Shown: positions 1 through 64,000 of the stretch, piece after piece
How positions within the stretch are numbered: position 1 is the stretch's first letter
Layout of the letters: every line of letters starts with the position of its first letter
Assembly (NCBI GenBank): GCA_963555755.3
Contig: OY820905.2
Coordinates: forward strand, 3,616,001 to 3,680,000
DNA: 64,000 nt
Source of the DNA: Nitrospirales bacterium
Lineage (GTDB): Bacteria > Nitrospirota > Nitrospiria > Nitrospirales > UBA8639
Reading direction: 5' to 3'
Program-made: the position numbers and the translations under genes
Notes under the pieces: model-generated
What the model was told of the DNA's origin: nothing
The model's database searches: none
Seen by the model: the letters and a program-made list of their open reading frames with translations, nothing else

Positions 1-117
1 CAGGCGTATCCGAATGCATGGTTCGAGAAAAGGGTTTATACCCTGTGGAGCGAATGGCAACGCAAACACCCCGAAGTGTTCACGGCCTCGGACGGACAAC
101 TATTGCTGTTCGCCTAA
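1..117 (+). CDS. C-terminal end of intron-encoded RT/maturase (partial)
   Basis: Frame +1 reads QAYPNAWFEKRVYTLWSEW...LLLFA* and stops 16 nt before DV; resembles maturase X-domain tails. Confidence 0.65.
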   Translation, partial: QAYPNAWFEKRVYTLWSEWQRKHPEVFTASDGQLLLFA

Positions 118-205
118 GAGATGGCGCTCTGAGGAGCCGGATGTGTGGTCCACAAGTCCGGTTCTGTGAGAGCTGGGGGAGGGCAACCTCCCCTGGCTAC
201 TCGAC
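1..205 (+). mobile_element. 3' end of a group II intron (end of IEP gene, domains V and VI); 5' part lies outside the window
   Basis: DV-like hairpin GAGCCGGATGTGTGGTCCACAAGTCCGGTTC at 134-164 with AGC triad. DVI GGGGGAGGGCAACCTCCCC follows, then the typical terminus CTACTCGAC ending at 205. Confidence 0.85.
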
Positions 206-269
206 AAGAATGGTTTTGGTCACTTTTGCCGAAACAAAAGTGACTCTTCGGCGGGGGCGAAACCCCGCA
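206..269 (+). repeat. Repeat family A copy 1 (3' half; forms the 3' exon of the intron)
   Basis: AATGGTTTTGGTCACTTTTGCCGAAACAAAAGTGAC...GCGGGGGCGAAACCCCGCA matches the five other copies. Confidence 0.85.
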
Positions 270-291
270 ACCCACAAAAAAGCTAAAGCGG

Positions 292-585
292 TTAGGCTAC
301 GGAAAGGTCTAACCGCTGCACGTTTTTTAAATTGACCTTCTTCTTGGCCTGCCACAAATTGTAATTGTCTTGCATGGCCAACCAACTCTCTGGGGAACGG
401 CCCAAAGTTTTGGAGATTCGTAGTGCCATCTCTGGAGTCATGTGGCTTTCTCCGTTGAGTAGACGTCCAAAGGTGGAGGGAGAAACTTTCAGCTTTTCGG
501 CAACGTTTCGAACGCTGATGTTGAAGGGTTTGATATAAATTTCCCTGATGAATTCCCCAGGATGTGGCGGGTTATGCATGCTCAT
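292..585 (-). CDS. higA: HigA-family antitoxin (HTH XRE)
   Basis: MHNPPHPGEFIRE...TPEMALRISKTLGRSPESWLAMQDNYNL signature; overlaps the toxin stop codon. Confidence 0.92.
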   Translation of the reverse strand: MSMHNPPHPGEFIREIYIKPFNISVRNVAEKLKVSPSTFGRLLNGESHMTPEMALRISKTLGRSPESWLAMQDNYNLWQAKKKVNLKNVQRLDLSVA

Positions 586-863
586 GAGTGGTAATCCTCA
601 TAATTGATTACGTAAGCGTTTCCTTCCTCAAATCGGAAGGTCATTCTCCAGTTTCCACTGACGTCAATGGCCCAGTGATCTTTCTTTTTCCCCTTCAAGG
701 GGTGAAGTCTCAATCCTGGGAGATCCATGTCCTCGATATTTTGGGCTGTCTCTAATGCTGTCAATTGTAAGCGTAATTTCTTTTTGTGCCCCGGTTGAAT
801 CCCAGCCACGCTCCCTGTCTCATAGAAATTCTGGAGTCCTTTGTGGCTAAAAGATTTAATCAC
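582..863 (-). CDS. higB: HigB/RelE-family toxin
   Basis: MIKSFSHKGL...LHPLKG...WAIDVSGNWRMTFRF...YEDYH signature. Confidence 0.92.
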   Translation of the reverse strand: MIKSFSHKGLQNFYETGSVAGIQPGHKKKLRLQLTALETAQNIEDMDLPGLRLHPLKGKKKDHWAIDVSGNWRMTFRFEEGNAYVINYEDYHS

Positions 864-869
864 CAGATA

Positions 870-900
870 ACCATAGCATATTGCGCACCACGCAACAATA
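870..900 (-). promoter_or_regulatory. Putative leaderless higBA promoter with palindromic operator
   Basis: Minus strand: TTGTTG-17 nt-TATGGT (extended TGn -10), 6 nt before the GTG start. TTGCG-N5-CGCAA palindrome at 881-895 overlaps it. Confidence 0.4.
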
Positions 901-921
901 TTAATGTTCGCCTCTCCCGCG

Positions 922-1159
922 TTGGGCGCGGCGGAGCCGCCGTACTGAATCGACTTGATCTGCCCGCCTTCGGATGCGGCGGAGCCGGAGCCCCGAATCG
1001 ACTTCTTGGCGAGGGCTGTTTGAGCGGAGCGAGTTCCCTCGCCCTCTTATTCGGGGCTCAGGCGGAGGGACCCCCTTGGGGCCGCATACGGGCGGAAATG
1101 GTTTTGGGCACTTTTGCCGAAACAAAAGTGCCTCGTCGCGCGGGGGGCAAGACCCCGCA
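922..1159 (+). repeat. Repeat family A copy 2 (long form, left motif duplicated)
   Basis: TTGGGCGCGGCGGAGCCG...GAGCGAGTT...CTTATTCGGGG...GGGCCGC...AAATGGTTTTGGGCACTTTTGCCGAAACAAAAGTGCC...ACCCCGCA. Confidence 0.85.
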
Positions 1160-1318
1160 TAACTAATTTTCACTTAAAAGAAAAAGGTGGCGTGGGGATG
1201 GGGGAGATTTCTCTCAAGGGTCGAAATGACAAACAGGTGGGGGTTGATAAGACAACGAGTATTTTTTGGTTTGTTGCTTCCTCAGGTACTGGTTGAGGGA
1301 TTGCAGTTGGAACCTCAA

Positions 1319-1570
1319 CTATCCTGCCATGTAACTCTTAAACTTTTCTGCACATTCCTCACTGCAGAAATAATATTGTTGCCCACCAATTTTTTCCCCT
1401 AAAGCGGTGCCCGCCGGAATATATGTCTTGCAGACCGGGTCTTGCACCATGACATCTTTGGTGGGTAACAACGGATCAGGTTCCTTCTTCCCTAAAAACT
1501 CACGGATAGATGCTCGAATCATGAAATAGAAAATGATCAGGAGCACTAGAATGATAATAAGCTTCCACAT
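1319..1570 (-). CDS. Membrane-anchored YHS/TRASH-domain protein
   Basis: N-terminal TM helix; DPVCKTYIP...YYFCSEECAEKF metal-binding motif. Confidence 0.8.
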   Translation of the reverse strand: MWKLIIILVLLIIFYFMIRASIREFLGKKEPDPLLPTKDVMVQDPVCKTYIPAGTALGEKIGGQQYYFCSEECAEKFKSYMAG

Positions 1571-1745
1571 ATCAACCCTCTCGTCCGAAAAAGGCTGGAC
1601 TTGGACCCGGGGGCCATATTCCGCAGGGTCCCTTTTGGTCTCGCTGCTACGTTAATACACCGTAATTCTGAGTCAGTATACTCGTTTGTCCTTTCAAGGG
1701 CCAATGATTAGCCAGGAGAGCACCTGAAATCCAGGACCTGACTAA

Positions 1746-1925
1746 GGACCTGAGAGAAAATAACTTGAACAATCTCGCATCCAATCTTCGAGCCATCTTT
1801 GAACGGGCCTCAATCGAAAATCCCTCAACATAGCTGTGCTATGCCTCGAGTTTTTCTCAATCGTTCCGTCCAAATCCTCCCCAAATCTTGGGGCGATATT
1901 GTCCAAGTTATTTTCTCTCAGGTCC
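1746..1925 (-). mobile_element. MITE family C copy 1
   Basis: TIR GGACCTGAGAGAAAATA/TATTTTCTCTCAGGTCC, TAA on both sides; reverse orientation relative to the other copies. Confidence 0.85.
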
Positions 1926-1929
1926 TAAT

Positions 1930-2928
1930 CTATTTCTGAAAGTCGGATTGCAGGAAATCGATGATTCGATTTTCTGCCCAATGTCTGTCTTCGTTTTCTC
2001 GCGATGTTTGAATAAACCCACAGTGGCCGCCATGAGCCGGGGTGATGAGTTGAATGCAGGGGTTGGCGCGGATGGCTGGAATATCAAACGAGGCAATGGG
2101 AATGAAGGGATCATCCTGTGAGATGATGATCAAGGTCGGGACACGAATGTGCGCTAACACATGACGGGCTCCAGCGTGGTCATAATAGTCGGCTGCGTCG
2201 CGGTAGCCGCCATCTGGGGCGGTGTAGGCATCGTCGAATTGGGACATCGTGCGAATGTGTTTGTACAGAGACAGGTCCCATTTCCCGGGATAGTGTTGGG
2301 CTTTGCGTCGCAAGCGGGCTTTGAGTTTTACCATAAAATGTTCGTGATAGACCCAATTGCGGCGCTGTTCTAGCGCCGCCACGCAGGCGGCTGGATGAAT
2401 GTTCGGACAGACTGCCGCCACTCCTTGTAAGGCCGAGAACTCATCTTTGGCTTCTCCTGCCATTTTCAACACCAAGTTGCCACCCATCGAAAAGCCGGTC
2501 AACCAGATGGCCTGGATCCCGTCTTTGCCCACCAGTTCGTCGGCGACGGCCCGAATGTCGTGGCTCAATCCCGCGTTATACAGGGTGGGAGTGAGATGTT
2601 CGGTATCGGCACAGTTTCGTTGATTGAAGCGGACGACATTGAATCCTTCATGCCAGGCTTTGTGCGTCAGCCCTCGCATGTAGTGTGATTCGTGGCAACC
2701 CTCGAGGCCGTGGACCAAAATCAGCGCAGGGGCTTCGCCTCGAATGTGTTGCCAACTGCACATACTTTTGATCCGGGATTGGGGATCGACTTGGAACAGG
2801 CGTTCTTCCATGGGGACAGTGGCAAGGAGATGGCTGCGGCGTTGATACCAAGGCACCAGGGTCTGAACATGGGGATTGGCCAGCCAAGGATGTGGTAAAA
2901 ACGGTGTGGAAGAAAAAAACGTATTCAT
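1930..2928 (-). CDS. YheT-family alpha/beta hydrolase
   Basis: HGLEG, GFSMGGN nucleophile elbow, DDPFIP and GGHCGF motifs. Confidence 0.88.
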   Translation of the reverse strand: MNTFFSSTPFLPHPWLANPHVQTLVPWYQRRSHLLATVPMEERLFQVDPQSRIKSMCSWQHIRGEAPALILVHGLEGCHESHYMRGLTHKAWHEGFNVVRFNQRNCADTEHLTPTLYNAGLSHDIRAVADELVGKDGIQAIWLTGFSMGGNLVLKMAGEAKDEFSALQGVAAVCPNIHPAACVAALEQRRNWVYHEHFMVKLKARLRRKAQHYPGKWDLSLYKHIRTMSQFDDAYTAPDGGYRDAADYYDHAGARHVLAHIRVPTLIIISQDDPFIPIASFDIPAIRANPCIQLITPAHGGHCGFIQTSRENEDRHWAENRIIDFLQSDFQK

Positions 2929-3069
2929 AGAAAATGGCTTTCGATGAGATCGCCGTTCAGCCTACCAAAACAGGGATTAAAATTCTTCCCCTGTTGGTGG
3001 GGCCCCCAAGTTTGTGATAGAGATACCCTGCAAAAAGGCTTTTTCCAATTAGGCAAAAGGTAGAGTCCC

Positions 3070-3600
3070 GTGGCTACGAAAAAGAAACAATTTCAGTTGG
3101 ATAAAGAAACCCTCATTATCATCGGGGTCTTGAGTTTGACTTTTCTCTGGACCGTCAACCGAATCTTGTCTTCCGATGATTCAAAGCAAGAATTCGTTGA
3201 GAAGCCGAAGGTTGAAACATCCGAGAACGCGACAAAGAAGAAAGAGGTAAACAAAGCTAACGTTCCGTTGGCAAGCGGCAAGGAGCCCATCGATAAAATT
3301 TTCATTCAATCCGGGTGCGCCGCCTGCCACACCATTCCGGGCATTCAGGTGGCCAAAGGGCGAGAAGGACCGAAACTGGAATTGGGCACCAATGCCCCCA
3401 AACGATTAGCCGATCCAAACTATCGAGGGACTGCCGAAACTGAATGGGAGTATGTACAAGAATCCATTTTGAATCCAGGCGCCTATATCGTGGAAGGCTA
3501 TCGTGATCGCGTCATGCCCCGCTGGTACGGCCAAAAACTCAGCGCCCGCGCATTGGATAAGATCATTAAATATTTATTGAAGATTGAAGAGGTTTCTTGA
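3070..3600 (+). CDS. Membrane-anchored monoheme cytochrome c
   Basis: TM helix, CAACH heme motif, YVQESILNP...VMP distal Met. Confidence 0.85.
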   Translation: MATKKKQFQLDKETLIIIGVLSLTFLWTVNRILSSDDSKQEFVEKPKVETSENATKKKEVNKANVPLASGKEPIDKIFIQSGCAACHTIPGIQVAKGREGPKLELGTNAPKRLADPNYRGTAETEWEYVQESILNPGAYIVEGYRDRVMPRWYGQKLSARALDKIIKYLLKIEEVS

Positions 3601-3737
3601 AGTTTACAAGGGATTTTTTCGTGGGTTCTGAAGTACAAGAGAGCGCAAAAAATTAAGGTGTGTTAAAGTTATCAGCTAGAACGAAAGGGATTCCTGGCAG
3701 AAATGGTCGGGCAGCTTCACATGAAGATTCACTTGCA

Positions 3738-3977
3738 ATGAGTCCAACCGTTTTTCGAAAAGATGGCTATCGATTCTTTTTCTTTTCAAGGGAGGAGGCT
3801 CGAAGACATGTGCATGTATATTCTGGGGAGGGCGAGGGAAAATTTTGGTTAGAGCCGAAGATCGAAATGTCCAGAAACCATGGATTGTCACCCGCCCAAC
3901 TCAAGAAGATAGAACTCATTATTGAGGAGCATCTCGATGAACTCAAAACAGCTTGGGACTCACACTTCGCCAGTTGA
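3738..3977 (+). CDS. DUF4160-family protein (putative TA component)
   Basis: MSPTVFRKDGYRFFFFSREE..HVHV..GEGEGKFWL motif; paired with DUF2442. Confidence 0.85.
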   Translation: MSPTVFRKDGYRFFFFSREEARRHVHVYSGEGEGKFWLEPKIEMSRNHGLSPAQLKKIELIIEEHLDELKTAWDSHFAS

Positions 3978-4221
3978 AGTCACTCACGTATCAGGTCACG
4001 GCATTTGGCTCCTTGCCGGGGAGCAAGAACTGTTTCTGCCTTATGAAGATTTTCCTTGGTTCAAAGAAGCGGCCATTGGTAAGATTCTCAACGTTGAACA
4101 ACCCTCTGCTGATCATTTCTACTGGCCTGATTTGGATGTGGATTTGGGGCTGGAAACCATTGAGCATCCGGAACGGTTTCCACTGAAATCGAAGGCCGGT
4201 CCATTCTGCGAGAATAGTTGA
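3937..4221 (+). CDS. DUF2442-family protein (putative TA component)
   Basis: VEVTHVSGHGIWLL...FPWF...FYWPDLDVDL...HPERFPL. Confidence 0.85.
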   Translation: MNSKQLGTHTSPVEVTHVSGHGIWLLAGEQELFLPYEDFPWFKEAAIGKILNVEQPSADHFYWPDLDVDLGLETIEHPERFPLKSKAGPFCENS

Positions 4222-4268
4222 CTGCCGCTAACTATTCCCCAATCCCCCCCGGCCTCGAAAACGACCAT

Positions 4269-4358
4269 GTCATGCCCCGTTGGTACGGTCAAAAACTCAG
4301 CGCCCGCGCATTGGATAAGATCATTAAATACCTCCTGAAGATTGAAGAGGTAACTTAA
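4269..4358 (+). pseudogene. Duplicated 3' end of the cytochrome c gene (copy of 3511-3600)
   Basis: Encodes VMPRWYGQKLSARALDKIIKYLLKIEEVT*; differs from the gene almost only at synonymous sites. Confidence 0.85.
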
Positions 4359-4597
4359 ACTTTATTCAACACATGGTCTTGTAACATCATAGATAATGAA
4401 GCGGGACTCTCTAAGGTGCAAGATCTCGAATCTTGGAAATTTTCTGCTCAATCTATTGGCACAAGTGCACCTGTTGAATTTTTGTTTAGGTTAACAGAAT
4501 TTCTGATACGGATTTAAACATCACCTGACTGGGGGATCCCAACTTTGCCCAGACCTCGGGTGTTGACGCCGATGGGAAAATGAACTGGACGACGAAC

Positions 4598-4873
4598 ACA
4601 TTTCGACCTCAAGGAGAAATCTCGTATTCTCTCACACCATCCCCCGTGGCGTAAAAAAGGGGACGCTACCCTTTATAAGGGCACCAAGATTGATCGAACT
4701 GGTTAACGGAAGGGGATGAGCAATCAGTCCCACTCTGTCATTTCGAGTGGAAGGAGAAATCTCTCGTTCGACAATGGGGGGAGATTTCTCGCTCCGCTCG
4801 AAATGACAGGACCGTTGTGATGTAAGGGGTTCTCTCAAGGGTCGAAATGACAAGGTGGGGGGCTCAGAATGAC
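4598..4873. repeat. Cluster of REP-like palindromes (TGTCATTTCGA...GAGAAATCTC / GAGATTTCTC...TCGAAATGACA type)
   Basis: Complete pair at 4736-4808; half copies near 4600-4622 and 4830-4851; another half copy near 1200-1231. Confidence 0.7.
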
Positions 4874-5311
4874 CACAAGTCCGCCTTGGTGCCTCGCCCT
4901 CGTGGGGGGGTGTCGGTTTTCTTTCCGCGGTGTGACACGCGAAGAGGGTTTCGGTAGGAAATGCCATATCCAGCATGAATAGTGGCCGTTGACTCTGTGG
5001 GTTGCACCACATCCTTCACCCTGAGAGTCGCCCTCCACCTGTCAAGAAACTTGACGATTCTCCTACCTCTCCGTTGCTAGTCATCAGGTCGTCAGTGGTG
5101 TGCTTTTGGTCCCGTTCCCTCTCCTTCCTGCGAAACGGGTGTCGGTAACCTTGACGATGTTGATGAACCCGCCCACGCCTTCGCCAAAGCGCTCCGGCGC
5201 GCCGGCAGGTCCGCTTACAAAGGGGAGGGATGATCAGCGTGACGCCTCAAGAACGCCTGGCCACTTTTCCCACGGTCACAAACCTCACCCACCTCTTCTC
5301 CGGCGAGCCTT

Positions 5312-6517
5312 TCAGGAAATGCCTCGCCAAAATTTACCTACTCGCTTGGGAGAAGAGCCAGAATTTCTTTTTAATATTCCAAATGCCTTGATTACTTTCT
5401 CCAATTGGTCGTTCGAATGTTCCGAGCTGACGGTCAGTCGAAGCCTACTGCTGTTTTTGGGAACGGTGGGTGGGCGGATGGCGGGGACGTAGATGCCGGC
5501 TTCATATAATGCCTGAGACATCTTCAATGCTTTGTCTGGCGATTTGACTATGATGGGAAGAATTGAGCTATTGGTATCTGTGAATTGAAAGCCCAGGCTT
5601 TTCAATTCTGAAAAGAGATAGTTTCGGTTTTCCCACAAACGTTGTCGGCGTTCGGGTTCATTTTGAATGATCTGGATGGCTGCTGAGGCTGCCGCGGCGA
5701 TGGCTGGTGGTTGAGCGGTGGTGTAGATAAATGCTTTTGAAGTATTGATGAGATATTCTTTTAAGGAAGCTGTTCCCGCTACGTATCCTCCGCTTATTCC
5801 TATGGCTTTGCTCAACGTTCCCATCTGAATCAGGTCTTTGGGATTCAAGGCAAAGTGTTCAACCGTTCCTCGTCCGTTTTTTCCTATCACACCGGTTCCG
5901 TGTGCGTCATCAATTAACAGTGTGGCCTCGTGAGGTTGGCAGAGGTTCAGTAAGTCCGGAAGTGGGGCGAGATCGCCGTCCATACTAAAGACTCCTTCGG
6001 TGACCACTAGGGTTGGACAGATCTTCTCTCGTTTTTTAAGTAGTTTTTCTAGGTGCTCGACATCGTTATGATGAAACACGCGAAGCTTGGCTTTAGCCAG
6101 TCGGCATGCCTCGATTAAGCTGGCATGGCAGTAACGATCGGCAAGGATGAGTCCGCCCTGGTCGATGAGAGAAGGGATGAGCCCGATGTTTGCGGTGTAC
6201 CCTGTTCCAAAGGTCAATGCGGCTTCGACTTGTTTGAAATGAGCCAGATCATTTTCTAGTTGCTGGTGGGGGCGCATGGTGCCGGAGATGAGGCGGGCTG
6301 CGCCAGCGCCGACTCCCCATTGCTCAATTGCCTCGATGGCTGCTTGTTTGATAGCAGGATGATTGGCTAACCCCAGGTAATTATTTGAGGCCATGGAAAT
6401 GAGTTCACGGCCTTCGATCGTGATCGTGGTATCGGCTGGTGATTCCACAATCCGCAAATGACGACGCAGGTGTTGAGCTTCTAATTTTTTTAACTCTTGT
6501 TCGAAGTCAGGAAACAT
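5312..6517 (-). CDS. bioF: 8-amino-7-oxononanoate synthase
   Basis: SNNYLGLA, HASLIEA, EGVFSMDGD, DDAHG, GTLSKA (PLP Lys) and AIRPPTVP motifs. Confidence 0.95.
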   Translation of the reverse strand: MFPDFEQELKKLEAQHLRRHLRIVESPADTTITIEGRELISMASNNYLGLANHPAIKQAAIEAIEQWGVGAGAARLISGTMRPHQQLENDLAHFKQVEAALTFGTGYTANIGLIPSLIDQGGLILADRYCHASLIEACRLAKAKLRVFHHNDVEHLEKLLKKREKICPTLVVTEGVFSMDGDLAPLPDLLNLCQPHEATLLIDDAHGTGVIGKNGRGTVEHFALNPKDLIQMGTLSKAIGISGGYVAGTASLKEYLINTSKAFIYTTAQPPAIAAAASAAIQIIQNEPERRQRLWENRNYLFSELKSLGFQFTDTNSSILPIIVKSPDKALKMSQALYEAGIYVPAIRPPTVPKNSSRLRLTVSSEHSNDQLEKVIKAFGILKRNSGSSPKRVGKFWRGIS

Positions 6518-6798
6518 GGGAGGATGCTCAGGGCATTAGGTTTTCAGTCTTTTTTGGAGTTTGGGATATTGGGCTGCGAAACTTTTTGAAAAGTTTTGGT
6601 CGATCGTCGTCAGTATCTGGAATTGAGAATAGCCAAGTTGACTTGTGGATAACGCAGGTTTATCATGATTGGTTTCAGGGTACAACCCCTGGAAACAATT
6701 GGGTTTCTTGGCCATCAGTCTATTGTGGTTACTTAGGCCGGAAACATATATTTTTAACCGAACCACGAGTGGTTCAATCAAATGGGTGAGGGATACGT

Positions 6799-8577
6799 AT
6801 GGCACAGCTTACAGGAGCCGAAATTTTTGTGGAAGCCTTGAAACGCGAAGGAGTGAAAACGATTTTTGCTCTTCCGGGAGGGGTGGTTCTAAAAATTTTC
6901 GATGTCCTGCATCAACAAAATGATGTTGAAGTCATTTTGACCCGGCATGAACAAGGCGCGGGACATATGGCGGAAGGCTATGCCAAGGCTACCGGCAAGC
7001 CGGGTGTGTGTTTGATTACCTCTGGTCCTGGGATGACGAATGTAGTCACCGCCCTAGCCGATGCCTATATGGATTCCGTTCCAATGGTGTGTTTTACGGG
7101 GCAAGTGCCTACCGCGCTGATCGGGAATGATGCCTTTCAGGAAGCGGATAATATCGGACTGAGCCGTCCGTGCACCAAGTACAACTTTCTTGTGAAAGAT
7201 GTGAATGACTTGGCGCAATCCATAAAAGAAGCGTTTTACATCGCCACGACAGGTAGACCTGGCCCGGTGTTAGTCGACATTCCCAAAGATATTTCCATGG
7301 ATAAGGCTGATTTCAAATATCCGGATTCGGTCTCGATTCGCGGCTATAACCCAACTTATGAAGGCAGCAAGTGGAAAATCAAACAAGCTGCTGATGCCAT
7401 TATGAAATCGCGACGACCTATATTGTATATCGGGGGTGGAGTGCAATTGTCTGGTGCGTCGCAAGAGGTTCGGGAATTGGCTGAAATGACACAGATTCCC
7501 GTGGACTCGACCTTGATGGCGTTGGGGGCATTCCCAGGGAAACATCCGCTGTCCTTGGGCATGCTCGGCATGCATGGCACCTATGTGGCCAATATGGCGA
7601 TACATTATTCAGATCTGGTTATTGCCGTGGGCGCACGGTTCGATGATCGCGTCACAGGTAAGGTCTCGGAATTTTGTCCGAATGCCAAGGTTATCCATAT
7701 CGATATTGATCCAACATCGATTCGTAAAAATATTCATGTGGATATTCCGATCGTGGGTGATTGTAAATGTGTGGTGCGGGAATTGATCAACGTATTGCGA
7801 GCCACGGTGAATGGTGACCAGAAGGAAATGCGCAAACCGTGGTGGGATCAATTGAATGAGTGGAACACCGCCCATCCGCTGAGCTATGAACAAGATCCTG
7901 ACAAATTGATTAAGCCGCAATATCTGATCGATCGCCTGTATCAATTGACGAAGGATCGTGATCCGGTGGTTTCCACTGATGTGGGACAGCATCAAATGTG
8001 GGCGGCGCAATTTTACCAATTGTCCAATCCGAATACCTGGCTCACATCAGGGGGGTTAGGGACCATGGGATTTGGTTTCCCCGCGGCATTAGGTGCACAG
8101 GCAGCGTTTCGTAACCGCCTGGTGCTGTGTATTGCCGGGGATGGCAGTATTCAAATGAACACCCAAGAGTTGGCGACAGCGGTAGTCGCAAAACTGCCGG
8201 TCAAAGTGTTTATCATTAATAATCGGTTCCATGGCATGGTGCGACAATGGCAAGACCTGTTTTATGAAGGCCGTTATGCCTCGAGTTATTTGGACGAAAC
8301 TCCTGATTTCGTGAAACTCGCGGAAGCATATGGCGCGGCTGGTCTTCGGATTAATACCCCGAATGAAGTGGATGATGGTATCCGTGAAGCAATTTCCATC
8401 GACAAACCGGTCTTTATTGATGTGCCGGTTTATCAATTCGAAAATTGCTATCCCATGATTCCCGCTGGCGGGTGCAACCATGAAATGATTTTGGAAGATC
8501 CACCAGAATTGCAAAAACGACAGACTCCGGGAGCCAAAGGGAAGAAAGAAAGTACCGACACCATTTTAACTGCGTAG
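6799..8577 (+). CDS. ilvB: Acetolactate synthase large subunit
   Basis: RHEQGAGHMA, TSGPG, GNDAFQEAD and ThDP motif GDGSIQMN...NN. Confidence 0.97.
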   Translation: MAQLTGAEIFVEALKREGVKTIFALPGGVVLKIFDVLHQQNDVEVILTRHEQGAGHMAEGYAKATGKPGVCLITSGPGMTNVVTALADAYMDSVPMVCFTGQVPTALIGNDAFQEADNIGLSRPCTKYNFLVKDVNDLAQSIKEAFYIATTGRPGPVLVDIPKDISMDKADFKYPDSVSIRGYNPTYEGSKWKIKQAADAIMKSRRPILYIGGGVQLSGASQEVRELAEMTQIPVDSTLMALGAFPGKHPLSLGMLGMHGTYVANMAIHYSDLVIAVGARFDDRVTGKVSEFCPNAKVIHIDIDPTSIRKNIHVDIPIVGDCKCVVRELINVLRATVNGDQKEMRKPWWDQLNEWNTAHPLSYEQDPDKLIKPQYLIDRLYQLTKDRDPVVSTDVGQHQMWAAQFYQLSNPNTWLTSGGLGTMGFGFPAALGAQAAFRNRLVLCIAGDGSIQMNTQELATAVVAKLPVKVFIINNRFHGMVRQWQDLFYEGRYASSYLDETPDFVKLAEAYGAAGLRINTPNEVDDGIREAISIDKPVFIDVPVYQFENCYPMIPAGGCNHEMILEDPPELQKRQTPGAKGKKESTDTILTA

Positions 8578-8579
8578 AA

Positions 8580-8700
8580 AAAGTTGTTGAAAAAGGCCGC
8601 CAGCGGTGTTCTCGGCCCTTTGTCGTGCTCACGTACTGCCTGTACGCTCCGCGCGCCAAAGGACCTGCGGCTTTGCTGGACAACCTTTTTCAACAACTTT
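8580..8700 (+). repeat. Repeat family B copy 1
   Basis: AAAGTTGTTGAAAAAGG...CCTTTTTCAACAACTTT arms around the GTGCTCACGTAC..GTACGCTCCGCGCG core. Confidence 0.85.
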
Positions 8701-8725
8701 AACAATGTAAAAGGATATTGTAGTT

Positions 8726-9247
8726 GTGGAACATATCATTTCAGTGACATTGGAAAATAAAGCTGGTTCTCTGTCCCGGGTGGCGGGGTTATTTAGTGGT
8801 CGTGGTTTTAATATCGAAAGCTTGTCCGTGGCTCCAACCTTGGACTCCACCGTGTCGATGATGACCATTGTCACAAGTGGTGATGAACGAATTATCGAAC
8901 AGATTCTCAAGCAATTGAATAAAATCATTGATGTCATCAAGGTCATTGATCTGAACGAAAGTGATGCCGTCACTCGTGAAACGGCATTGATCAAAGTGCA
9001 TACCCGAGCAGAAGATCGAGCTGAGGCGCTTCGCATTACTGATATTTTTCGAGCCAATGTCATTGATTCGTCCCCAACGTCTTATACGATTGAAGTGACC
9101 GGTGCCGTGCAAAAGATTCAAGCCATTATTCAGTTGCTCCAACCTCTTGGCATTAAAGAAATCGTCCGGACTGGACGGATTGCTATTGCGCGAGAACCCA
9201 TTCGTGCGGTGGTGAGTCAACCGCGTCCGCTTGCCAAAGCCAACTAA
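8726..9247 (+). CDS. ilvN: Acetolactate synthase small regulatory subunit
   Basis: ACT domain: ENKAGSLSRVAGLFSGRGFNIESLSV. Confidence 0.96.
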   Translation: MEHIISVTLENKAGSLSRVAGLFSGRGFNIESLSVAPTLDSTVSMMTIVTSGDERIIEQILKQLNKIIDVIKVIDLNESDAVTRETALIKVHTRAEDRAEALRITDIFRANVIDSSPTSYTIEVTGAVQKIQAIIQLLQPLGIKEIVRTGRIAIAREPIRAVVSQPRPLAKAN

Positions 9248-9296
9248 CGGATCTCATTGATTTGCCAACACCACTTCTTTGTGTTGGCCGTCTTAA

Positions 9297-10328
<1,032 letters not shown>

Positions 10329-10363
10329 ACAGGTGTTGGGAAGGATAGCTTGGTCACCGTCGA

Positions 10364-10391
10364 GGCGGCAACCCGCCCTGTTTCTTTTTTT
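10364..10391 (+). terminator. Possible weak intrinsic terminator after ilvC
   Basis: GGCGG-CAAC-CCGCC hairpin followed by a T-rich run. Confidence 0.4.
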
Positions 10392-10476
10392 CGTAATGCG
10401 TAATGAGTAAAGCGTAATGCGAAACTAAATTTTTTCGAGTCCCTACTCATAACGCATCACGGATTACGCATAACGA
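10392..10476. repeat. Heptamer-periodic inverted repeat (CGTAATG n / CATTACG-like n)
   Basis: CGTAATGCGTAATGAGTAAAGCGTAATGCG ... CATAACGCATCACGGATTACGCATAACG. Confidence 0.7.
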
Positions 10477-10487
10477 ATTGGAACCGA

Positions 10488-11138
10488 ATGTCTGATCGTG
10501 CCAAAGGGATCCCTATCGCAAAAGAAGGTGTCCCCTTTGTTATGGGAGCGGCAGCCCCCGCTGTGTTAGCGGGATTGTTGGGTTGCAAAAAAGTCTCCAT
10601 CGCCCTAGGCGCGGTCGCCTGTTTTGCCGGGTGGTTTTTTCGCAATCCTCCCAGGACGATTCCTCGAGGTGACGGTTTGATTCTTGCTTCTGGCGATGGG
10701 AAGGTCATTGCCGTTCAAGAGGAATTCGAACCGAGGTATCTCAAAGATCAAAGCATTCGAATCAGCATTTTCTTGAATATTTTCGATGTCCATATCAATC
10801 GAATGCCGTGTGCCGGAACTGTTGTGGATCTGGCCTATCAACCAGGGCAGTTCATCAATGCAAGCGATCCCGATGCGACTATCCACAATGAACAAAATGC
10901 GCTGATGATCGAAACGCCATCGAAGAAAAAAGTGCTCTGCGTGCAAGTGGCAGGGCTTCTTGCTCGGCGTATAGTGTGTTGGGTGGAGCCAGGAGAGGTG
11001 GCCGTTCCTGGGGAACGATTTGGACTGATCCGTTTTGGCTCACGGATGGATACAATTTTTCCGGTCGATAGTCGAGTGCGTGTGAAGGTGGGAGATCATG
11101 TCAAGGGTGGAGAGTCCATACTCGCGGAGTTCGCATGA
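10488..11138 (+). CDS. psd: Phosphatidylserine decarboxylase proenzyme
   Basis: FFRNP, FDVHINR, QVAGLLARRI and FGSR autocleavage motif. Confidence 0.95.
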   Translation: MSDRAKGIPIAKEGVPFVMGAAAPAVLAGLLGCKKVSIALGAVACFAGWFFRNPPRTIPRGDGLILASGDGKVIAVQEEFEPRYLKDQSIRISIFLNIFDVHINRMPCAGTVVDLAYQPGQFINASDPDATIHNEQNALMIETPSKKKVLCVQVAGLLARRIVCWVEPGEVAVPGERFGLIRFGSRMDTIFPVDSRVRVKVGDHVKGGESILAEFA

Positions 11139-11929
11139 AAGGCCGAATTTTTAAAAATAAAGAAGGCAAGCGTCGTCGGGGGGTGCATCTCATCCCCAAT
11201 ATTTTGACCACGGGTAATCTGTTTAGTGGATTGGCCTCGGTACTTTTTGTGTTTCATGGCCGTTTTGAAGCGGCGGCGATTGCGATTTTGATTGCCATGG
11301 TGTTTGACGTGTTGGATGGTACTTCTGCGCGTTTGACCGATAGTACAAGCGAGTTTGGTGTTGAGTATGATTCGTTATCGGATCTCATTTCCTTTGGACT
11401 TGCCCCGGGAATTTTGATTTATGTCTGGGCATTGGAATCTCCTGGTATGTTAGGTGCGGCGATCATGTTTGCCTATGTGGCCTGCGGCGCGCTCCGGTTA
11501 GCCAGATTCAACGTTATTGGAAGTAGCGGGGACAGTCGATATTTTATGGGATTGCCCATTCCCGCTGCGGCTGGCTTCATCTCGACGTTCTATATTTTCG
11601 ATAAGCATATCGGACACTTGTCGGAAGTTGTCCTCCCCTATGTGGTGATCGCGTTGAGCTTGCTCATGTCGTTTCTGATGGTCAGTACTGTGAAATATCG
11701 CAGTATGAAGCAGCTGAAGTTTCAGGGCCAACATCATTTCATGTATTTAGTCTGGGCTGTATTGATTCTGGTATCTGTCATGGCCTACCCTCAGCTCATG
11801 CTGTTTGTGATTTGTCTGGGGTATGCGACTTCCGGACTACTAGAAAAAGGTTGGGAGTTGATTAAATCTCCAGGAAGACGAGAAACCGCCTCGGGCAGCC
11901 CGCAGTCTCTGTTTAATTCAAAGGAATAA
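11135..11929 (+). CDS. pssA: CDP-diacylglycerol--serine O-phosphatidyltransferase
   Basis: DVLDGTSAR...SEFGVEYDSLSDLISFG, LRLARFN; adjacent to psd. Confidence 0.95.
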   Translation: MKGRIFKNKEGKRRRGVHLIPNILTTGNLFSGLASVLFVFHGRFEAAAIAILIAMVFDVLDGTSARLTDSTSEFGVEYDSLSDLISFGLAPGILIYVWALESPGMLGAAIMFAYVACGALRLARFNVIGSSGDSRYFMGLPIPAAAGFISTFYIFDKHIGHLSEVVLPYVVIALSLLMSFLMVSTVKYRSMKQLKFQGQHHFMYLVWAVLILVSVMAYPQLMLFVICLGYATSGLLEKGWELIKSPGRRETASGSPQSLFNSKE

Positions 11930-12108
11930 GGACCTGAGAGAAAATACCTTGGACCATATCGCGCCAAGATTTGGGTCGGATTTGGACGGAACGATTGAGA
12001 AACACCCGAGGCATAGCACAGCTATGTTGAGGGTTTGTCGATTGAGGCCCGTTCAAAGAGGGCCCGAAGATTGGATGCGAGATGTCCAAGGTATTTTCTC
12101 TCAGGTCC
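11930..12108 (+). mobile_element. MITE family C copy 2
   Basis: Same TIRs; the TAA duplication uses the pssA stop codon (11927-11929 and 12109-12111). Confidence 0.85.
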
Positions 12109-12116
12109 TAAATCTC

Positions 12117-12212
12117 ATGGGTAAATGGCAAGGAAAAGGAAGGGCCACTCTCCTCTTATGTGATGAGCGCCTTACACTGCGCGGTTTCCTTGGACCGTCA
12201 GTATTGCTCTAA
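12117..12212 (+). CDS. Putative leucine leader peptide (attenuator)
   Basis: MGKWQGKGRATLLLCDERLTLRGFLGPSVLL*: 8 Leu including LLL, upstream of a terminator and leuA. Confidence 0.45.
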   Translation: MGKWQGKGRATLLLCDERLTLRGFLGPSVLL

Positions 12213-12233
12213 TGACCCCGGGACCAGGTGGGT

Positions 12234-12271
12234 AGCCTTCACCTCAACGGGGTGAAGGCTTTTTTATTTTT
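12234..12271 (+). terminator. Intrinsic terminator upstream of leuA (probable attenuator)
   Basis: AGCCTTCACC-TCAACGG-GGTGAAGGCT 10-bp stem followed by TTTTTATTTTT. Confidence 0.75.
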
Positions 12272-12393
12272 GAGGGCATTGAAAATGGCCGCCAGCGGCG
12301 TTCTCGCCATTTTGCCGTGCTCACGTACTCCATGTACGCTCCGCGCGTCAAAATGGCTGCGGCCTTGCTGAACGGACCATTTTGAATCCCCTC
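12272..12393 (+). repeat. Repeat family B copy 2
   Basis: Family B core between the terminator and the leuA RBS. Confidence 0.8.
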
Positions 12394-12410
12394 TATTGGA
12401 GGACTTTCCT

Positions 12411-13958
12411 ATGACACGCCACATCAGAATGTTTGATACCACCCTGCGAGACGGAGAACAGTCTCCCGGGGCCAGTATGAACGTTGAAGAAAAAGTTCTG
12501 GTCGCCAAACAATTGGGCCGGTTGAATGTCGATATTATTGAGGCCGGGTTTGCTTTTAGTTCGCCGGGCGATTTTGAGGCGGTGCAACGCATTGGGCAAG
12601 AAGTCGAAGGCCCAATCGTGTGTAGTTTAGCGCGGGCCAAACCGGAAGATATTGATGCCGCCTGGAAGGCGTTGAAAGATGCGCCCAAACCGCGCATTCA
12701 CACCTTTTTATCGACTTCGGATATTCACCTGAAACATCAGTTTCGCATGACGCGAGAACAAGCGCTTAAACGAGCGGTGGAGATGGTCAAGCATGCGCGA
12801 AGCTATGTAGACGACGTTGAGTTTTCCCCGATGGATGCAACGCGGTCCGATATCTCCTATCTGTGTGAAGTGGTAGAAGCGGTAATCGACGCTGGGGCTG
12901 GCACGGTGAATATCCCCGACACCGTAGGCTACACGACCCCACAAGAATTTGGCGAAATTATTCGCACGATCCGGACTCGTGTTCGGGATTGTGATCGTGC
13001 GATCATTTCTGTCCATTGCCACAATGACTTGGGGTTAGCGGTGGCCAATTCCATGGCTGCCATCCATGTCGGTGCGGGCCAAGTGGAATGCACGATTAAT
13101 GGAATTGGCGAGCGAGCGGGCAATGCGTCACTCGAAGAAATCGTAATGGGACTGCGGACGCGAAAAGATTTTTATAATGCGGAATCCCAAATTCACACCG
13201 AAGAAATTTCCAAGACGAGTCGGCTGGTCAGCAAAATCACAGGGATGGTGGTTCAGCCGAATAAAGCCATTGTCGGGGCTAATGCCTTCGCCCATACTTC
13301 AGGGATCCATCAGGATGGCCTACTCAAGGATAAGAGCACCTATGAAATCATGCAGCCGGATTCCATCGGGTTAACACAAAGCCGACTCGTGATGGGTAAG
13401 TTGTCAGGCCGTCATGCCTTTCGGGAAGAATTGAACAAGCTCGGCTATTCCCTGACAGATGAGGAAGTCAATTCCGCATTCGTACGATTCAAACGGTTAG
13501 CGGATCAGAAAAAGGAATTGTTCGAGGAAGACTTAGAAGCAATTGTTTCAGAAACGGCGACCAAAGTACCGGAGCGGTATTCGTTGAAAGCCCTCAGCAC
13601 GCAAAGCGGCATGAATCAAGTGCCAACCGCCACGGTCGAGTTGGATATTGAGGGAGAGGTGTTAAAAGAAACCGGAACCGGCGATGGCCCTGTGGATGCC
13701 GTGTATCGGACGATTGCCCAGATCACACAAACCAAAAGTAAATTGTTGGCCTATGTCGTGAAAGCCATTACCGGTGGGACGGATGCGCAAGGTGAAGTAT
13801 CGGTTCGTTTAGAGCAAGCCGATGAAATCGTCACCGGGAATGGGGCCGATACCGATATTATTGTGGCCTCGGCTCAAGCGTATCTGAATGCTCTCAATAA
13901 ACTGTCTTTGCAATTAGAACGCCGGGCCAACACCGGAGATAAGATTGGCCTTTGTTAG
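12411..13958 (+). CDS. leuA: 2-isopropylmalate synthase
   Basis: DTTLRDGEQSPG, HCHNDLG, GIGERAGN, regulatory domain GDGPVDA; GGAGGA RBS before ATG 12411. Confidence 0.97.
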   Translation: MTRHIRMFDTTLRDGEQSPGASMNVEEKVLVAKQLGRLNVDIIEAGFAFSSPGDFEAVQRIGQEVEGPIVCSLARAKPEDIDAAWKALKDAPKPRIHTFLSTSDIHLKHQFRMTREQALKRAVEMVKHARSYVDDVEFSPMDATRSDISYLCEVVEAVIDAGAGTVNIPDTVGYTTPQEFGEIIRTIRTRVRDCDRAIISVHCHNDLGLAVANSMAAIHVGAGQVECTINGIGERAGNASLEEIVMGLRTRKDFYNAESQIHTEEISKTSRLVSKITGMVVQPNKAIVGANAFAHTSGIHQDGLLKDKSTYEIMQPDSIGLTQSRLVMGKLSGRHAFREELNKLGYSLTDEEVNSAFVRFKRLADQKKELFEEDLEAIVSETATKVPERYSLKALSTQSGMNQVPTATVELDIEGEVLKETGTGDGPVDAVYRTIAQITQTKSKLLAYVVKAITGGTDAQGEVSVRLEQADEIVTGNGADTDIIVASAQAYLNALNKLSLQLERRANTGDKIGLC

Positions 13959-13988
13959 GAATAGTTATGGAAGGGGTCGTATATTGTT

Positions 13989-15065
13989 ATGGATAAGAAA
14001 ATTGCAGTATTGGCAGGGGATGGTATAGGCCCGGAGATTGTTCCGGCGGCCATCAATGTGTTGGAAGCTGTAGGAAAACTATGTGGCCTTTCGTTTGAAT
14101 TTATTTCTGCAGCTGTTGGTGGGAAAGCGATTGATGATACGGGATGGCCTTTACCTGATGAGACCTTGACCTTAGCGAAATCCAGCGATGCGGTGTTGTT
14201 GGGAGCGGTGGGGGGACCGAAATGGGAAGGCTTGGACTATGAACGAAGGCCTGAACGAGCGTTGTTGGGTCTGCGGGAAAAACTTGGTTTGTTTGCGAAT
14301 CTGCGTCCGGCCAAACTGTATTCGGAATTAGCCGATGCTTCGACCCTCAAGCGTGAGGTCATCGAGGGTATTGATATTTTGGTGGTGCGTGAGCTCACCG
14401 GTGGAATTTATTTTGGAAAGCCCAAAGGTGTGGAAGTGACACCGACAGGCCATCGAGGCTTTAATACCGAAGTCTACACCACGGAAGAAATTACACGGAT
14501 TGCCAAAGTCGCGTTTGAAATTGCCCGCACGCGACGGAAACTGGTCACGTCAATCGATAAGGCGAATGTGTTGGAATCCTCGGAGTTGTGGAGGAGAGTG
14601 GTCATCGAGGTCCACAAAGATTACCAAGATGTGGAGTTGCGACACATGTATGTTGACAACTGCGCCATGCAACTCATTCGAAATCCCAAACAATTTGATG
14701 TGATCGTCACGACCAATTTGTTTGGAGATATTTTAAGCGATGAAGCCGCCATGCTGACCGGATCGATTGGGATGTTGCCGTCGGCCAGTGTTGGTGCAGA
14801 GGTGGGCATGTATGAACCCATTCATGGCAGCGCGCCGGATATTGCGGGAAAAGATATGGCCAACCCCATTGGCATGATTGCCTCTGGCGCGATGATGCTT
14901 CGACATTCGTTTGATTTAGGGAAAGAAGCGGATCTCATTGAAAGTGCCATTCAAAAAGTGTTGGCCCAAGGCTATCGAACCAAAGATATTGAAGCTCCAG
15001 GCACCAAGCTCGTCGGTACCAAAGAAATGGGTTCTCTTATTCTCCAGAACATGGGGCAAGGGTAA
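13989..15065 (+). CDS. leuB: 3-isopropylmalate dehydrogenase
   Basis: [28 protein letters not shown] and [12 protein letters not shown] motifs. Confidence 0.97.
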
Positions 15066-15066
15066 G

Positions 15067-16272
15067 ATGCTGAAATCCATTCAAGCTGGAACGATTGGTA
15101 CCATAGCCGGGGCCGGTGAGTCAGGGTGCGCTGGGGATGCTGGTCCGGCAACGGCTGCGTTATTAAACGAGCCCAAAAATATTGCGGTCGATGCCACAGG
15201 GAATCTCTACATCGCCGATTCGGAAAATCACCTGATTCGTAAAGTCGATGCACAAACGGGAATCATCACGACGATCGCTGGAACTTTCATGGGCGAGGAT
15301 TCGGCTTCCAAACCTGACGAGCCTCCTATGGCCACCTTTGAGGAAGAGGAAGATCCTCTGGCTGATCCGGTTTCCAAACCCGAAGATGCCTATGCGCAAA
15401 AATCCGACTTGAGTGGAATGGTTCGCTATTTTGGGGGAACAAAATCTACGGACCAGCGGTTTTCCGGGGATGGCGGTCCGGCGACAAAGGCTGCACTCAA
15501 TTTTCCCTCGGCTGTGGCCGTGGCTGATGATGGCACCGTGTATATTGCCGATACGTGGAATCATCGGATTCGGCGCGTTGATCCTCAGACTGGGGTCATC
15601 TCCACAATTTCCGGTACAGGCCAGACGAAATTTTTCGGGGATAACGGGCCTGCCGAAAAAGCAGCCTTGAACGAGCCCGTGGCCTTGGCTCTCGATGGAC
15701 ACGGTCATTTGTATATCGCCGATCAAAGCAACAATCGAATCCGAAAGATTGATCTTTCCTCGGGAGTCATCACTACCGTTGCGGGCACTGGGGAATCGGG
15801 ATATAACGGGGACGGGGCTCAGGGTCCCGACACCGCGTTAGCGGGTCCCAGTGGGCTGGCTGTTGATCAAGAGGGCAATCTATACATTGCCGATACCTTT
15901 AGTAGTCGGATTCGGAAGTTGGATTGTTCGACCGGGATTGTTGATGCGGTGGTAGGAGGAGTTGGGGCTTATCAATTTGCACCGGGTGAAAATGAATCCT
16001 CTCCTAGTCTGTCTCGACCGTACGCTATTGCTATTCATCCTGACGGTCGCCTGTTCATTACAGATAGCGATAATCACTTGATCCGAGTGTGGAATGTTCA
16101 GACCAAAGAAATGTTACTTTTGGCTGGTAATGGGAAGGCAGAGTTTTCAGGTGATGGCCAGAACCCTGTAGAAAGTAGTTTGAACTATCCCTTCGGCGTG
16201 GCCTTAGACTCTCAAGGGCATGTCTATATCGCAGACACGTTCAGTCATCGTATTCGAGTCGTTGTATATTAA
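15067..16272 (+). CDS. NHL-repeat beta-propeller protein
   Basis: Six xPxxxAxDxxGxLYIADxxNxxIR-type repeats with GDGGPA linkers; ATG immediately after the leuB stop. Confidence 0.88.
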   Translation: MLKSIQAGTIGTIAGAGESGCAGDAGPATAALLNEPKNIAVDATGNLYIADSENHLIRKVDAQTGIITTIAGTFMGEDSASKPDEPPMATFEEEEDPLADPVSKPEDAYAQKSDLSGMVRYFGGTKSTDQRFSGDGGPATKAALNFPSAVAVADDGTVYIADTWNHRIRRVDPQTGVISTISGTGQTKFFGDNGPAEKAALNEPVALALDGHGHLYIADQSNNRIRKIDLSSGVITTVAGTGESGYNGDGAQGPDTALAGPSGLAVDQEGNLYIADTFSSRIRKLDCSTGIVDAVVGGVGAYQFAPGENESSPSLSRPYAIAIHPDGRLFITDSDNHLIRVWNVQTKEMLLLAGNGKAEFSGDGQNPVESSLNYPFGVALDSQGHVYIADTFSHRIRVVVY

Positions 16273-16289
16273 AAGGATGTTCCAAACAC

Positions 16290-17300
16290 ATGAATAAAAA
16301 ATCTGCCTATACCGTCGCCGTAGTCGGTGTCACCGGAGCGGTAGGAACAGAAATGCTCTCGATCTTAGAAGAGCGAAAGTTTCCCGTTGATCAGGTGCTT
16401 CCGTTAGCTTCCTCCAGATCGGCTGGTGGAGAAGTGACCTTCCGTGGTGACAATGTCAAAATAAAATTGCTCACGAAAGATTCGTTTCAAGGGGTCGATA
16501 TCGCGTTGTTTTCAGCAGGAAGCAATGTCAGCAAAGAATACGCTCCCGTGGCAGCCAAAGCTGGTGCGGTTGTCATCGATAATAGTTCGGCCTGGCGCAT
16601 GGACCCCAAAGTCCCGTTGGTCGTCCCGGAAGTGAATCCTCACGATATTGAAACACACCAAGGCATTATCGCCAACCCGAATTGTTCCACCATTCAAATG
16701 GTGGTCGCGCTCAAACCGTTGCATGACCATGCCAAGATCACTCGTATTGTGGTCTCGACGTATCAATCGGTTTCAGGAACGGGAAAAGATGCCATGGCCG
16801 AATTGGCCGAACAATGTCGCCAACTCTTGAGTTTCGGAGACATCAAACCCAAAGTGTATCCTCACCAAATCGCGTTTAATTGCTTGCCTCACATCGATGA
16901 CTTTCTGCCTTCTGGCTACACCAAAGAAGAAATGAAAATGGTTAATGAAACGCGAAAGATCATGGGCGATGAATCCATTGGTATCGCCGCCACGACCGTG
17001 CGAGTGCCTGTGTTTGTGTGTCATGGGGAATCTATCAATATTGAAACCGAGAAAAAGTTGTCGGTCGAGGAAGCCCGCACGATTCTGTCTCAAGCTCCTG
17101 GGGTGCAATTGCAGGATGATCCTTCCCAGGGGGTGTATCCTCTTCAGATTGATGCAGCGGGAACCGATGCGGTGTTTGTTGGACGTATTCGCGAGGATGA
17201 TTCCATTCCTAAAGGCCTCAGCCTGTGGGTGGTGGCTGATAATTTGCGAAAAGGCGCTGCCTTGAACGCCGTTCAGATCGCTGAGGAATTGGTGAAGTGA
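16290..17300 (+). CDS. asd: Aspartate-semialdehyde dehydrogenase
   Basis: GVTGAVG, DNSSAWR, NPNCSTIQ and DNLRKGAALNAVQIAE motifs. Confidence 0.97.
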   Translation: MNKKSAYTVAVVGVTGAVGTEMLSILEERKFPVDQVLPLASSRSAGGEVTFRGDNVKIKLLTKDSFQGVDIALFSAGSNVSKEYAPVAAKAGAVVIDNSSAWRMDPKVPLVVPEVNPHDIETHQGIIANPNCSTIQMVVALKPLHDHAKITRIVVSTYQSVSGTGKDAMAELAEQCRQLLSFGDIKPKVYPHQIAFNCLPHIDDFLPSGYTKEEMKMVNETRKIMGDESIGIAATTVRVPVFVCHGESINIETEKKLSVEEARTILSQAPGVQLQDDPSQGVYPLQIDAAGTDAVFVGRIREDDSIPKGLSLWVVADNLRKGAALNAVQIAEELVK

Positions 17301-17303
17301 ACC

Positions 17304-17549
17304 ATGCCAGAGTTCGGTGTGCTTGGGAAAATGCTCATCTTCATGGGCTTGGGGATTGTAGCCATCGGCATTATTCTCTCGCTGATTGGCAAGTTGCCGA
17401 GTGAAGGCAGCGGGCTTGGCTGGTTAGGAAAACTTCCCGGAGATTTTTTCATTAAACGTGACAACTTCACGTTGTACTTTCCACTCAGCACCAGCATCAT
17501 TATCAGCATCGTCGGCAGCTTACTGTTGTACCTCTTCATGAGACGTTGA
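17304..17549 (+). CDS. DUF2905-family small membrane protein
   Basis: WLGKLPGDFFIKRDNFTLYFPLSTSIIIS signature. Confidence 0.85.
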   Translation: MPEFGVLGKMLIFMGLGIVAIGIILSLIGKLPSEGSGLGWLGKLPGDFFIKRDNFTLYFPLSTSIIISIVGSLLLYLFMRR

Positions 17550-17556
17550 ACTCCTG

Positions 17557-18744
17557 ATGCCCCTTTCTTTCCGAATCCATATTTTCATCCTGAGTATTGG
17601 CCTTCTTCTTTTGCCCTTGGAAGGCCAGGCTCGCGGTGTGCCGATAGTGCGGGTCGCACTGACTCTCAAAGCCAGTCAGGTCAAACTGTCCTCCTCACAG
17701 CCACTCAATCTATCTTTCCCGGGAGGTAAACAACTTCAGGTGGCCAAGTCTGCCTTTATTCGTTCAATGAGGGACGGGCTTCTGATCAATGGGAAGAAGA
17801 CAAAGACTGACACGGTTGTGATTGAAACCCGAGGTCGCAATCTTCATCTCTCGATTGACAGCGGAGTTCGGAGGAAACCAAGCCGGCAATGGGTGGTTCG
17901 CGGTGCTATTGTTTTGACCGTGAAGGGTTCCCATTTACTCGTTGTCAATAATATCGATTTGGAAAACTATGTTGCCGGTGTGGTGAGTTCCGAAATTAGT
18001 CCAGACTGGCATGAAGAAGTTCTCAAAACCCAATCGGTCGCCGCACGCACCTATGTGCTGCACAAAAAACTTCTTCATGAGCATCCGTTGTATGATGTGG
18101 TGGCCAGCATTCAAGACCAAGTGTATACCGGGGCTAAACAAGTGAATGGCTCGGTGCGGGAAGCCGTAAAGGCTACACGCGGGCAAGTACTGACTTATGA
18201 GCAGCGGCCAATTTTTGCAGCCTATTCGTCAACCGCCGCTGGCCCAACGGAAGATGCGTTCAATGTATGGGAGAAAGACCTCCCATATCTGAAGGGGGTG
18301 GATTGTCCCTTTGACGAAGAGTCTCCACGGTATCAATGGGAAACGGCCATTTCCTTTCAGTTGTTTGAGCAAAGCTTGCGCGACGAAGGTCTGGTCGTCG
18401 GCGCCATGGCGACCCTTGTCCCGTACACCTTTACCCGTGCCGGGCGTGTCAATGAAATCCGGATCCTTCATTCCAAAGGAGAATTGATTGTTCGAGGACA
18501 AGACCTGCGCCGCATCATCGGATATTCCAAAATTCGCAGCACACAGTTTCATATTAAAAGCATTGGGCGAGAAGTGGTTTTTACCGGCAAGGGAGCCGGC
18601 CATGCCGTGGGATTGTGTCAGTGGGGCGCGAAAGAAATGGCGGAGTTAGGATATAGATATGAGTCTATCCTCCAATATTACTATCCCGGCACAAACCTCT
18701 TGCCCTTCAATCGTGTAGTCATGAGCCCACCCCCCATATCGTAA
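17557..18744 (+). CDS. SpoIID/LytB-domain protein
   Basis: LENYVAGVVSSE, KTQSVAARTY, DQVY, GHAVGLCQWGA and ILQYYYPG motifs; precedes queA. Confidence 0.9.
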   Translation: MPLSFRIHIFILSIGLLLLPLEGQARGVPIVRVALTLKASQVKLSSSQPLNLSFPGGKQLQVAKSAFIRSMRDGLLINGKKTKTDTVVIETRGRNLHLSIDSGVRRKPSRQWVVRGAIVLTVKGSHLLVVNNIDLENYVAGVVSSEISPDWHEEVLKTQSVAARTYVLHKKLLHEHPLYDVVASIQDQVYTGAKQVNGSVREAVKATRGQVLTYEQRPIFAAYSSTAAGPTEDAFNVWEKDLPYLKGVDCPFDEESPRYQWETAISFQLFEQSLRDEGLVVGAMATLVPYTFTRAGRVNEIRILHSKGELIVRGQDLRRIIGYSKIRSTQFHIKSIGREVVFTGKGAGHAVGLCQWGAKEMAELGYRYESILQYYYPGTNLLPFNRVVMSPPPIS

Positions 18745-18840
18745 ATCTTGTTATTCCCCCAGAACTCAACGAAGGTTGTCCCATCAAGATTCCCCCTTTG
18801 GAAAAGGGGGGTAGGGGGATTTTCTAATCCTTTTGTAACT

Positions 18841-18961
18841 ACTCAGGTATTTAGGCTGAAGGCTAAAGACTGAAGGCTATTACACATAATGCCCAACGTT
18901 TAGTATGATCACACATGATTGCCCCCTAAAAGCCTTCGGCCTTCAGCCTATCCACCTGAGT
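18841..18961. repeat. Heptamer-type inverted repeat (AGGCTGA n / TCAGCCT n)
   Basis: ACTCAGGT..TAGGCTGAAGGC ... GCCTTCAGCCTA..ACCTGAGT. A CCCCCTTTGGAAAAGGGGG REP-like hairpin lies just upstream (~18792-18811). Confidence 0.65.
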
Positions 18962-18983
18962 TACCTTTACTCTTAAAAACCCT

Positions 18984-20000
18984 ATGCTCCTCTCTGACTT
19001 CGATGTGCCCTTCGATGAAACGCTCATCGCCGAATATCCCGCGTCTCCCCGAGATCATGCCCGCCTGTTAGTTGTCCCGAAGGATGATGGCCCCTTTCGC
19101 CATCATCAAGTGCGAGATCTTCCTTCCCTGCTCAAACCAGGCGATGTGCTGGTGCTCAATGACACCAAAGTCATTCCCGCACGGCTGCGAGGTATCAAGT
19201 TGCCGGGAGGGGGCAAGGTGGAATTGTTGCTGGTCCGACCAGTGGAAGATACGGTTTGGGAGGTGTTGCTCAAAGGGCATGTGAAAGAAGGCCAGGTCCT
19301 GCAACTGTCGAAAGAAGCCACTGCCATTGTGAAGGAGCGTGGGGAACGGACGGTCGTACAATTCAACATGCCAGGTTCAATGCAGGATCTGCTTCAACAA
19401 TCAGGAGAAATTCCTCTTCCGCCTTATATTAAACGAAAGGTAGAACAAGCCGATGCCCAAACCTACCAAACCGTCTATGCGCGCACAGAAGGTGCGGTGG
19501 CTGCGCCAACAGCCGGCCTGCATTTCACATCGGAACTCCTAGAGAGTTTAAAGAAGCAAGACATTCAGATGGTGAGCATCACCCTTCATGTCGGACCAGG
19601 AACCTTCAAACCGGTGACGGTAGAAAAAATCGAAGAACATCGAATGGATGCCGAGTGGTTCGAGATTTCCGAACAATCAGCCGAGTCTATCAATACCGCC
19701 AAAGCCGAAGGCCGACGCATCGTCGCAGTAGGAACCACCGCCGTCAGAACGTTAGAAGCCTCGGCAGTTCACGAAGGCCTTGTTCGAGCAGGAAGCGAAG
19801 AAACCCGCCTATTCATAACCCCCGGCTTCGAGTTTAAAGTTGTCGATGCCATGCTCACCAACTTCCACTTCCCAAGAACCACCCTCATCATGCTAGTCTC
19901 AGCCCTAGCCGGGAAAGAGCGCATCCGAGTCGCCTACGAAGAAGCCATCAAAGAACAATACCGTTTTTACAGCTATGGCGACGCTATGCTGATCCAATAG
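18984..20000 (+). CDS. queA: S-adenosylmethionine:tRNA ribosyltransferase-isomerase
   Basis: NDTKVIPARL, PLPPYIKR, AAPTAGLHF, TNFHFP and YRFYSYGDAMLI motifs. Confidence 0.97.
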   Translation: MLLSDFDVPFDETLIAEYPASPRDHARLLVVPKDDGPFRHHQVRDLPSLLKPGDVLVLNDTKVIPARLRGIKLPGGGKVELLLVRPVEDTVWEVLLKGHVKEGQVLQLSKEATAIVKERGERTVVQFNMPGSMQDLLQQSGEIPLPPYIKRKVEQADAQTYQTVYARTEGAVAAPTAGLHFTSELLESLKKQDIQMVSITLHVGPGTFKPVTVEKIEEHRMDAEWFEISEQSAESINTAKAEGRRIVAVGTTAVRTLEASAVHEGLVRAGSEETRLFITPGFEFKVVDAMLTNFHFPRTTLIMLVSALAGKERIRVAYEEAIKEQYRFYSYGDAMLIQ

Positions 20001-20122
20001 AGGCCCTGTCCCAAAATCCCGCCAGCAGCGTTCTCGGCCTGCTGTGGTGCTCACGTACTGGAGTACGCTCCGCTCCCCAACAGCCCTGCGGCCTTGCTGG
20101 GCCCAATTTCTGGGCGGTCCTC
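20000..20122 (+). repeat. Repeat family B copy 3 (divergent arms)
   Basis: GCCAGCAGCGTTCTCGGCC...GTGCTCACGTACTGGAGTACGCTCCG...GCGGCCTTGCTGG. Confidence 0.75.
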
Positions 20123-20237
20123 GTCATCTTCCCAACTTTTGTTACGCCTTTTGGTCATACATATCGCAGTTTTCATATTTTTGGAAATTTTACATAATTC
20201 CTCTAGGCTGCGATTAGTCGATCTGGGGGTTTAGCAG

Positions 20238-21113
20238 ATGAAACTGATAAAGCCAAAAATTGAAAGCACTATTCATAGTCCGGATTTTAGGGAATGGTGT
20301 CCATCTTCCTTCGAGTCTTTTCTTGTCGAATTGAACCATATCGTTGATTCATGTGAGGGTGATGATCCTGCTCCCTTGTTTAGAGGTCAAGCAAATAAAG
20401 GATGGCATCTCGACTCGACATTTGTCAGAAATTGTATTCAGCACCTTTTTAATATTCCTGACTACCGCACAGTAAAAAAAGAAGTAAGGCAATCAGTTCC
20501 CTTTCATAAAGCTATGGCATCTTTATTTTTGTTAAAATATGGAACGCTTTGGAACCCAAGTCCGGAATCTTTTGAACGAGAAGAAGTTGATGGTATCGAC
20601 CCATGGTTTGAGTTGTTAAAGAACTTGCAGCAGTACCCAGAAAATGACCGTTTTATAAATGGTACTTTTCTGGTGGATTGGAGTTGGTCCAAAGATATTG
20701 CCTTATACTTTGCAATTTTCCATGGGAAGGGACAGGAGAGGGAGGTGAGTTCTGGAGATGGATCCTTATGGATATATGATTCCGTTGCAACAGGAAACAC
20801 TCTTCAGCAAAAAAAGCTTGGTGAAATACTTTCAATGATGAGGAGTGAGGAATTTTTGAACGGTAGCAAGACTTTCCCACTTTTATTTTATCCACCTAGC
20901 CAAACCTTGCAGCCTCGCCAGAAAAATCAAGCCCCTTTTTATATTGCCCAAATGGACTTTCGGTATGATTTGGCGGATCATTGGGCCTCTTATGAGGAGC
21001 AGAATAAAAAAAGAGTATTTATCAAATTGGTCATAGATGAAATTTTAAAGGAGGAAGCTGCTAAATATCTCGAGTCGAATAATATTAGTGAAAAATTTGT
21101 TTACCCTGCATGA
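20238..21113 (+). CDS. FRG-domain protein
   Basis: LFRGQANKGW, LVDWSWSKDIALYFA and RQKNQ motifs; visibly AT-rich. Confidence 0.8.
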   Translation: MKLIKPKIESTIHSPDFREWCPSSFESFLVELNHIVDSCEGDDPAPLFRGQANKGWHLDSTFVRNCIQHLFNIPDYRTVKKEVRQSVPFHKAMASLFLLKYGTLWNPSPESFEREEVDGIDPWFELLKNLQQYPENDRFINGTFLVDWSWSKDIALYFAIFHGKGQEREVSSGDGSLWIYDSVATGNTLQQKKLGEILSMMRSEEFLNGSKTFPLLFYPPSQTLQPRQKNQAPFYIAQMDFRYDLADHWASYEEQNKKRVFIKLVIDEILKEEAAKYLESNNISEKFVYPA

Positions 21114-21144
21114 TCGATGGGAAAAGCTTTGTCCCCTCTCAACG

Positions 21145-21256
21145 CCTCGGGCGCGGCGGAGCCGCAGCCCCGAATCGACTTTTTGGCGAAGGTTGTTTGA
21201 GCAGAGCGAGTTCCTGAGCCATCTTATTCGGGGTGGAGGCGGAGGGACCCCCATGG
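21145..21256 (+). repeat. Repeat family A copy 3, left part (right part at 23835-23922; split by the IS)
   Basis: Removing 21257-23844 restores a contiguous family A copy. Confidence 0.85.
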
Positions 21257-23834
21257 CAATGGCATTCGTTTAAGGAATGGGCGGCATTCGTTTAAGGATT
21301 TGGCTCATTCGTTTAAGAAACGGATTCCATGTGCTTAAGGGACTTTCAGATAGAGGCCATCGACCCTGTGGGGTTCTTGGACTGGCTGTTCTTTTTGGGT
21401 GGATGCCACGTGGACTCCGGTTTCATGGATGTTCGAGGATAGGATCGGCCCGGCCTCACCCGTTGGTAGTGACTCACAATGGACTCGAAGGCCCGTTGGA
21501 CGGCGGTCTGCATCCGAGCATGGAGCACGAGCAGATCTTCGAAGCTTCGCGCAAACACGTGAAGGCAATGTTTGAAGTTGGTCTTGAATGTCCGCCTCGC
21601 CCCGGTGCCGGTTCCAACTATGGACGATCCGGGAGGGGCCATGGGCTCAGCTGCGGGGGCTTCGGGATTGAGTGCGTGGTCCGCCCGATTGGCGAACAGC
21701 CGGTTCATGGTGATCAGGACGAAATGCGCGAAGAGCTCTTGTTTGACGCCGCGCTCGGTTTTGGCATGAAACTCCTCGATGAGGAACAGGCGCTTGCTCA
21801 CCTTGTAGAGTTCCTCGATGCCCCAACGGGCATGGTAGAGATCCATGAACTCCTGGAGCGGATACCGCTGCTGGGGGCCGACCAGGGTGGTGCCCAAGCA
21901 AAATCGGCTGCCGGCCATCTCATATTTCAGAAGCCGCAGGCTCAACGGGATGATGGCGAGATCAGGATAGACCGCCCGGATGTCTCGTTGCGTGCGTGCG
22001 GCGGGGAAGAGGGTGACCGTGGTGTCGGTGTCCGGGCCGGCAAAAAACTCTTGAATCTCCTTGAACCCGCTGTCTTGGAGACGAAACACGGCGTGGATCC
22101 CGGCGGTCCAGTGCTGATGCAGCAGGACGTAGGAGAAATAGCCTCGATCGTACACCACGACATCGTTGGGCTTCAGCACAGCCAGGTGCCGCAGGGCGCA
22201 CCGTCGCTCGTTGCCATGCGCGACGAGGTCGAAATCCCAGGGCACTTGCGACGTGAGGTGGTAGAGGCAACTCAGCAACCCTTGAGGATAGTGTGCATTG
22301 TCAGAGGGCAAGGGGTAGCCACACGCCCGCAACGCGCGGGGCAGTGTAAGCTTGGAGCCATCGACGGCAAACACCCGATGGCCCAACCAGGTGTCGTTGG
22401 AGTCGTGTGGGGCATAGGCGTCCAGAATGTTCCGGTTGACGGACTGGAAAATGGCTTCGTCCAGTTTGCGACGTGCGACACAAAAGGACGCCGGCGCGAT
22501 GCTGTGGGGTTGCGGGAGCGCGAGCGCCAGGTTGTCGCAACTGTCCCACAAGTCATCAATGGTGGTGCCGTAACTTTGGGAGTTGGTTGACGACACCAAC
22601 CGAAAGATCAACAGCATCAGGATCAGGGAATCGATCACCCGTTTCCGGACGCGCCACTGGTCATCGTACTGGGCCGCCACGTCGTGGAGGATGTGGACCA
22701 CCTGTTTCCACCAGGCGACAAACCCTTCCCCGACGGACCGTGTGCGACTGGCTCGCACGTCGTTGCGATAGCGTGTCTTCACCGTGACGGCTCGATGCCC
22801 GGCAGTCAGGCACGCGCGCCAGTCGGGTTGGAGCGGATAGAGAAAAATCTCTTTTGTCGTGGGTGGACGGTCCGACGTTGAGCCAAACCGCCCGCGCCCC
22901 TCGGTGTAGCCCACGAAGTGCCAATTGGCCGCTCGATAACAGGTCCCGGCAAACCGGGAGGGATCGATGAACGTTTCAATCAGCACCGGGCGATAACCGT
23001 AGACTTCAACCCAGTCGTCCCCGATCTGCTTGGTGGCCCGCGCCAGCACATGGCTGGCGAGATTCGGCACGTCAATCCACGGAAAGATCAAAAACCGATC
23101 ATTGCGCAACACCAATGGCAGGAGCTTCCTCCGGTGCGTCACGTCCCAGCCAATCCAGTGATCTCTGGGGGCCAGCGCCCAGGCGGCCGAGGCCGAAAAC
23201 AGCAGACAGCCCAGCGGGTACGGCTGGGCGGCCGATCTCACCAGATAGCCCAGCTGGGCCCCGATCGGGTGTTTATAGCCCAAATAATGATAGGTCTGCA
23301 GGTAGACTTTCCAGCTCTCGCGTTCCTCTTTCGAGACCACCCGGTGCAGGGTAATTGGGGCCACGGCGGCGAGGGTGTCGGTGAGTGGCTCGGTGGGGGG
23401 CGGCTCGTGAAACGCAGGGATGGGGTGTCCCGGCGCGCGCTTGTGGCGCGTGGCCGGCAGAGTCACGATCCCGTGCGCTTCCAGCTCGGTCAGCAAGGTC
23501 AAACAGGAATGAATCTTGTTGTGGCCCGTCGGCGTGGTCCAGCTGAGATGCTCACAGACGGTGAGGGCCAATTCCTTCCGACTCAGGTGGGGGAACAGCT
23601 GGACGGTTTCTTGGACCTGCGCCAACTGCTTGCGGGTGAACCGCCGCCCGCTAAAGGTCGTCTTGGGTAAGGTGTCCACAGTCTTCATCGAGGATAGTCT
23701 CTCAGAAGACGGAAAAGAAGTCAAGCGAAAAAGGACACCAGGGCGACTTCGGTTCAGAAGCCCTGATCAATCAACCAGTTCCGCTGATAACAGAGAAGGC
23801 AGATTGTTCGTTCGAACCAAACCGAATGCCATTG
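21257..23834 (-). mobile_element. IS4-family insertion sequence, 2578 bp
   Basis: 12-bp TIR CAATGGCATTCG/CGAATGCCATTG; 10-bp TSD ACCCCCATGG (21247-21256 and 23835-23844); visibly GC-richer than its flanks. Confidence 0.92.
21346..23724 (-). CDS. DUF4338 (DruA-like) domain fused to IS4-family DDE transposase (start may be 23688)
   Basis: N-terminal part: YHYLGY, RDHWIGW, RFLIFPW..VPNLASHVL, ETFID..RFAGTCYRAANW. C-terminal part: AVDGS, YDRGYFS, YHARWGIEELYK (IS4 YREK motif). Confidence 0.85.
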   Translation of the reverse strand: MTSFPSSERLSSMKTVDTLPKTTFSGRRFTRKQLAQVQETVQLFPHLSRKELALTVCEHLSWTTPTGHNKIHSCLTLLTELEAHGIVTLPATRHKRAPGHPIPAFHEPPPTEPLTDTLAAVAPITLHRVVSKEERESWKVYLQTYHYLGYKHPIGAQLGYLVRSAAQPYPLGCLLFSASAAWALAPRDHWIGWDVTHRRKLLPLVLRNDRFLIFPWIDVPNLASHVLARATKQIGDDWVEVYGYRPVLIETFIDPSRFAGTCYRAANWHFVGYTEGRGRFGSTSDRPPTTKEIFLYPLQPDWRACLTAGHRAVTVKTRYRNDVRASRTRSVGEGFVAWWKQVVHILHDVAAQYDDQWRVRKRVIDSLILMLLIFRLVSSTNSQSYGTTIDDLWDSCDNLALALPQPHSIAPASFCVARRKLDEAIFQSVNRNILDAYAPHDSNDTWLGHRVFAVDGSKLTLPRALRACGYPLPSDNAHYPQGLLSCLYHLTSQVPWDFDLVAHGNERRCALRHLAVLKPNDVVVYDRGYFSYVLLHQHWTAGIHAVFRLQDSGFKEIQEFFAGPDTDTTVTLFPAARTQRDIRAVYPDLAIIPLSLRLLKYEMAGSRFCLGTTLVGPQQRYPLQEFMDLYHARWGIEELYKVSKRLFLIEEFHAKTERGVKQELFAHFVLITMNRLFANRADHALNPEAPAAEPMAPPGSSIVGTGTGARRTFKTNFKHCLHVFARSFEDLLVLHARMQTAVQRAFESIVSHYQRVRPGRSYPRTSMKPESTWHPPKKNSQSKNPTGSMASI

Positions 23835-23922
23835 ACCCCCATGGGGCCGCGCACGGGCAAAAATGGTTTTGGGTCCTTTTGCCGAAACAAAAGGATCTCG
23901 TCGGCGGGGGCGAAACCCCGCA
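23835..23922 (+). repeat. Repeat family A copy 3, right part
   Basis: GGGCCGCGCACGGGC..AATGGTTTTGGGTCCTTTTGCCGAAACAAAAGG...AAACCCCGCA. Confidence 0.85.
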
Positions 23923-23960
23923 AAATAATCATTCATAATTTTTTAAAGGAGCCCCACCCC

Positions 23961-24336
23961 ATGAGTCTAAAAGTTTCCGAAGTCGCCTTTGTTGGGTATC
24001 CCGTATCGGAGTATGAAGCGGGCCAAAGATTTTTATGAACGCGTTCTTGGCCTAAAGGTAGGGGAGATTGATGAAGAAATTCCTGTAATGCCCGGAAAGT
24101 ATTGGGTGGAATATGAGGTCGGATCCCAAACATTTGCGATCTCGAATGCGTGGGAACCCTCAGGCCAAAGCGGTCCCTCAATTGCATTCGAAGTCGAAGA
24201 CTTTGAAGAAGCAATGAATCACCTCAAAAAAGAAAGCGTAAAAATTGTGGCTGAATGCATAGAAACCCCAGTCTGCCGTATAGCCCTCATAGAAGACCCC
24301 GACGGCAACGGCATCACCATTCACAAAAGACATTAA
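23961..24336 (+). pseudogene. VOC/glyoxalase-family gene, frameshifted paralog of 26157-26531
   Basis: Extra G at 24011 (TCGGA-G-TATG versus TCGGATATG in the intact copy); could also be a sequencing error. Confidence 0.8.
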
Positions 24337-24380
24337 AAGCTAAAGTGCGAGGCGGATGAATAAGAGGGAAAGGGCAATTT

Positions 24381-24626
24381 ATGAAGAAGACTAAACCCGA
24401 TGAACTTCGCTCGGAATATTCTCGAGAAGATCTTGGAAAAGGCGTACGGGGGAAATACTTAAATGCCTATCGAGCGGGACATAACCTGGTTCGGTTGAAT
24501 CCAGAAGTTGCAGCAGCCTTTCCTTCTGACGAAGCCGTGAATGAGGCGTTGAGTTCACTCATCAAAGTCGCCCAGCACGCTGGCCTAACAAAGCGCTCAA
24601 ATGGACGCAGCAAATCAAGTCGGTAA
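24381..24626 (+). CDS. Orphan BrnA-like antitoxin
   Basis: DELRSEY...GVRGKY...VRLNPEVAAAFPSDEAVNEAL; no toxin partner visible. Confidence 0.65.
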   Translation: MKKTKPDELRSEYSREDLGKGVRGKYLNAYRAGHNLVRLNPEVAAAFPSDEAVNEALSSLIKVAQHAGLTKRSNGRSKSSR

Positions 24627-24635
24627 ACAGGTCCC

Positions 24636-25229
24636 ATGAAAAAAGTTTCGCTTTCGAGAAATGATTTATTGGGTTTTGCTGCTGATGACCTTGGATTCTA
24701 CGGTCTTGACGTTAGCCGAATCAGTACAGTCTTTATTGCGCAAAATTTTCAGCTTCAAGCCAATCGAACCATAGACACCATGTCTTTAATGGATGAGGTC
24801 AAATACCTTGAAGGTCTGAGAAACAAGACTTCAACGGAAAAGGAGAAAGCTTTTAAAAAGCTGCCTCTGAAAGGACTTTTCAAGAAGCACTTTATGAGCG
24901 CGGGATTTATTGTGAAAAATATTGGTGCTCATTTCGGTTTTGAATGGGGCGGCAACATTAATCTTGACAATCTGATTGAAGAAGTCTTTTCAAATAACAA
25001 ATCGGGGTACGTTAATGATGCTTTTGTTGGCCAACTTACATATGGCATGGTAACTCAAGCCATTGAGAAGAGAGCCCAAAAAGGATTGACAGGAGAATGG
25101 ATTGTCTTTGGGAAGTTTAAGGGCAAGAACTATTATCTCACTATTGCTGCACATGATGAGGGCGATGAGAACATTTTTAATCGCGTGTGCGATGCGTACG
25201 ATTTCGACTTTCCCTTCCTACGAAACTAA
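24636..25229 (+). CDS. Hypothetical protein (AT-rich, accessory)
   Basis: 197-aa ORF with no motif I can name. Confidence 0.7.
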   Translation: MKKVSLSRNDLLGFAADDLGFYGLDVSRISTVFIAQNFQLQANRTIDTMSLMDEVKYLEGLRNKTSTEKEKAFKKLPLKGLFKKHFMSAGFIVKNIGAHFGFEWGGNINLDNLIEEVFSNNKSGYVNDAFVGQLTYGMVTQAIEKRAQKGLTGEWIVFGKFKGKNYYLTIAAHDEGDENIFNRVCDAYDFDFPFLRN

Positions 25230-25241
25230 TCTACCTATCCC

Positions 25242-25380
25242 CGCCTTGGGCGCGGCGGAGGCGGAGGAACCCGTAGGGCCGCGCACGGGCGAAAATGGTT
25301 TTGGGTCCTTTTGCCGAAACAAAAGAGCCTGTCCCGAGTCTGTCGAGAGGAACCTCGTCGCGCGGGGGCGAAACCCCGCA
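25242..25380 (+). repeat. Repeat family A copy 4 (short form; small REP inserted at 25328-25350)
   Basis: Left motif joined directly to GGCGGAGG..CCC..GGGCCGCGCACGGGC; CCTGTCCCGAGTCTGTCGAGAGG interrupts the right hairpin. Confidence 0.8.
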
Positions 25381-25463
25381 AACGTTATTTGTGCAGGATT
25401 GTGCGTATCTGTTTACAATGTCATCGAATTTGAGAAATACAGATTTTGTGAGGAGGGATCGTT

Positions 25464-25670
25464 ATGAAATTTACCGTGACGCTCGATCGTGATGAAGACG
25501 GAATGTGGGTAGTGGAATGCCCTTCGATACCTGGTTGCGTGAGCCAGGGGAAGAATGAAGAAGAGGCCTTGGAAAATATCAAAGAAGCCATCCAACTTTG
25601 CCTTGAAGTGCGTGCAGAGCAGGGACTCCCTTTGACAGTAGAGACAAGGGAAGTTGAGGTGACTGCCTGA
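25464..25670 (+). CDS. hicB: HicB-family antitoxin
   Basis: EDGMWVVECPSIPGCVSQGKNEEEALENIKEAI. Confidence 0.9.
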   Translation: MKFTVTLDRDEDGMWVVECPSIPGCVSQGKNEEEALENIKEAIQLCLEVRAEQGLPLTVETREVEVTA

Positions 25671-25901
25671 ATGGCGACCCTACCCACGTTAAGTGGTCGC
25701 GAAATCGTTAAGGTATTCGAGAAGCTTGGCTGGAGAGTTGCCCGTCAGCGTGGTAGCCATATTATCCTGGTCAAGGACGGTCAGGTTGCCACACTTTCTA
25801 TTCCTGATCATAAGGAAGTGGCGAAAGGAACCCTGCGGAGTTTGCTCCGTATGGCTCGACTCACAGCTCAGGATTTCGGGGATGTTCTTCGGGTTCTTTA
25901 A
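25671..25901 (+). CDS. hicA: HicA-family toxin
   Basis: RQRGSHIIL...SIPDHKEVAKGTLRSLL. Confidence 0.9.
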   Translation: MATLPTLSGREIVKVFEKLGWRVARQRGSHIILVKDGQVATLSIPDHKEVAKGTLRSLLRMARLTAQDFGDVLRVL

Positions 25902-26003
25902 AGGTTTATTTGTTGAAATAATAAATAGAGGAATTTTGAAGGAATTGGGTTCAGACACAATTAATGGACCTTAGTGAGTCTAGCCAGCCTTTGAATTTTT
26001 TTA

Positions 26004-26117
26004 CGCCTTGGGCGCGGCGGAGGCGGAGGGACCCGGAGGGCCGCGCACGGGCGGAAATGGTTTTGGGTCCTTTTGCCGAAACAAAAGGACCTCGTCGCGC
26101 GGGGACGAAACCCCGCA
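26004..26117 (+). repeat. Repeat family A copy 5 (short form)
   Basis: Same left motif and right hairpins as copy 4. Confidence 0.85.
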
Positions 26118-26156
26118 ATATATTCATTCATAAATTTTTAAAAGGAGTTCTACCCC

Positions 26157-26531
26157 ATGAGTCTAAAAGTTTCTGAAGTCGCATTTGTTGGATATCCCGT
26201 ATCGGATATGAAGCGTGCAAAAGATTTTTATGAACGGATTCTCGGTCTTACAGTAGGAGAATATGATTACGAGATTCCCGAAATGCCAGGAAAATACTGG
26301 GTGGAGTATGAAATTGGATCGCAAACGTTTGCCATTTCGAACGCCTGGGAACCCTCTGGTCAAAGCGGTCCATCCATTGCTTTTGAAGTCGAAGACTTTG
26401 AGGAGGCAATGACTCACCTCAAAAACGAAGGCGTAAAAATTGTGACGGAGTGTATCGAAACCCACGTTTGCCGAATAGGGCTCATTGAAGATCCCGATGG
26501 CAACGGAATCACCATTCACAAGAAGCACTAA
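26157..26531 (+). CDS. VOC/glyoxalase/bleomycin-resistance family protein
   Basis: PVSDMKRAKDFYERILGL...IAFEVEDF...DPDGNGITIH. Confidence 0.9.
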   Translation: MSLKVSEVAFVGYPVSDMKRAKDFYERILGLTVGEYDYEIPEMPGKYWVEYEIGSQTFAISNAWEPSGQSGPSIAFEVEDFEEAMTHLKNEGVKIVTECIETHVCRIGLIEDPDGNGITIHKKH

Positions 26532-26591
26532 GTTTGGATAGTGCTTTCCTTATATTTCAAAAAGATTTAGGGAATCAGTCCTGATTGTTCG

Positions 26592-26807
26592 AGCCTTGGG
26601 CGCGGCGGAGCCGCAGCACCGAATCGGCCTCTCTGGGGAGCACTGTCTGAGTCCTTCGACAAGGCTCAGGACAGGCTCCGCGAGTTGCGCAGCCATCTTA
26701 TTCGGGGCGGGGGCGGAGGGACCCGGAGGGCCGCGCACGGGCGGAAATGGTTTTGGGTCCTTTTGCCGAAACAAAAGTGCCTCGTCGCGCGGGGACGAAA
26801 CCCCGCA
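26592..26807 (+). repeat. Repeat family A copy 6 (long form; small REP at 26653-26675)
   Basis: Full family A layout with CCTTCGACAAGGCTCAGGACAGG inside. Confidence 0.85.
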
Positions 26808-26888
26808 AGATAATATTCTAGAAAACCAATTAGGTTAGGAGAGGAAAAGGATTCGGTATGTCGGACAAACTGCCAAGAACCTGAAAAT

Positions 26889-27599
26889 CTACAGATACTC
26901 TTGCCGAATTTCCACATCGGAGACCATACGCTTGGCCGCTTGAAAGGCTTGCAACGCACGTTGTTTCTTTTGGAACAAAATTTGAAGACGAATCCGTTTG
27001 TGGATACGGTCTTTTTCCACCTCATCCTCCATGCCAGCCGTTTGACGCGTGGCTAACTCCTCCGCTTCCTGTACTTCCGATGGATTGAGCGTAGCGACAT
27101 CTTGGACAATTATTTGCGCATGTTGCGTCTGGAGATCTCTGGTCAGTTGTTGTTCAAAGTCTTTTGGTGAAAACCGATTCGCGGAAAGGCGCCGATGGTA
27201 AAGTCCCGCATCAAACGTTCCGTCTGTTTGAAATTCTTTCCTCTTCCTAATTTCATAGCGGAGGGTATTGGGCGAAATGCCAATGTCCCATTCGTCTGCC
27301 GTCACCAGCCATACTTTTTTGTCGACCATACTTTGGATGACCTGTTGTTTTAATCCTTTCTCGTCCACCAATGCCTGTTTCAGCTCATCCTTATAAAATC
27401 GATACATACGAGTATAGGTCCGACGGAATTCATCAAGACTGACTGTATAGGGCCCGACAATGGCTACGGCATTGGGTTGCTGTGAGCTTTCAAACCCAAA
27501 CCAGCCCATCCCAATCATAAAGGTAACGGCAATGAGGAGGATAATGATCTTGAGCAGCCAGGGGTATTTTGTTGAGCCTTCGCGAATGAGTTTAATCAT
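26889..27599 (-). CDS. SurA/PpiD N-terminal-domain protein
   Basis: MIKLIRE..KYPWLLKII TM anchor; F...GTFD..LY..RL...FE motif. Confidence 0.75.
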   Translation of the reverse strand: MIKLIREGSTKYPWLLKIIILLIAVTFMIGMGWFGFESSQQPNAVAIVGPYTVSLDEFRRTYTRMYRFYKDELKQALVDEKGLKQQVIQSMVDKKVWLVTADEWDIGISPNTLRYEIRKRKEFQTDGTFDAGLYHRRLSANRFSPKDFEQQLTRDLQTQHAQIIVQDVATLNPSEVQEAEELATRQTAGMEDEVEKDRIHKRIRLQILFQKKQRALQAFQAAKRMVSDVEIRQEYL

Positions 27600-27613
27600 G
27601 CCGTTCTCCTGTT

Positions 27614-27734
27614 GGGGCTGTTGCAAAAGGCTGCCAGCGGCGTTCTCGGGGCTTTGTCGTCCTCACGTACTCCATGTACGCTGCGGGCGCCAAATCCCCT
27701 GCGGCCTTGCTGGACAGCCTTTTTCAAAAGCCCC
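27614..27734 (+). repeat. Repeat family B copy 4
   Basis: GGGGCTGTTGCAAAAGGCTG...CAGCCTTTTTCAAAAGCCCC arms. Confidence 0.85.
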
Positions 27735-28193
27735 ATTTCCATCAACCATCGGAGGATGGTGAAAAGGGGGTGACGAATGAGGAAAGTTTTTGAATTATTC
27801 AACGGTTCATTTGTTAAAAGCCTGTTTCGGTGAAGGCATTGTACGCAGGGGGTCGCCTTGAAGCAAGCGGCTTTATATAGGTAAGCTATAAGTAGCTGGT
27901 GGGGCTTTTATGGAGCGGGTGCCACAGGTGTTCAAGGCCGGAAAGCCAAGGGGAAGAATGGACCACAAGGCAGGTGGTTAATCTCGGAGGCGGCGTTTGA
28001 GCATATTCATGCCAAAATTGGAATCGACTGTACTGCTGCGAGAGATCTCAAACCACGCAAACCCCATAATGACTCCGAGTACGGTGCCTAATAGAACGTA
28101 GTTCAACAACATGGCAATTCCTTCACACACGTATTCATATTTCGCAATAATTCCTGTCTACAGATTCTGTCGGAATTTTATGCACAAACTTTA

Positions 28194-28540
28194 GGACCTG
28201 AGAGAAAATACCTTGGACACTATCGCGCCAAGATTTGGGTCAGATTTGGACGGAACGATTGAGAAAAACCCGAGGCATAGCACAGCTATGTGGAGGGTGT
28301 TTCGATTGAGGCCTGTTCAACCTAGAAACAGCAGTTGGATCACAAAAGTCCGCGCAAGCTCTTGGCGCACCTGGCAAAATACAAAAATGTCTTATCACCA
28401 CCGAGGTGACCACGACTTTTTGTATTTCACCATGCACCCCAATACCTTACACGGCTTTTTTGCGCCCAACTGCTGTTTCTAGGTTCAAAGATGGCCCGAA
28501 GATTGGATGCGAGATGGCCAAGTTATTTTCTCTCAGGTCC
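28194..28540 (+). mobile_element. MITE family C copy 3 containing a nested family D MITE
   Basis: Family C TIRs with TTA on both sides. Confidence 0.88.
28321..28483 (+). mobile_element. MITE family D copy 1
   Basis: TIR CCTAGAAACAGCAGTTGG/CCAACTGCTGTTTCTAGG; 5-bp TSD TTCAA. Confidence 0.88.
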
Positions 28541-28655
28541 TTAGGGCCGATTGTCCTTTTTGGTACAGAGGGGCCTGGCTACTCCTGTTGGGGCTTTTGG
28601 AGTGAGAAAAGGCGTATTGATCGTTGATTGGGGTCGTTCCAAGTTGATAGATAAT

Positions 28656-29132
28656 ATGAACATTGTGTTTAGAAAGACTCTCGTGAATCAAGTAGTCGTG
28701 CAGGTGCTGGTTTGTAGTGTGGTGGGGTTGATCGCGATTGGAGTGGCTCCCCCGGTTGCCTGGGCTTCGGCAACGTTCAAGGGAAATGAGGCTGTGGCAA
28801 GCAAAACCCAGCGTATCACCGTTCATATTGAGAATCGTCGGTTTATACCTCACCTAATCCGGCTTCGTGTAGGACAACCAATTCGGCTGGTGTTCAAGAA
28901 TGACGATGTGGAGCTACATGCCTTTGTTCCCACGGACTTACTGAAGAAAACCAATGTTCAAGTCGAAGGGAATGGGGCGCCTCAATTCGATAGACAAGGG
29001 TTTCATCGTGTCCTGATTCCATCCCAGGGACAGGCGGAGTTGACATTTTCCCCAAAACACGCAGGCTCCTTCCCATTTTTCTGTGACCTCCCAGGCCACG
29101 TCATGAATGGGACTGTCGTGGTGGAGGAATAA
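28656..29132 (+). CDS. Exported cupredoxin-domain protein
   Basis: Signal-like N-terminus; NDDVELHAF and FFCDLPGHVM type-1 copper ligands. Confidence 0.8.
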   Translation: MNIVFRKTLVNQVVVQVLVCSVVGLIAIGVAPPVAWASATFKGNEAVASKTQRITVHIENRRFIPHLIRLRVGQPIRLVFKNDDVELHAFVPTDLLKKTNVQVEGNGAPQFDRQGFHRVLIPSQGQAELTFSPKHAGSFPFFCDLPGHVMNGTVVVEE

Positions 29133-29183
29133 ACGGATATGGTACAGTGAGAGAAAGAACGCGTAGTTTATCTCAATAGTGAG

Positions 29184-29361
29184 AGGCCTGTTAAAAAAGA
29201 ACTTGGACAAGATCGCGTCCAGATTTGGGTCGGATTTGGACGGAACGATTGAGAAAAAGCCGAGGCATAGCACGGCTATGTTGAGGTTTTTTTGATTGAG
29301 GCGCGTTCAAAGATGGCCCGAAGATGGGAGGCGAGATGTCCAAGTTTTTTTTAACAGGCCT
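29184..29361 (+). mobile_element. MITE family C variant with different outer TIRs
   Basis: Internal sequence as in family C; ends AGGCCTGTTAAAAAA/TTTTTTAACAGGCCT. Confidence 0.75.
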
Positions 29362-29381
29362 TTAGTAGAGGAGAAGTGGCC

Positions 29382-31127
29382 ATGAAGTTCAGTGTGAGAA
29401 ATTCTGGTAATCAAAGTAGAGCTATTCCCTATAAAGAATCGCTTTCTTGGTGGTGGATGATCGGAGTGGGAATCGGGTTTTTTATCACCGCCCTGGTTGT
29501 TCTCGGTGTGCAAGGGCAGGCTCGGGCGGCTGAAGGTGTTTCCCCGGAGATAGCACAAGCCTCGGTGCAAGCGGTGCAGCGGTATAGTCAAGCCGTTGCC
29601 GCGAGTGATCAGATTGCGGTAGCGCAAAATGATTTTGTGTGTTTGCTCAAGATGATGGAGTCCGGATCAGTCGTGGCGGGTGGATTCCCGGAATCGTCGG
29701 ATCCGGTGTATGCATGGTGTTGGGATCGATTAGCTCAAGCCCATGCCGAAGTCATTGACCAGCGAGACCGAGCCTTGGATGAATTGTGGCCCGGTGTGGG
29801 TAAGATCGTAAATTATGCCGATTTCAAGCGGTTTCTGATCGCCGAAACTCATACACGCCAACGTGCACCTTCGTTTTTTGTGATGCCACAGATTGGCGAT
29901 ATCGCAGGGTCTCCGGGTTTCTCCCTTGAGGTGGTGAGTACGGGCCCATTGCCTCATGCGTCATTCCAGGTTCAAGGACAGGATCATGTGGTGGCGGTGC
30001 CGACTGTGTTTGTGCGGACGCGGATTGCGTACCCGAATCCCATCACCTCACCGGCCGCGAATGGTGAAGGGCAAATGGACTGGGCGGTTCCCTATAAGAA
30101 GCCCATTCATCCGATCAAAGCCGTTACCGTCAAATGGGTCGTCCTGTCCGGTCTCAAACAGCATGGGTTTCCCACGGATACCGCAGTGTTGAATATTCCA
30201 CTTGAGTCATCCATGGGCACTCTTATTCCCTTTGTGATGGAAGCGGGGGGATTTGAGCAAAAGACCACCGAGTATTGGGGCGCGCAAGAAGCGCAGCAGA
30301 TGCTTGATGAAGGGGTTGAACGAGCCAAAGCGCTGGAATCACGGCGAGACCGCATTGCGATGCTGAATCGTATTCTTGTGGTGAATCCTTCCCATGTGCC
30401 TGCCCTCCAAGCCATCACGCATGAACTCTATGAGGGGCTCCTTGCCTATGCAGCAAGCAATCATGGTCTGGATGTCTCGGGTGATGTGCTCTATCAAGGT
30501 TTCAATGAATTATACTGGACCGTCCAGTCCCAGACGGATCGGATGGACATTTCGATGCACATGGAGATGGGGGGGAAAGCTGAACCGACACCGGCGGATT
30601 ATTTGTACCGGATGATTCCAGCGATGGAGGCGTTGACCGATTTGCAACCTGGTGATTTTGAAACGCGGCTTAAGCTCAGCGCCGCCTATCGGTGGACCAA
30701 TGATGAAGTAACCGCCATCTTGGCCCCTCAGCAATTACTGGCAGAAGTGCCTAATGATCGGACGGAGCTTCGGGCCAGGATTCTCATGGCCCTGGCTTGG
30801 TCTCGAATTAGCAAGGTGGCCTGGAGTCGGCATCTCAATGATCCGGATATTGTCCGAGGTTATGAAGAAGCCGATGAAGCATTCAATTTGGCCAGTGAGC
30901 CATTGGTGAAATTTTCCGCCAGCTATGCGAAGGCCTATAGCCTGGTTTTCCGACCCAAGCCGGATAATGAAGCGATGATCAAGCTATTAACCGAAGCTCG
31001 TCGGTGGTATCAAAAGATTCCAGGGGCTAGCAATCGGTCTTGGGCGTATATGCTGGAAAACGATACACTGAAGGGATATCTCGAAACTGACCCGGCTTTT
31101 CAGTCTCTGTTAGCCTCCAACTCATAA
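29382..31127 (+). CDS. Conserved-looking exported hypothetical protein with helical C-terminal half
   Basis: ~581-aa ORF with an N-terminal TM/signal segment; no recognisable catalytic motif. Confidence 0.75.
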   Translation: MKFSVRNSGNQSRAIPYKESLSWWWMIGVGIGFFITALVVLGVQGQARAAEGVSPEIAQASVQAVQRYSQAVAASDQIAVAQNDFVCLLKMMESGSVVAGGFPESSDPVYAWCWDRLAQAHAEVIDQRDRALDELWPGVGKIVNYADFKRFLIAETHTRQRAPSFFVMPQIGDIAGSPGFSLEVVSTGPLPHASFQVQGQDHVVAVPTVFVRTRIAYPNPITSPAANGEGQMDWAVPYKKPIHPIKAVTVKWVVLSGLKQHGFPTDTAVLNIPLESSMGTLIPFVMEAGGFEQKTTEYWGAQEAQQMLDEGVERAKALESRRDRIAMLNRILVVNPSHVPALQAITHELYEGLLAYAASNHGLDVSGDVLYQGFNELYWTVQSQTDRMDISMHMEMGGKAEPTPADYLYRMIPAMEALTDLQPGDFETRLKLSAAYRWTNDEVTAILAPQQLLAEVPNDRTELRARILMALAWSRISKVAWSRHLNDPDIVRGYEEADEAFNLASEPLVKFSASYAKAYSLVFRPKPDNEAMIKLLTEARRWYQKIPGASNRSWAYMLENDTLKGYLETDPAFQSLLASNS

Positions 31128-31130
31128 ATT

Positions 31131-31320
31131 GGGAATGTTGAAAAAAGCCGCCAGCGGCGTTCTCGCCCTTTTGCCGTGCTCACGTACTGAGAGTACGCTC
31201 CGCGCGTCAAAAGGGCTGCGGCCTTGCTGGACGAACTTTTTTGAACATTCCCTCCAACTGATGCTGTCCGTCCTATCATGGGCCTTTATTGGCCATTGAA
31301 GTGAAATATTCAACATTCCC
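31131..31320 (+). repeat. Repeat family B copy 5 with 3' extension module
   Basis: Core 31131-31252; extension ending AAATATTCAACATTCCC is also present in copy 6. Confidence 0.85.
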
Positions 31321-31451
31321 AAATTCCCATCGTTAATTGGTCCCAAGGATTGTGCTTGCATAAAGAGATCGACTCCTTGGGGCCACGTTTTTTCTGAAAC
31401 TCCCCATTCGCAAAACGTTGTGATGTCCCGTGGGATGTCCGGCTAGGAAAC

Positions 31452-31874
31452 TTACGAAGAAGTGGTCGCTGTGGGTTCGGATGTTGACGGCATGCAGCGA
31501 GCCCGAAGGCGAATGGTCCGAGGTTTGGCGGTGAATTCGTCTAACCGCTTTCGATCGGCATCTCGAATCGTGGTGAAACGAATTGACGTGATAAATTTGC
31601 GAGATGATGACTCGGTATGCGTGACCATGCCCTTGAGCGCAATAGCGGTCATGGGTGGGAGAAGCAGGCGAAGTTCTAAGGGTGTTCCAGGTTGAAGGTC
31701 TTGCTCGGTTTCAAATTGAAGCCCAAAAGGATGGATTTTCAGATTGGTGAGTTTGAGCCGATGCACGGCGGGTTCATGTTGTGGCCAAAAACTGAGCCAC
31801 AGCCGCGCGGCTGAGCTTGCCTTCATCCAAATTGGCGTTTCGTGTCGTGAAGGCCGGTTTTTGGTTGAGGCCAA
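31452..31874 (-). CDS. PilZ-domain-like protein
   Basis: GTPLELRLLLP..IALKGMV...IRFTTIRDADRKRLDEF, typical of a PilZ C-terminal barrel. Confidence 0.6.
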   Translation of the reverse strand: MASTKNRPSRHETPIWMKASSAARLWLSFWPQHEPAVHRLKLTNLKIHPFGLQFETEQDLQPGTPLELRLLLPPMTAIALKGMVTHTESSSRKFITSIRFTTIRDADRKRLDEFTAKPRTIRLRARCMPSTSEPTATTSS

Positions 31875-31954
31875 GGTGCAGGCTCTCTACAATGGTGAAT
31901 GAAACAGTAGATACGAACTGATTGCTTTTTCGGGATTTGGGTTGGGGATCTTAA

Positions 31955-32111
31955 GGGTTCGCGCAAGAATAACTTCCCCTGTTTGGGCGTCGATTCATCC
32001 TGTCTGGCGGCGTTGTTCGTCCTTTCCATAGGAGGAGTATGCGCAGTCCTCGCGTCTTGCCAGACAGGTGTCTCAGCACCGAAACAGGGGAAGTTATTTT
32101 TGCGCGAACCC
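31955..32111. mobile_element. MITE family F (single copy in window)
   Basis: ~30-bp TIR GGGTTCGCGCAAGAATAACTTCCCCTGTTT / AAACAGGGGAAGTTATTTTTGCGCGAACCC; TAA on both sides. Confidence 0.8.
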
Positions 32112-32114
32112 TAA

Positions 32115-32193
32115 GGTGACCACGACTTTTTGTATTTCACCATGCACGCCAATATCTTACACGTCTTTTTTGTGCCCAACTGCCGTTTCTAGG
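32115..32193 (+). mobile_element. MITE family D, right half only
   Basis: GGTGACCACGACTTTTTGTATTTC...CTGCCGTTTCTAGG followed by TTGAA. Confidence 0.8.
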
Positions 32194-32241
32194 TTGAAAT
32201 TGCTATCGCCATCCCAAGATCTAGTTAACGTGTTAACTTAA

Positions 32242-32383
32242 GGGCACCTCTAAAAACCGTCCTTTTCCGTGATGGCGGCGTCAGCCGCGTGCTCACATCC
32301 TCATGTATTCGCCCATACACTCCGGTTTTCCGCGCGCGGCTTCCTTGCCCTCACAAAAAATGCCTGGTTTTTTAGAGGTGCCC
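32242..32383 (+). mobile_element. MITE/repeat family E copy 1
   Basis: TIR GGGCACCTCTAAAAA/TTTTTAGAGGTGCCC; near-identical copy at 47315-47455. Confidence 0.85.
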
Positions 32384-32503
32384 ATAACATGTTAACGTCA
32401 AATGATTAACAGTATATTCCTCCCAAACCGTGAGTCCTACCTTTTAAATGTATAACTCACTGAGATACTGGCACTTTCAGGAACTATCAATTGAAGACAA
32501 TTG

Positions 32504-32518
32504 TGGCACTCAATTTGC
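32504..32518 (+). promoter_or_regulatory. Sigma54 (-24/-12) promoter
   Basis: TGGCACTCAATTTGC matches TGGCAC-N5-TTGC with the correct GG-10-GC spacing, 43 nt upstream of the ATG. Confidence 0.7.
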
Positions 32519-32561
32519 TTAATTAAGGTGTAGGAACCCTTTCATCACGGGAGGTGCCAGC

Positions 32562-33989
32562 ATGATTCTCAAACAATACTATCTTGGTTGCCTGGCTCAT
32601 GCGTCGTATTTGGTTGCGGATGAAGGCACAAAGATTGCCGCGGTTGTTGATCCTCAACGAGATATCCAGCAATACCTGAACGAAGCCGATACTCAAGGGT
32701 GGCAGATACGGTATGTGTTCCTCACGCATTTTCATGCAGATTTTTTAGCAGGGCATCTTGAATTGCGAGAACGAACGGGAGCGCAAATTTGTTTGGGAGC
32801 GAACGCTCAAGCAACCTATCCATTCATGGCGTTGGAACATGACAGTGTTGTAGAATTTGGTCATGTGCGAGTGAAGGTCTTGGAAACACCTGGCCACACT
32901 CCGGAAAGCATTTCTCTGGTCGTCTATGATCTTGCCAAAAGCGAAACGGACCCCTACGCCGTGTTCACGGGAGACACCCTCTTCATCGGGGACGTTGGGC
33001 GCCCGGACCTCATGGCCTCGATTGGAATCAGCGACACGGAGTTGGCCGAAATGCTCTACGATTCTCTCCACAACACACTCTTGAAACTGCCAGATGCGAC
33101 CCTGGTCTATCCAGCTCATGGTGCCGGGTCTATGTGTGGACGAAATCTCAGTACCGATACCGTTTCCACCATAGGCACTCAGCGGTCGGAAAATTATGCC
33201 CTTCAACCCATGAACAAAAATACATTTGTCAGCATGATTACCAGAGGGCAACCCGAGGCGCCCGTGTACTTTGGCTATGATGCCAAGCTCAACAAGGAAG
33301 AGCATGCGACTCTCACAGATGTTGTGCGTCGAGGCCTCACACCGCTTTCTTTGGATGAACTGTTAGAGCTGCAAAGCCGCGGAGCTCAAGTGGTTGATGT
33401 GCGTGATCCCATGGACTATGCAGGTGGACATCTTTCCGGGAGTCTCAACGTTGGCGTGAATGGCAAGTTTGCCACCTGGGCGGGAATCATCCTTGATCCT
33501 GAAAAACCCATTGTCCTCATTGCCGAACCTGGTCGTGAGGAAGAGGCCATCATGAGGCTAGGACGAATTGGATATGATCATGTTGCCGGGTACCTCGAAA
33601 CCGGAATGCACGCGTTGGGGACCCACCTCGAACTTGTGCGTGAGACTCAACGAATTACGGTAGCGTCGTTGGCGGCGGAACTCTGCACCAGTCATCCCCC
33701 TTTGGTATTGGATGTTCGAACAGAAAGGGAGTGGGAAGAGGGACATATTGATCACAGCCTCAACATCCCCCTTCCGCATTTAATGGAACGACAGAATGAA
33801 ATCCCGTCTGGGCAGAAATTGGTCGTGCATTGTGCGAGCGGATATCGTTCCTCAATCGCCACAAGTTTATTGGAAAAAGAACATTGGCCCGAGACGATAG
33901 ATCTTATCGGCGGCTACGAAGCGTGGGAGAAAACGTGGGGCAGCCATGGTGTGTCCCCTCAGGTGGCATGCACGACTCACCCCGGGTAG
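32562..33989 (+). CDS. MBL-fold persulfide dioxygenase-like protein with two rhodanese domains
   Basis: THFHADF, TPGHTPES, TGDTLFIGDVGRPD and PAHGAGS motifs; C-terminal rhodanese CASGYRS. Confidence 0.9.
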   Translation: MILKQYYLGCLAHASYLVADEGTKIAAVVDPQRDIQQYLNEADTQGWQIRYVFLTHFHADFLAGHLELRERTGAQICLGANAQATYPFMALEHDSVVEFGHVRVKVLETPGHTPESISLVVYDLAKSETDPYAVFTGDTLFIGDVGRPDLMASIGISDTELAEMLYDSLHNTLLKLPDATLVYPAHGAGSMCGRNLSTDTVSTIGTQRSENYALQPMNKNTFVSMITRGQPEAPVYFGYDAKLNKEEHATLTDVVRRGLTPLSLDELLELQSRGAQVVDVRDPMDYAGGHLSGSLNVGVNGKFATWAGIILDPEKPIVLIAEPGREEEAIMRLGRIGYDHVAGYLETGMHALGTHLELVRETQRITVASLAAELCTSHPPLVLDVRTEREWEEGHIDHSLNIPLPHLMERQNEIPSGQKLVVHCASGYRSSIATSLLEKEHWPETIDLIGGYEAWEKTWGSHGVSPQVACTTHPG

Positions 33990-34001
33990 GAGGAGGAAAT
34001 C

Positions 34002-34574
34002 ATGGTAGAGACAACGGTGGAAGAAAGGGTATATCCGTGGGTACGAGCACAGGACATTTTGCAGGATGGAAAAGTCCGAACGGACTTCCAGCTTGTTGAT
34101 GTTCGGACTCCCGCAGAATTTGGCGAGGTCCATGTCCCGGGGACCTTCAATGTTCCTTTGGCAGATGTGGCCAGCCGTCTCTCTGAGCTTAAAGCCAAGA
34201 GTGAACAGGGGCCCATTGTGTTGCTGTGTCGCACCAAAAATCGGATCAAATTGGCCTATGACCAATTGAATCAGTTCGGTGTCAACAATTGCCATCTTTT
34301 AGAAGGTGGCATTGTCGCATGGAAGGTAGCCGGGCATCCGGTCGTGCAAGGGGAACGAGCGATATCCCTCGAAGGTCAGGTGCGGATGGTGGCGGGAGCC
34401 ATGATTGTTCTGGGAGTCATTCTCGGGGTGACAGTCAATCCATGGTTTTTGGCGATCTCTGCTGGTGTGGGCGCGGGCCTGTTCCAGGCCGGATATACGG
34501 ATTCCTGCTTGATGGGAACCATCTTGGCGAAGCTCCCATTCAACAGGGCAAAGGGTCCTTTGATGCGGACTTAG
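34002..34574 (+). CDS. Rhodanese plus DUF2892 membrane sulfurtransferase (YgaP-like)
   Basis: DVRTPAEF..H, LCRTKNR, LEGQVRMVAG...GYTDSCLMG..LAKLPFN. Confidence 0.85.
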   Translation: MVETTVEERVYPWVRAQDILQDGKVRTDFQLVDVRTPAEFGEVHVPGTFNVPLADVASRLSELKAKSEQGPIVLLCRTKNRIKLAYDQLNQFGVNNCHLLEGGIVAWKVAGHPVVQGERAISLEGQVRMVAGAMIVLGVILGVTVNPWFLAISAGVGAGLFQAGYTDSCLMGTILAKLPFNRAKGPLMRT

Positions 34575-34626
34575 TCTTGGGACGACTTCTAGGTTCAATT
34601 AACTTCCGTTCTCTCTGCTGATGGCG

Positions 34627-34733
34627 TAAATCCGAATCTCGAATTTCGAAACAAATCCGAAATCTGAAATTCGAATTATTCAATTTGGTCATTTTCATTA
34701 GTTTCGGATTTCGATATTCGCGCTTCGGATTTA
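34627..34733. repeat. Heptamer-type inverted repeat (AAATCCG/TTCGAAA type)
   Basis: AAATCCGAATCTCGAATTTCGAAAC ... GTTTCGGATTTCGATATTCGCGCTTCGGATTT; related copy at 63735-63824. Confidence 0.7.
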
Positions 34734-34754
34734 CCTCCCGAGTTTTTGCCTTGA

Positions 34755-34968
34755 GGGTCTGTTGAATATTTCGGGGCCATGACCCATAGATGCTCCAGGG
34801 AAGACGGCGCACATCAGTGGGAGGGAATGTTCAAAAAAGCATGCCCTGAGTCTTTCCGAAGGGTCTATCCAGCAAGGCCGCAGCCATTTTGACGCGCGGA
34901 GCGTACTCATAGTACGTGAGCACGGCAAAAGGGCGAGAACGCCGCTGGTGGCTTTTTTCAACATTCCC
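34755..34968 (-). repeat. Repeat family B copy 6 (reverse, with extension and small REP at 34843-34863)
   Basis: Reverse complement of the copy 5 layout. Confidence 0.85.
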
Positions 34969-34995
34969 TTGAGCTAATTCCTTTTTCGTTTTATC

Positions 34996-36138
34996 GTGGT
35001 AGATATGAACTTCTCAATTTCTGTCACGGCATCCCTCTCTCTTCCGGAATCCGACCCCATCATTCATGGACTGTTGATCTTGGCGTTTCTCGTTCATGTG
35101 TTGTTTATAAATCTGGTTTTGGGGGGGACCATGATTACTGTGATGACGGACGCGATCGGAATCGTGACAGGTAGCGCGTATTACCGGCAGTTGGCGACCA
35201 CCTTGGCCAATTGGTTGCCGGGGTTCCTGGGTGTGGCCGTGGTATTAGGCGTATTGCCGTTGGTGCTGGTTCAGATTCTCTATGGTTCGGTGTTCTCGAC
35301 CGCTGCGAGTCTTCTCGGAGAAGTTTGGATTATAGCGGGCGCTGCTCTGGTGTTGGGGTATGGTGGTCTGTATGGATATAAACAGTGGCGTGGATCTCTG
35401 GCGCAACGCCCAGGGCTTCAACTGGCGGTCGGTGCCCTGAGTAGCATCATGTTTTTGGGCGTGGCCTTTGTCTTTGTCCTGGTGAGTGTGCTCATGCTCC
35501 ATCCCGATCAATGGGCCGCCATAGAACACGCCAGCCTCTGGTCCGTGCTGACACTTCCCTCGCTCATTCCCCGGTTTGGGCATTTGGTGTTGGCGTCCGT
35601 GGCAGGGATGGGCATGTTTCTGGTGTGCTATGGACTCTTCTTGGCTTCGGGTGATCAAGCTCTGACAGACGATGAACCGAAAGAACGATATGCAATCTGG
35701 GTGACCCGTTATGGAGTGGCTTGGACGTTGGCTGGGACGTTGCCACAATTTGTGATTGGCCCGTGGTTATTCTTATCCCTTCCCGCAGTTGTACGGGTAG
35801 ACTTGGTGAGTGGACAGAGTTTTGGCTCCTTGGCCTTTTTCGTCGGATTAACAGCGGCCTTGTTGAGCTTGGTGTTACTCAATGCGGCATTGATGGCCCC
35901 ACATGTCCGTGGGTTAGCCATTGGCGGAACCCTGAGCTTAGTGGTCACGGTGTGTTTGATGGTGGTGGTGCGTCATGCCGTGCGTGTCTCTTGGCTGTCC
36001 CAGCATGATGACGCTGCCATGTTGGCGACTCAGGATCAATGGACTGTGATGTTCATGGTTGGCGCGATGCTTCTACTAGGCCTGGCAATCACCGTCTTTA
36101 TCGTGAGCGCGTATAGGACAACACGGATTGTAAATTGA
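34996..36138 (+). CDS. Polytopic membrane protein of unknown function
   Basis: About 9-10 hydrophobic segments; intramembrane His in LVHVLFINL and RFGHLVLA. Confidence 0.75.
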   Translation: MVDMNFSISVTASLSLPESDPIIHGLLILAFLVHVLFINLVLGGTMITVMTDAIGIVTGSAYYRQLATTLANWLPGFLGVAVVLGVLPLVLVQILYGSVFSTAASLLGEVWIIAGAALVLGYGGLYGYKQWRGSLAQRPGLQLAVGALSSIMFLGVAFVFVLVSVLMLHPDQWAAIEHASLWSVLTLPSLIPRFGHLVLASVAGMGMFLVCYGLFLASGDQALTDDEPKERYAIWVTRYGVAWTLAGTLPQFVIGPWLFLSLPAVVRVDLVSGQSFGSLAFFVGLTAALLSLVLLNAALMAPHVRGLAIGGTLSLVVTVCLMVVVRHAVRVSWLSQHDDAAMLATQDQWTVMFMVGAMLLLGLAITVFIVSAYRTTRIVN

Positions 36139-36175
36139 TGCCATTCACTTTCACGTCAACGATGTTGGTCTCTTG

Positions 36176-36961
36176 ATGGATCTTCAACTTGTCCTCGCGC
36201 TCCTGTGCGGTGGTGTGGTCGGTGTGATGCTTGGCGCGACTGGGGCTGGCGGGTCGATGCTCGCCATTCCTCTGTTAGTGTACCTTGTGGGTGTGCCGGT
36301 TCAGGAAGCCATAGTCATCTCGTTAATGGTCGTGGGGTATTCCGCCTTATTCGGCGCGTGGAGGAAAACTCGGGATCATCACGTCAAGGGAAGAGCGGCC
36401 TTGGTGTTTAGTAGTACCGGGTTGGTGGGTGCGTGGGTTGGCGCTCTCGGTCATACTCTGATCAACGAAAATACGATCCTCCTATTGTTTGGGCTTCTGA
36501 TGGTGGGGGTAAGTGCCTGGTCGCTGGGCCGGAGGAGCCGTTCGATTCCAGATCAAACCGAAGGGTGCGCGCGTCAGTTTTCAATCACATGCGTGAGTCG
36601 GGCATTGAGTATTGGATTTGGCGTAGGAATTCTCACTGGGTTTTTTGGCATTGGCGGAGGCTTTCTCATTGTCCCGGCGTTGATGGGGGTGTTGGGATTT
36701 CCGGCATCCATGGCGGTGGGGACGTCGCTCATGATCATCGCGCTGACAACGATCGGAGGCATTTTTGGACACTTGGAAATGGTTTCCATCGAACTTGGGC
36801 TCACGGCCATCGTGGTGACGGGAAGTCTTCTCGGGATTCTTGCCGGAACCTCGTTGAGTCGCAAAATTGATCACCGACGGTTTACCACGGCGTTTGGCGT
36901 GATGACTGGCATCATCGGTACGTTGATGATCCTTGAAAATCTCAGCCACCTTGTGATGTGA
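36176..36961 (+). CDS. TauE/SafE (TSUP) sulfite exporter family protein
   Basis: GATGAGGS..AIPLL and GFFGIGGGFLIVPAL...AVGTSL repeats. Confidence 0.9.
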   Translation: MDLQLVLALLCGGVVGVMLGATGAGGSMLAIPLLVYLVGVPVQEAIVISLMVVGYSALFGAWRKTRDHHVKGRAALVFSSTGLVGAWVGALGHTLINENTILLLFGLLMVGVSAWSLGRRSRSIPDQTEGCARQFSITCVSRALSIGFGVGILTGFFGIGGGFLIVPALMGVLGFPASMAVGTSLMIIALTTIGGIFGHLEMVSIELGLTAIVVTGSLLGILAGTSLSRKIDHRRFTTAFGVMTGIIGTLMILENLSHLVM

Positions 36962-36996
36962 GATCCGGTAGCGACGAGCAACAACCGACGTACTTC

Positions 36997-39900
36997 CTAG
37001 GCTGGTACGGCTGGTTGGTAGCGCGCGCGCAACGTTTCCGACTGTGCATGAAACAACTCCACGATGGCATTGGCGGGAACAGCGGGACTAAAGAAAAAGC
37101 CCTGGATCTCATCACAGCCCTGTTCTTCCAGATACTGAAATTGCCCTTCGGTTTCGACCCCTTCAGCAATGACACGAAGATCCAGACTATGGCCCAATGC
37201 GATGATCGCTTTGGTGATAGACGCATCCTGCGCGTTCGTCGTGAGATCTTTGATGAATGCGCGATCAATTTTGATTGTGTCGATGGGGAGGCGTTTGAGA
37301 TAACTGAGCGAGGAGTAGCCTGTGCCAAAATCATCAATAGCGAGCCCGATTCCCAGTTTTTTCAAGTAATGCAGGGTTTTCATGGCTTCTTCCACGTCCC
37401 GCATGACCACGCCCTCGGTCAGTTCGAGCTCAAGGTAATTGGGTGCTAACGTGCCCTCCTTCAGGACGTTTTCAATGGTCACGACCCAATCCTGATCTCT
37501 AAATTGCATACTGGATAGATTCACGCCAATACGGATGGGCGGAAGGCCCTGTTCCCGCCATCGTTGATGTTGCCGGCAGGCTGTGTGCAAGGCCCATTCC
37601 CCAATCGTTTTAATGAGTCCGGATTCTTCCGCGAGGGGAATAAAGTCTGCAGGAGAAATGATGCCTCGTTCGGGATGTTGCCAACGAATCAGGGCTTCCA
37701 CCCCAACGATGTGCTGTTGCCGGATATCGATTTGCGGTTGATAGTAGAGGACAAATTCTGACCGTTTGATGGCTTTGTGCAAATAACTTTCCATGGTGAG
37801 CTTGGCCGACGATGACGCATTCATGCTTGGAGAAAAATAGTGACTCGTATTTCGTCCGTTTTCCTTCGCATGCTGGAGTGCTACTTGTGCGTTTTGGAGT
37901 AGGGTTTCTCCGGTTTCCCCATCGTTGGGGGAAAGACTGATCCCAATACTAGCCGTGATAAAGATTTCCTGTTCTCCAATGTGAAAGGGTCGTGCGAGTT
38001 TGGCGAGTACACGTCTGGCGACAGTGGCGGCATTTTCGACTGATTTGAAGCTGGTCAAGAGGATCGTAAATTCATCGCCGCCAAATCGCGAAAGGGTCGT
38101 GGGTGATTCGGTTTCCTGATGGCGGGCCACGGTATCGCTGCGTCGAATCGAGCGAAGGATTCGTGTTCCGACTTCCTGGAGAAGGAGATCGCCGGTTCGA
38201 TAGCCGAGCGTTTCATTGATGCGAGTAAACCGGTCAATATTTAGCAGCAAGACCGCCAATGGTTGATTCTGCCGCTGTCTGATGGCCAGGGATTGTTCCA
38301 GTAAGGTGTGAAACATGACGCGGTTAGGCAGATTGGTCAGCGGGTCATAATGGGCTAACGTGTGGATTTGGTACTCTTTAAACTTGCGTTCCGTGATGTC
38401 CTGAATGACTCCGGTGATTTGAATGGGCTTCCCGAGATCGTCCAATACCAGTTCGCCCACTTCGCACATGATCCGTTCCCGTCCCTCCTCGGCCACTAAC
38501 CGATATTCCAGATTATAGCCCGTTCGGCTGTGGAGAGCCTGCTGGATGGTGTGGGAACGTTCTTCCCGATCGTTGGGGTGGATTGCCTCCTCAAAGGCTT
38601 CAGGGGTGCCGGGAAACGTGTCGAATGTTTGATCGAGCAGGTGACAGGTTTCTTTTGAAAGCTGGAATGTGCCTTTCCGTAGGTCCCATTGCCAGTATCC
38701 GAGTTGCGCCAGATGTTGTGCTTGGGCAAGTTGGCGCTGGCTTTCCCGGAGGGCCGTTTCCGCTTGTTTCCGTTCTAGGAGTTGACCAATTTGACTGCCA
38801 GCCGAATAAAATAAACTAAGCAAATCTTCATCAATTTTTTGTGGTGCCACGCTGTAGAATTCCATGACCGCTACGGTGTTGTTCCTGATCGTGATGGGAA
38901 ATCCAAAGGCGCTGGTGAGTTGTCCGGAATGGCGCGCCTCCCATTCGAGAAACCCCTCGGAGGAATGAAGCTCTTCGATCCACTCGGGCTTGCCTGTGGC
39001 CCAGACGCGGCCAGCCAAGCCCATCCCCAGAGGCAGAGACGTATGTTTGCAGTGGTCGATGAACGAGACGAATTGGGAGGAAGAGGGAGCTTGGGAATCT
39101 TGGAAGGTTAACAGGGTGTGGTCTTGATCCGCTTCCCAGATGAGCCCAAGGTCCCAGTTCAAAATGAGACAAATGGATTCGACAATGCGAGCAAGGGCAT
39201 CCTTGACCGTTTGGGTCTCTGCGAGAATTCTCGTGATGGCATAGTGGGCGCGTTCTCGTTGTTCCATGGCGGTTCGAGCGGTGACATCCCGAAAGACCAC
39301 GACGGCTCCGGTGATGTGATCTCCGAGTTTGGTTGGGGTGCACACATACTCTGCAATAAAATTGGTCCCATCTTTTCTCCAAAATACTTCCTCCGAACTT
39401 TGCTGGACACAGTGGTCCAAAAGGGGCAGATAGATGGGAAAAGCCGAAAGATCCTGCGGCTCAGATGGCTCTGTGGTTTGGCATAAGATGGTGTGAAGGG
39501 GTTCGCCAATGAGCTCGGCTGAATCATAACAGAGAAGTTCTGCTCCCGAGTTGTTCATGAACGAGACTCGCCCAGATGCATCCAGGCCGCAGATGCCTTC
39601 TCCTGCGGAGGTCAAGAGCAATTGGGTTTGGAGGTTGAGTCGTAACACCTCATCTTGGGCTCGTATGCGTTCTTTCTCCTCTCGGCTCGCCCGAAGAAGG
39701 AAATGAATTCGATAGGGGAGCAATTCCCAATTAATCGGTTTCATGAGAAAATCCGAGGCGCCGACTTCAAAGGCTTTCGTGATGGAATCCACGTTATCAT
39801 GACCGGTGGCTATCAGAACCGGTGTACATTCATAGCCAGAAATTTTCCGAAATTCCGCACAGACTTCAAACCCCGACTTTCCCGGCATGGTGATATCTAA

Positions 39901-40077
39901 GATGATCAAGTCTGCCTTCATGACCCGTAGCATGGCCAGGGCGTGGTCACCGTTTTCAGCCTCTTCGATTTGATATCCGGCTCTGCCCAACGATTGACGA
40001 AAGAGGAGACGAATCGTCGGGTCATCATCGGCAATCAGGATAACGGACTTGGCACGAAGGTGAGATTGGGATTTCAT
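36997..40077 (-). CDS. REC-PAS-GAF-PAS-GGDEF-EAL c-di-GMP signalling protein
   Basis: ADDD/LDITMP receiver; RFGGDEF; YQPQ..VEALIRW; DDFGTGYSSLSYL. Confidence 0.93.
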   Translation of the reverse strand: MKSQSHLRAKSVILIADDDPTIRLLFRQSLGRAGYQIEEAENGDHALAMLRVMKADLIILDITMPGKSGFEVCAEFRKISGYECTPVLIATGHDNVDSITKAFEVGASDFLMKPINWELLPYRIHFLLRASREEKERIRAQDEVLRLNLQTQLLLTSAGEGICGLDASGRVSFMNNSGAELLCYDSAELIGEPLHTILCQTTEPSEPQDLSAFPIYLPLLDHCVQQSSEEVFWRKDGTNFIAEYVCTPTKLGDHITGAVVVFRDVTARTAMEQRERAHYAITRILAETQTVKDALARIVESICLILNWDLGLIWEADQDHTLLTFQDSQAPSSSQFVSFIDHCKHTSLPLGMGLAGRVWATGKPEWIEELHSSEGFLEWEARHSGQLTSAFGFPITIRNNTVAVMEFYSVAPQKIDEDLLSLFYSAGSQIGQLLERKQAETALRESQRQLAQAQHLAQLGYWQWDLRKGTFQLSKETCHLLDQTFDTFPGTPEAFEEAIHPNDREERSHTIQQALHSRTGYNLEYRLVAEEGRERIMCEVGELVLDDLGKPIQITGVIQDITERKFKEYQIHTLAHYDPLTNLPNRVMFHTLLEQSLAIRQRQNQPLAVLLLNIDRFTRINETLGYRTGDLLLQEVGTRILRSIRRSDTVARHQETESPTTLSRFGGDEFTILLTSFKSVENAATVARRVLAKLARPFHIGEQEIFITASIGISLSPNDGETGETLLQNAQVALQHAKENGRNTSHYFSPSMNASSSAKLTMESYLHKAIKRSEFVLYYQPQIDIRQQHIVGVEALIRWQHPERGIISPADFIPLAEESGLIKTIGEWALHTACRQHQRWREQGLPPIRIGVNLSSMQFRDQDWVVTIENVLKEGTLAPNYLELELTEGVVMRDVEEAMKTLHYLKKLGIGLAIDDFGTGYSSLSYLKRLPIDTIKIDRAFIKDLTTNAQDASITKAIIALGHSLDLRVIAEGVETEGQFQYLEEQGCDEIQGFFFSPAVPANAIVELFHAQSETLRARYQPAVPA

Positions 40078-40262
40078 GGGTGTTCCTCGGTCATGTTTTG
40101 GACCATTGATTCCGCCCCCGCGGGATGGGAAGAAGGGATGGTGTGTGCCAATTTGAATTCATCCATATCGGGTAAGTTTTGTCTAATAACCATGGCATAA
40201 AGATGTGGGCCTAGGATGTCCTCTTGGTTGAGGGGGCTGAGTGTCTGTGGTGTGCTGATAAT

Positions 40263-40438
40263 GGAAATGTTGAAAAAGGGCGTCAGCGGCGTTCTTTCTA
40301 AACGTGAAGCGTGAACCGTGATACGTGAAGCGGAAGAGTCGTTTTGTCTTTTACCTTCTTGCTTCCTTGACTCATCACGCATTACGCGTCACCCATTACG
40401 AATTAGGCCTTGCTGAACGCACCTTTTTGGACATCCCC
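40263..40438 (+). repeat. Repeat family B copy 7 with core replaced by a heptamer repeat (40303-40401)
   Basis: Family B arms around CGTGAAGCGTGAACCGTGATACGTGAAGCG...TCACGCATTACGCGTCAC. Confidence 0.7.
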
Positions 40439-40890
40439 TGTTGCTCTGGCGTTTCATAAGATGAGTCACATGTGAACGGCGTTATGAAAATTTTTTTAAG
40501 TAATCAACGTTCCCATAATAAATTTCCCACATGACAAATCATTCCTCTCATTCGTCTTTGGCAGGGGGAGGCACGAAGGTACACTTCCCCTTGAGCCATG
40601 CTTGGCACTGTGGATTCAAGAGGGCCAATAAGCTCAAAACGCTGACATACAGTTCTCTCGCCTGTTCGTCGGGATCTTGGCATCCTTTCTTAAACGATTT
40701 AGGCGGGCTTGAGAGCGAGAATCGGGTTGGCAGATGAAGATTTTTATCATTTATACCTATGGAAGTAAGGCGGATCGGGGAAGAATGGCCCTGGGAGGCT
40801 GTCCTGGATTAGCGATTGTCACGAGGATGTGCTGGTTTGAGTTAGATGTTTCAATCGTGTGAGACGAATAGTTGGGCTATTCAAGGAAAA

Positions 40891-41015
40891 CGGGGAAGGT
40901 TGAAAAAGGCCGTCCAGCAAGGCCGCAGGGCTTTTGGCGCGCGGAGCGTACACGGAGTACGTGAGCACGCCAAAAGCCCGAGAACGCAGCTGGCGGCCTT
41001 TTTCAACCTTCCCCG
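40891..41015 (-). repeat. Repeat family B copy 8
   Basis: Perfect 22-bp arms CGGGGAAGGTTGAAAAAGGCCG/CGGCCTTTTTCAACCTTCCCCG. Confidence 0.85.
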
Positions 41016-41216
41016 AAAAGGATGGGAAGATCTGGCCGGATCCAGCACCCCCGCAGTAGATTTGTCTAATTTGGGAAAGGCTCCAAAAAAAAACTAATAA
41101 AAGGAGAAAACTATTAATATTTCTCAAAATTGAACCGAAATATATCGAAATATACCGAAATGCATGGATTAAATCGATGCAATCGGACAAGTCCTATAAG
41201 AAAAGGATGACAAAAG

Positions 41217-41894
41217 ATGAAGATGAATAGGAGAATTGGTAAACACGATCAGGGTTTTACCCTGATCGAAATGATCGGGGTGTTGGCGGTGATCGCTGTA
41301 TTGGTGGCCTTAGTTCTCCCCAAAGTGTTTGGTGTCATCGGTGATTCGAAGGTGAATAGTTTCGCGGCCGCCGTAAGGACCTATGAAACAGCCGTGGTAA
41401 ATTATTACGCAGATATCGGATCGCTGCTTCCTTTAAATGCCTCGGGAGTGCCAACAGCGGAAACGGGAGGAAACAGCACGACGACGATCGGGTTGCCTGC
41501 GCGTTTAATGCTTGATGCCTCAGACGCTTTAAACGATGGCACTGGGAAATGGCCAAAGTTCCACGGGCCCTACCTGGCAAAAATCGATACCGTCTCCTCC
41601 CCGGGCCTTGGCGCGGCCATTACAATGCCTGCTACCTCCCCTGTGGCTTATGCGACGGCCACATCCAGCACCAATCTTGGGTGGGATTTAAACAATGATG
41701 GAAATAGTGATATGGCCACCTTATCGTCTGTCGTGTACGTGTCGGTCACAGACGTAAGTGATTCAGACTTCGAAAAAGTTGACGCTATTCTAGATCCAGG
41801 AATTGGGACAACAACAGCATTGAGGGTTCTTCGCGGGCGAGTCAAGTATGATGCGACTTCTGATGTGCTGCTTGTCTATCTGGCTCATGACTGA
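41217..41894 (+). CDS. Type IV pilin/pseudopilin (probable major pilin)
   Basis: Class III signal QG|FTLIEMIGVLAVIAVLVALVLP. Confidence 0.85.
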   Translation: MKMNRRIGKHDQGFTLIEMIGVLAVIAVLVALVLPKVFGVIGDSKVNSFAAAVRTYETAVVNYYADIGSLLPLNASGVPTAETGGNSTTTIGLPARLMLDASDALNDGTGKWPKFHGPYLAKIDTVSSPGLGAAITMPATSPVAYATATSSTNLGWDLNNDGNSDMATLSSVVYVSVTDVSDSDFEKVDAILDPGIGTTTALRVLRGRVKYDATSDVLLVYLAHD

Positions 41895-42149
41895 TGAAAA
41901 CGTTATCTTAGGTGATCTCTAAGGAGGAGTAACGGGGGATAAATCTTGCTCACGGTATCACCACTCCTACAGTCACCAAATTCCAGGAGGGCCTAATCCC
42001 TCCAGGTTTCCACCCTTTGGCTAAGAGTCAAATCGTTGAGACACGTTCATGCGAGCATGAAGGTTATTCATCCCAAATCCATCTCCACGGAGATGATGGG
42101 GGTGGTGACGATTCCCATCGCTTGATACCTCCCTAAAAAGTCTTTCTTT

Positions 42150-43838
42150 ATGTCTGGCAATCCAGAAACGTCAGCTCTCTCCTCCCTTCCCCTTGGCCAG
42201 CGTCTTCTCTGCGCAGGGTTACTATCAGAAGAGCAATTAGATTTAGCTCTGCGGGAAGAAAAACGGCTGAGCGTGGATCTGGGGGAAGTATTGCAAACCC
42301 TGGGATTTGTCAGCCAGGAAGTCCTGACATTTTTTCTGGCTGGGGAAACGCAGGCGAAACTGGTTAATGTCTCTGACTATGAGATCGACCCTCACGTCCT
42401 CCAACTTCTCTCCTATGACATAGCCAAGAAGTTTCAAGTTCTGCCCATCACACGAGAGGGTATGCGGCTGACCATCGCCTTAAGTGATACGTACAATGTG
42501 ATAGCCGTGGATACGATAGAGCGGATAACCGGCCTGATAACAGAGGTGGTGGCAGCCACACCCATGGCTCTGGCGGAAGCCATTGAAAAATATTATGCCA
42601 AGACCCGATCGATTAATGAAACGGTGGATGAAATTTTATCGGAGGGGGTGTCGACTCTGAGCCAAGCGAAGGGCACAGAAGCGCCGATGATCCGATTGTG
42701 TAATCAAATTGTGTTGCATGCGGTGGATCATCGGGTGACGGATATTCATGTCGAACCAGATGAAAAAGTTGTGCGAATTCGTATGCGAGTGGACGGGATC
42801 CTCCATCAGGAAGTACTCATGCCAAAGTCATTGCAACCTGCACTCACCGCACGATTCAAATTAATGGCAGGTCTCAACGTGACCGAAAAACGGGTCCCAC
42901 AAGATGGACGCATTTCTTTTTCCCTAGGTTCTAGAGCACTGGATCTCCGTGTCTCGACACTACCGACCAATTTTGGTGAGAGTATTGTGCTCCGCGTGTT
43001 GGATAAATCCAATGTGAAGCTGCAATTCCCAGCGTTGGGACTGAGTCCCCCGGATGAGGAAACCGTGCGATCACTCATCACTCGCCCCCATGGCATCATT
43101 TTGGTCACCGGCCCCACAGGCAGTGGAAAAACGACTACCTTGTACACGGCCCTGTCGGCGATCGATGCCCAAGAAAAAAGCGTGTTTACCTTGGAGGATC
43201 CGATTGAGTATCAAATGCCACTGGTGCGGCAAACGCAAGTGAATCCTGAAGTCGGGATGACCTTTGCTGCTGGTCTGCGTGCACTGCTCCGGCAAGATCC
43301 TGATGTCATTTTAGTAGGAGAAATTCGTGATAAAGAGACAGCCGACCTAGCCTTTCGTGCGGCCATGACTGGGCATCTCGTGTTCTCCACGCTCCATACG
43401 ATCGATGCGGTGGGGGCCATTCCTCGCCTGTTGGATATGGGAGTCGAACCCTTTTTGATCCCTTCAGCGTTACTGGCTGTCGTGGGCCAGCGTCTGGTTC
43501 GGTGTATTTGTCCGCATTGTAAAGTTCCGTTGGAAGACCCAACAGCCCTATTACGAAGTCACAACATTGACCCATTTCCAGAAGAGCCCACGCAGCTCTG
43601 GGAAGGGAAAGGGTGTGACGCCTGCCTGCAATCAGGGTATCTGGGCCGACGTGGGATCTATGAAATCCTTGTATTAAATGACCAGTTGCATGGTCCTATT
43701 CAACGTGGACCCAATATTCCAGAAATTCGTCTCCTCGCTCGAAAAGCAGGGATGAAGAGTATGTTTGAAGATGGACTTCTGAAAGCTGGTCAAGGCGTCA
43801 CGACGATCCAGGAAGTCATGCGGGTGATTGGTGACTAA
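42150..43838 (+). CDS. GspE/PilB/MshE-family assembly ATPase
   Basis: GPTGSGKTTT, EDPIEY, LRQDPDVILVGEIRD, Zn tetracysteine; MshEN-like N-terminus. Confidence 0.93.
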   Translation: MSGNPETSALSSLPLGQRLLCAGLLSEEQLDLALREEKRLSVDLGEVLQTLGFVSQEVLTFFLAGETQAKLVNVSDYEIDPHVLQLLSYDIAKKFQVLPITREGMRLTIALSDTYNVIAVDTIERITGLITEVVAATPMALAEAIEKYYAKTRSINETVDEILSEGVSTLSQAKGTEAPMIRLCNQIVLHAVDHRVTDIHVEPDEKVVRIRMRVDGILHQEVLMPKSLQPALTARFKLMAGLNVTEKRVPQDGRISFSLGSRALDLRVSTLPTNFGESIVLRVLDKSNVKLQFPALGLSPPDEETVRSLITRPHGIILVTGPTGSGKTTTLYTALSAIDAQEKSVFTLEDPIEYQMPLVRQTQVNPEVGMTFAAGLRALLRQDPDVILVGEIRDKETADLAFRAAMTGHLVFSTLHTIDAVGAIPRLLDMGVEPFLIPSALLAVVGQRLVRCICPHCKVPLEDPTALLRSHNIDPFPEEPTQLWEGKGCDACLQSGYLGRRGIYEILVLNDQLHGPIQRGPNIPEIRLLARKAGMKSMFEDGLLKAGQGVTTIQEVMRVIGD

Positions 43839-45036
43839 GTTTCAATACCGAGCCGTGTCCCGGCAAGGAGCAGTTGTCAAGGGGATACTGGGTGCGAATA
43901 CTCTTCAAGACCTGGAGAGCAAACTGAGTCAAGACGGACTGTGGTTAGTCAAGGCACACGAAACGGCAAAATCCACAGGGTCCTCACAACGCGTGTCCGG
44001 AAAAGTCGACCGGGAACTCGCAGAGTTTGCCATCAGCATGAACGGCCTCATGACCGCAGGCGTTCCATTATTGGATGCCTTGGGCGGAGTGGTTGAACAC
44101 ACCGTACATCCTGGGTTGAAGGCGGTGTTGAGTGCCATGTGGAAAAAGGTGGAATCCGGTGACACCCTTCATGCGGCCATGGCCGAGCACCCCAACGTAT
44201 TTCCAACGATGGTGGTGAACCTGGTGCAAGCCGGTGAAGAAAGTGGAACCTTACCGGAAATATTTTTTGAACTCCATCGGTATTTGGAGTGGATGGAACG
44301 GATGAAGGGTGATGTACGTCAGGCCACACTCTATCCTGCCATGGTGCTCCTGGCCGTCTGTGGGCTTCTTGTCCTGTTGTTTACGTTTGTGATTCCACAA
44401 TTTATTCCGGTATTGGAGTCACTAGAGATTCAACTGCCCTGGTTGACGGATGTGATGTTCAGAGTCAGTGAAACCATGGTGGCTACGTGGTGGCTCTGGA
44501 GCCTGCTGGTGGTGGCAGGTCCGTTGACGTTCATGATCGTGCGATCAAGGGTGCCAAAGATGGCGTGGTGGATCGATAAGGGGAAACTGCAGCTGCCGGT
44601 ATTTGGGGGATTACTGCAGATGTTAGCGCTGTCTCGATTTACCCACAATTTCGCCATGTTGACCCGATCAGGAATTTCGGTGTTGGACTGTTTGCATTTG
44701 TGTCAAGGAGTGGTGGGAAATCAGGTGATGGACCGCGCGCTGGGGGAAACGGAACAAGCGGTGAAAGAGGGGCGTACGCTCAGTGAGTCGCTGGGACGGC
44801 ATGCGGTGTTTCCCCCACTCTTTATTCAAATGGTGTCGGTCGGTGAAAGATCAGGGAAGCTGGAACAAACCATGAGTAAAGTGGCCGCATTTTATAGTGA
44901 AGAAATTCCACGACGAGTCAAAAAAATGTTTGGCGTTCTCGAACCTCTTCTCACCTTGGCTTTGATCAGTATTGTCGGAACCGTGGCCCTAGCCATTTTT
45001 CTCCCCATCCTGACGCTGATGGGTGGAATCCGGTAA
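43828..45036 (+). CDS. GspF/PilC/MshG inner-membrane platform protein
   Basis: AGEESGTL, YPAMV, GERSGKL and LEPLL motifs. Confidence 0.93.
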   Translation: MVTKFQYRAVSRQGAVVKGILGANTLQDLESKLSQDGLWLVKAHETAKSTGSSQRVSGKVDRELAEFAISMNGLMTAGVPLLDALGGVVEHTVHPGLKAVLSAMWKKVESGDTLHAAMAEHPNVFPTMVVNLVQAGEESGTLPEIFFELHRYLEWMERMKGDVRQATLYPAMVLLAVCGLLVLLFTFVIPQFIPVLESLEIQLPWLTDVMFRVSETMVATWWLWSLLVVAGPLTFMIVRSRVPKMAWWIDKGKLQLPVFGGLLQMLALSRFTHNFAMLTRSGISVLDCLHLCQGVVGNQVMDRALGETEQAVKEGRTLSESLGRHAVFPPLFIQMVSVGERSGKLEQTMSKVAAFYSEEIPRRVKKMFGVLEPLLTLALISIVGTVALAIFLPILTLMGGIR

Positions 45037-45142
45037 ATCAGGGAAAAGATTACCCATCTCACCTCACCATGTGGCAATACTGAAAGGTATGTACCCACAA
45101 CCTGCCTTAGGATCCCCTAACGGATACCGATAATGAGAAGAT

Positions 45143-46786
45143 ATGTGCTCTTGTCTCAACCGATCCCGGTCGATCAACGGATTTACCCTTCTCGACCTCA
45201 TAGGCATTCTGGCTGCCATGGCTATTCTTGCAGCGGTACTGCTTCCCAACGCCATTAGTCATCTCTACCAACAGTCGCTGGATACGGAGCAGAAGCATCT
45301 CGAAACCATCGCCAAGGGCGTGGAAGTCTATTTCTACAAGAATTTGGCGTTTCCGCCGACACTGGCGTCTCTTACCCCCGACTATGTGCCGTACCCCACG
45401 GCGCAATTAACCGACAATGAGCGGGGGTATGAGCGGTATTACTCTGTACACCCGACCATGGATAGTTTTTCCAATCCCTCCGGGCTTTCGAGCAGTGATG
45501 TGGACGATGCGCGGTTTCTCCTCATTTCCAACCTGACACAGGATGAGGCCCCGGGGATAAACAATGCCGCTCAATTTGAGACCTGGTGGACGACCGATGA
45601 GTCAGCCACCCCGGGGCTGCATATCTATCGCGGCAATCTGGGAGACGGTTTTTATCAGCTGACCATCACAGGCGAGGGGGCTGGGGCCAGTTACCAGCTG
45701 AATGGGACCGCCACCAATTCCGGCGGGACGACGCTCACCACCCATACCAAACATCATTTGATTGGCACCCCGATCAAATTCGACGAAGCCGATACGTATG
45801 CCACCCCTGAAGTGCAGTTTGCCCTCACCACCAACACCGCGTATTGGTTTAATCCGACGTGCACGGTGGGGAAGCAGTGGAATCCGCTAGTTCCGGATTG
45901 TGGATCGGTTCTGTGGCTCTCCGCTACGGGACAGGTAGGTGGAACCCCTGGGCTTTCTTCCTGGAAGGACGCCCAGATTGTGGTGTTCGAGAGCCCGAAT
46001 TTGACCTACCAAAATGGGCCTGCCAGCGCTACTGATGGCACATTTGCTTTGGTGTCGGACATGGAAGATTTTACTCAAACCACGGATGTGGATGGCATGC
46101 ATTACGTGACCCAAAACCTCATGGTGGGGAGCTCCAGCACCATCGATTTATTCGTTGGCGATGTCTTGCTCTCCCTCGATTCCGACGAAACCTTGAACAG
46201 TACGAACTCATTGACCGTGGATAGCAACGATGTCTTTATTTTCCGCCCTGATACAGCAGGAGATTACTCCGCCGGCACGTTCATCATGCTGATCGACGAA
46301 TCGGATATTGGCTATGGGAGTATAATTGGGCTGTCACTGGTTGAAACCACGACATCCGTGGGTGGCATTACTTTGAATGCCGGGGATTTCCTGTTGTCCG
46401 AATCCGGGAGTGCTGCGGTTATCGACCGGTTTGTGCCCGATAACATCGGCACGCCCACTAGCGGAACAGTCACGATGCTAGTCGAGGGGAGTGACATCAA
46501 CATTTCCAGCAATGAGATCAATGGAATTCATCTTGTGACGAGCGATGTCCCAGTGGGGGATGTGAATCTGACAGCCGGTCAAATCTTGACCTCGTTATCT
46601 TCCGCCGACAGTTCTACTGGGGACAACAGCATTTCGACGGACGATTCGGACATTTTCATTCTGGACGTCACCACCGCCGGTTCCAATACCGCGGCGAACG
46701 CCACTTTGTTTTTGGATGGCAGTGACGTAAGCTTGAACGTTAATAACGAAGACGTTGATGGGATCACCTTGATGGGATCACCTTAA
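45143..46786 (+). CDS. Large minor pilin with acidic repeat C-terminal domain
   Basis: NG|FTLLDLIGILAAMAIL; N-terminal ~250 aa paralogous to 47550-48422; C-terminal DVDG.../GD.LLS repeats. Confidence 0.8.
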   Translation: MCSCLNRSRSINGFTLLDLIGILAAMAILAAVLLPNAISHLYQQSLDTEQKHLETIAKGVEVYFYKNLAFPPTLASLTPDYVPYPTAQLTDNERGYERYYSVHPTMDSFSNPSGLSSSDVDDARFLLISNLTQDEAPGINNAAQFETWWTTDESATPGLHIYRGNLGDGFYQLTITGEGAGASYQLNGTATNSGGTTLTTHTKHHLIGTPIKFDEADTYATPEVQFALTTNTAYWFNPTCTVGKQWNPLVPDCGSVLWLSATGQVGGTPGLSSWKDAQIVVFESPNLTYQNGPASATDGTFALVSDMEDFTQTTDVDGMHYVTQNLMVGSSSTIDLFVGDVLLSLDSDETLNSTNSLTVDSNDVFIFRPDTAGDYSAGTFIMLIDESDIGYGSIIGLSLVETTTSVGGITLNAGDFLLSESGSAAVIDRFVPDNIGTPTSGTVTMLVEGSDINISSNEINGIHLVTSDVPVGDVNLTAGQILTSLSSADSSTGDNSISTDDSDIFILDVTTAGSNTAANATLFLDGSDVSLNVNNEDVDGITLMGSP

Positions 46787-46792
46787 ATGGAA

Positions 46793-47110
46793 ATGGATCA
46801 GGTTCTTCGTCGAGCGTTGCCGTGACGATGACGACGAACGTTATAGAGAATCCGACGTTTACCTTCGCTACCGCTACACGGATGGCGGTGTCTGCAGTGG
46901 TGCTTAATCAGGCGGCTGCGACCCACCGTGACCGCGGGTGGCGGACTGGTGGTACGAGAGTTCTGGATTGCCGCCAGCTCCGATGATGCCGAGGAAAGGG
47001 CTTCCGGCAGTGTGAGACGCACCAGCAGCGACCGGGAGCTGGTGCTCGACCGAGAGGGCGATCCGACGGTCCGGTTTCATTTCGGGGGACAGTATACTTC
47101 ATTCGATTCA
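46793..47110 (+). pseudogene. Decayed fragment of an extracellular adhesin-type domain
   Basis: Frame-broken; contains IAASSDDAEERASGSV..TSSD.ELV.D...TV.F, a motif I recognise from surface proteins. Confidence 0.45.
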
Positions 47111-47314
47111 GTGGCGGCGTAACGGCGCGGATCTGCCTGTTGGGCCAAGGAGCATTGAGTGACTGTTATGAGGCGAGAAGGGGAGACAGGTTCCAACCTT
47201 CCTGTCGGAGTCGATTAGGCCCAGGAAAATATCGGACAGTCCTGGAGCCCTGTGTGAGTGGATGTGGGGTAAGCCCCATAGACCTACTCCACTGAATCCT
47301 TTCGATTTAGTTAT

Positions 47315-47455
47315 GGACACCTCAAAAAACCGTCCTTTTCCGTGATGGCGGCGTCAGCCGCGTGCTCACATCCTCATGTATTCGCCCATACACTCCGGTT
47401 TTCCGCGCGCGGCTTCCTTGCCCTCACAAAAAATACCTGGTTTGTAGAGGTGCCC
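47315..47455 (+). mobile_element. MITE/repeat family E copy 2
   Basis: Near-identical to 32242-32383. Confidence 0.85.
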
Positions 47456-47549
47456 TTATTAATCTTCCCTAACCATCAAGAATTGCCACTTTCCCTCCGA
47501 AACATGAGATGAAGTCTATCTCTAGGGGAGGGATGGCTATATCCGAACT

Positions 47550-48422
47550 ATGCACTCAATCTGGAGCTCGGGCTTAAGGAAAATCAAGGGAGTATTAGAA
47601 AGAAGAAGCCAAGGGATAATGGAACGTGCTAAAAGGAGGGAATTACTTCAGGGGCCGTTTTTTGTTTGCCCCTTGCGGGGGAATAGTGCCTTTACCCTCA
47701 TTGAACTGATTGGCGTCCTCGCCATTATTTCTATCTTGGCCGGAATGATTGCTCCTAATGTCATCGGACGCATTAAGGCAGCAACGCAGGATGCAGAGGT
47801 ACAGAATTTGAAAGTCATTGCCCAAGGCATCGAATTATACTTGCGAAAGAATCGGGATTTTCCGGCTACCTTGTCTGCCTTGAGTCCTGAATACGTTCCC
47901 TTTCCACCGGCCCAATTAACGAGCAATACGAACGATTACCCCCGGTATTATTTTGTTCAACCGAATCTCAGCAGTTTCAGCAATGCCACAGGCCTCACGT
48001 CGAGCGAATTGGCCGATGCTCGGTTTTTAGTGATTTCTCAATTAAACCAAGATGCTGCACCTACTATAAACAACGATGCTCAATTTGAATCCTGGTGGAA
48101 TACTGATGAAACCTCTACCCCGGACCTGAAAATTTATCGCGGGCATGTCGGACATCTCTTTTATCTCATCAGTCTGAGTGCAGATGGAGCCGGAGGAAGT
48201 TATTCGATTGATGGCACCGCGACCAACTCTGGTGGTTCCACCTTATCGCTCCACACGAACTATCATATCGCTGGTACGCGCGTGGCTTTAGATGAAGCCA
48301 ATACCTACGCTACTTCCGAAGTGGAGTTCGCTTTGACGGTTCAGACCGGGTATCAATTTGACCCGGATTGCACTGCAGGGTCCCAATGGAGGGTGATTAG
48401 TAGTGGATGTTATAGCAGCTAG
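47550..48422 (+). CDS. Minor pilin/pseudopilin (start uncertain)
   Basis: SA|FTLIELIGVLAIISILAGMIAP; C-terminal Cys pair. Confidence 0.8.
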   Translation: MHSIWSSGLRKIKGVLERRSQGIMERAKRRELLQGPFFVCPLRGNSAFTLIELIGVLAIISILAGMIAPNVIGRIKAATQDAEVQNLKVIAQGIELYLRKNRDFPATLSALSPEYVPFPPAQLTSNTNDYPRYYFVQPNLSSFSNATGLTSSELADARFLVISQLNQDAAPTINNDAQFESWWNTDETSTPDLKIYRGHVGHLFYLISLSADGAGGSYSIDGTATNSGGSTLSLHTNYHIAGTRVALDEANTYATSEVEFALTVQTGYQFDPDCTAGSQWRVISSGCYSS

Positions 48423-48449
48423 AGAAACTCAGGTGCTCGGGAGAAAAAC

Positions 48450-49862
48450 ATGAAGAGGAACAACACTCTTCAAACTGTTCTTGGCGTCAGTCTCATCCAC
48501 GGCCAATTTTTGGCTTCTGCATTTGTCAAAGGGGAGATGACTGGGAGTTGGAGCGCCCCGAGTGTGGTTGAGGGAGTTGATCAAATCCAAATGGCTCTGG
48601 CCGAAGCCATTCGAGCAACCCACTTTCCTGGTCAAACTGTCAGTCTCCTTGTTGAGGATAGACGATTGGTTCATCAATACCATCTTGTCCCACCCATGAG
48701 CAAAAAAGATCTGGACGTGTATCTGGATCGTATGGCTGATCGGGAAAAATGGGGAGAAGGCCCCGCTGTGTGGAGATATCGAACAGCCATGGGTGGACGA
48801 GGCCAGCAGGGGGTGTTGCTTGATGTCTGGCCTCAATCATATGTGGATGAGGTGATCCAGGCGTGTCAAGCCGTGCAATTAACTCCAGTTCACCTCTTTC
48901 CCTTGTCAGCTGTCTTTGTCGATCAGGTGCGAACCTTGGGGGCAGAACCGGATGATGTCTTGCTGCTGGTGACTCGTGCAGTGGGGAAAATCGTGTTGGT
49001 CATTGCGACGGGAGAAGGAAAGCCACTTTTTGATCGATTCCTGAGTGGAAATGTTGAGGAAGCGCAGAGTCCTGCCCGGATAGGACAGGAAATCACCCGG
49101 ACCTTGTTATTTGTCAATCAGCAATTTGAAAAACAGGTTGGCCAGGTATGGGTGATGGGGGAGTCCGAAGGGTTTTCTGCTGAGGCCATCCAACCTCATG
49201 TTGACATGCCTATTTTGGGGTCTCCGATTGTTCCCGATCCTGCCTATTGGATTTTTATTGGAACGAACCTTCCCCCCACTCATGACACGAACTTTATCCC
49301 CAAAGAGATTCGTCAGGGACCGAGGCGGAGAGCCATGGCGAAAATTTCAGTAGCACTCCTTGTTGGGCTCGTCTGTTTTTCTGTGAGTATGACCAGTCTT
49401 ATTGAGGCACTGTTAGCTCGAGGTCAATCCATGGCAGCGATGATTCACGATCAAGTCCAAGACAGGCAACGAGAGAAAGGTGAATGGGTGGGACGGGTTG
49501 AGGCCTATCAATCTCAACAGGCGTGGGCTCAAACGATCCTGACGAATCGTGTCCCTCCATTGGCGGGGTGGTTTCTTGGCTACCTCGGGGAAATTCTTCC
49601 TGATGAATTGGTCTTAGACCGCGTTTCTGTTGTCAGGGATGGTGCTGGTTGGGATGTGGCCCTGAGTGGGACAGGTCCTCAACAGCCTTCGGTCGGTGTT
49701 GACAGGCTTAAGCTCTTTGAAGAGCGTTTGGTTCAAGGCCCCTATCATGTGGTCATGACCAAACGGTGGCAAGATGGGTGGCTGAAAGGGTTTGGGAGTG
49801 GGAGCAGTCATTCAACTGATCGGTCTCGTCATCGATTTGAGATGGAAGGGCGAATTCAATGA
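48450..49862 (+). CDS. PilM/PilN-like (GspL/MshI-like) alignment protein
   Basis: Cytoplasmic actin-like-sized domain, NFIP motif, TM, periplasmic ILPDELVLDRV; position in the cluster. Confidence 0.6.
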   Translation: MKRNNTLQTVLGVSLIHGQFLASAFVKGEMTGSWSAPSVVEGVDQIQMALAEAIRATHFPGQTVSLLVEDRRLVHQYHLVPPMSKKDLDVYLDRMADREKWGEGPAVWRYRTAMGGRGQQGVLLDVWPQSYVDEVIQACQAVQLTPVHLFPLSAVFVDQVRTLGAEPDDVLLLVTRAVGKIVLVIATGEGKPLFDRFLSGNVEEAQSPARIGQEITRTLLFVNQQFEKQVGQVWVMGESEGFSAEAIQPHVDMPILGSPIVPDPAYWIFIGTNLPPTHDTNFIPKEIRQGPRRRAMAKISVALLVGLVCFSVSMTSLIEALLARGQSMAAMIHDQVQDRQREKGEWVGRVEAYQSQQAWAQTILTNRVPPLAGWFLGYLGEILPDELVLDRVSVVRDGAGWDVALSGTGPQQPSVGVDRLKLFEERLVQGPYHVVMTKRWQDGWLKGFGSGSSHSTDRSRHRFEMEGRIQ

Positions 49863-50440
49863 AACCGGCACTCCCTCAATGGGCAGGCGATATCTTGTCA
49901 TATGCCGGAAAACGCGCTCTTGTTGGAATGGTGCTTGTGGGGTCTTTGATCGTAGTCGGGTGGTCTCTCACTGCACGGGTTTCGCTGATTACAGAAGCTC
50001 ATTCCTCCATTCAGTCGGCGTTTCTTCTCGATCGGGAGTTAACGACTCTTCGTACGAAATGGTCGGGACCCGTTCAGGAGGAGATCGATCAAGAAGTGCG
50101 GCAAGCTGATGCGCAACTCATTCAAGGGTTTGAACACACCGTGCGATGGTTGGAAAACGTGCGTGCGCAGTCGTTGAAACTTGGTTTTTCTTGTGAACAT
50201 TCGCTTGGTCAAACACTTCCTGCCCCAGAACATCTGGTGGGGGTTCAACTCTTGCCGGTCAAATTTGTCTTGGGGGGTGAGACCCCCCAGGGATCGTACG
50301 AAGCTATGATCGAACTTCTTCGGGCCTTGGACGAGGGGCAGGTCAGGGTAGATCTTCAGGAAATGATAATAACCGGTGATGGCAATGGGGTTCAGCGTAT
50401 CGTGATTCAGGTATATGTCTGGATGAAACATATAGGATGA
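49859..50440 (+). CDS. PilO/GspM-like protein
   Basis: TM, coiled coil, GSYEAMIELLRALD motif; gene order. Confidence 0.55.
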   Translation: MKPALPQWAGDILSYAGKRALVGMVLVGSLIVVGWSLTARVSLITEAHSSIQSAFLLDRELTTLRTKWSGPVQEEIDQEVRQADAQLIQGFEHTVRWLENVRAQSLKLGFSCEHSLGQTLPAPEHLVGVQLLPVKFVLGGETPQGSYEAMIELLRALDEGQVRVDLQEMIITGDGNGVQRIVIQVYVWMKHIG

Positions 50441-51000
50441 AAAATGTTCTGAATAACCCTTGGGTTGTTGGCGGGTTGTGTGTCGCAGCCTTGGTGAGTG
50501 TCTTCGTGAGAGTGGTGTTTCCGTTGTGGGGAAATTCGGTCCAAGCCAGGCCCGCGTCCAGCCAAACGGCTTCCAATATGGAGCAGGTGATTGCCATGCT
50601 AGAAGCGACCACTGAAACCAAAAAGGGGAAGAGGGCGGCGGAGCAAGCCGGGACGCACTTGACTCAAGAACTGGTGGGTTGGGTTGATTCCTTTCCACGG
50701 GATCCTTTTCGACCACCACCCGCAAAACCAACCAAGAAAGAAATACTGACGCAGGTTTCAAAATTTAACCCTCCCCCTAAACCTTTAAGTTCAAGGTTGC
50801 AGCTTCAGGCTGTGTCCATGCAGGGGAGTCAGAGAATAGCCATGATTAATCGAGAGGTGGTCCTTGAAGGGGATCGTGTTGAAGAATTTTTCGTCCTTCA
50901 AATCCAAGCAGATGGTGTCTGGGTAAAAGGGCCACGCGGGAAAGAACTCTTAGGGTTTGAAGCAATTGAGAACGATGCAGACGAACTCGATATTTCCTAA
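50437..51000 (+). CDS. PilP/MshK/GspB-like protein
   Basis: RDPFRP and LQLQAV...IAMINREVVLEGD...I.ADGV motifs. Confidence 0.6.
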   Translation: MKNVLNNPWVVGGLCVAALVSVFVRVVFPLWGNSVQARPASSQTASNMEQVIAMLEATTETKKGKRAAEQAGTHLTQELVGWVDSFPRDPFRPPPAKPTKKEILTQVSKFNPPPKPLSSRLQLQAVSMQGSQRIAMINREVVLEGDRVEEFFVLQIQADGVWVKGPRGKELLGFEAIENDADELDIS

Positions 51001-51082
51001 AGCCCTCATGGGTGGCAATGTCGGGGAAGGATTTTTCTGATAGGAGGAGGAGAGCCTTGGACTTTTTGGCGGAATCCTTAAA

Positions 51083-51244
51083 CCTAGAAACGGCAGTTGG
51101 ATCACAAAAGTCCGCGCAAGCCCTTGGCGCACCTGGCAAAATACAAAAAGGTCTCATCACCAGAGAGGTGACACGACTTTTTGTATTTCACCATGCACAC
51201 CAATATCTTACACGTCTTTTTTGCGCCCAACTGCCGTTTCTAGG
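51083..51244 (+). mobile_element. MITE family D copy 2
   Basis: CCTAG...CTAGG ends; 5-bp TSD TTAAA (51078-51082 and 51245-51249). Confidence 0.88.
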
Positions 51245-51255
51245 TTAAAGAAATC

Positions 51256-52923
51256 ATGAAAACGATAACCATTCATTCATCAGTGTATCAGGCTCGATTC
51301 CTGGCCAGGGTTCAAACGGATTGGGTAAAGGATTGGTCGGTCCTTTCCTGGGTCGGACGGGGGACGGAGTTGCGGCTGGATTCTTGCAGGCGAGTTCTCT
51401 TTGTGTCGCTTTTCTGGGGCATGGTTCTCATGGCCTGTGTCTTTTCTGTTGGATGTGCCACGGTGCAAGAATCAGAGACCCCCGTTGATGAATCACAAAA
51501 TCCTATCAAATCTTTGTCGGCACCGAGCTCTACTCTTCCTTCTTCCTTAGAGCCTGAACCTCCTGTTCCTCCCCAGCCATCTCCTTTTACCCTTGAAGAA
51601 CGGATGTCGTTTGGCAATTCTTTGGAAGAGAATGATGCAGAAAAAGAACCAGAGCAACGCTATAGTTTTCGGGCGCAAGAGATGTTGTTGGCTGATGCCC
51701 TTCGGCTGTTTGCTCGAGCGAATTCCCTCAATATCGTAGTGGGGCCTGAAATTAAAGGATCGGTGACCGTCGACTTTCAAGGCCTGTCGCTCAGAAAAGC
51801 TATGGTCGCGCTGCTGGATGTACATGGTTTCTACTGGGTAAAGGAAGGCGAACTGATGATCGTTCGTCGGTTGGAAACCCGAACATTCACTATTGATTAT
51901 ATCCGTTTGGTGCGTAGTGGAATTGGTCGAAGCGTAGCGAAATCGACATCTGGATCATCCTCGGGTAGTTCCTCGGGGGGCGGCGAAGGGACTGTACAAG
52001 TTGGCCAAGAGGACAGCGTCAAATTTTGGGAAGAATTGGAACAACAATTGAAAACCATGATTTCTGAGGAAGGCCGCTTCGTGGTGAATCGCCTGTCAGG
52101 CACAATTCAGGTGACGGATCTTCACCGGCGGGTTGAAGAGATTGCGGAATTCTTAAGTCTCCTTCGTCGGTCTTTATACAGGCAAGTTGAGATCGAAGCT
52201 CGAATTTATGAGGTGGCATTAAATGATGATTACAGCCTTGGCATTGATTGGAGTCGGATCGATCTCGGTACAGTGGATGGCACAACTGGCAGCCTGGCGT
52301 TAGAAAATATTATTGGCATCCCGGCTGGGGGTTTTACCGCTAAGGCGGTGTCTACCACGCTCAGTTTCGTCGGAGGAAGTTTTGAGGCAATGCTCACAGC
52401 GTTGCATGAACAAGGGGAGGTCAGGGTTATTTCCCAACCTCGTTTATTAACAATGAATAATCAGCCGGCTCTCATCAAGGTGACTACGGATGAATCGTTC
52501 TTTACTCAAACTGTTTCACAGGGATCTGGTGGAACAGGCAACGTGATCTCTGAGCAGGTTCAGAGTGTGTCGGTTGGGCTGATATTGTCCATTACACCAC
52601 AAATCTCGGAAGACGGCTGGATCATGTTGGATGTGACGCCGATTATTACCCGGCTGAGTGAAATCGTCGAATCACCACTGAAGACAGCCACAGCACCCGT
52701 TGTTGAGGTCAAACAAATCTCTGCATTGGTGAGGCTTCGGGATAGGGAAATGGTGGTGCTTGGCGGATTGATACAGGACCGCGTCTCCCACACAGAGAGA
52801 AAAGTGCCTATACTGGGTGATCTTCCGTGGTTGGGTCGGATATTTAAAGGGACGTATGATGTGAAGGAAAAAACCGAGTTGGTGATTTTTCTGTCGCCCC
52901 GTATCGTTGGCGTGGACTCATAA
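51256..52923 (+). CDS. Secretin (MshL/GspD-like; true start probably downstream)
   Basis: Lipobox-like SVGC, ETRTFTIDY, Ser-rich loop, QVEIEARIYEV, KVPILGDLPWLG and ELVIFLSPRI motifs. Confidence 0.9.
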   Translation: MKTITIHSSVYQARFLARVQTDWVKDWSVLSWVGRGTELRLDSCRRVLFVSLFWGMVLMACVFSVGCATVQESETPVDESQNPIKSLSAPSSTLPSSLEPEPPVPPQPSPFTLEERMSFGNSLEENDAEKEPEQRYSFRAQEMLLADALRLFARANSLNIVVGPEIKGSVTVDFQGLSLRKAMVALLDVHGFYWVKEGELMIVRRLETRTFTIDYIRLVRSGIGRSVAKSTSGSSSGSSSGGGEGTVQVGQEDSVKFWEELEQQLKTMISEEGRFVVNRLSGTIQVTDLHRRVEEIAEFLSLLRRSLYRQVEIEARIYEVALNDDYSLGIDWSRIDLGTVDGTTGSLALENIIGIPAGGFTAKAVSTTLSFVGGSFEAMLTALHEQGEVRVISQPRLLTMNNQPALIKVTTDESFFTQTVSQGSGGTGNVISEQVQSVSVGLILSITPQISEDGWIMLDVTPIITRLSEIVESPLKTATAPVVEVKQISALVRLRDREMVVLGGLIQDRVSHTERKVPILGDLPWLGRIFKGTYDVKEKTELVIFLSPRIVGVDS

Positions 52924-53750
52924 TGGTCACTGACCTTCAGGAATGTTACCAACCATTGGGTTTTACGGAGCCTCCTTTTCGGATTACTCCAGATACGGAT
53001 TTCTTTTTCCCAGGAGACCGTCACCTTCAAGCCTTAGACCATTTGCGATTTGGGGTGGCGAGCGGTGGATTAACACTCCTGACTGGTGAGGTCGGGACTG
53101 GCAAAACGTTACTCTGTCGCTATTTCCTTCGGCACCCTCCGAAGGGCATTCGGTTCGCCTATCTCCTGAATCCTGATCAATCCTATGTTGACCTACTGAC
53201 CTCTATTTATGAAGATCTGACGGGTCTCATGCCAGAGGATCGAACGATTGGGGCTCTCCAACGTACGTTACACAAGTTGCTCCTTCAGTTGGCGGATGAG
53301 GGAGAGCGGGTCGCCGTGGTGGTTGATGAAGCACATCGGTTGAGTGGAAAGGTGTTGGAAGGCCTGAGACTCTTATCAAATTTGGATACAGAAAAAGAGA
53401 AACTCATGTGTTTGTTGTTCGTAGGCCAGCCTGAATTAGAGCAGACTCTTTCCAGTCGTGCCCTTCGTCCGCTGTCTCAACGAATTAGCAACCGATTTCG
53501 GTTGACACCCTTTAATTGCCGAGAAACCACGAGGTATATTCAACACCGTCTTCGGATTGCAGGGCGTCATTCCAGGTTTCAATTTCCCAAACGTGTCATG
53601 GTGTTAGTCCATTTTATGAGTGGAGGGGTGCCTCGGCGTATCAATCAAATATGTGAACGTGGCCTTCTTGCGGCGTATTCCCAAAAGAAGACTAAACTGG
53701 GTGTTCGGATGATATTGCGGGCCAGGCGTGAAATTCTTGGGCTGGCGTAA
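52923..53750 (+). CDS. ExeA/MshM-family AAA ATPase
   Basis: PFRITPD, TGEVGTGKT, VDEAH, VGQPEL and GGVPRRIN motifs. Confidence 0.9.
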   Translation: MVTDLQECYQPLGFTEPPFRITPDTDFFFPGDRHLQALDHLRFGVASGGLTLLTGEVGTGKTLLCRYFLRHPPKGIRFAYLLNPDQSYVDLLTSIYEDLTGLMPEDRTIGALQRTLHKLLLQLADEGERVAVVVDEAHRLSGKVLEGLRLLSNLDTEKEKLMCLLFVGQPELEQTLSSRALRPLSQRISNRFRLTPFNCRETTRYIQHRLRIAGRHSRFQFPKRVMVLVHFMSGGVPRRINQICERGLLAAYSQKKTKLGVRMILRARREILGLA

Positions 53751-53844
53751 GCCGGAATCCGTGGCTCGTCGCTCGTGAAAAAACGAAATTGGAGCAACGT
53801 GCAACAAGCGACGAGCGACCGTTTTTCTTCACGAAATACGAACT

Positions 53845-55026
53845 ATGAGCATTGTCACTGATACGCTTAATCGTCTTCAGATTGAGCGGTCAAGGCTAAC
53901 CAGTCAACCAGAGTCTGCGTCCTCCTTACCTGAGGAATTGTCAGAGTCTGCACCCCCTTCCCCTGAGGAACCTTCACTATTTTCTCCTCCAAAGGAAAAC
54001 CATCTTGCCCCGCAGGCATCCTCTTCAATGTTGAGAAAAGGCATTCGTCTTGTAGCGATTCTCGCCGTACTTGGGGGGATAGGTCTGGGCGCCTATGTCT
54101 GGGGCCTCAGTCTCGTTCCAGAAGTCGTACCGTTCAGCTCGCCCTCAGAGCCAATTGTCGAATCAACTGAATTAGGTTTTCAGCCCGCTGAATTGGCGAG
54201 TGTCGTTCCCGCGGAGGCGACGACCTCAAAGGAAGATCTTGTTGAGGAGCTAGCGACTCAGAGCGTGACGGCTCCGACTTTGGCTGAATCAGGACAGCCT
54301 GCTATTGAAGCCACCCCATCGGTATCAAAGAAAGAAAAACCTAAGTTGGAGCCCCTCTCCACGGCGAAGCCAGTTCCTTCTTCATCAGACAGTCGACAGG
54401 CTCGTTTGAGTTCTCCCTCAGAGAATGGCGTGGCCCCGACCATATCTCAGCCTCCCCCCTCGAGGCGAAGTGCGGGAACAGATGGGAGCCTAGAGACAGA
54501 CAAAGGATCAAAGAGAGCCCAATCCCCAGTCACGGTGCCTCCATCGGCCACCTCGTCGGCAGCCAAGTTAGTACGTGCCCAATACTTGATTAAAAAGCGG
54601 CAATATGGCCAAGCGGTCACGATGCTCCAACCTCTGTTTGTGAAGCCCCCTGATCGTTGGGAACCCTGGTTTTGGCTTGGAACCGCACAGTTAGGATTAG
54701 GACAGTTGGAGGAAGCCGAGGAGTCTTTTGTAGAAGGATTAGCGCGAGATGCCACGGTGCCTCAGTTGTGGGTGCAACGCGCACTTGTAAGTCAACAACA
54801 AGGAAAATTTGGAGAAGCCCTGGAGGCACTTCGTCAGGCCGAACTGATTGCTCCTCAACTGCCGGAAGTCCAACTGAATCTCGCCTACTCCCTCGAAGTT
54901 CAAGGCCACATCGAACCTGCCGTGGACCATTATCACACCTTCTTAGCCCTGACCGAAGGAAACCCTGCCTACTACCCCGCCAGAAGAAAAGTCCTGGAAC
55001 GAGTCATTCGGCTGGAAAAAACCTAG
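53845..55026 (+). CDS. TPR protein with GspB/MshN-like architecture
   Basis: MSIVTDTLNRL N-terminus, TM, Pro/Ser-rich linker, C-terminal TPRs. Confidence 0.75.
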   Translation: MSIVTDTLNRLQIERSRLTSQPESASSLPEELSESAPPSPEEPSLFSPPKENHLAPQASSSMLRKGIRLVAILAVLGGIGLGAYVWGLSLVPEVVPFSSPSEPIVESTELGFQPAELASVVPAEATTSKEDLVEELATQSVTAPTLAESGQPAIEATPSVSKKEKPKLEPLSTAKPVPSSSDSRQARLSSPSENGVAPTISQPPPSRRSAGTDGSLETDKGSKRAQSPVTVPPSATSSAAKLVRAQYLIKKRQYGQAVTMLQPLFVKPPDRWEPWFWLGTAQLGLGQLEEAEESFVEGLARDATVPQLWVQRALVSQQQGKFGEALEALRQAELIAPQLPEVQLNLAYSLEVQGHIEPAVDHYHTFLALTEGNPAYYPARRKVLERVIRLEKT

Positions 55027-55027
55027 C

Positions 55028-55145
55028 CCGTCGCTGATGACAAGACCGTCGTTGGTATCTCGCATCTCGTATTTCGTGAAGAAAAAACATTCGCCTTTCG
55101 TTCTTGGACGAAATACGAACGACGGTCTTGTCTACGAGCGACGGA
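55028..55145. repeat. Long intergenic inverted repeat between convergent genes (related to 53759-53841)
   Basis: CCGTCGCT..GACAAGACCGTCGTT..CGTATTTCGT / ACGAAATACGAACGACGGTCTTGTC..AGCGACGG. Confidence 0.7.
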
Positions 55146-55171
55146 TCAAATCTCCAACTCCACATTCGTGA

Positions 55172-55582
55172 TTACAGACGTGGTGTGTTCCACCATTCCC
55201 TGATCCATCCTACAAGCTGTGTGAAGGGATTCTCTGGTTCGGGGTCAGAGTGTTCTTTCCAGAGTTCTTGAGTGCCGAGATACGTGTCACCACGAAAATG
55301 GAGGCGGCTTCGAAGTTGGGTGTAGCCTTTTTTGTGAAGTTGAGCTATGAGATTGAGCAAGGCCTCGGCTTCAGTTACTTGAGAGTCGGCAGACAGGAGG
55401 AGTTTTTCGTACCGAAAAGTAGCTTGATAATGACCTTCGAGGTGGTTCATCTCAACCTGTCGATTGAATCCACGTTCTCGATCATCCAGGCCAGCTATTT
55501 CGTATGTGTTTGTTGAAGGCGGAAGACTCATGAGGTTGGTGTTACTCTTCAGATTGAAAGATGTGATCTTAACATGAGGCAA
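55172..55582 (-). CDS. Hypothetical protein (start may be MSLPPS)
   Basis: Plausible ORF filling the gap; no motif I can name. Confidence 0.6.
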   Translation of the reverse strand: MPHVKITSFNLKSNTNLMSLPPSTNTYEIAGLDDRERGFNRQVEMNHLEGHYQATFRYEKLLLSADSQVTEAEALLNLIAQLHKKGYTQLRSRLHFRGDTYLGTQELWKEHSDPEPENPFTQLVGWIREWWNTPRL

Positions 55583-55670
55583 AGCATCCTTTCGAATTTG
55601 TGATAAACTGAGTGAACCAATAAATACCTTAGGAAAGTTTTTGAACCTTCTGCTTCATTCCAATTAAACA

Positions 55671-57341
55671 ATGTCACTCATTCACGGCCTTCATTTCAAC
55701 AACATTCGTGGAGATATCTACGGCGGTGTGGTCGCGGCCGTCGTGGCCTTGCCACTGGCCTTGGCCTTTGGGGTTGCTTCTGGAGCTGGCGCCATTGCTG
55801 GGCTGTATGGAGCCATCTTTTTAGGGTTTTTTGCTGCTGTATTCGGAGGAACTCCTGCGCAAGCCTCAGGGCCTACCGGCCCCATGGTCGTTGTGGTGGC
55901 AGGGCTCTTCTCGCAATTCAGTGAAGAGCCGGCATTGGTGTTTACGATTGTCATGTTGGGCGGGGGACTTCAGGTTCTGTTGGGTGTGTCGGGAGTGGGG
56001 CGGTTTATCGCGTTGGTTCCTTACCCGGTGATTTCAGGATTCATGAGTGGGATTGGCGGGATTATTCTTATCCTACAGGTAGGACCCCTTGTGGGGCATG
56101 CTGCCATGACCGGTGGAGTGTTGGCGAATTTGACTGCGATTCCTGAATTCTTCAGCGCTCCCAATGTTCAAGCCCTGATGGCCGGATTGATCACCCTCGC
56201 CATCGTGTATTTCACCCCGCCTGTCATTGGAAAAATTGTGCCCCCTTCATTATTAGCGCTCATTGTTGGTTCTCTTGCGACCTTTTATGTGTTCCCCACT
56301 GCACCACTGATTGGAGAGGTGCCTGGAGGATTTCCTATTCCTATTGTCCCCACACTCCATATGGATGGCCTGGTATTGGTGATTGAGAGTGCGATGGTGT
56401 TGGCGCTACTCGGAAGCATCGATAGCCTCCTCACTTCCATGGTCGCGGACAATATGACCCGGACCCATCATGATTCTAATCGAGAATTAATCGGTCAAGG
56501 GATTGGCAATATGGTGGCCGGCCTGTTCGGTGGGTTGCCGGGAGCAGGGGCCACGATGAGGACCGTGGCCAATATTCGAACCGGAGGCCGAACACCAATT
56601 TCCGGTGTGTGTATGGCCATGGTGTTATTGGGTGTGTTGTTGGGACTTGGTCCCCTGGCTGAACAGATTCCTTTAGCGGTATTGGCAGCACTGTTGTTCA
56701 AAGTTGGGATTGACATCATCGATTGGCGATTCTTGCGTCATGTGTTTCAGGCTCCGCGGGCGGATGTCGTGATTATGACTGTGGTGTTTCTCATGACGGT
56801 GTTGGTGGATCTAATCACGGCGGTGGGTGTGGGTGTTGTGATGGCGAGTCTGTTATTTGTGAAAGAAATGGCTGATTTGGAATTGGCCAACTTGCGAGTG
56901 ATTTCTGGAACGTCCGAAGAGGTTCCACTGTCGAGTGCCGAACAATCGGTCCTGGATCGAAACAAGGGAAAGATTGTGCTCATTCATGTGGATGGCCCCA
57001 TGAGTTTTGGATCGGCAAAAAATATGGTGCGGCGATTGGAACGGATTCCAGAACTACGCACGTTTAAAAGCGTGGTCTTGGATTTGTCCGATGTCCCGGT
57101 GATTGATGGCACAGCCGCTTTGGCGATTGAAGATATGTTGCGAATGATCAAGTTCAACAAGCAGCACTTGTTCTTTTCCGGCATGCAGCCGAAAGTCGCC
57201 AAGATTCTAGAGGGACTTGGCGTACTCAAAATAATTCGGCCCGGGCATCGATATGCGTTACGACTTGATGCGTTACAACATGCGGCCTATGAAGCCGGTT
57301 CGACCCATCCTGATGATCTATCCAGGGATAGGAACAGGTGA
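55671..57341 (+). CDS. SulP/SLC26 anion permease with STAS domain (BicA-like)
   Basis: GDIYGGVVAAVVALPLALAFG, SGPTGPM, LGSIDSLLT and GAGATMRT motifs; STAS LDLSDVPVIDGT. Confidence 0.92.
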   Translation: MSLIHGLHFNNIRGDIYGGVVAAVVALPLALAFGVASGAGAIAGLYGAIFLGFFAAVFGGTPAQASGPTGPMVVVVAGLFSQFSEEPALVFTIVMLGGGLQVLLGVSGVGRFIALVPYPVISGFMSGIGGIILILQVGPLVGHAAMTGGVLANLTAIPEFFSAPNVQALMAGLITLAIVYFTPPVIGKIVPPSLLALIVGSLATFYVFPTAPLIGEVPGGFPIPIVPTLHMDGLVLVIESAMVLALLGSIDSLLTSMVADNMTRTHHDSNRELIGQGIGNMVAGLFGGLPGAGATMRTVANIRTGGRTPISGVCMAMVLLGVLLGLGPLAEQIPLAVLAALLFKVGIDIIDWRFLRHVFQAPRADVVIMTVVFLMTVLVDLITAVGVGVVMASLLFVKEMADLELANLRVISGTSEEVPLSSAEQSVLDRNKGKIVLIHVDGPMSFGSAKNMVRRLERIPELRTFKSVVLDLSDVPVIDGTAALAIEDMLRMIKFNKQHLFFSGMQPKVAKILEGLGVLKIIRPGHRYALRLDALQHAAYEAGSTHPDDLSRDRNR

Positions 57342-57467
57342 TCAGGTTCCTCTGGGTCTGTGCTTGTGGGTTTTGCCAAATTGCGCACACCGATGACGAA
57401 ACCCCCTTTCCCATTGCTTTTGGTCATTTCCTTGTACACGGACGCATGGTTGTGTTGAGGAGTCATT

Positions 57468-58952
57468 TTGGTCTTTGCTATGGTCTGGACCGCAATACTT
57501 AATTGGGAGGCGGCATTGATTAATTCTAGGTTTTACAACATATTTTCTCTGGGAACAGTGGCCCTTCTTTTGGGCTGGCCCGACCTGCTGTGGGCTTCCG
57601 AAAGTTCTGCCCCCCAACTTGATCTCACCAATTCCGCTGTCGGGTATTTTGCTTTAGCCATATTTGTGGCGGCCTATGCGTTGGTGATGGCCGAAGAATT
57701 TACCCACCTACGCAAATCCAAACCCGTAGTTTTAGCAGCGGGGATTATTTGGGTGCTCGTGAGTCTGGCTTATCCCGGAAGCGACCCACATGCGGTCGAA
57801 CAAGCCATCCGCCATAATATTCTGGACTACGCCGAGTTGATGCTCTTCCTCCTGGTGGCAATGACGTACATCAATGCCATGGAGGAGAGGCTGGTGTTTG
57901 AGAGTCTGCGATCCTGGTTGGTGCGGAAAGGCTTTACCTATCGGCAGCTGTTTTGGATTACCGGCATTCTGGCCTTCTTTATTTCGCCAGTGGCAGACAA
58001 TCTGACGACGGCCTTACTCATGTGTGCGGTGGTCCTCGCGGTCGGGTCAGACAATCCTCGGTTCGTCAGTTTGGCCTGTATTAATATTGTAGTGGCAGCC
58101 AATGCCGGAGGGGCGTTTAGTCCGTTTGGCGACATTACGACCTTGATGGTCTGGCAAAAAGGAATCGTGGAATTTTCCACGTTTTTCTTGTTGTTTGTGC
58201 CCTCGGTCGTCAATTTCCTGGTCCCCGCGGGGATTATGCACTTTGCCGTGCCCCAGGTATCGCCTGCGCCTTCGGATGAAGTGGTGGAAATGAAACGTGG
58301 AGCGCATGTCATCATGTTGCTGTTTCTCTGCACCATTTGTACGGCCGTGAGCTTTCATAACTTTCTGCATCTCCCGCCGATGGTCGGCATGATGACTGGC
58401 TTATCCTATCTTCAATTTTTCGGGTATTACCTCAAGAAGACGCATAACCAGTATGCCGAACCTGGAACGTGGAGTGAGGAAAAAGCCCAAGAACGAATCG
58501 GCGATGTGGTCCCGTTCAATATTTTTCACAATATTTCCCGAGCGGAATGGGACACCTTACTCTTTTTCTATGGCGTGGTTCTTTGTGTTGGGGGGCTTGG
58601 GTTTTTAGGATATCTGGCGGTCGCGTCTCAAGTCATGTACATCCAATGGGGCCCCACCTTGGCGAATACGATGGTTGGGATTCTTTCCGCGATTGTGGAT
58701 AACATACCCGTGATGTTTGCGGTGCTGACCATGAATCCGGATATGTCTTTGGGTCAATGGTTGTTGGTGACGTTAACCGCGGGTGTGGGGGGGAGCATGT
58801 TGTCAATCGGATCTGCCGCAGGAGTGGCACTCATGGGACAAGCCCGAGGCATGTACACCTTCTTCAGTCATCTCAAATGGACTCCAGTCATAGCCCTGGG
58901 CTACGTCGCCAGCATCCTAGTCCATTTGTGGATCAACGCCAGTTACTTTTGA
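57468..58952 (+). CDS. nhaD: NhaD-type Na+/H+ antiporter
   Basis: EEFTHLRKSKP, ADNLTTAL, ANAGGAFSPFGDITT, VDNIPV and SIGSAAGVALMG motifs. Confidence 0.92.
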   Translation: MVFAMVWTAILNWEAALINSRFYNIFSLGTVALLLGWPDLLWASESSAPQLDLTNSAVGYFALAIFVAAYALVMAEEFTHLRKSKPVVLAAGIIWVLVSLAYPGSDPHAVEQAIRHNILDYAELMLFLLVAMTYINAMEERLVFESLRSWLVRKGFTYRQLFWITGILAFFISPVADNLTTALLMCAVVLAVGSDNPRFVSLACINIVVAANAGGAFSPFGDITTLMVWQKGIVEFSTFFLLFVPSVVNFLVPAGIMHFAVPQVSPAPSDEVVEMKRGAHVIMLLFLCTICTAVSFHNFLHLPPMVGMMTGLSYLQFFGYYLKKTHNQYAEPGTWSEEKAQERIGDVVPFNIFHNISRAEWDTLLFFYGVVLCVGGLGFLGYLAVASQVMYIQWGPTLANTMVGILSAIVDNIPVMFAVLTMNPDMSLGQWLLVTLTAGVGGSMLSIGSAAGVALMGQARGMYTFFSHLKWTPVIALGYVASILVHLWINASYF

Positions 58953-59006
58953 TCCACCGCCCCAGCCCTAACATGGTCATTTCTAAAAGGGTCCTTTACT
59001 TTAATG

Positions 59007-59076
59007 GGGGTCAGACTCGATTTAATAATGAAGCGTGACTGGTCGAGCGTGTGGGGGTATTAAATCGAGTCTGACC
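59007..59076. repeat. REP-like palindrome interrupted by the group II intron
   Basis: GGGGTCAGACTCGATTTAATA ... TATTAAATCGAGTCTGACC|CC(61049-61050)TTTTT gives a perfect 21-bp stem after intron removal. Confidence 0.85.
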
Positions 59077-61048
59077 GTTCGCAGTAACAGCAGTATGTCT
59101 AGCGGGTTAAAGTCCCGTCCAAGGAATTGTCCGTACACCTTGGTAGCATGAGGAAGCGGCGTCGTGGTAACGCGGGGTCGTCAGTTTCCCCACAGCAAAA
59201 GAGCAGGCCGTAACGCAAGTGAACCGATGAGTAGCCTCGTAAACGAAGTGGAGACGCCGACCCTGTGGTCAGAAGGGGAAGGCCGGTGGAAGGGTGCTGG
59301 AATAACGGAAGTGGCATCCCTCGACTCCCGGGGTAGCAAGGATGGCATGTTCTGGAAGACATATAGCCCAGTGCTGGAGACCCGTTGTGGGGGTGGGGAG
59401 GCCACCGACCAATGTGTATAAGGCAACGAAATCACAGCGGCCCGGAACGGGAGTCGGAGGGGTTCATAGTACCGCGTGAGGCCGAGGGACAACACAACCC
59501 CGGTCGAGGGAAGGAACCCTACTTTGTTCAGGCAACCGAAGAGCGGAGGATCAGGGGATTGCCATGGCGCTAACCACCCCGGAGACGATCAGGACGCTAC
59601 AGAGGAAGCTGTATGCCAAGGCCAAGCAAGAACCGGCCTATCGCTTTTACGCCCTCTACGACAAGATCAGCCAGGAGGATATCCTCAATCATGCCTGGCG
59701 GCTTGTTCGAGCCAATCGAGGCAGCCCCGGGAGTGATGGGCTCAGCTTCGAGGCCATAGAGAGTGGAATCGGGGTAGACACGTTTCTGCGGGAATTGCCC
59801 CGTGATCTGCAAGCCAAGACCTACCGAGCCCAACCGGTGCGACGCGTCATGAGACTTAAAGCGGACGGCAGTTTCCGTCCGTTGGGGATCCCGACGATCC
59901 GAGACCGGGTGACGCAAATGGCCGTGAAACTCATCATCGAGCCGATCTTTGAAGCCGACTTCTGTACGAATTCGTACGGATTCCGGCCCAAGCGATCGGC
60001 CCATGATGCGGTGGACGACATTGCCAAGACGCTCTGGGCCGGCTACACCCAAGTCATCGACGCCGACCTGTCGAAGTACTTTGACAGTATCCCGCATGCC
60101 AAACTCCTGGCCGTGGTTGCCGAGCGCATTGTGGATGGGGGCATCCTGCGCCTCATCAAGCAATGGCTCAAAGCCCCGGTTATTGGCGACGACGCGGACG
60201 GCACCCGGAAAAGTGTAGGCGGCGGGAAAGCCAACCGCACGGGGACTCCGCAAGGCGGAGTGATTTCCCCGCTGCTGGCTAACTGCTACCTGCACATTCT
60301 GGATCGAACCTGGCAACGGCGACACTGCAAAGATAAATTGCACGCGCACTTGGTGCGCTACGCAGATGACTTTGTCGTGATGTGTCGAAAAGATGTAGAG
60401 GAACCGCTGAAGGTGGTGCGCCACGTACTGGACCGACTGGGCCTGAGTCTCAACGAGGCCAAGACCCACATTGTGGATACGACCAAAGCGAGTTTCACCT
60501 TCCTGGGTTTTACGCTGCAGATGAGTCGAGGGGCAAAGACTGGAAAGCCGTACCCGAATGTTCGACCGGCAGACACCTCGCTGAAGCAGATCAAAGCGAG
60601 ACTGACCGACCTGACACAGCGGGACCTGACCGCCATTGCCTTGAGCGACCTCGTGGGAACGGTCAACCGCAGCCTCCGCGGCTGGGTGAACTACTTCCAC
60701 TATCGGAACTCAAGTCTGGCAATGAGCAAGGTCAGAAACCATGCGGAGGACCGGTTACGAACCCATTTGATGAAACGCCACAAGATCAAGGACAGAGGCA
60801 CCGGCTTACGCCGGTTCCCGCAGGCCGATCTGTATGAGCGTTACGGGCTATACAAGGTTCCTACAGTAGCGGGCTGGCGCTCGGCGCATGCCTTGGCATG
60901 AAGAACATCGGAAAGCCGTGTGCGGGAAAACCGCATGCACGGTTTGATGAGGGGGCGCTGGTAATTGCTGACTGCTATGGTCCGTGGTAGACGCGTGCGT
61001 CGAAGCGTTCGAGAGCAGCTCCATGTATGCACCAGTGCTCTACTCTAC
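59077..61048 (+). mobile_element. Complete group II intron (IIB-like), 1972 nt
   Basis: 5' GTTCG; EBS1 GGTCAGA at 59267-59273; DV AAGCCGTGTGCGGGAAAACCGCATGCACGGTTT at ~60913-60945; 3' CTACTCTAC. Confidence 0.92.
59564..60901 (+). CDS. ltrA: Group II intron reverse transcriptase/maturase, no endonuclease domain
   Basis: RPLGIPTIRDR, SYGFRP, DADLSKYFD, GTPQGGVISPLLAN, YADD; X domain LRGWVNYF. Confidence 0.95.
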   Translation: MALTTPETIRTLQRKLYAKAKQEPAYRFYALYDKISQEDILNHAWRLVRANRGSPGSDGLSFEAIESGIGVDTFLRELPRDLQAKTYRAQPVRRVMRLKADGSFRPLGIPTIRDRVTQMAVKLIIEPIFEADFCTNSYGFRPKRSAHDAVDDIAKTLWAGYTQVIDADLSKYFDSIPHAKLLAVVAERIVDGGILRLIKQWLKAPVIGDDADGTRKSVGGGKANRTGTPQGGVISPLLANCYLHILDRTWQRRHCKDKLHAHLVRYADDFVVMCRKDVEEPLKVVRHVLDRLGLSLNEAKTHIVDTTKASFTFLGFTLQMSRGAKTGKPYPNVRPADTSLKQIKARLTDLTQRDLTAIALSDLVGTVNRSLRGWVNYFHYRNSSLAMSKVRNHAEDRLRTHLMKRHKIKDRGTGLRRFPQADLYERYGLYKVPTVAGWRSAHALA

Positions 61049-61227
61049 CCTTTTTAAATGCCTCTTTTAGACTGTTAGATCCCTTTTAGAGGCTGGGGTG
61101 GCCGTGTAAGTTTTCTGTTCCTGCGTTGGTTTGTCTGCTTGCGCGAAGCCAGTGTTCAATCCTGTTGCTTTGATGCAGAATTTTTCTCCTGTTGACTTAC
61201 CCACTTCCCATCCTTAGGCTTGAGCTG

Positions 61228-61836
61228 ATGGACAAACAAAGACCAGCATCAGATGTGATGAATGCGCGGTTTTCGGTGGCCGGCGTGATTCCTCTGAACA
61301 TCCCCAATGCGCTGACGATTTTGCGGATTTTGTTGATTCCGGTAATCGTCGGGTTTTTGGTATATGGGCATTATGACTATGCGTTGATTACGCTGATTGT
61401 CGCGATGATTACCGATGCGCTGGATGGGACTATTGCCCGACTGGCCAATCAAAAGACGCAGTTTGGCGCGTACCTCGATCCACTTGCGGACAAGCTGCTG
61501 CTCATGACCACGTTCATTACCTTTTCGCTGTTAAGCCTTGTGCCCGTCTGGAGTGTTATTGTAGTGGTCAGCCGCGATGCTATTTTGCTCACGGGTACGT
61601 TGCTTTCTCACGTGACGGACACGAAAATTGATGCTTCTCCCTCCGTGTTGGGCAAAGCGACGACCTTGTTTCAGTCAGCCTACATTATCTTGGTACTTAT
61701 CTTTTCGTCCCGCCAGTTTGATCCCGAGCTCTTGACCCCGCTGTTGTATACGATGTGCATTTTGACTGTCGCATCTGGGCTTCATTATATTATGCGAGGC
61801 GTGAGTAAAATGAATTCCCCGGACGGTAATCCGTAA
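61228..61836 (+). CDS. CDP-alcohol phosphatidyltransferase (PgsA-like)
   Basis: NIPNALTILR, TDALDGTIAR...FGAYLDPLADK. Confidence 0.9.
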   Translation: MDKQRPASDVMNARFSVAGVIPLNIPNALTILRILLIPVIVGFLVYGHYDYALITLIVAMITDALDGTIARLANQKTQFGAYLDPLADKLLLMTTFITFSLLSLVPVWSVIVVVSRDAILLTGTLLSHVTDTKIDASPSVLGKATTLFQSAYIILVLIFSSRQFDPELLTPLLYTMCILTVASGLHYIMRGVSKMNSPDGNP

Positions 61837-61854
61837 TTCTATGGTCAATGACGT

Positions 61855-63669
61855 ATGGTTCGCGAGCGGATGGGCAAGTTGTTACTCGAAGCCGGTTGTA
61901 TTTCCGAGGCCCAACTGCATGCTGCGCTTCAAGTCCAACAAGACACCAAGGCCCGGCTTGGCGCCATTCTTGTCGAGCAAGGCGCGATTTCTGAACACAC
62001 CCTTCTGACTTTCCTTGGACAACAGTACGGGTTGCCCGTGCTGCATGATCCTCCCGATTCACCTGATCCTGGTTTAACCCAATTCGTGTCATTCGAATGG
62101 GCCCAACAGCAAGGCATCGTTCCTATCAAAAAAATTGGAAACCGGCTGACGGTGGCTATGGTGAATCCAGCGGATGTGCGTCTGCTCGATGAACTGCGGT
62201 TTCGGACGAACTGTTCGATTATTCCCATGGTAGCGCGTGAAGCCGATGTGTGTAATCGGATTCAGCTCCTGTACGGGAAATCATCTAAAAAATCTCTGCC
62301 TTCCGATTCACCAGTGGTGTCGCGATCAGGAGATAGATTTTCCCATCCAGGCAATGGGGCTGGCGATAACCGACTTCATGACGAAACATCTGAAAATGAT
62401 TCCCTGTTGAATCAGGCGAATATGACTGCCTTACTGGAACGAGCCTCGTCCAGTTTGCTGGATACCCAGCCGACATTACATGGCGAGGTGTTCGTAAAAG
62501 ATGATTCTCCAATTGTTGATTTGGTCACTACCATCGTGGCGAATGCGGCACAGGTCGGGGCGAGTGATATTCACTTTGAGCCATTCGAAACGTCGGTTCG
62601 AGTTCGGTTTCGGTTGGATGGGGTGTTGCAGACACAGATGACCTACCCGCTTCGTCTTCGGAACGCGGTGATTTCACGCCTGAAGATTTTGGCGAAGCTG
62701 GATATTACTGAACGCCGGCTTCCACAAGATGGACGGTTGAGTGTGGATGTGGATCAACAGCGGTCGCTAGATGTGCGGCTGTCTATTTTACCGAGTTTCC
62801 ATGGTGAAAAAGCCGTGTTGCGTTTATTAAACCGGTCAGGACTGACCTTGGATCTTTCAGCCTTGGGATTGGCTGATGCCGAACTTGCGAACTTCCTTGC
62901 CGCGTTAGAGCAACCCGACGGGATGGTTCTGGTTACCGGCCCAACAGGTAGTGGCAAGACCACGACATTGTATTCGGCCTTGCAGGTGTTGAATACTCCT
63001 GATGTCAACATTGTGACCGCTGAAGATCCGATTGAATATCACTTTGCGGGCATTACTCAGGTTCCCATCAAAGAAGAAATTGGCTTGACCTTTGCCACGG
63101 TCCTGCGGGCATTTCTCCGACAAGATCCAGACATCATGATGGTGGGGGAAATCCGTGATTGGGAAACCGCTCAGATTGCGGTGAGGGCCGCGTTGACCGG
63201 GCATCGAGTCCTGTCAACGCTTCATACTGGCGATGCGGTTCGAACGGTCACGCGACTGTTGGACATGGGGGTTGAACCGTTTATGGTGGCATCCTCGCTT
63301 CGTTTGATTGTTGCGCAACGGCTGGTGCGGAAGGTGTGTGCATTGTGCCAGAAGCCTGATCCCATTCCATCTGATCAACTGATGAAGATAGGATTCACCG
63401 AAGAAGAAGCGCACGAGGTGGTGCCGGTACGTGGGCAAGGGTGCCCAGCCTGTCATTCTACCGGGTATCGCGGACGTATCGGGTTGTTCGAAGTCTTGCC
63501 TGTTTCTGAAGCTCTTCAGTCCCTCATCTTGCAGCGGTCTTCGTCGGACCTTCTCCGTCAGCAAGCCCGACAGGAAGGTCTCAAGTCTTTGCGTCAGAAC
63601 GGGTTGAACAAGATTAGGGCTGGGTTGACGACGATTGAGGAAGTAATGAGTGCTTCAACACTGACTTGA
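61855..63669 (+). CDS. pilB: Type IV pilus assembly ATPase
   Basis: MshEN N-terminus, ASDIHFEP, GPTGSGKTTT, TAEDPIEY; followed by pilT. Confidence 0.88.
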   Translation: MVRERMGKLLLEAGCISEAQLHAALQVQQDTKARLGAILVEQGAISEHTLLTFLGQQYGLPVLHDPPDSPDPGLTQFVSFEWAQQQGIVPIKKIGNRLTVAMVNPADVRLLDELRFRTNCSIIPMVAREADVCNRIQLLYGKSSKKSLPSDSPVVSRSGDRFSHPGNGAGDNRLHDETSENDSLLNQANMTALLERASSSLLDTQPTLHGEVFVKDDSPIVDLVTTIVANAAQVGASDIHFEPFETSVRVRFRLDGVLQTQMTYPLRLRNAVISRLKILAKLDITERRLPQDGRLSVDVDQQRSLDVRLSILPSFHGEKAVLRLLNRSGLTLDLSALGLADAELANFLAALEQPDGMVLVTGPTGSGKTTTLYSALQVLNTPDVNIVTAEDPIEYHFAGITQVPIKEEIGLTFATVLRAFLRQDPDIMMVGEIRDWETAQIAVRAALTGHRVLSTLHTGDAVRTVTRLLDMGVEPFMVASSLRLIVAQRLVRKVCALCQKPDPIPSDQLMKIGFTEEEAHEVVPVRGQGCPACHSTGYRGRIGLFEVLPVSEALQSLILQRSSSDLLRQQARQEGLKSLRQNGLNKIRAGLTTIEEVMSASTLT

Positions 63670-63734
63670 CCTCTTTTATCGCTATTTCACTTAGTGTTCG
63701 TTCTCTCCACTGATGGTAAGAAAATAATAGGGTA

Positions 63735-63824
63735 CATCCGAAGCTCGAATATCGAAATCCGAAACAAAGGAGAATGACCAAATTAAAAATTCGAATTGCG
63801 GATTTATTTCGCATTTCGAGTTTA
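63735..63824. repeat. Heptamer-type inverted repeat related to 34627-34733
   Basis: ATCCGAAGCTCGAATATCGAAATCCGAAAC matches the reverse complement of the right arm of the 34.7-kb copy. Confidence 0.7.
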
Positions 63825-63872
63825 TGGAACGTATTGGGAATCTATGAAAACGATAAAGGAAATTATTCTGGC

Positions 63873-64000
63873 ATGAGCAATCTCGAAACGTACCTCTCGG
63901 TTTTGGTGCACCGGGGAGGTTCCGATTTGCATCTGGTGGCGAATCGCGTTCCACGGGTTCGGGTGGATGGGCGTCTGTTGGCTCTCAATGAACCGGCGTT
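63873..64000 (+). CDS. pilT: Type IV pilus retraction ATPase, N-terminus (partial)
   Basis: MSNLETYLSVLVHRGGSDLHLVANRVPRVRVDGRL, the PilT SDLHL..P..RVDG motif, downstream of pilB. Confidence 0.75.
   Translation, partial: MSNLETYLSVLVHRGGSDLHLVANRVPRVRVDGRLLALNEPA

Follow-up and report, generated by a model that had tools for sequence, protein, structure and literature searches.

Copies of a structured non-coding repeat appear to frame fast-changing gene slots and to retain toxin-antitoxin operons in Nitrospirales chromosomes

Our analysis points to a structured non-coding repeat of ~195 nt, here called family A and present in ~120 copies in the source genome (G000), as the frame of slots in which genes change quickly between relatives. 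On balance we favour a reading in which runs of A copies in the same direction gain and lose units of one gene plus one A by RecA-type homologous recombination, with toxin-antitoxin (TA) units persisting by addiction. RecA-type exchange had been the fallback idea of a first-pass annotation of the window (the 64,000-nt stretch of contig OY820905.2 analysed here), and it proved to fit the observations best. The main unit, a back-to-back pair of A copies, and its cargo of attI-like and attC sites are not visible from the window alone.

A profile search for A returned 136 matches in G000 and 0 in the reversed genome. Copies are on average 81% identical and show no replichore bias (65 leading, 55 lagging); the common orientation reported for the window holds there but not genome-wide, where 63 copies lie on the plus and 57 on the minus strand. 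The right end is fixed and the left extensions are variable. The fold, in which 19 of 46 pairs are compensatory, recurs as a core in Bacteroidota, Gammaproteobacteria, Desulfobacterota and others without an Rfam entry, and no Rfam family matched A when the window, a single copy (E up to 5) and 14 loci from other taxa were searched. No match to A was found on plasmids, and viral contigs gave 0 matches to its hairpin pattern. As the first-pass annotation had noted, there are no terminal inverted repeats within a copy (words shared end to end in 64 copies were no longer than in shuffled pairs), nor were target duplications found around copies. None of 21 orthologous sites without A was a clean pre-insertion site, and since the breakpoints were scattered from -72 to +178 nt, often with hairpin remnants, no target site can be defined. 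A full copy abuts ruvB in only 2 of 30 loci, and the proposal that ruvB has long been a fixed location of A in genus g4 was rejected accordingly.

The conservation of the fold, its many G-U-type pairs when read on the plus strand, and the persistence of positions between species would suit a functional RNA, or a promoter or terminator kept beside TA and defence genes for regulation. We regard this as quite improbable, given that TA operons lie either way round to A (higBA is antisense to A1 and A2), that copies are often broken by insertions, that copy number ranges from 0 to 32 within one genus, and that the hairpin apex, GCGNAGC, is a stable DNA mini-hairpin.

The six A copies of the first-pass annotation were all recovered in the window, on the plus strand and near their reported positions, as were the listed cargo (the FRG assignment being weak) and the intron truncation of the first copy (Table 1). 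Its cassette-array map thus stands for copies and cargo, but it had overlooked the IS4-family element that splits A3 (21144-23922 with the element included) and makes up 39% of the annotated span, 20238-26807.

Table 1. Features of the A1-higBA-A2 locus and of the queA-surA interval (window positions)
Feature	Position	Strand	Evidence and remarks
Group II intron domains V-VI	132-205	+	Rfam RF00029; intron 3' end meets A1 at ~model position 127, replacing its left domain
A1, two right hairpins only	205-269	+	Profile match, model 127-192
higBA TA operon between A1 and A2	292-863 (higA 292-585, higB 582-863)	-	Pfam HTH_3, HigB-like
A2, duplicated left tip (919-957) plus full copy (967-1162)	919-1162	+	Profile
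queA, conserved left anchor gene of slot	18984-20000	+	Pfam; synteny in G002, G003, G005, G006
FRG-domain gene	20238-21113	+	Weak Pfam FRG, below cut-off; PADLOC PDC-S15
A3 left domain	21144-21256	+	Ends with first copy of 10-bp IS4 target duplication (21247-21256)
IS4-family element, 2,578 bp, inside small hairpin of A3	21257-23834	-	Pfam; NCBIfam transpos_IS4_1 over cut-off; ends and 10-bp duplication
A3 right part: second duplication copy, then two hairpins	23835-23922	+	Profile, duplication
VOC/glyoxalase gene copy 1 (VOC1)	23961-24336	+	Pfam; frameshift by one extra base near 24010
brnT 3' stub plus BrnA-like gene (24381-24626)	24344-24626	+	Comparison with G005, where intact brnT precedes
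attC-like site, 5' half, at end of BrnA-like gene	24583-24616	+	Motif scan; same stretch in G005
AT-rich 197-aa hypothetical gene	24636-25229	+	No Pfam, NCBIfam or PADLOC match
A4, ~75-nt internal deletion, 25-nt small-repeat insert between hairpins	25243-25380	+	Profile
hicB (25464-25670) plus hicA (25671-25901)	25464-25901	+	Pfam
A5, internal deletion as in A4, right flank resembling that of A3	26005-26117	+	Sequence comparison
VOC/glyoxalase gene copy 2 (VOC2), intact	26157-26531	+	Pfam
A6, full copy	26593-26807	+	Profile
SurA-like gene, conserved right anchor	26889-27626	-	Pfam SurA_N_3; synteny

The ORF of the IS4 element (21346-23724) joins a DruA-like N-terminus to a DDE transposase, and a read-derived contig shows no differences at the VOC1 frameshift. 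A4 and A5 have one internal deletion in common, which leaves A2, A6 and A3, once rejoined, as the full-length copies; this shared deletion, together with the 85% identity between the right part of A3 plus VOC1 and A5-VOC2, is the support that the window itself offers for duplication of A-gene units. In G003 a full-length A with an insert like that of A4 stands ahead of hicB. The BrnA-like ORF, which has no Pfam match, is 49% identical to a relative's gene and adjoins brnT in G005; no A is present at the brnT deletion point, and the gene with its half attC-like site is likely, judging from the sequence, a former integron cassette. Between queA and surA the cargo differs in every relative examined: the FRG position is taken by an unrelated 258-aa gene in G003, an unrelated 263-aa gene in G002 and brnT in G005, and G002 keeps a hicB homologue with A4 absent. 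The right end of A6 and its flank are conserved beside surA in G005 and G006, with a left domain that is different in G005 and absent in G006.

In general, the right end of A faces a conserved gene and the left end faces variable DNA. When flanks from four relatives were compared with G000, a homologue was found for 86 of 106 on the right (51 of them with A in the same place and orientation) versus 35 of 90 on the left, and A pairs are anchored to core genes via their right ends, with cargo that differs per species. Close neighbours are back-to-back in 23 of 55 cases in G000 (3 convergent) and in 16 of 22 in G003 (0 convergent). This orientation bias argues against A merely marking permissive intergenic sites, where A and small accessory genes would accumulate independently because insertion is harmless, and so do the existence of hybrid A copies and the lack of TA enrichment in five repeat families that outnumber A in G000. 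We therefore consider that explanation unlikely, even though elements with a related fold in other phyla mostly have housekeeping genes as neighbours, A itself receives insertions of IS4, introns and other repeats, and some breakpoints are unrelated to A. Cargo breakpoints, which had been predicted to fall inside A, do so for some gains and losses, where the crossover lies in A, but other cargo changes are independent of A; in genus g4, shuffled blocks terminate in mosaics of other repeats and A left-tip fragments.

The enrichment of TA genes between co-oriented copies, suggested by the window, was found to be strong genome-wide and specific to A. TA toxins lie within 1 kb of A in 21 of 77 cases, compared with 5.0% of genes (the other 56 are farther away), and 13 of the 77 are bracketed by A on both sides, compared with 0.7% of genes. 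Of 15 repeat families compared, A alone brackets TA genes, the other 14 showing 0.2-1.5-fold enrichment (one 3.2-fold) and 0-2 bracketings. Geometry matters as well: TA genes occur in 13 of 22 co-oriented but 2 of 14 back-to-back intervals (Fisher p = 0.014), an excess that is expected if direct repeats shed non-addictive cargo. Integration of incoming circles carrying A plus TA predicts the same pattern as addiction-filtered loss.

Whole units of a TA operon plus one A are present in one relative and absent from another, with a hybrid A left behind. An A-TA-A arrangement in G006 corresponds to a single A in G000 that combines the left flank of one G006 copy with the right flank of the other, and A-vapBC-A in G000 is a single A in G003. 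Co-oriented neighbouring copies are 85% identical, versus 81% for distant copies (12 pairs, p = 0.014). Under the reading that we favour, direct-repeat runs would grow and shrink through ordinary crossing-over between copies, with RecA as the probable agent and no dedicated cassette enzyme, as no candidate enzyme tracks A and both the hybrid copies and the duplicated A-VOC units fit homologous exchange. Addiction would act as the filter, TA units staying since their loss would poison the cell, and the back-to-back pair may be the founding unit that is copied to new sites. An identity of 81% is low for efficient RecA exchange.

Some back-to-back pairs have collapsed. At seven sites (3 in G000, 1 in G003, 1 in G005, 2 in G006) the two copies are joined, always inside hairpin 1. 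The G005 site is the orthologue of a G000 collapsed site, one in G000 has a filled pair as its G003 counterpart, and one in G006 occupies the position of A6 in G000. These sites raise the prospect of an undescribed site-specific system with hairpin 1 as the crossover site, in which the interior of a pair (two left domains plus cargo) would be excised and re-inserted by a probably host enzyme, the ~85-nt collapsed palindrome being the empty site. Hairpin 1 hardly varies, certain pairings of arm types turn up again at unrelated sites (V with I at 4 G000 sites), and the left domain is unlinked to the right hairpins (r -0.06 to 0.19), which also supports the favoured reading of exchange between copies, although a scarcity of variable sites could also leave the right hairpins unlinked. 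Yet hairpin 1 is self-complementary and so forms a ~30-bp direct repeat in a back-to-back pair, where slippage alone predicts deletion; remnants consisting of hairpin 2 only exist, and neither an enzyme nor a circle was found. We rate such a system as improbable. The circular A-gene junctions anticipated by the first-pass annotation did not appear: contigs of 4 + 4 runs contained no excised circle or deletion junction, their joints coming from other A copies at single-copy depth, but contigs drop rare variants and this is no evidence of absence.

The central proposal of the first-pass annotation was that an HUH/RAYT-type enzyme or a tyrosine recombinase acts on A in trans, which would make A the counterpart of a REP for a RAYT transposase or of an attC for an integron integrase. 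In its favour, the left tip often resembles the attC right box (GTTRRRY), inverted A doublets resemble REPINs, and G000 encodes an intI (396 bits, short N-terminus), 17 Y1 matches and 15 Y2 matches. However, half of the copies carry other tips, the attC left box RYYYAAC lies upstream of 8 of 92 left tips versus 11 on the control side, and an attC scan picked up no A copy. No recombinase or HUH gene is consistently flanked by A: in G000 no intact gene for such an enzyme is so placed, a single broken one of the 17 Y1 matches lies within 1 kb of an A fragment, and no Y2 match lies beside A. IntI is present in G000 and G002 but in only 3 of 61 family genomes and 0 of 17 g4 genomes, where loss after use is possible. 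The 38 g4 genomes profiled, 21 of them A-positive, contain Y1 in 3 (1 of the 21 A-positive), Y2 in 0, GIY-YIG in 26 and RT in 9, with the same Y2 search detecting the 15 matches in G000; none of IntI, Y1/RAYT, Y2, RT or GIY-YIG follows A presence. Some complete g4 genomes with long A arrays have neither IntI nor Y1 nor Y2, and three single-contig genomes with 17-32 copies (G145, G173, G252) also lack GIY-YIG and RT. Among 84 neighbour proteins scanned (of 145 listed) at 47 A-like loci of other taxa, no common mobility gene was found. Such a trans-acting enzyme is thus the explanation to which we give the least credence. The genes xerC and xerD are present; XerC/D act in pdif modules, where 28-bp dif-like sites stand in inverted pairs on either side of the cargo.

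Cargo reaches A slots by several routes, as pieces of integrons (attI-like site with cassette and attC), with IS elements or introns, and through breakpoints that lie outside A, and its genes lie in both orientations. In half of the G003 pairs an attI-like site is present, usually together with a single gene but without an integrase. This site has a G/TTRRRY core followed by unrelated sequence, and it also lies directly after intI in G002 and after intI 3' stubs in G000 and G013, which suggests that it is an attI. The scan found an attC after the gene in two G000 pairs, and by eye an attC is seen in about half of the G003 and G006 cases with an attI-like site. Some A pairs therefore likely carry, as far as motifs can tell, an integrase-less integron as cargo: attI-like site, cassette gene and attC. 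A bolder picture, which we put forward only tentatively, is that each chromosome has tens of back-to-back pairs that form a scattered network of capture slots lacking an integrase; many would have their own attI, and a single integron integrase, shared or only transiently there, would fill them in trans; hairpin 1 would be a specific resolution site at which a putative enzyme excises and moves whole slot interiors, and A would be an uncatalogued cross-phylum family of folded single-strand elements.

Among known systems, REP, REPIN and BIME elements resemble A in being high-copy extragenic hairpins without target duplication, with inverted doublets and tandem higher-order arrays, and in serving as IS targets (PMC3337134, PMC2817692). 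They are palindromes of ~25 nt with a GTAG head, whereas A is 195 nt and multi-helix, has no short palindrome with a GTAG-type head in its consensus or fold, and holds genes in its doublet spacers (0.6-2 kb), unlike REPINs (PMC3337134, PMC2817692). Moreover, no RAYT is flanked by A and most A-rich genomes lack Y1. In the folA-apaH region of E. coli, a REP-associated hot spot (ccdO157), a TA operon is likewise acquired and lost beside a repeat in a variable intergenic region, but this is one site, whereas A follows a genome-wide rule at tens of sites with fixed polarity (PMC3184786). In IMU and NFM2-MITE, two structured non-coding copies flank an integron without a working integrase, as in some A pairs; these bear terminal inverted repeats, generate target duplications and surround class 1 integrons (PMC3575428, PMC3184786). 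A has neither such repeats nor duplications, and each genome carries many of its units, which are old and lie in the chromosome. Integrons that lack an integrase are termed CALINs (PMC7923331). The A arrays share with CALINs and superintegrons a small TA, defence and VOC cargo punctuated by repeats, the attI-like and attC sites inside some pairs, and units that addiction likely stabilises. Superintegrons carry TA cassettes and CALINs lack an attI; A units often keep one, their spacer is not an attC, and their genes lie in both orientations, whereas attC cassettes are co-oriented, each gene followed by its site. For IS91 and ISCR, the fixed right end and variable left extensions of A fit the fixed ori end and variable ter end of those elements, but the Y2 results above do not fit a linked Y2 transposase. 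A link between Pseudomonas R200 repeats and TA genes was not found in the literature searched and was dropped.

These results bear on the sites at which TA and small defence genes settle in chromosomes and on what keeps them there, since a quarter of the TA toxins scored can be ascribed to a single repeat family. Its geometry sorts cargo, direct repeats holding TA genes and inverted pairs holding single unknown or defence-like genes, a split through which the idea of an addiction filter can be put to a direct test. The uncharacterised genes within A pairs form a ready list of anti-phage candidates, and dispersed attI-bearing units without an integrase would escape searches that need intI or attC clusters.

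The window spans positions 3616001-3680000 of contig C1 in the source genome (G000). The six copies of family A placed in the window by the first-pass annotation (A1-A6) are all present and point in the same direction. A profile built from 58 copies gave 136 matches in G000 and 0 in its reverse, and these merge to 120 elements on contig C1 (63 on the + strand, 57 on the - strand). The consensus, 195 nt long, has a fold made up of a long, irregular domain on the left and two hairpins on the right, with 97% of cells paired across 40 copies from several genomes. In this fold 19 of 46 pairs are changed on both sides, exceeding every one of the 500 shuffles and every slid control, a score to which no probability value is attached because the copies are kin. 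G-U-type pairs point to the + strand as the folding strand, and both DNA and RNA fit. No Rfam family matched A, and a search for target duplications at its copies found none. Within the phylum genomes searched, the exact hairpin motif is restricted to the family of G000, being found in 15 of its 24 other genomes and in 0 of 276 elsewhere. A looser core pattern returned at least 121 stretches; the 80 fetched include Bacteroidota, Gammaproteobacteria, Desulfobacterota, Campylobacterota and Bacillota, and those in other taxa adjoin mainly housekeeping genes.

Copies of A are clustered and polar. In G000, 42 neighbours lie within 3 kb versus 7.8 expected (maximum 17 over 1000 draws), and neighbours within 6 kb comprise 23 back-to-back pairs with left ends inward (including three collapsed or overlapping fragments), 29 co-oriented and 3 convergent pairs. 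The 53 motif sites of the related genome G003 form, within 3 kb, 16 back-to-back pairs and 6 co-oriented pairs, with none convergent, and the related genus g4 carries longer runs around small TA-like genes; in one example a single inverted copy precedes seven direct copies. For copies from G002, G003, G005 and G006 (51 of the 53 G003 sites and part of the sites in the other three), homologues exist in G000 for 86 of 106 right flanks, 51 of them having A at that position, and for 35 of 90 left flanks; thus the right end is anchored while the left side turns over. In three of five families of left-tip extensions the matches sit almost exclusively at A tips (13/14, 4/4 and 7/7). Extension types V and I form pairs at four G000 sites, which suggests that pairs were copied as whole units.

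Part of the cargo of A consists of toxin-antitoxin (TA) genes. Five Pfam searches of G000 gave 81 toxin matches, reduced to 77 by removing two PIN and one HicA in long frames and one duplicate on contig C2. A lies within 1 kb of 21 of these and on both sides of 13, versus 5.0% and 0.7% for genes in general, backgrounds that are approximate given the simple gene caller used. A de novo repeat search supplied fourteen further families for comparison, and these showed 0.2-1.5-fold TA enrichment, except one at 3.2-fold, with 0-2 bracketings. The expectation that TA genes concentrate between co-oriented copies was borne out: among G000 intervals of 0.4-4.5 kb they occupy 13 of 22 co-oriented versus 2 of 14 back-to-back ones (p = 0.014). 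TA-type operons lie in 4 of 6 co-oriented gene-bearing intervals in G003 and in 0 of 15 back-to-back interiors scanned, which hold single genes (e.g. HNH, SNase, TIR, unknowns). Counting against the link, 56 of the 77 toxins lie away from A. PEP-CTERM genes also recur within A pairs.

In the window, Pfam supports the identities of queA, FRG (weakly), the two VOC genes, hicB, hicA and higBA and recognises a SurA-like gene; neither the BrnA-like ORF nor the one of 197 aa had a match. A4 and A5 share a deletion of ~75 nt, and A3-VOC1 and A5-VOC2 are 85% duplicates. Across relatives the A-VOC and A-hicB links of the queA-surA slot are kept and the gene left of A varies. Cargo exchange with breakpoints inside A, as had been proposed, describes some changes only: loss of brnT has no A at its breakpoint, and the G002 hicB lacks A4. 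Other units differ between relatives with the crossover inside A. An A-TA-A unit in G006 corresponds to a single hybrid A in G000, with its left flank from one copy and its right from the other; an A-vapBC-A unit in G000 corresponds to one A in G003. The fitAB unit with its A adjoins another core gene in G005. Co-oriented neighbouring copies resemble each other more than distant ones, and the left and right halves of A vary without linkage. Back-to-back pairs collapse to a ~85-nt palindrome joined within hairpin 1 (seven cases). Near-identical blocks in g4 are reshuffled and duplicated, ending in mixed repeat mosaics, and A clusters coincide with several (uncounted) breaks in synteny between G000 and G002/G003. 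None of 21 orthologous positions without A offered a clean empty site, and contigs of public runs contained no circle junctions.

Coordinates and loci of features discussed
Feature	Location	Details
IS4-family element in A3	window 21257-23834	2,578 bp, 10-bp duplication; 11 further copies
Intron preceding A1	window 132-205	sense strand; junction at ~127 of A model
Complete group II intron	window 59109-61048	RT/maturase ORF 59564-60901
Other repeat families, examples	window 20005-20110, 8587-8694, 12279-12386, 27621-27728	
~655-nt intron-like inserts in A	G000:C1:823758, 3131190, 3779147, 4002010	antisense, at A model position 129-134; domain V-like ends
IS4-family copy between two right halves of A	G000:C1:575852-578613	filled pair there in G003
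Region copied on C2	G000:C1:4141231-4153174	99.98% identical
IS91-like 3' remnant, F1 fragment, A left domain	G000:C1:1600-2290	by-eye reading
Tandem duplicate, 2.3 kb (97.9%)	G000:C1:2470115-2476821	vapBC, lexA-like gene, one A
Integron, intI 5' part cut by IS	G000:C1:319000-334000 (L236, L237)	cassettes downstream of intI 3' end; two further intI 3' stubs, attI-like site after each
One slot, G002 state	L243	intI-attI integron
Same slot, G003 state	L253	A pair with 262-aa gene, small GIY-YIG gene
Same slot, G000 state	G000:C1:2609067-2610110	161-aa gene without A
Defence-type cargo adjoining A	L044 (G231), L032 (G002), L266 (G006), L261 (G003)	DarTG, Schlafen-AlbA2, CAP12/Pycsar TIR, TIR_2, AbiU2, DUF4238, type III restriction subunit
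queA-surA slot	G003	queA, 258-aa gene, A, hicBA, A fragment, sulfatase, surA
queA-surA slot	G002	queA, 263-aa gene, A, VOC, another hicA operon, hicB homologue, A
queA-surA slot	G005	queA, brnT, brnA, contig end; other side: different A ahead of surA
queA-surA slot	G006	parC/gyrA-type gene, collapsed A, surA
Back-to-back A-like elements, 280-850 nt apart	L118, L129, L139, L152, L182	Parabacteroides, Bacteroides records
Intergenic mosaics of several REP-like families	L061-L110	g4; dense; gene order past ruvB unlike in nearly every genome

A is itself a target for insertion. The element splitting A3, absent from the first-pass account, belongs to the IS4 family and fuses a DruA-like N-terminal domain to a DDE transposase, with a preference for GC-rich hairpins. 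The assembly has 12 long copies of it, 7 of them in A hairpins (one of the 7 on C2); the element is recent, with copies >99.7% identical. The copy lying between two right halves of A likely marks an IS-mediated deletion. Contig C2 (14 kb) consists of part of IS4 and a near-identical copy of a C1 region, in which an A intact on C1 bears an IS4 insertion, a difference likely reflecting strain heterogeneity or IS-mediated rearrangement. Different introns use nearly one spot in A, from both strands. The loops of A receive inserts of F1, F2 and F5, which are among the other abundant G000 repeats (F1 ~320 copies, F2-F5 140-250 copies), and of a ~25-nt palindrome.

Integron pieces also occur inside A pairs. 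A crude attC scan found few sites. Two lie within A pairs, and ahead of both is an attI-like site that they have in common and that comes directly after intI in G002 and after intI stubs in G000 and G013. In G003, where intI had no match, the attI-like site gave 7 BLAST and 9 profile matches, every one of them 7-146 nt inward from the left end of an A copy; these fall in 8 of the 16 pairs (one degenerate) and in a single co-oriented interval. Of the 8 matches in G000, 4 are placed like this. A lies upstream in the same orientation at 10 of 30 attI loci fetched (genera g1 and g11). Seventeen g4 genomes lack the site, as does the window, where only half an attC remains. From this distribution, the description as an integrase-less cassette array fits part of the cargo and does not fit A. 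Nor did a recombinase or HUH gene consistently flanked by A emerge: G000 holds IntI, XerC, XerD, 17 Y1 and 15 Y2 matches, none of the intact genes being flanked by A. Over 38 g4 genomes neither Y1, Y2, GIY-YIG nor RT tracks the 21 A-positive ones, and IntI was found in 0 of 17. If such an enzyme once acted on A, it may since have disappeared.

The closest known systems are REPINs/BIMEs (PMC3337134, PMC2817692), the folA-apaH hot spot (PMC3184786) and MITE-flanked integrons (PMC3184786, PMC3575428). Literature outside subscription papers yielded no description of the repeat or of such pairs. Going beyond the fold, polarity, pairs, TA bracketing and hybrid copies that the data show, we propose that back-to-back pairs would be the founding units and that direct copies would exchange by RecA-type recombination. 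Addiction is a known filter for TA cassettes, and here it may select which units persist.

Follow-up and report, generated by a model that had tools for sequence, protein, structure and literature searches.

Homing of a group II intron into the inverted repeats of a transposon has already been published. RmInt2 of Sinorhizobium meliloti GR4, an endonuclease-less class D intron, homes into the inverted repeats of ISRm17 with relaxed specificity and a bias towards the lagging-strand template; it uses EBS2, recognizes a −16/+7 site and is described for one IS in one strain (PMC4615759). RmInt1 and RmInt2 both prime at the replication fork without an endonuclease and show a strand bias (PMC4615759). 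Introns of group IIC also lack the endonuclease and a working EBS2 and occupy intergenic sites; they insert behind terminators or attC hairpins and read a stem-loop with a short EBS1 (PMC8919778, PMC3753933). EBS2 is likewise dispensable for splicing of class E and F introns (PMC3753933). The former class F is now variety g4, for which Toro and Martinez-Abarca 2013 describe an RT-X protein of 444–446 aa, an intron size near 1.99 kb and no endonuclease; in the available part of that paper the locus column is empty for the target of g4, and 5′ ends of the types GUUCG, GUACG, GUAUG and GCAUG are not mentioned (PMC3552965).

Dispersed extragenic repeats also serve as landing sites for REP-targeting IS elements, which are DNA transposases that use canonical REPs and no RNA guide (PMC1525189). 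A canonical REP is defined by a short hairpin that is self-complementary, next to an unpaired foot of the type GTAG/GTGG or CGTC (PMC3733652; 10.1101/279083). The terminal inverted repeats (TIRs) of the TIRYT tyrosine-transposase elements follow the consensus GGGG[AT][CG]A[CG] around Y1 genes and are additionally found as single copies, dimers and clusters (PMC3733652). Introns are not mentioned in the available text of Di Nocera 2013 (PMC3733652), and PMC12584367 and PMC8643678, as far as available, concern IIB1 introns. A literature search that had subscription papers and the Zimmerly database outside its range returned no paper in which group II introns are connected with TIRYT/RAYT repeats, and hence no g4–TIRYT link.

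Here, an endonuclease-less intron located 2 nt inside a TIRYT-type TIR is described, which probably homes by pairing of its EBS1 (GGUCAG) to YTGACC↓C (the arrow marks the insertion point). In comparison with RmInt2, it groups with variety g4, has no evident EBS2 pairing, and is found at a terminus that is common to several HUH-Y1 TIR families, with the motif kept across phyla.

Intron boundaries and the encoded protein

The intron was found in a window of 64,000 nt (contig OY820905.2 of a Nitrospirales bacterium), which contains the following features.

57468–58952, plus strand: upstream host gene, CitMHS-family transporter, on the same strand as the intron
59007–59027, plus strand: left TIR arm, starts with GGGGTCAG and fits the TIRYT consensus GGGGWSAS
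59028–59057, no strand: 30-nt spacer of the TIR dimer, which varies among the dimers of the genome
59058–59076, plus strand: right TIR arm as far as the insertion site, forming the 5′ exon, with IBS1 at 59071–59076 and a possible seventh pair at 59070
59077–61048, plus strand: group II intron of 1,972 nt, starts with GTTCG, ends with AC, missing from a natural allele
59240–59249, plus strand: domain I bulge at the expected position of EBS2, no consistent exon pairing (best Watson-Crick run 2.8 vs 2.6 shuffled)
59265–59273, plus strand: EBS1 loop GTGGTCAGA, with EBS1 at 59267–59272 (GGTCAG)
59564–60901, plus strand: intron-encoded RT/maturase of variety g4, 445 aa, YADD, without endonuclease domain
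60912–60945, plus strand: domain V, uninterrupted in the window copy
60949–61045, plus strand: domain VI with a distal extension and a bulged A near the 3′ end
61049–61055, plus strand: final two TIR bases (CC, 3′ exon) followed by T5 (61051–61055)
61192–61836, plus strand: downstream host gene, CDP-alcohol phosphatidyltransferase

The initial annotation had proposed that excision of the intron restores a perfect 21-bp inverted repeat and that the insertion lies 2 nt from the repeat end. When 59077–61048 was excised in silico, 59007–59027 was indeed followed, after the 30-nt spacer, by its exact reverse complement (59058–59076 joined to 61049–61050) and by T5. Within the window the 21-mer had two matches with up to three mismatches, a number that was reached in none of 100 shuffles. 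In DNA run X8, a sediment metagenome containing a related strain with scattered differences from the window, one contig of 1,052 nt corresponded to 58842–59075 joined to 61048–61817, by which exactly 1,972 nt are skipped with an ambiguity of 1 nt. This contig is a natural intron-free allele without target duplication. The palindrome is thus also found uninterrupted by the intron, and the insertion was precise. The intron-containing allele was observed in runs X1 and X5, which may represent either the source sample or a closely related strain and are thus not independent. In RNA run X18 the contigs were sparse and no spliced junction was observed; runs with small shares were left aside. Among the orthologous regions of 10 relatives, one same-genus genome (L107) carried a solo arm and nine had no arm.

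The intron RNA was identified by Rfam group-II-D1D4-6 (RF02005) at 59109–59343 with 71.2 bits and by Intron_gpII (RF00029) at 60911–61048 with 50 bits, both over the cut-off. The 5′ end GTTCG departs from the GUGYG consensus, and the boundaries are fixed by the empty allele. Among 92 homologs, in which the intron start was chosen close to the beginning of the HMM match by the pattern G[TC][TAG][CT]G, which admits GTGCG, the 5′ ends were GTTCG (46), GTACG (25), GTATG (18) and GCATG (3), and GTGYG did not occur. The GTTCG-type 5′ end is a lineage variant. The distance from domain V to the intron end was ∼137 nt in the window intron vs 73 nt in many homologs. MFE folding of domains I–III resulted in a z of −0.04 and was set aside. 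As a separate observation, many paralogs carry a g2 intron in domain V, at the position matching the 60944/60945 junction.

In the 445-aa ORF only the domains RVT_1 and GIIM could be identified, and it matched TIGR04416 with 372 bits (cut-off 300). No endonuclease family was detected, so that the earlier description as an endonuclease-less intron holds. Placement of the RT in a phylogeny had been suggested for class assignment; in a quick ML tree, built without bootstrap, with a fragment as the one g4 anchor and without class C, D or E references, the protein was part of a 16-row clade (SH-aLRT 100) that includes a fragment from Nitrococcus mobilis. The identity of the protein was 72% to g4, 49% to g3, 39% to g2 and 34% to g1. 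The intron-encoded protein therefore groups with variety g4, with which it shares its length, the intron size and the lack of an endonuclease. The N. mobilis fragment was identified as Toro's g4 entry from its span of 728 nt between the start of the match and the intron end and from 162 aa read from an internal GTG, as given in Table S2, and not from an accession; a second fragment matches the 223-aa g2 entry. The intron family is large: of 7,998 scored proteins, at least several thousand reached E 1e-100, although other varieties may be included in this count. In the plasmid search (232 records) no relative of ≥60% was found.

Identity of the repeat and the role of the hairpin

The target repeat is a multicopy GGGGWSAS-type TIR of TIRYT elements, and this motif is present at the outer arm end, in GGGGTCAG at 59007. 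The initial annotation had called it a REP-like palindrome on which the intron had specialized. Its multicopy nature was confirmed, as the genome (G000) contained 26 empty CGAGTCTGACC↓C arms and three occupied ones of the window arm family, so the repeat is not single-copy; another genome (G004) contained nine empty arms. An identity as canonical REP had to be given up: no unpaired GTAG/GTGG or CGTC foot was present, and the arms, which start with GGGGTCA, are paired over their full length and lack self-complementarity.

Y1_Tnp matches were found 17 times in the genome. Five of them have inward GGGGTCA repeats close by on both sides, as do two broken copies, and the inner sequence of these repeats is type-specific. 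The repeat pairs around Y1 genes with the class 2 Y---NP motif are located at G000:C1 2922733/2923712, 1146649/1147642, 490027/491042, 2166702/2167717 and 761600/762598. Arms of the window family itself surround a Y1 frame of 235 codons (G000:C1:1284229-1284936), with an intact arm 460 nt upstream and a degenerate arm at its stop codon; this frame matched NF047646 with 72 bits, below the cut-off of 80. In G004 the same arm family brackets a frameshifted Y1 gene (L102). Two Y1 proteins were tested, which both matched NF047646 below the cut-off, and one of them carried a DnaA-C-like tail as described for TnpA-Y1 subclass 2.1 (10.1101/279083). TIR-flanked Y1 genes, the Y---NP motif and this tail are features shared with the TIRtrons/TIRYT elements (PMC3733652; 10.1101/279083).

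Since group IIC introns read stem-loops, the palindrome or a terminator hairpin could be the target recognized by this intron. As RNA, the window site forms a stable hairpin of −42.7 kcal/mol with a T run, 55 nt past a stop codon, and an inverted partner was also present at 10/71 homolog sites. However, a partner within 150 nt was found at 5/17 occupied sites vs 43/164 empty arms in the genome, the insertion lies inside the stem and not after it, and EBS1 has its full length. Moreover, the protein groups with g4, and at this locus only a solo arm is present in the ortholog from the same genus (L107). Recognition of a structure as in group IIC is thus extremely unlikely; the stem-loop requirement of that group is not seen here, and the hairpin is incidental to target choice. 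Of the proposed specialization on a multicopy palindrome, the multicopy part is retained and the palindrome as target is not. A standard terminator was not recovered either: a scan of the intron-containing region 58900–61300 returned 0 terminator-like sites with a loop setting of 3–8 nt, which the 30-nt spacer exceeds.

EBS1–IBS1 pairing in the genome and among homologs

In the genome, YTGACC directly precedes each of the 17 intron 5′ ends, 2 nt from the element end, and C is the next base at all 18 3′ ends except at one truncation point. The 17 copies belong to two subfamilies, starting with GTTCG and GCATG, with proteins that are 59% identical. The EBS1 loop was identical in all 15 copies with an intact domain I, and the exons diverge beyond −6. 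This same loop was observed after at least five arm families. The 17 copies were distributed over the families with six in AGATT, three in GAGTC, three in GACT, two in AGACC, one in GGCC and none in ATGCC, in addition to two variants. The ATGCC family contained 27 empty arms and 0 introns, and the AGACCTGACC family 38 empty and two occupied arms. Therefore, this one palindrome, as originally proposed, is not the target, which is instead the end motif of the TIRs, and a single EBS1 (GGUCAG) is sufficient for several TIR families via their shared terminus. About 200 arms in this genome are open to reading of the shared terminus.

The initial annotation had also predicted pairing of GGTCAGA with the last seven exon bases, by which the insertion site would be set. 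Complementarity to 59070–59076 was observed in the window, but the seventh pair varies among copies with identical loops. For comparison, 80 genome loci and 80 metagenome loci were chosen by protein similarity; of these 160 homolog loci, 92 had a usable 5′ end (68 did not), and EBS1 could be parsed in 85 (seven unparsed). EBS1 and IBS1 formed on average 5.35 of six Watson-Crick pairs vs 4.25 after shuffling, and 0/10,000 shuffles reached the observed value. The first five pairs were near-constant and the sixth looser. At position −3 the pair was T:A in 48 homologs, A:T in 24 and C:G in six, and the switch between T:A and A:T corresponds to the variable W of the TIR consensus GGGGWSAS. The covariation thus supports that EBS1–IBS1 pairing sets the site. 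Since the homologs are related and include some near-duplicates, these counts are not independent events and overstate the number of such events.

The alignment of flanks suggested at the outset showed that most homologs keep both EBS1 and the target motif and do not lie in unrelated targets. The sites ended with TGWCC in 63 of the 85 and with CGTCC in three, while 11 were one mismatch and eight two or more bases off. These eight include the retargeted L125, L135 and L184 as well as L188, L195 and L199, which match the other strand of the motif. In the 3′ exon, C was the first base in 113/116 homologs and CC was present in 79. Copies of the own-target 13/14-mer were counted in the genomes G004 (9), G006 (7), G005 (4), G002 (3) and G008 (1) (empty). 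G003 contained two copies of the target word, with its own exon one base different, and reversed controls gave 0–1 across the genomes; G009 had 0 copies of a word from an exon that departs from the pattern and therefore provides no test.

Direct proximity to Y1 genes was observed at several homolog sites. L039 and L048 are located 2 nt past a Y1 stop codon, and the stop TGA is the TGA of TGACC. The sites of L127 and L151 lie 117 and 64 nt, respectively, from the start of a Y1 match. Y1 matches were present in 6/65 upstream vs 1/88 downstream flanks (p 0.024). Because these are just 7/153 flanks, the assignment to TIRs is based on the motif alone for most of the homolog sites. Taken as a lineage, most g4 members appear to have kept this niche across phyla.

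No consistent EBS2–IBS2 pairing was detected in 44 introns, a set that omitted two genome copies with a broken domain I. The signal was marginal (best Watson-Crick run 2.82 vs 2.65 shuffled, p 0.04; p 0.06 with G-U), the candidate runs were mostly 2–3 bp, and identical loops stand beside differing exons. EBS3 could not be located by motif or by alignment column; +1 is C in 79/81, no column complements both exceptions, and the best-scoring column belongs to the stem below EBS1. Since only 5–7 shared bases are read and no working EBS2 is evident, whole elements, dimers and solo arms of several families would be usable.

Target preference, strand bias and the proposed homing route

Occupied sites lay in Y1-flanking families in 13/17 cases, compared with 164/1,533 empty YTGACC↓C sites and with 136/561 non-coding empty sites as defined by a crude coding mask (Fisher p 1.3e-5). 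The AGACCTGACC family was left out of this TIRYT-linked count because no flanked Y1 gene was seen for it. The enrichment persisted when three related flanks were merged (11/15, p 1.1e-4), when C was required at +2 (13/17 vs 113/281, p 0.004; p 0.012 after flank merging) and when AT-rich flanks were matched (9/10 vs 106/208, p 0.015), a test that omitted 3/17 copies without a paired 3′ end. At the strictest cut it was 5/6 vs 62/100 (p 0.28). The enrichment weakens under tighter controls. TIR arms account for roughly half of the sites that match best, and taken by themselves the data from this genome are no proof that more than motif and context is recognized.

These numbers also fit an element with relaxed specificity that reads a 6–7-nt motif in AT-rich non-coding DNA, with insertions in genes selected away and EBS1 kept through recent horizontal spread, so that the association with TIRs would be a by-product. 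TIR arms constitute 51% of the context-matched empty sites, and the strictest test is not significant; the lack of EBS2 pairing, the retargeted members and the finding of proteins with 80–87% identity across phyla point in the same direction. However, EBS1 changes together with the variable W of the consensus in introns whose proteins are down to ∼60% identical, in the genome of L094, an intron with the EBS1 GGACAG, a Y1 gene has a GGGACAGACCACG arm a short way upstream, and two sites are found at stop+2 of Y1 genes. An association by motif and context only is therefore unlikely, and homing by EBS1 pairing to the TIR end motif is preferred.

In 15/17 copies the leading-strand sequence is the sense strand (p 0.0012; origin and terminus from GC skew), whereas the empty arms lean in the opposite way, with the leading strand as sense in 53/164 (46/134 clusters, p 0.0004). 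This orientation fits insertion into the lagging-strand template. By analogy with known group II introns, the intron would be transcribed with the host operon and spliced from read-through transcripts by its own maturase. As proposed for RmInt1 and RmInt2, the RNP may then reverse-splice into the single-stranded lagging-strand template at the replication fork, where cDNA synthesis would be primed without an endonuclease.

Alternatively, binding or nicking by the TIRYT transposase might expose single-stranded DNA or supply the 3′-OH primer. Y1 enzymes work on single-stranded DNA (10.1101/279083), the distance to the element end is a constant 2 nt in 17/17 copies, and a sister intron uses the other strand of the same repeat (L199). 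The fixed 2-nt position is nevertheless explained because base pairing sets the site, the bias of 15/17 copies is expected from priming at the replication fork alone (PMC4615759), and two copies lie in the AGACCTGACC family, for which no flanked Y1 gene was seen. Assistance by the transposase is thus very unlikely. In a wider form of this proposal, g4 would be a class-wide hyperparasite of TIRYT, in which the guide has tracked the transposase end motif across phyla, both strands of the same end are used by sister lineages, and processing of single-stranded DNA by the transposase licenses or primes insertion; this is quite improbable. If true, the intron cut would mark the functional end of a mechanistically uncharacterized transposon family, and a three-tier nest would be formed by the TIRYT end, the g4 intron and the g2 intron in domain V.

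With homing by EBS1 pairing to the end motif, one genetic parasite appears to land on the ends of another. As the insertion faces outward, the transposase gene is not disrupted, including cases in which the repeat contains its TGA stop. Variety g4 would thereby gain a natural target, none being listed in the available part of the defining paper (PMC3552965). Next to hairpin reading by group IIC introns and homing into a single IS, this would be a third route to safe sites, in which only a few bases are read, namely those that have to be conserved in many repeat families. TIRYT ends have received little study and could be mapped independently from the intron positions, and homing without EBS2 could be examined in this compact and testable system. 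The published N. mobilis g4 member lies in a GGGACAG...CTGTCC↓C dimer and has the EBS1 GGACAG.

Introns nested in domain V and interrupted intron ORFs

In the genome holding the window (G000; contig coordinates are prefixed G000:C1), group II introns of the g2 variety (FADD) are inserted into other introns, where they occupy the domain V base. An example copy and the insertion position, projected onto the endonuclease-less g4 intron of the window, are:

G000:C1, 2999-4992: g2 intron, example copy
Window 60944|60945: projected g2 insertion position

Ten of the 14 g2 5' ends identified in this genome lie within domain V of the g4 family; of the others, two stand in tandem behind g2 itself, one is located in domain V of another class and one elsewhere. 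Seven g4 copies without an ORF in this genome each bear a g2 intron, and the g4 copy of the window carries none.

In N. mobilis (loci L047, L083, and L087), the g4 and g2 intron ORFs are both interrupted near the PQGG motif, and the interrupting elements are similar to each other. Judged by their protein motif, these elements are presumably of recombinase type. ORFs in window 51256-55026 and 61855-63669 probably encode secretin-like, AAA ATPase and TPR-like proteins and one PilB/GspE-like ATPase.

Domain VI and intron 3' ends

Both short and long forms of domain VI (window 60949-61045) occur among close homologs, the distance from domain V to the intron end being 73 nt in the short form and ∼112-152 nt in the long forms. 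Further intron 3' ends were located as follows:

Window 132-205: domains V-VI, 3' end of another group II intron
G000:C1:1222530 (-) and 1222559 (+): two 3' ends, overlapping back to back

The RT of the intron ending at window 132-205 lies just ahead of the window (G000:C1:3614715-3615794) and is 32% identical. The back-to-back ends fall within a short palindrome with a C next after each, and the rest of the intron was not found near either of them.

Empty TIR arms, tandem repeats and sister introns

Across the genome, TIR arms without an intron are biased opposite to the orientation preferred by the intron, which has the leading-strand sequence as sense (46 of 134 clusters, p 0.0004); the same orientation count for all YTGACCC sites is 684 of 1,533. 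A strand preference in the TIRYT system is one possible cause; another is that arms have been lost after intron insertion.

Short tandem repeats composed of TIR ends and T-rich units adjoin TIRYT genes and intron 3' ends:

G000:C1:2174381-2174650: tandem repeats
G000:C1:1568727-1569101: tandem repeats
Flanks of homolog loci L040, L048, and L122: tandem repeats

Sister introns at L199, L195, and L188 have GTCTGT as EBS1, and the L199 intron is inserted after GGGGTCAGAC, on the other strand of the end motif used by the g4 intron of the window.
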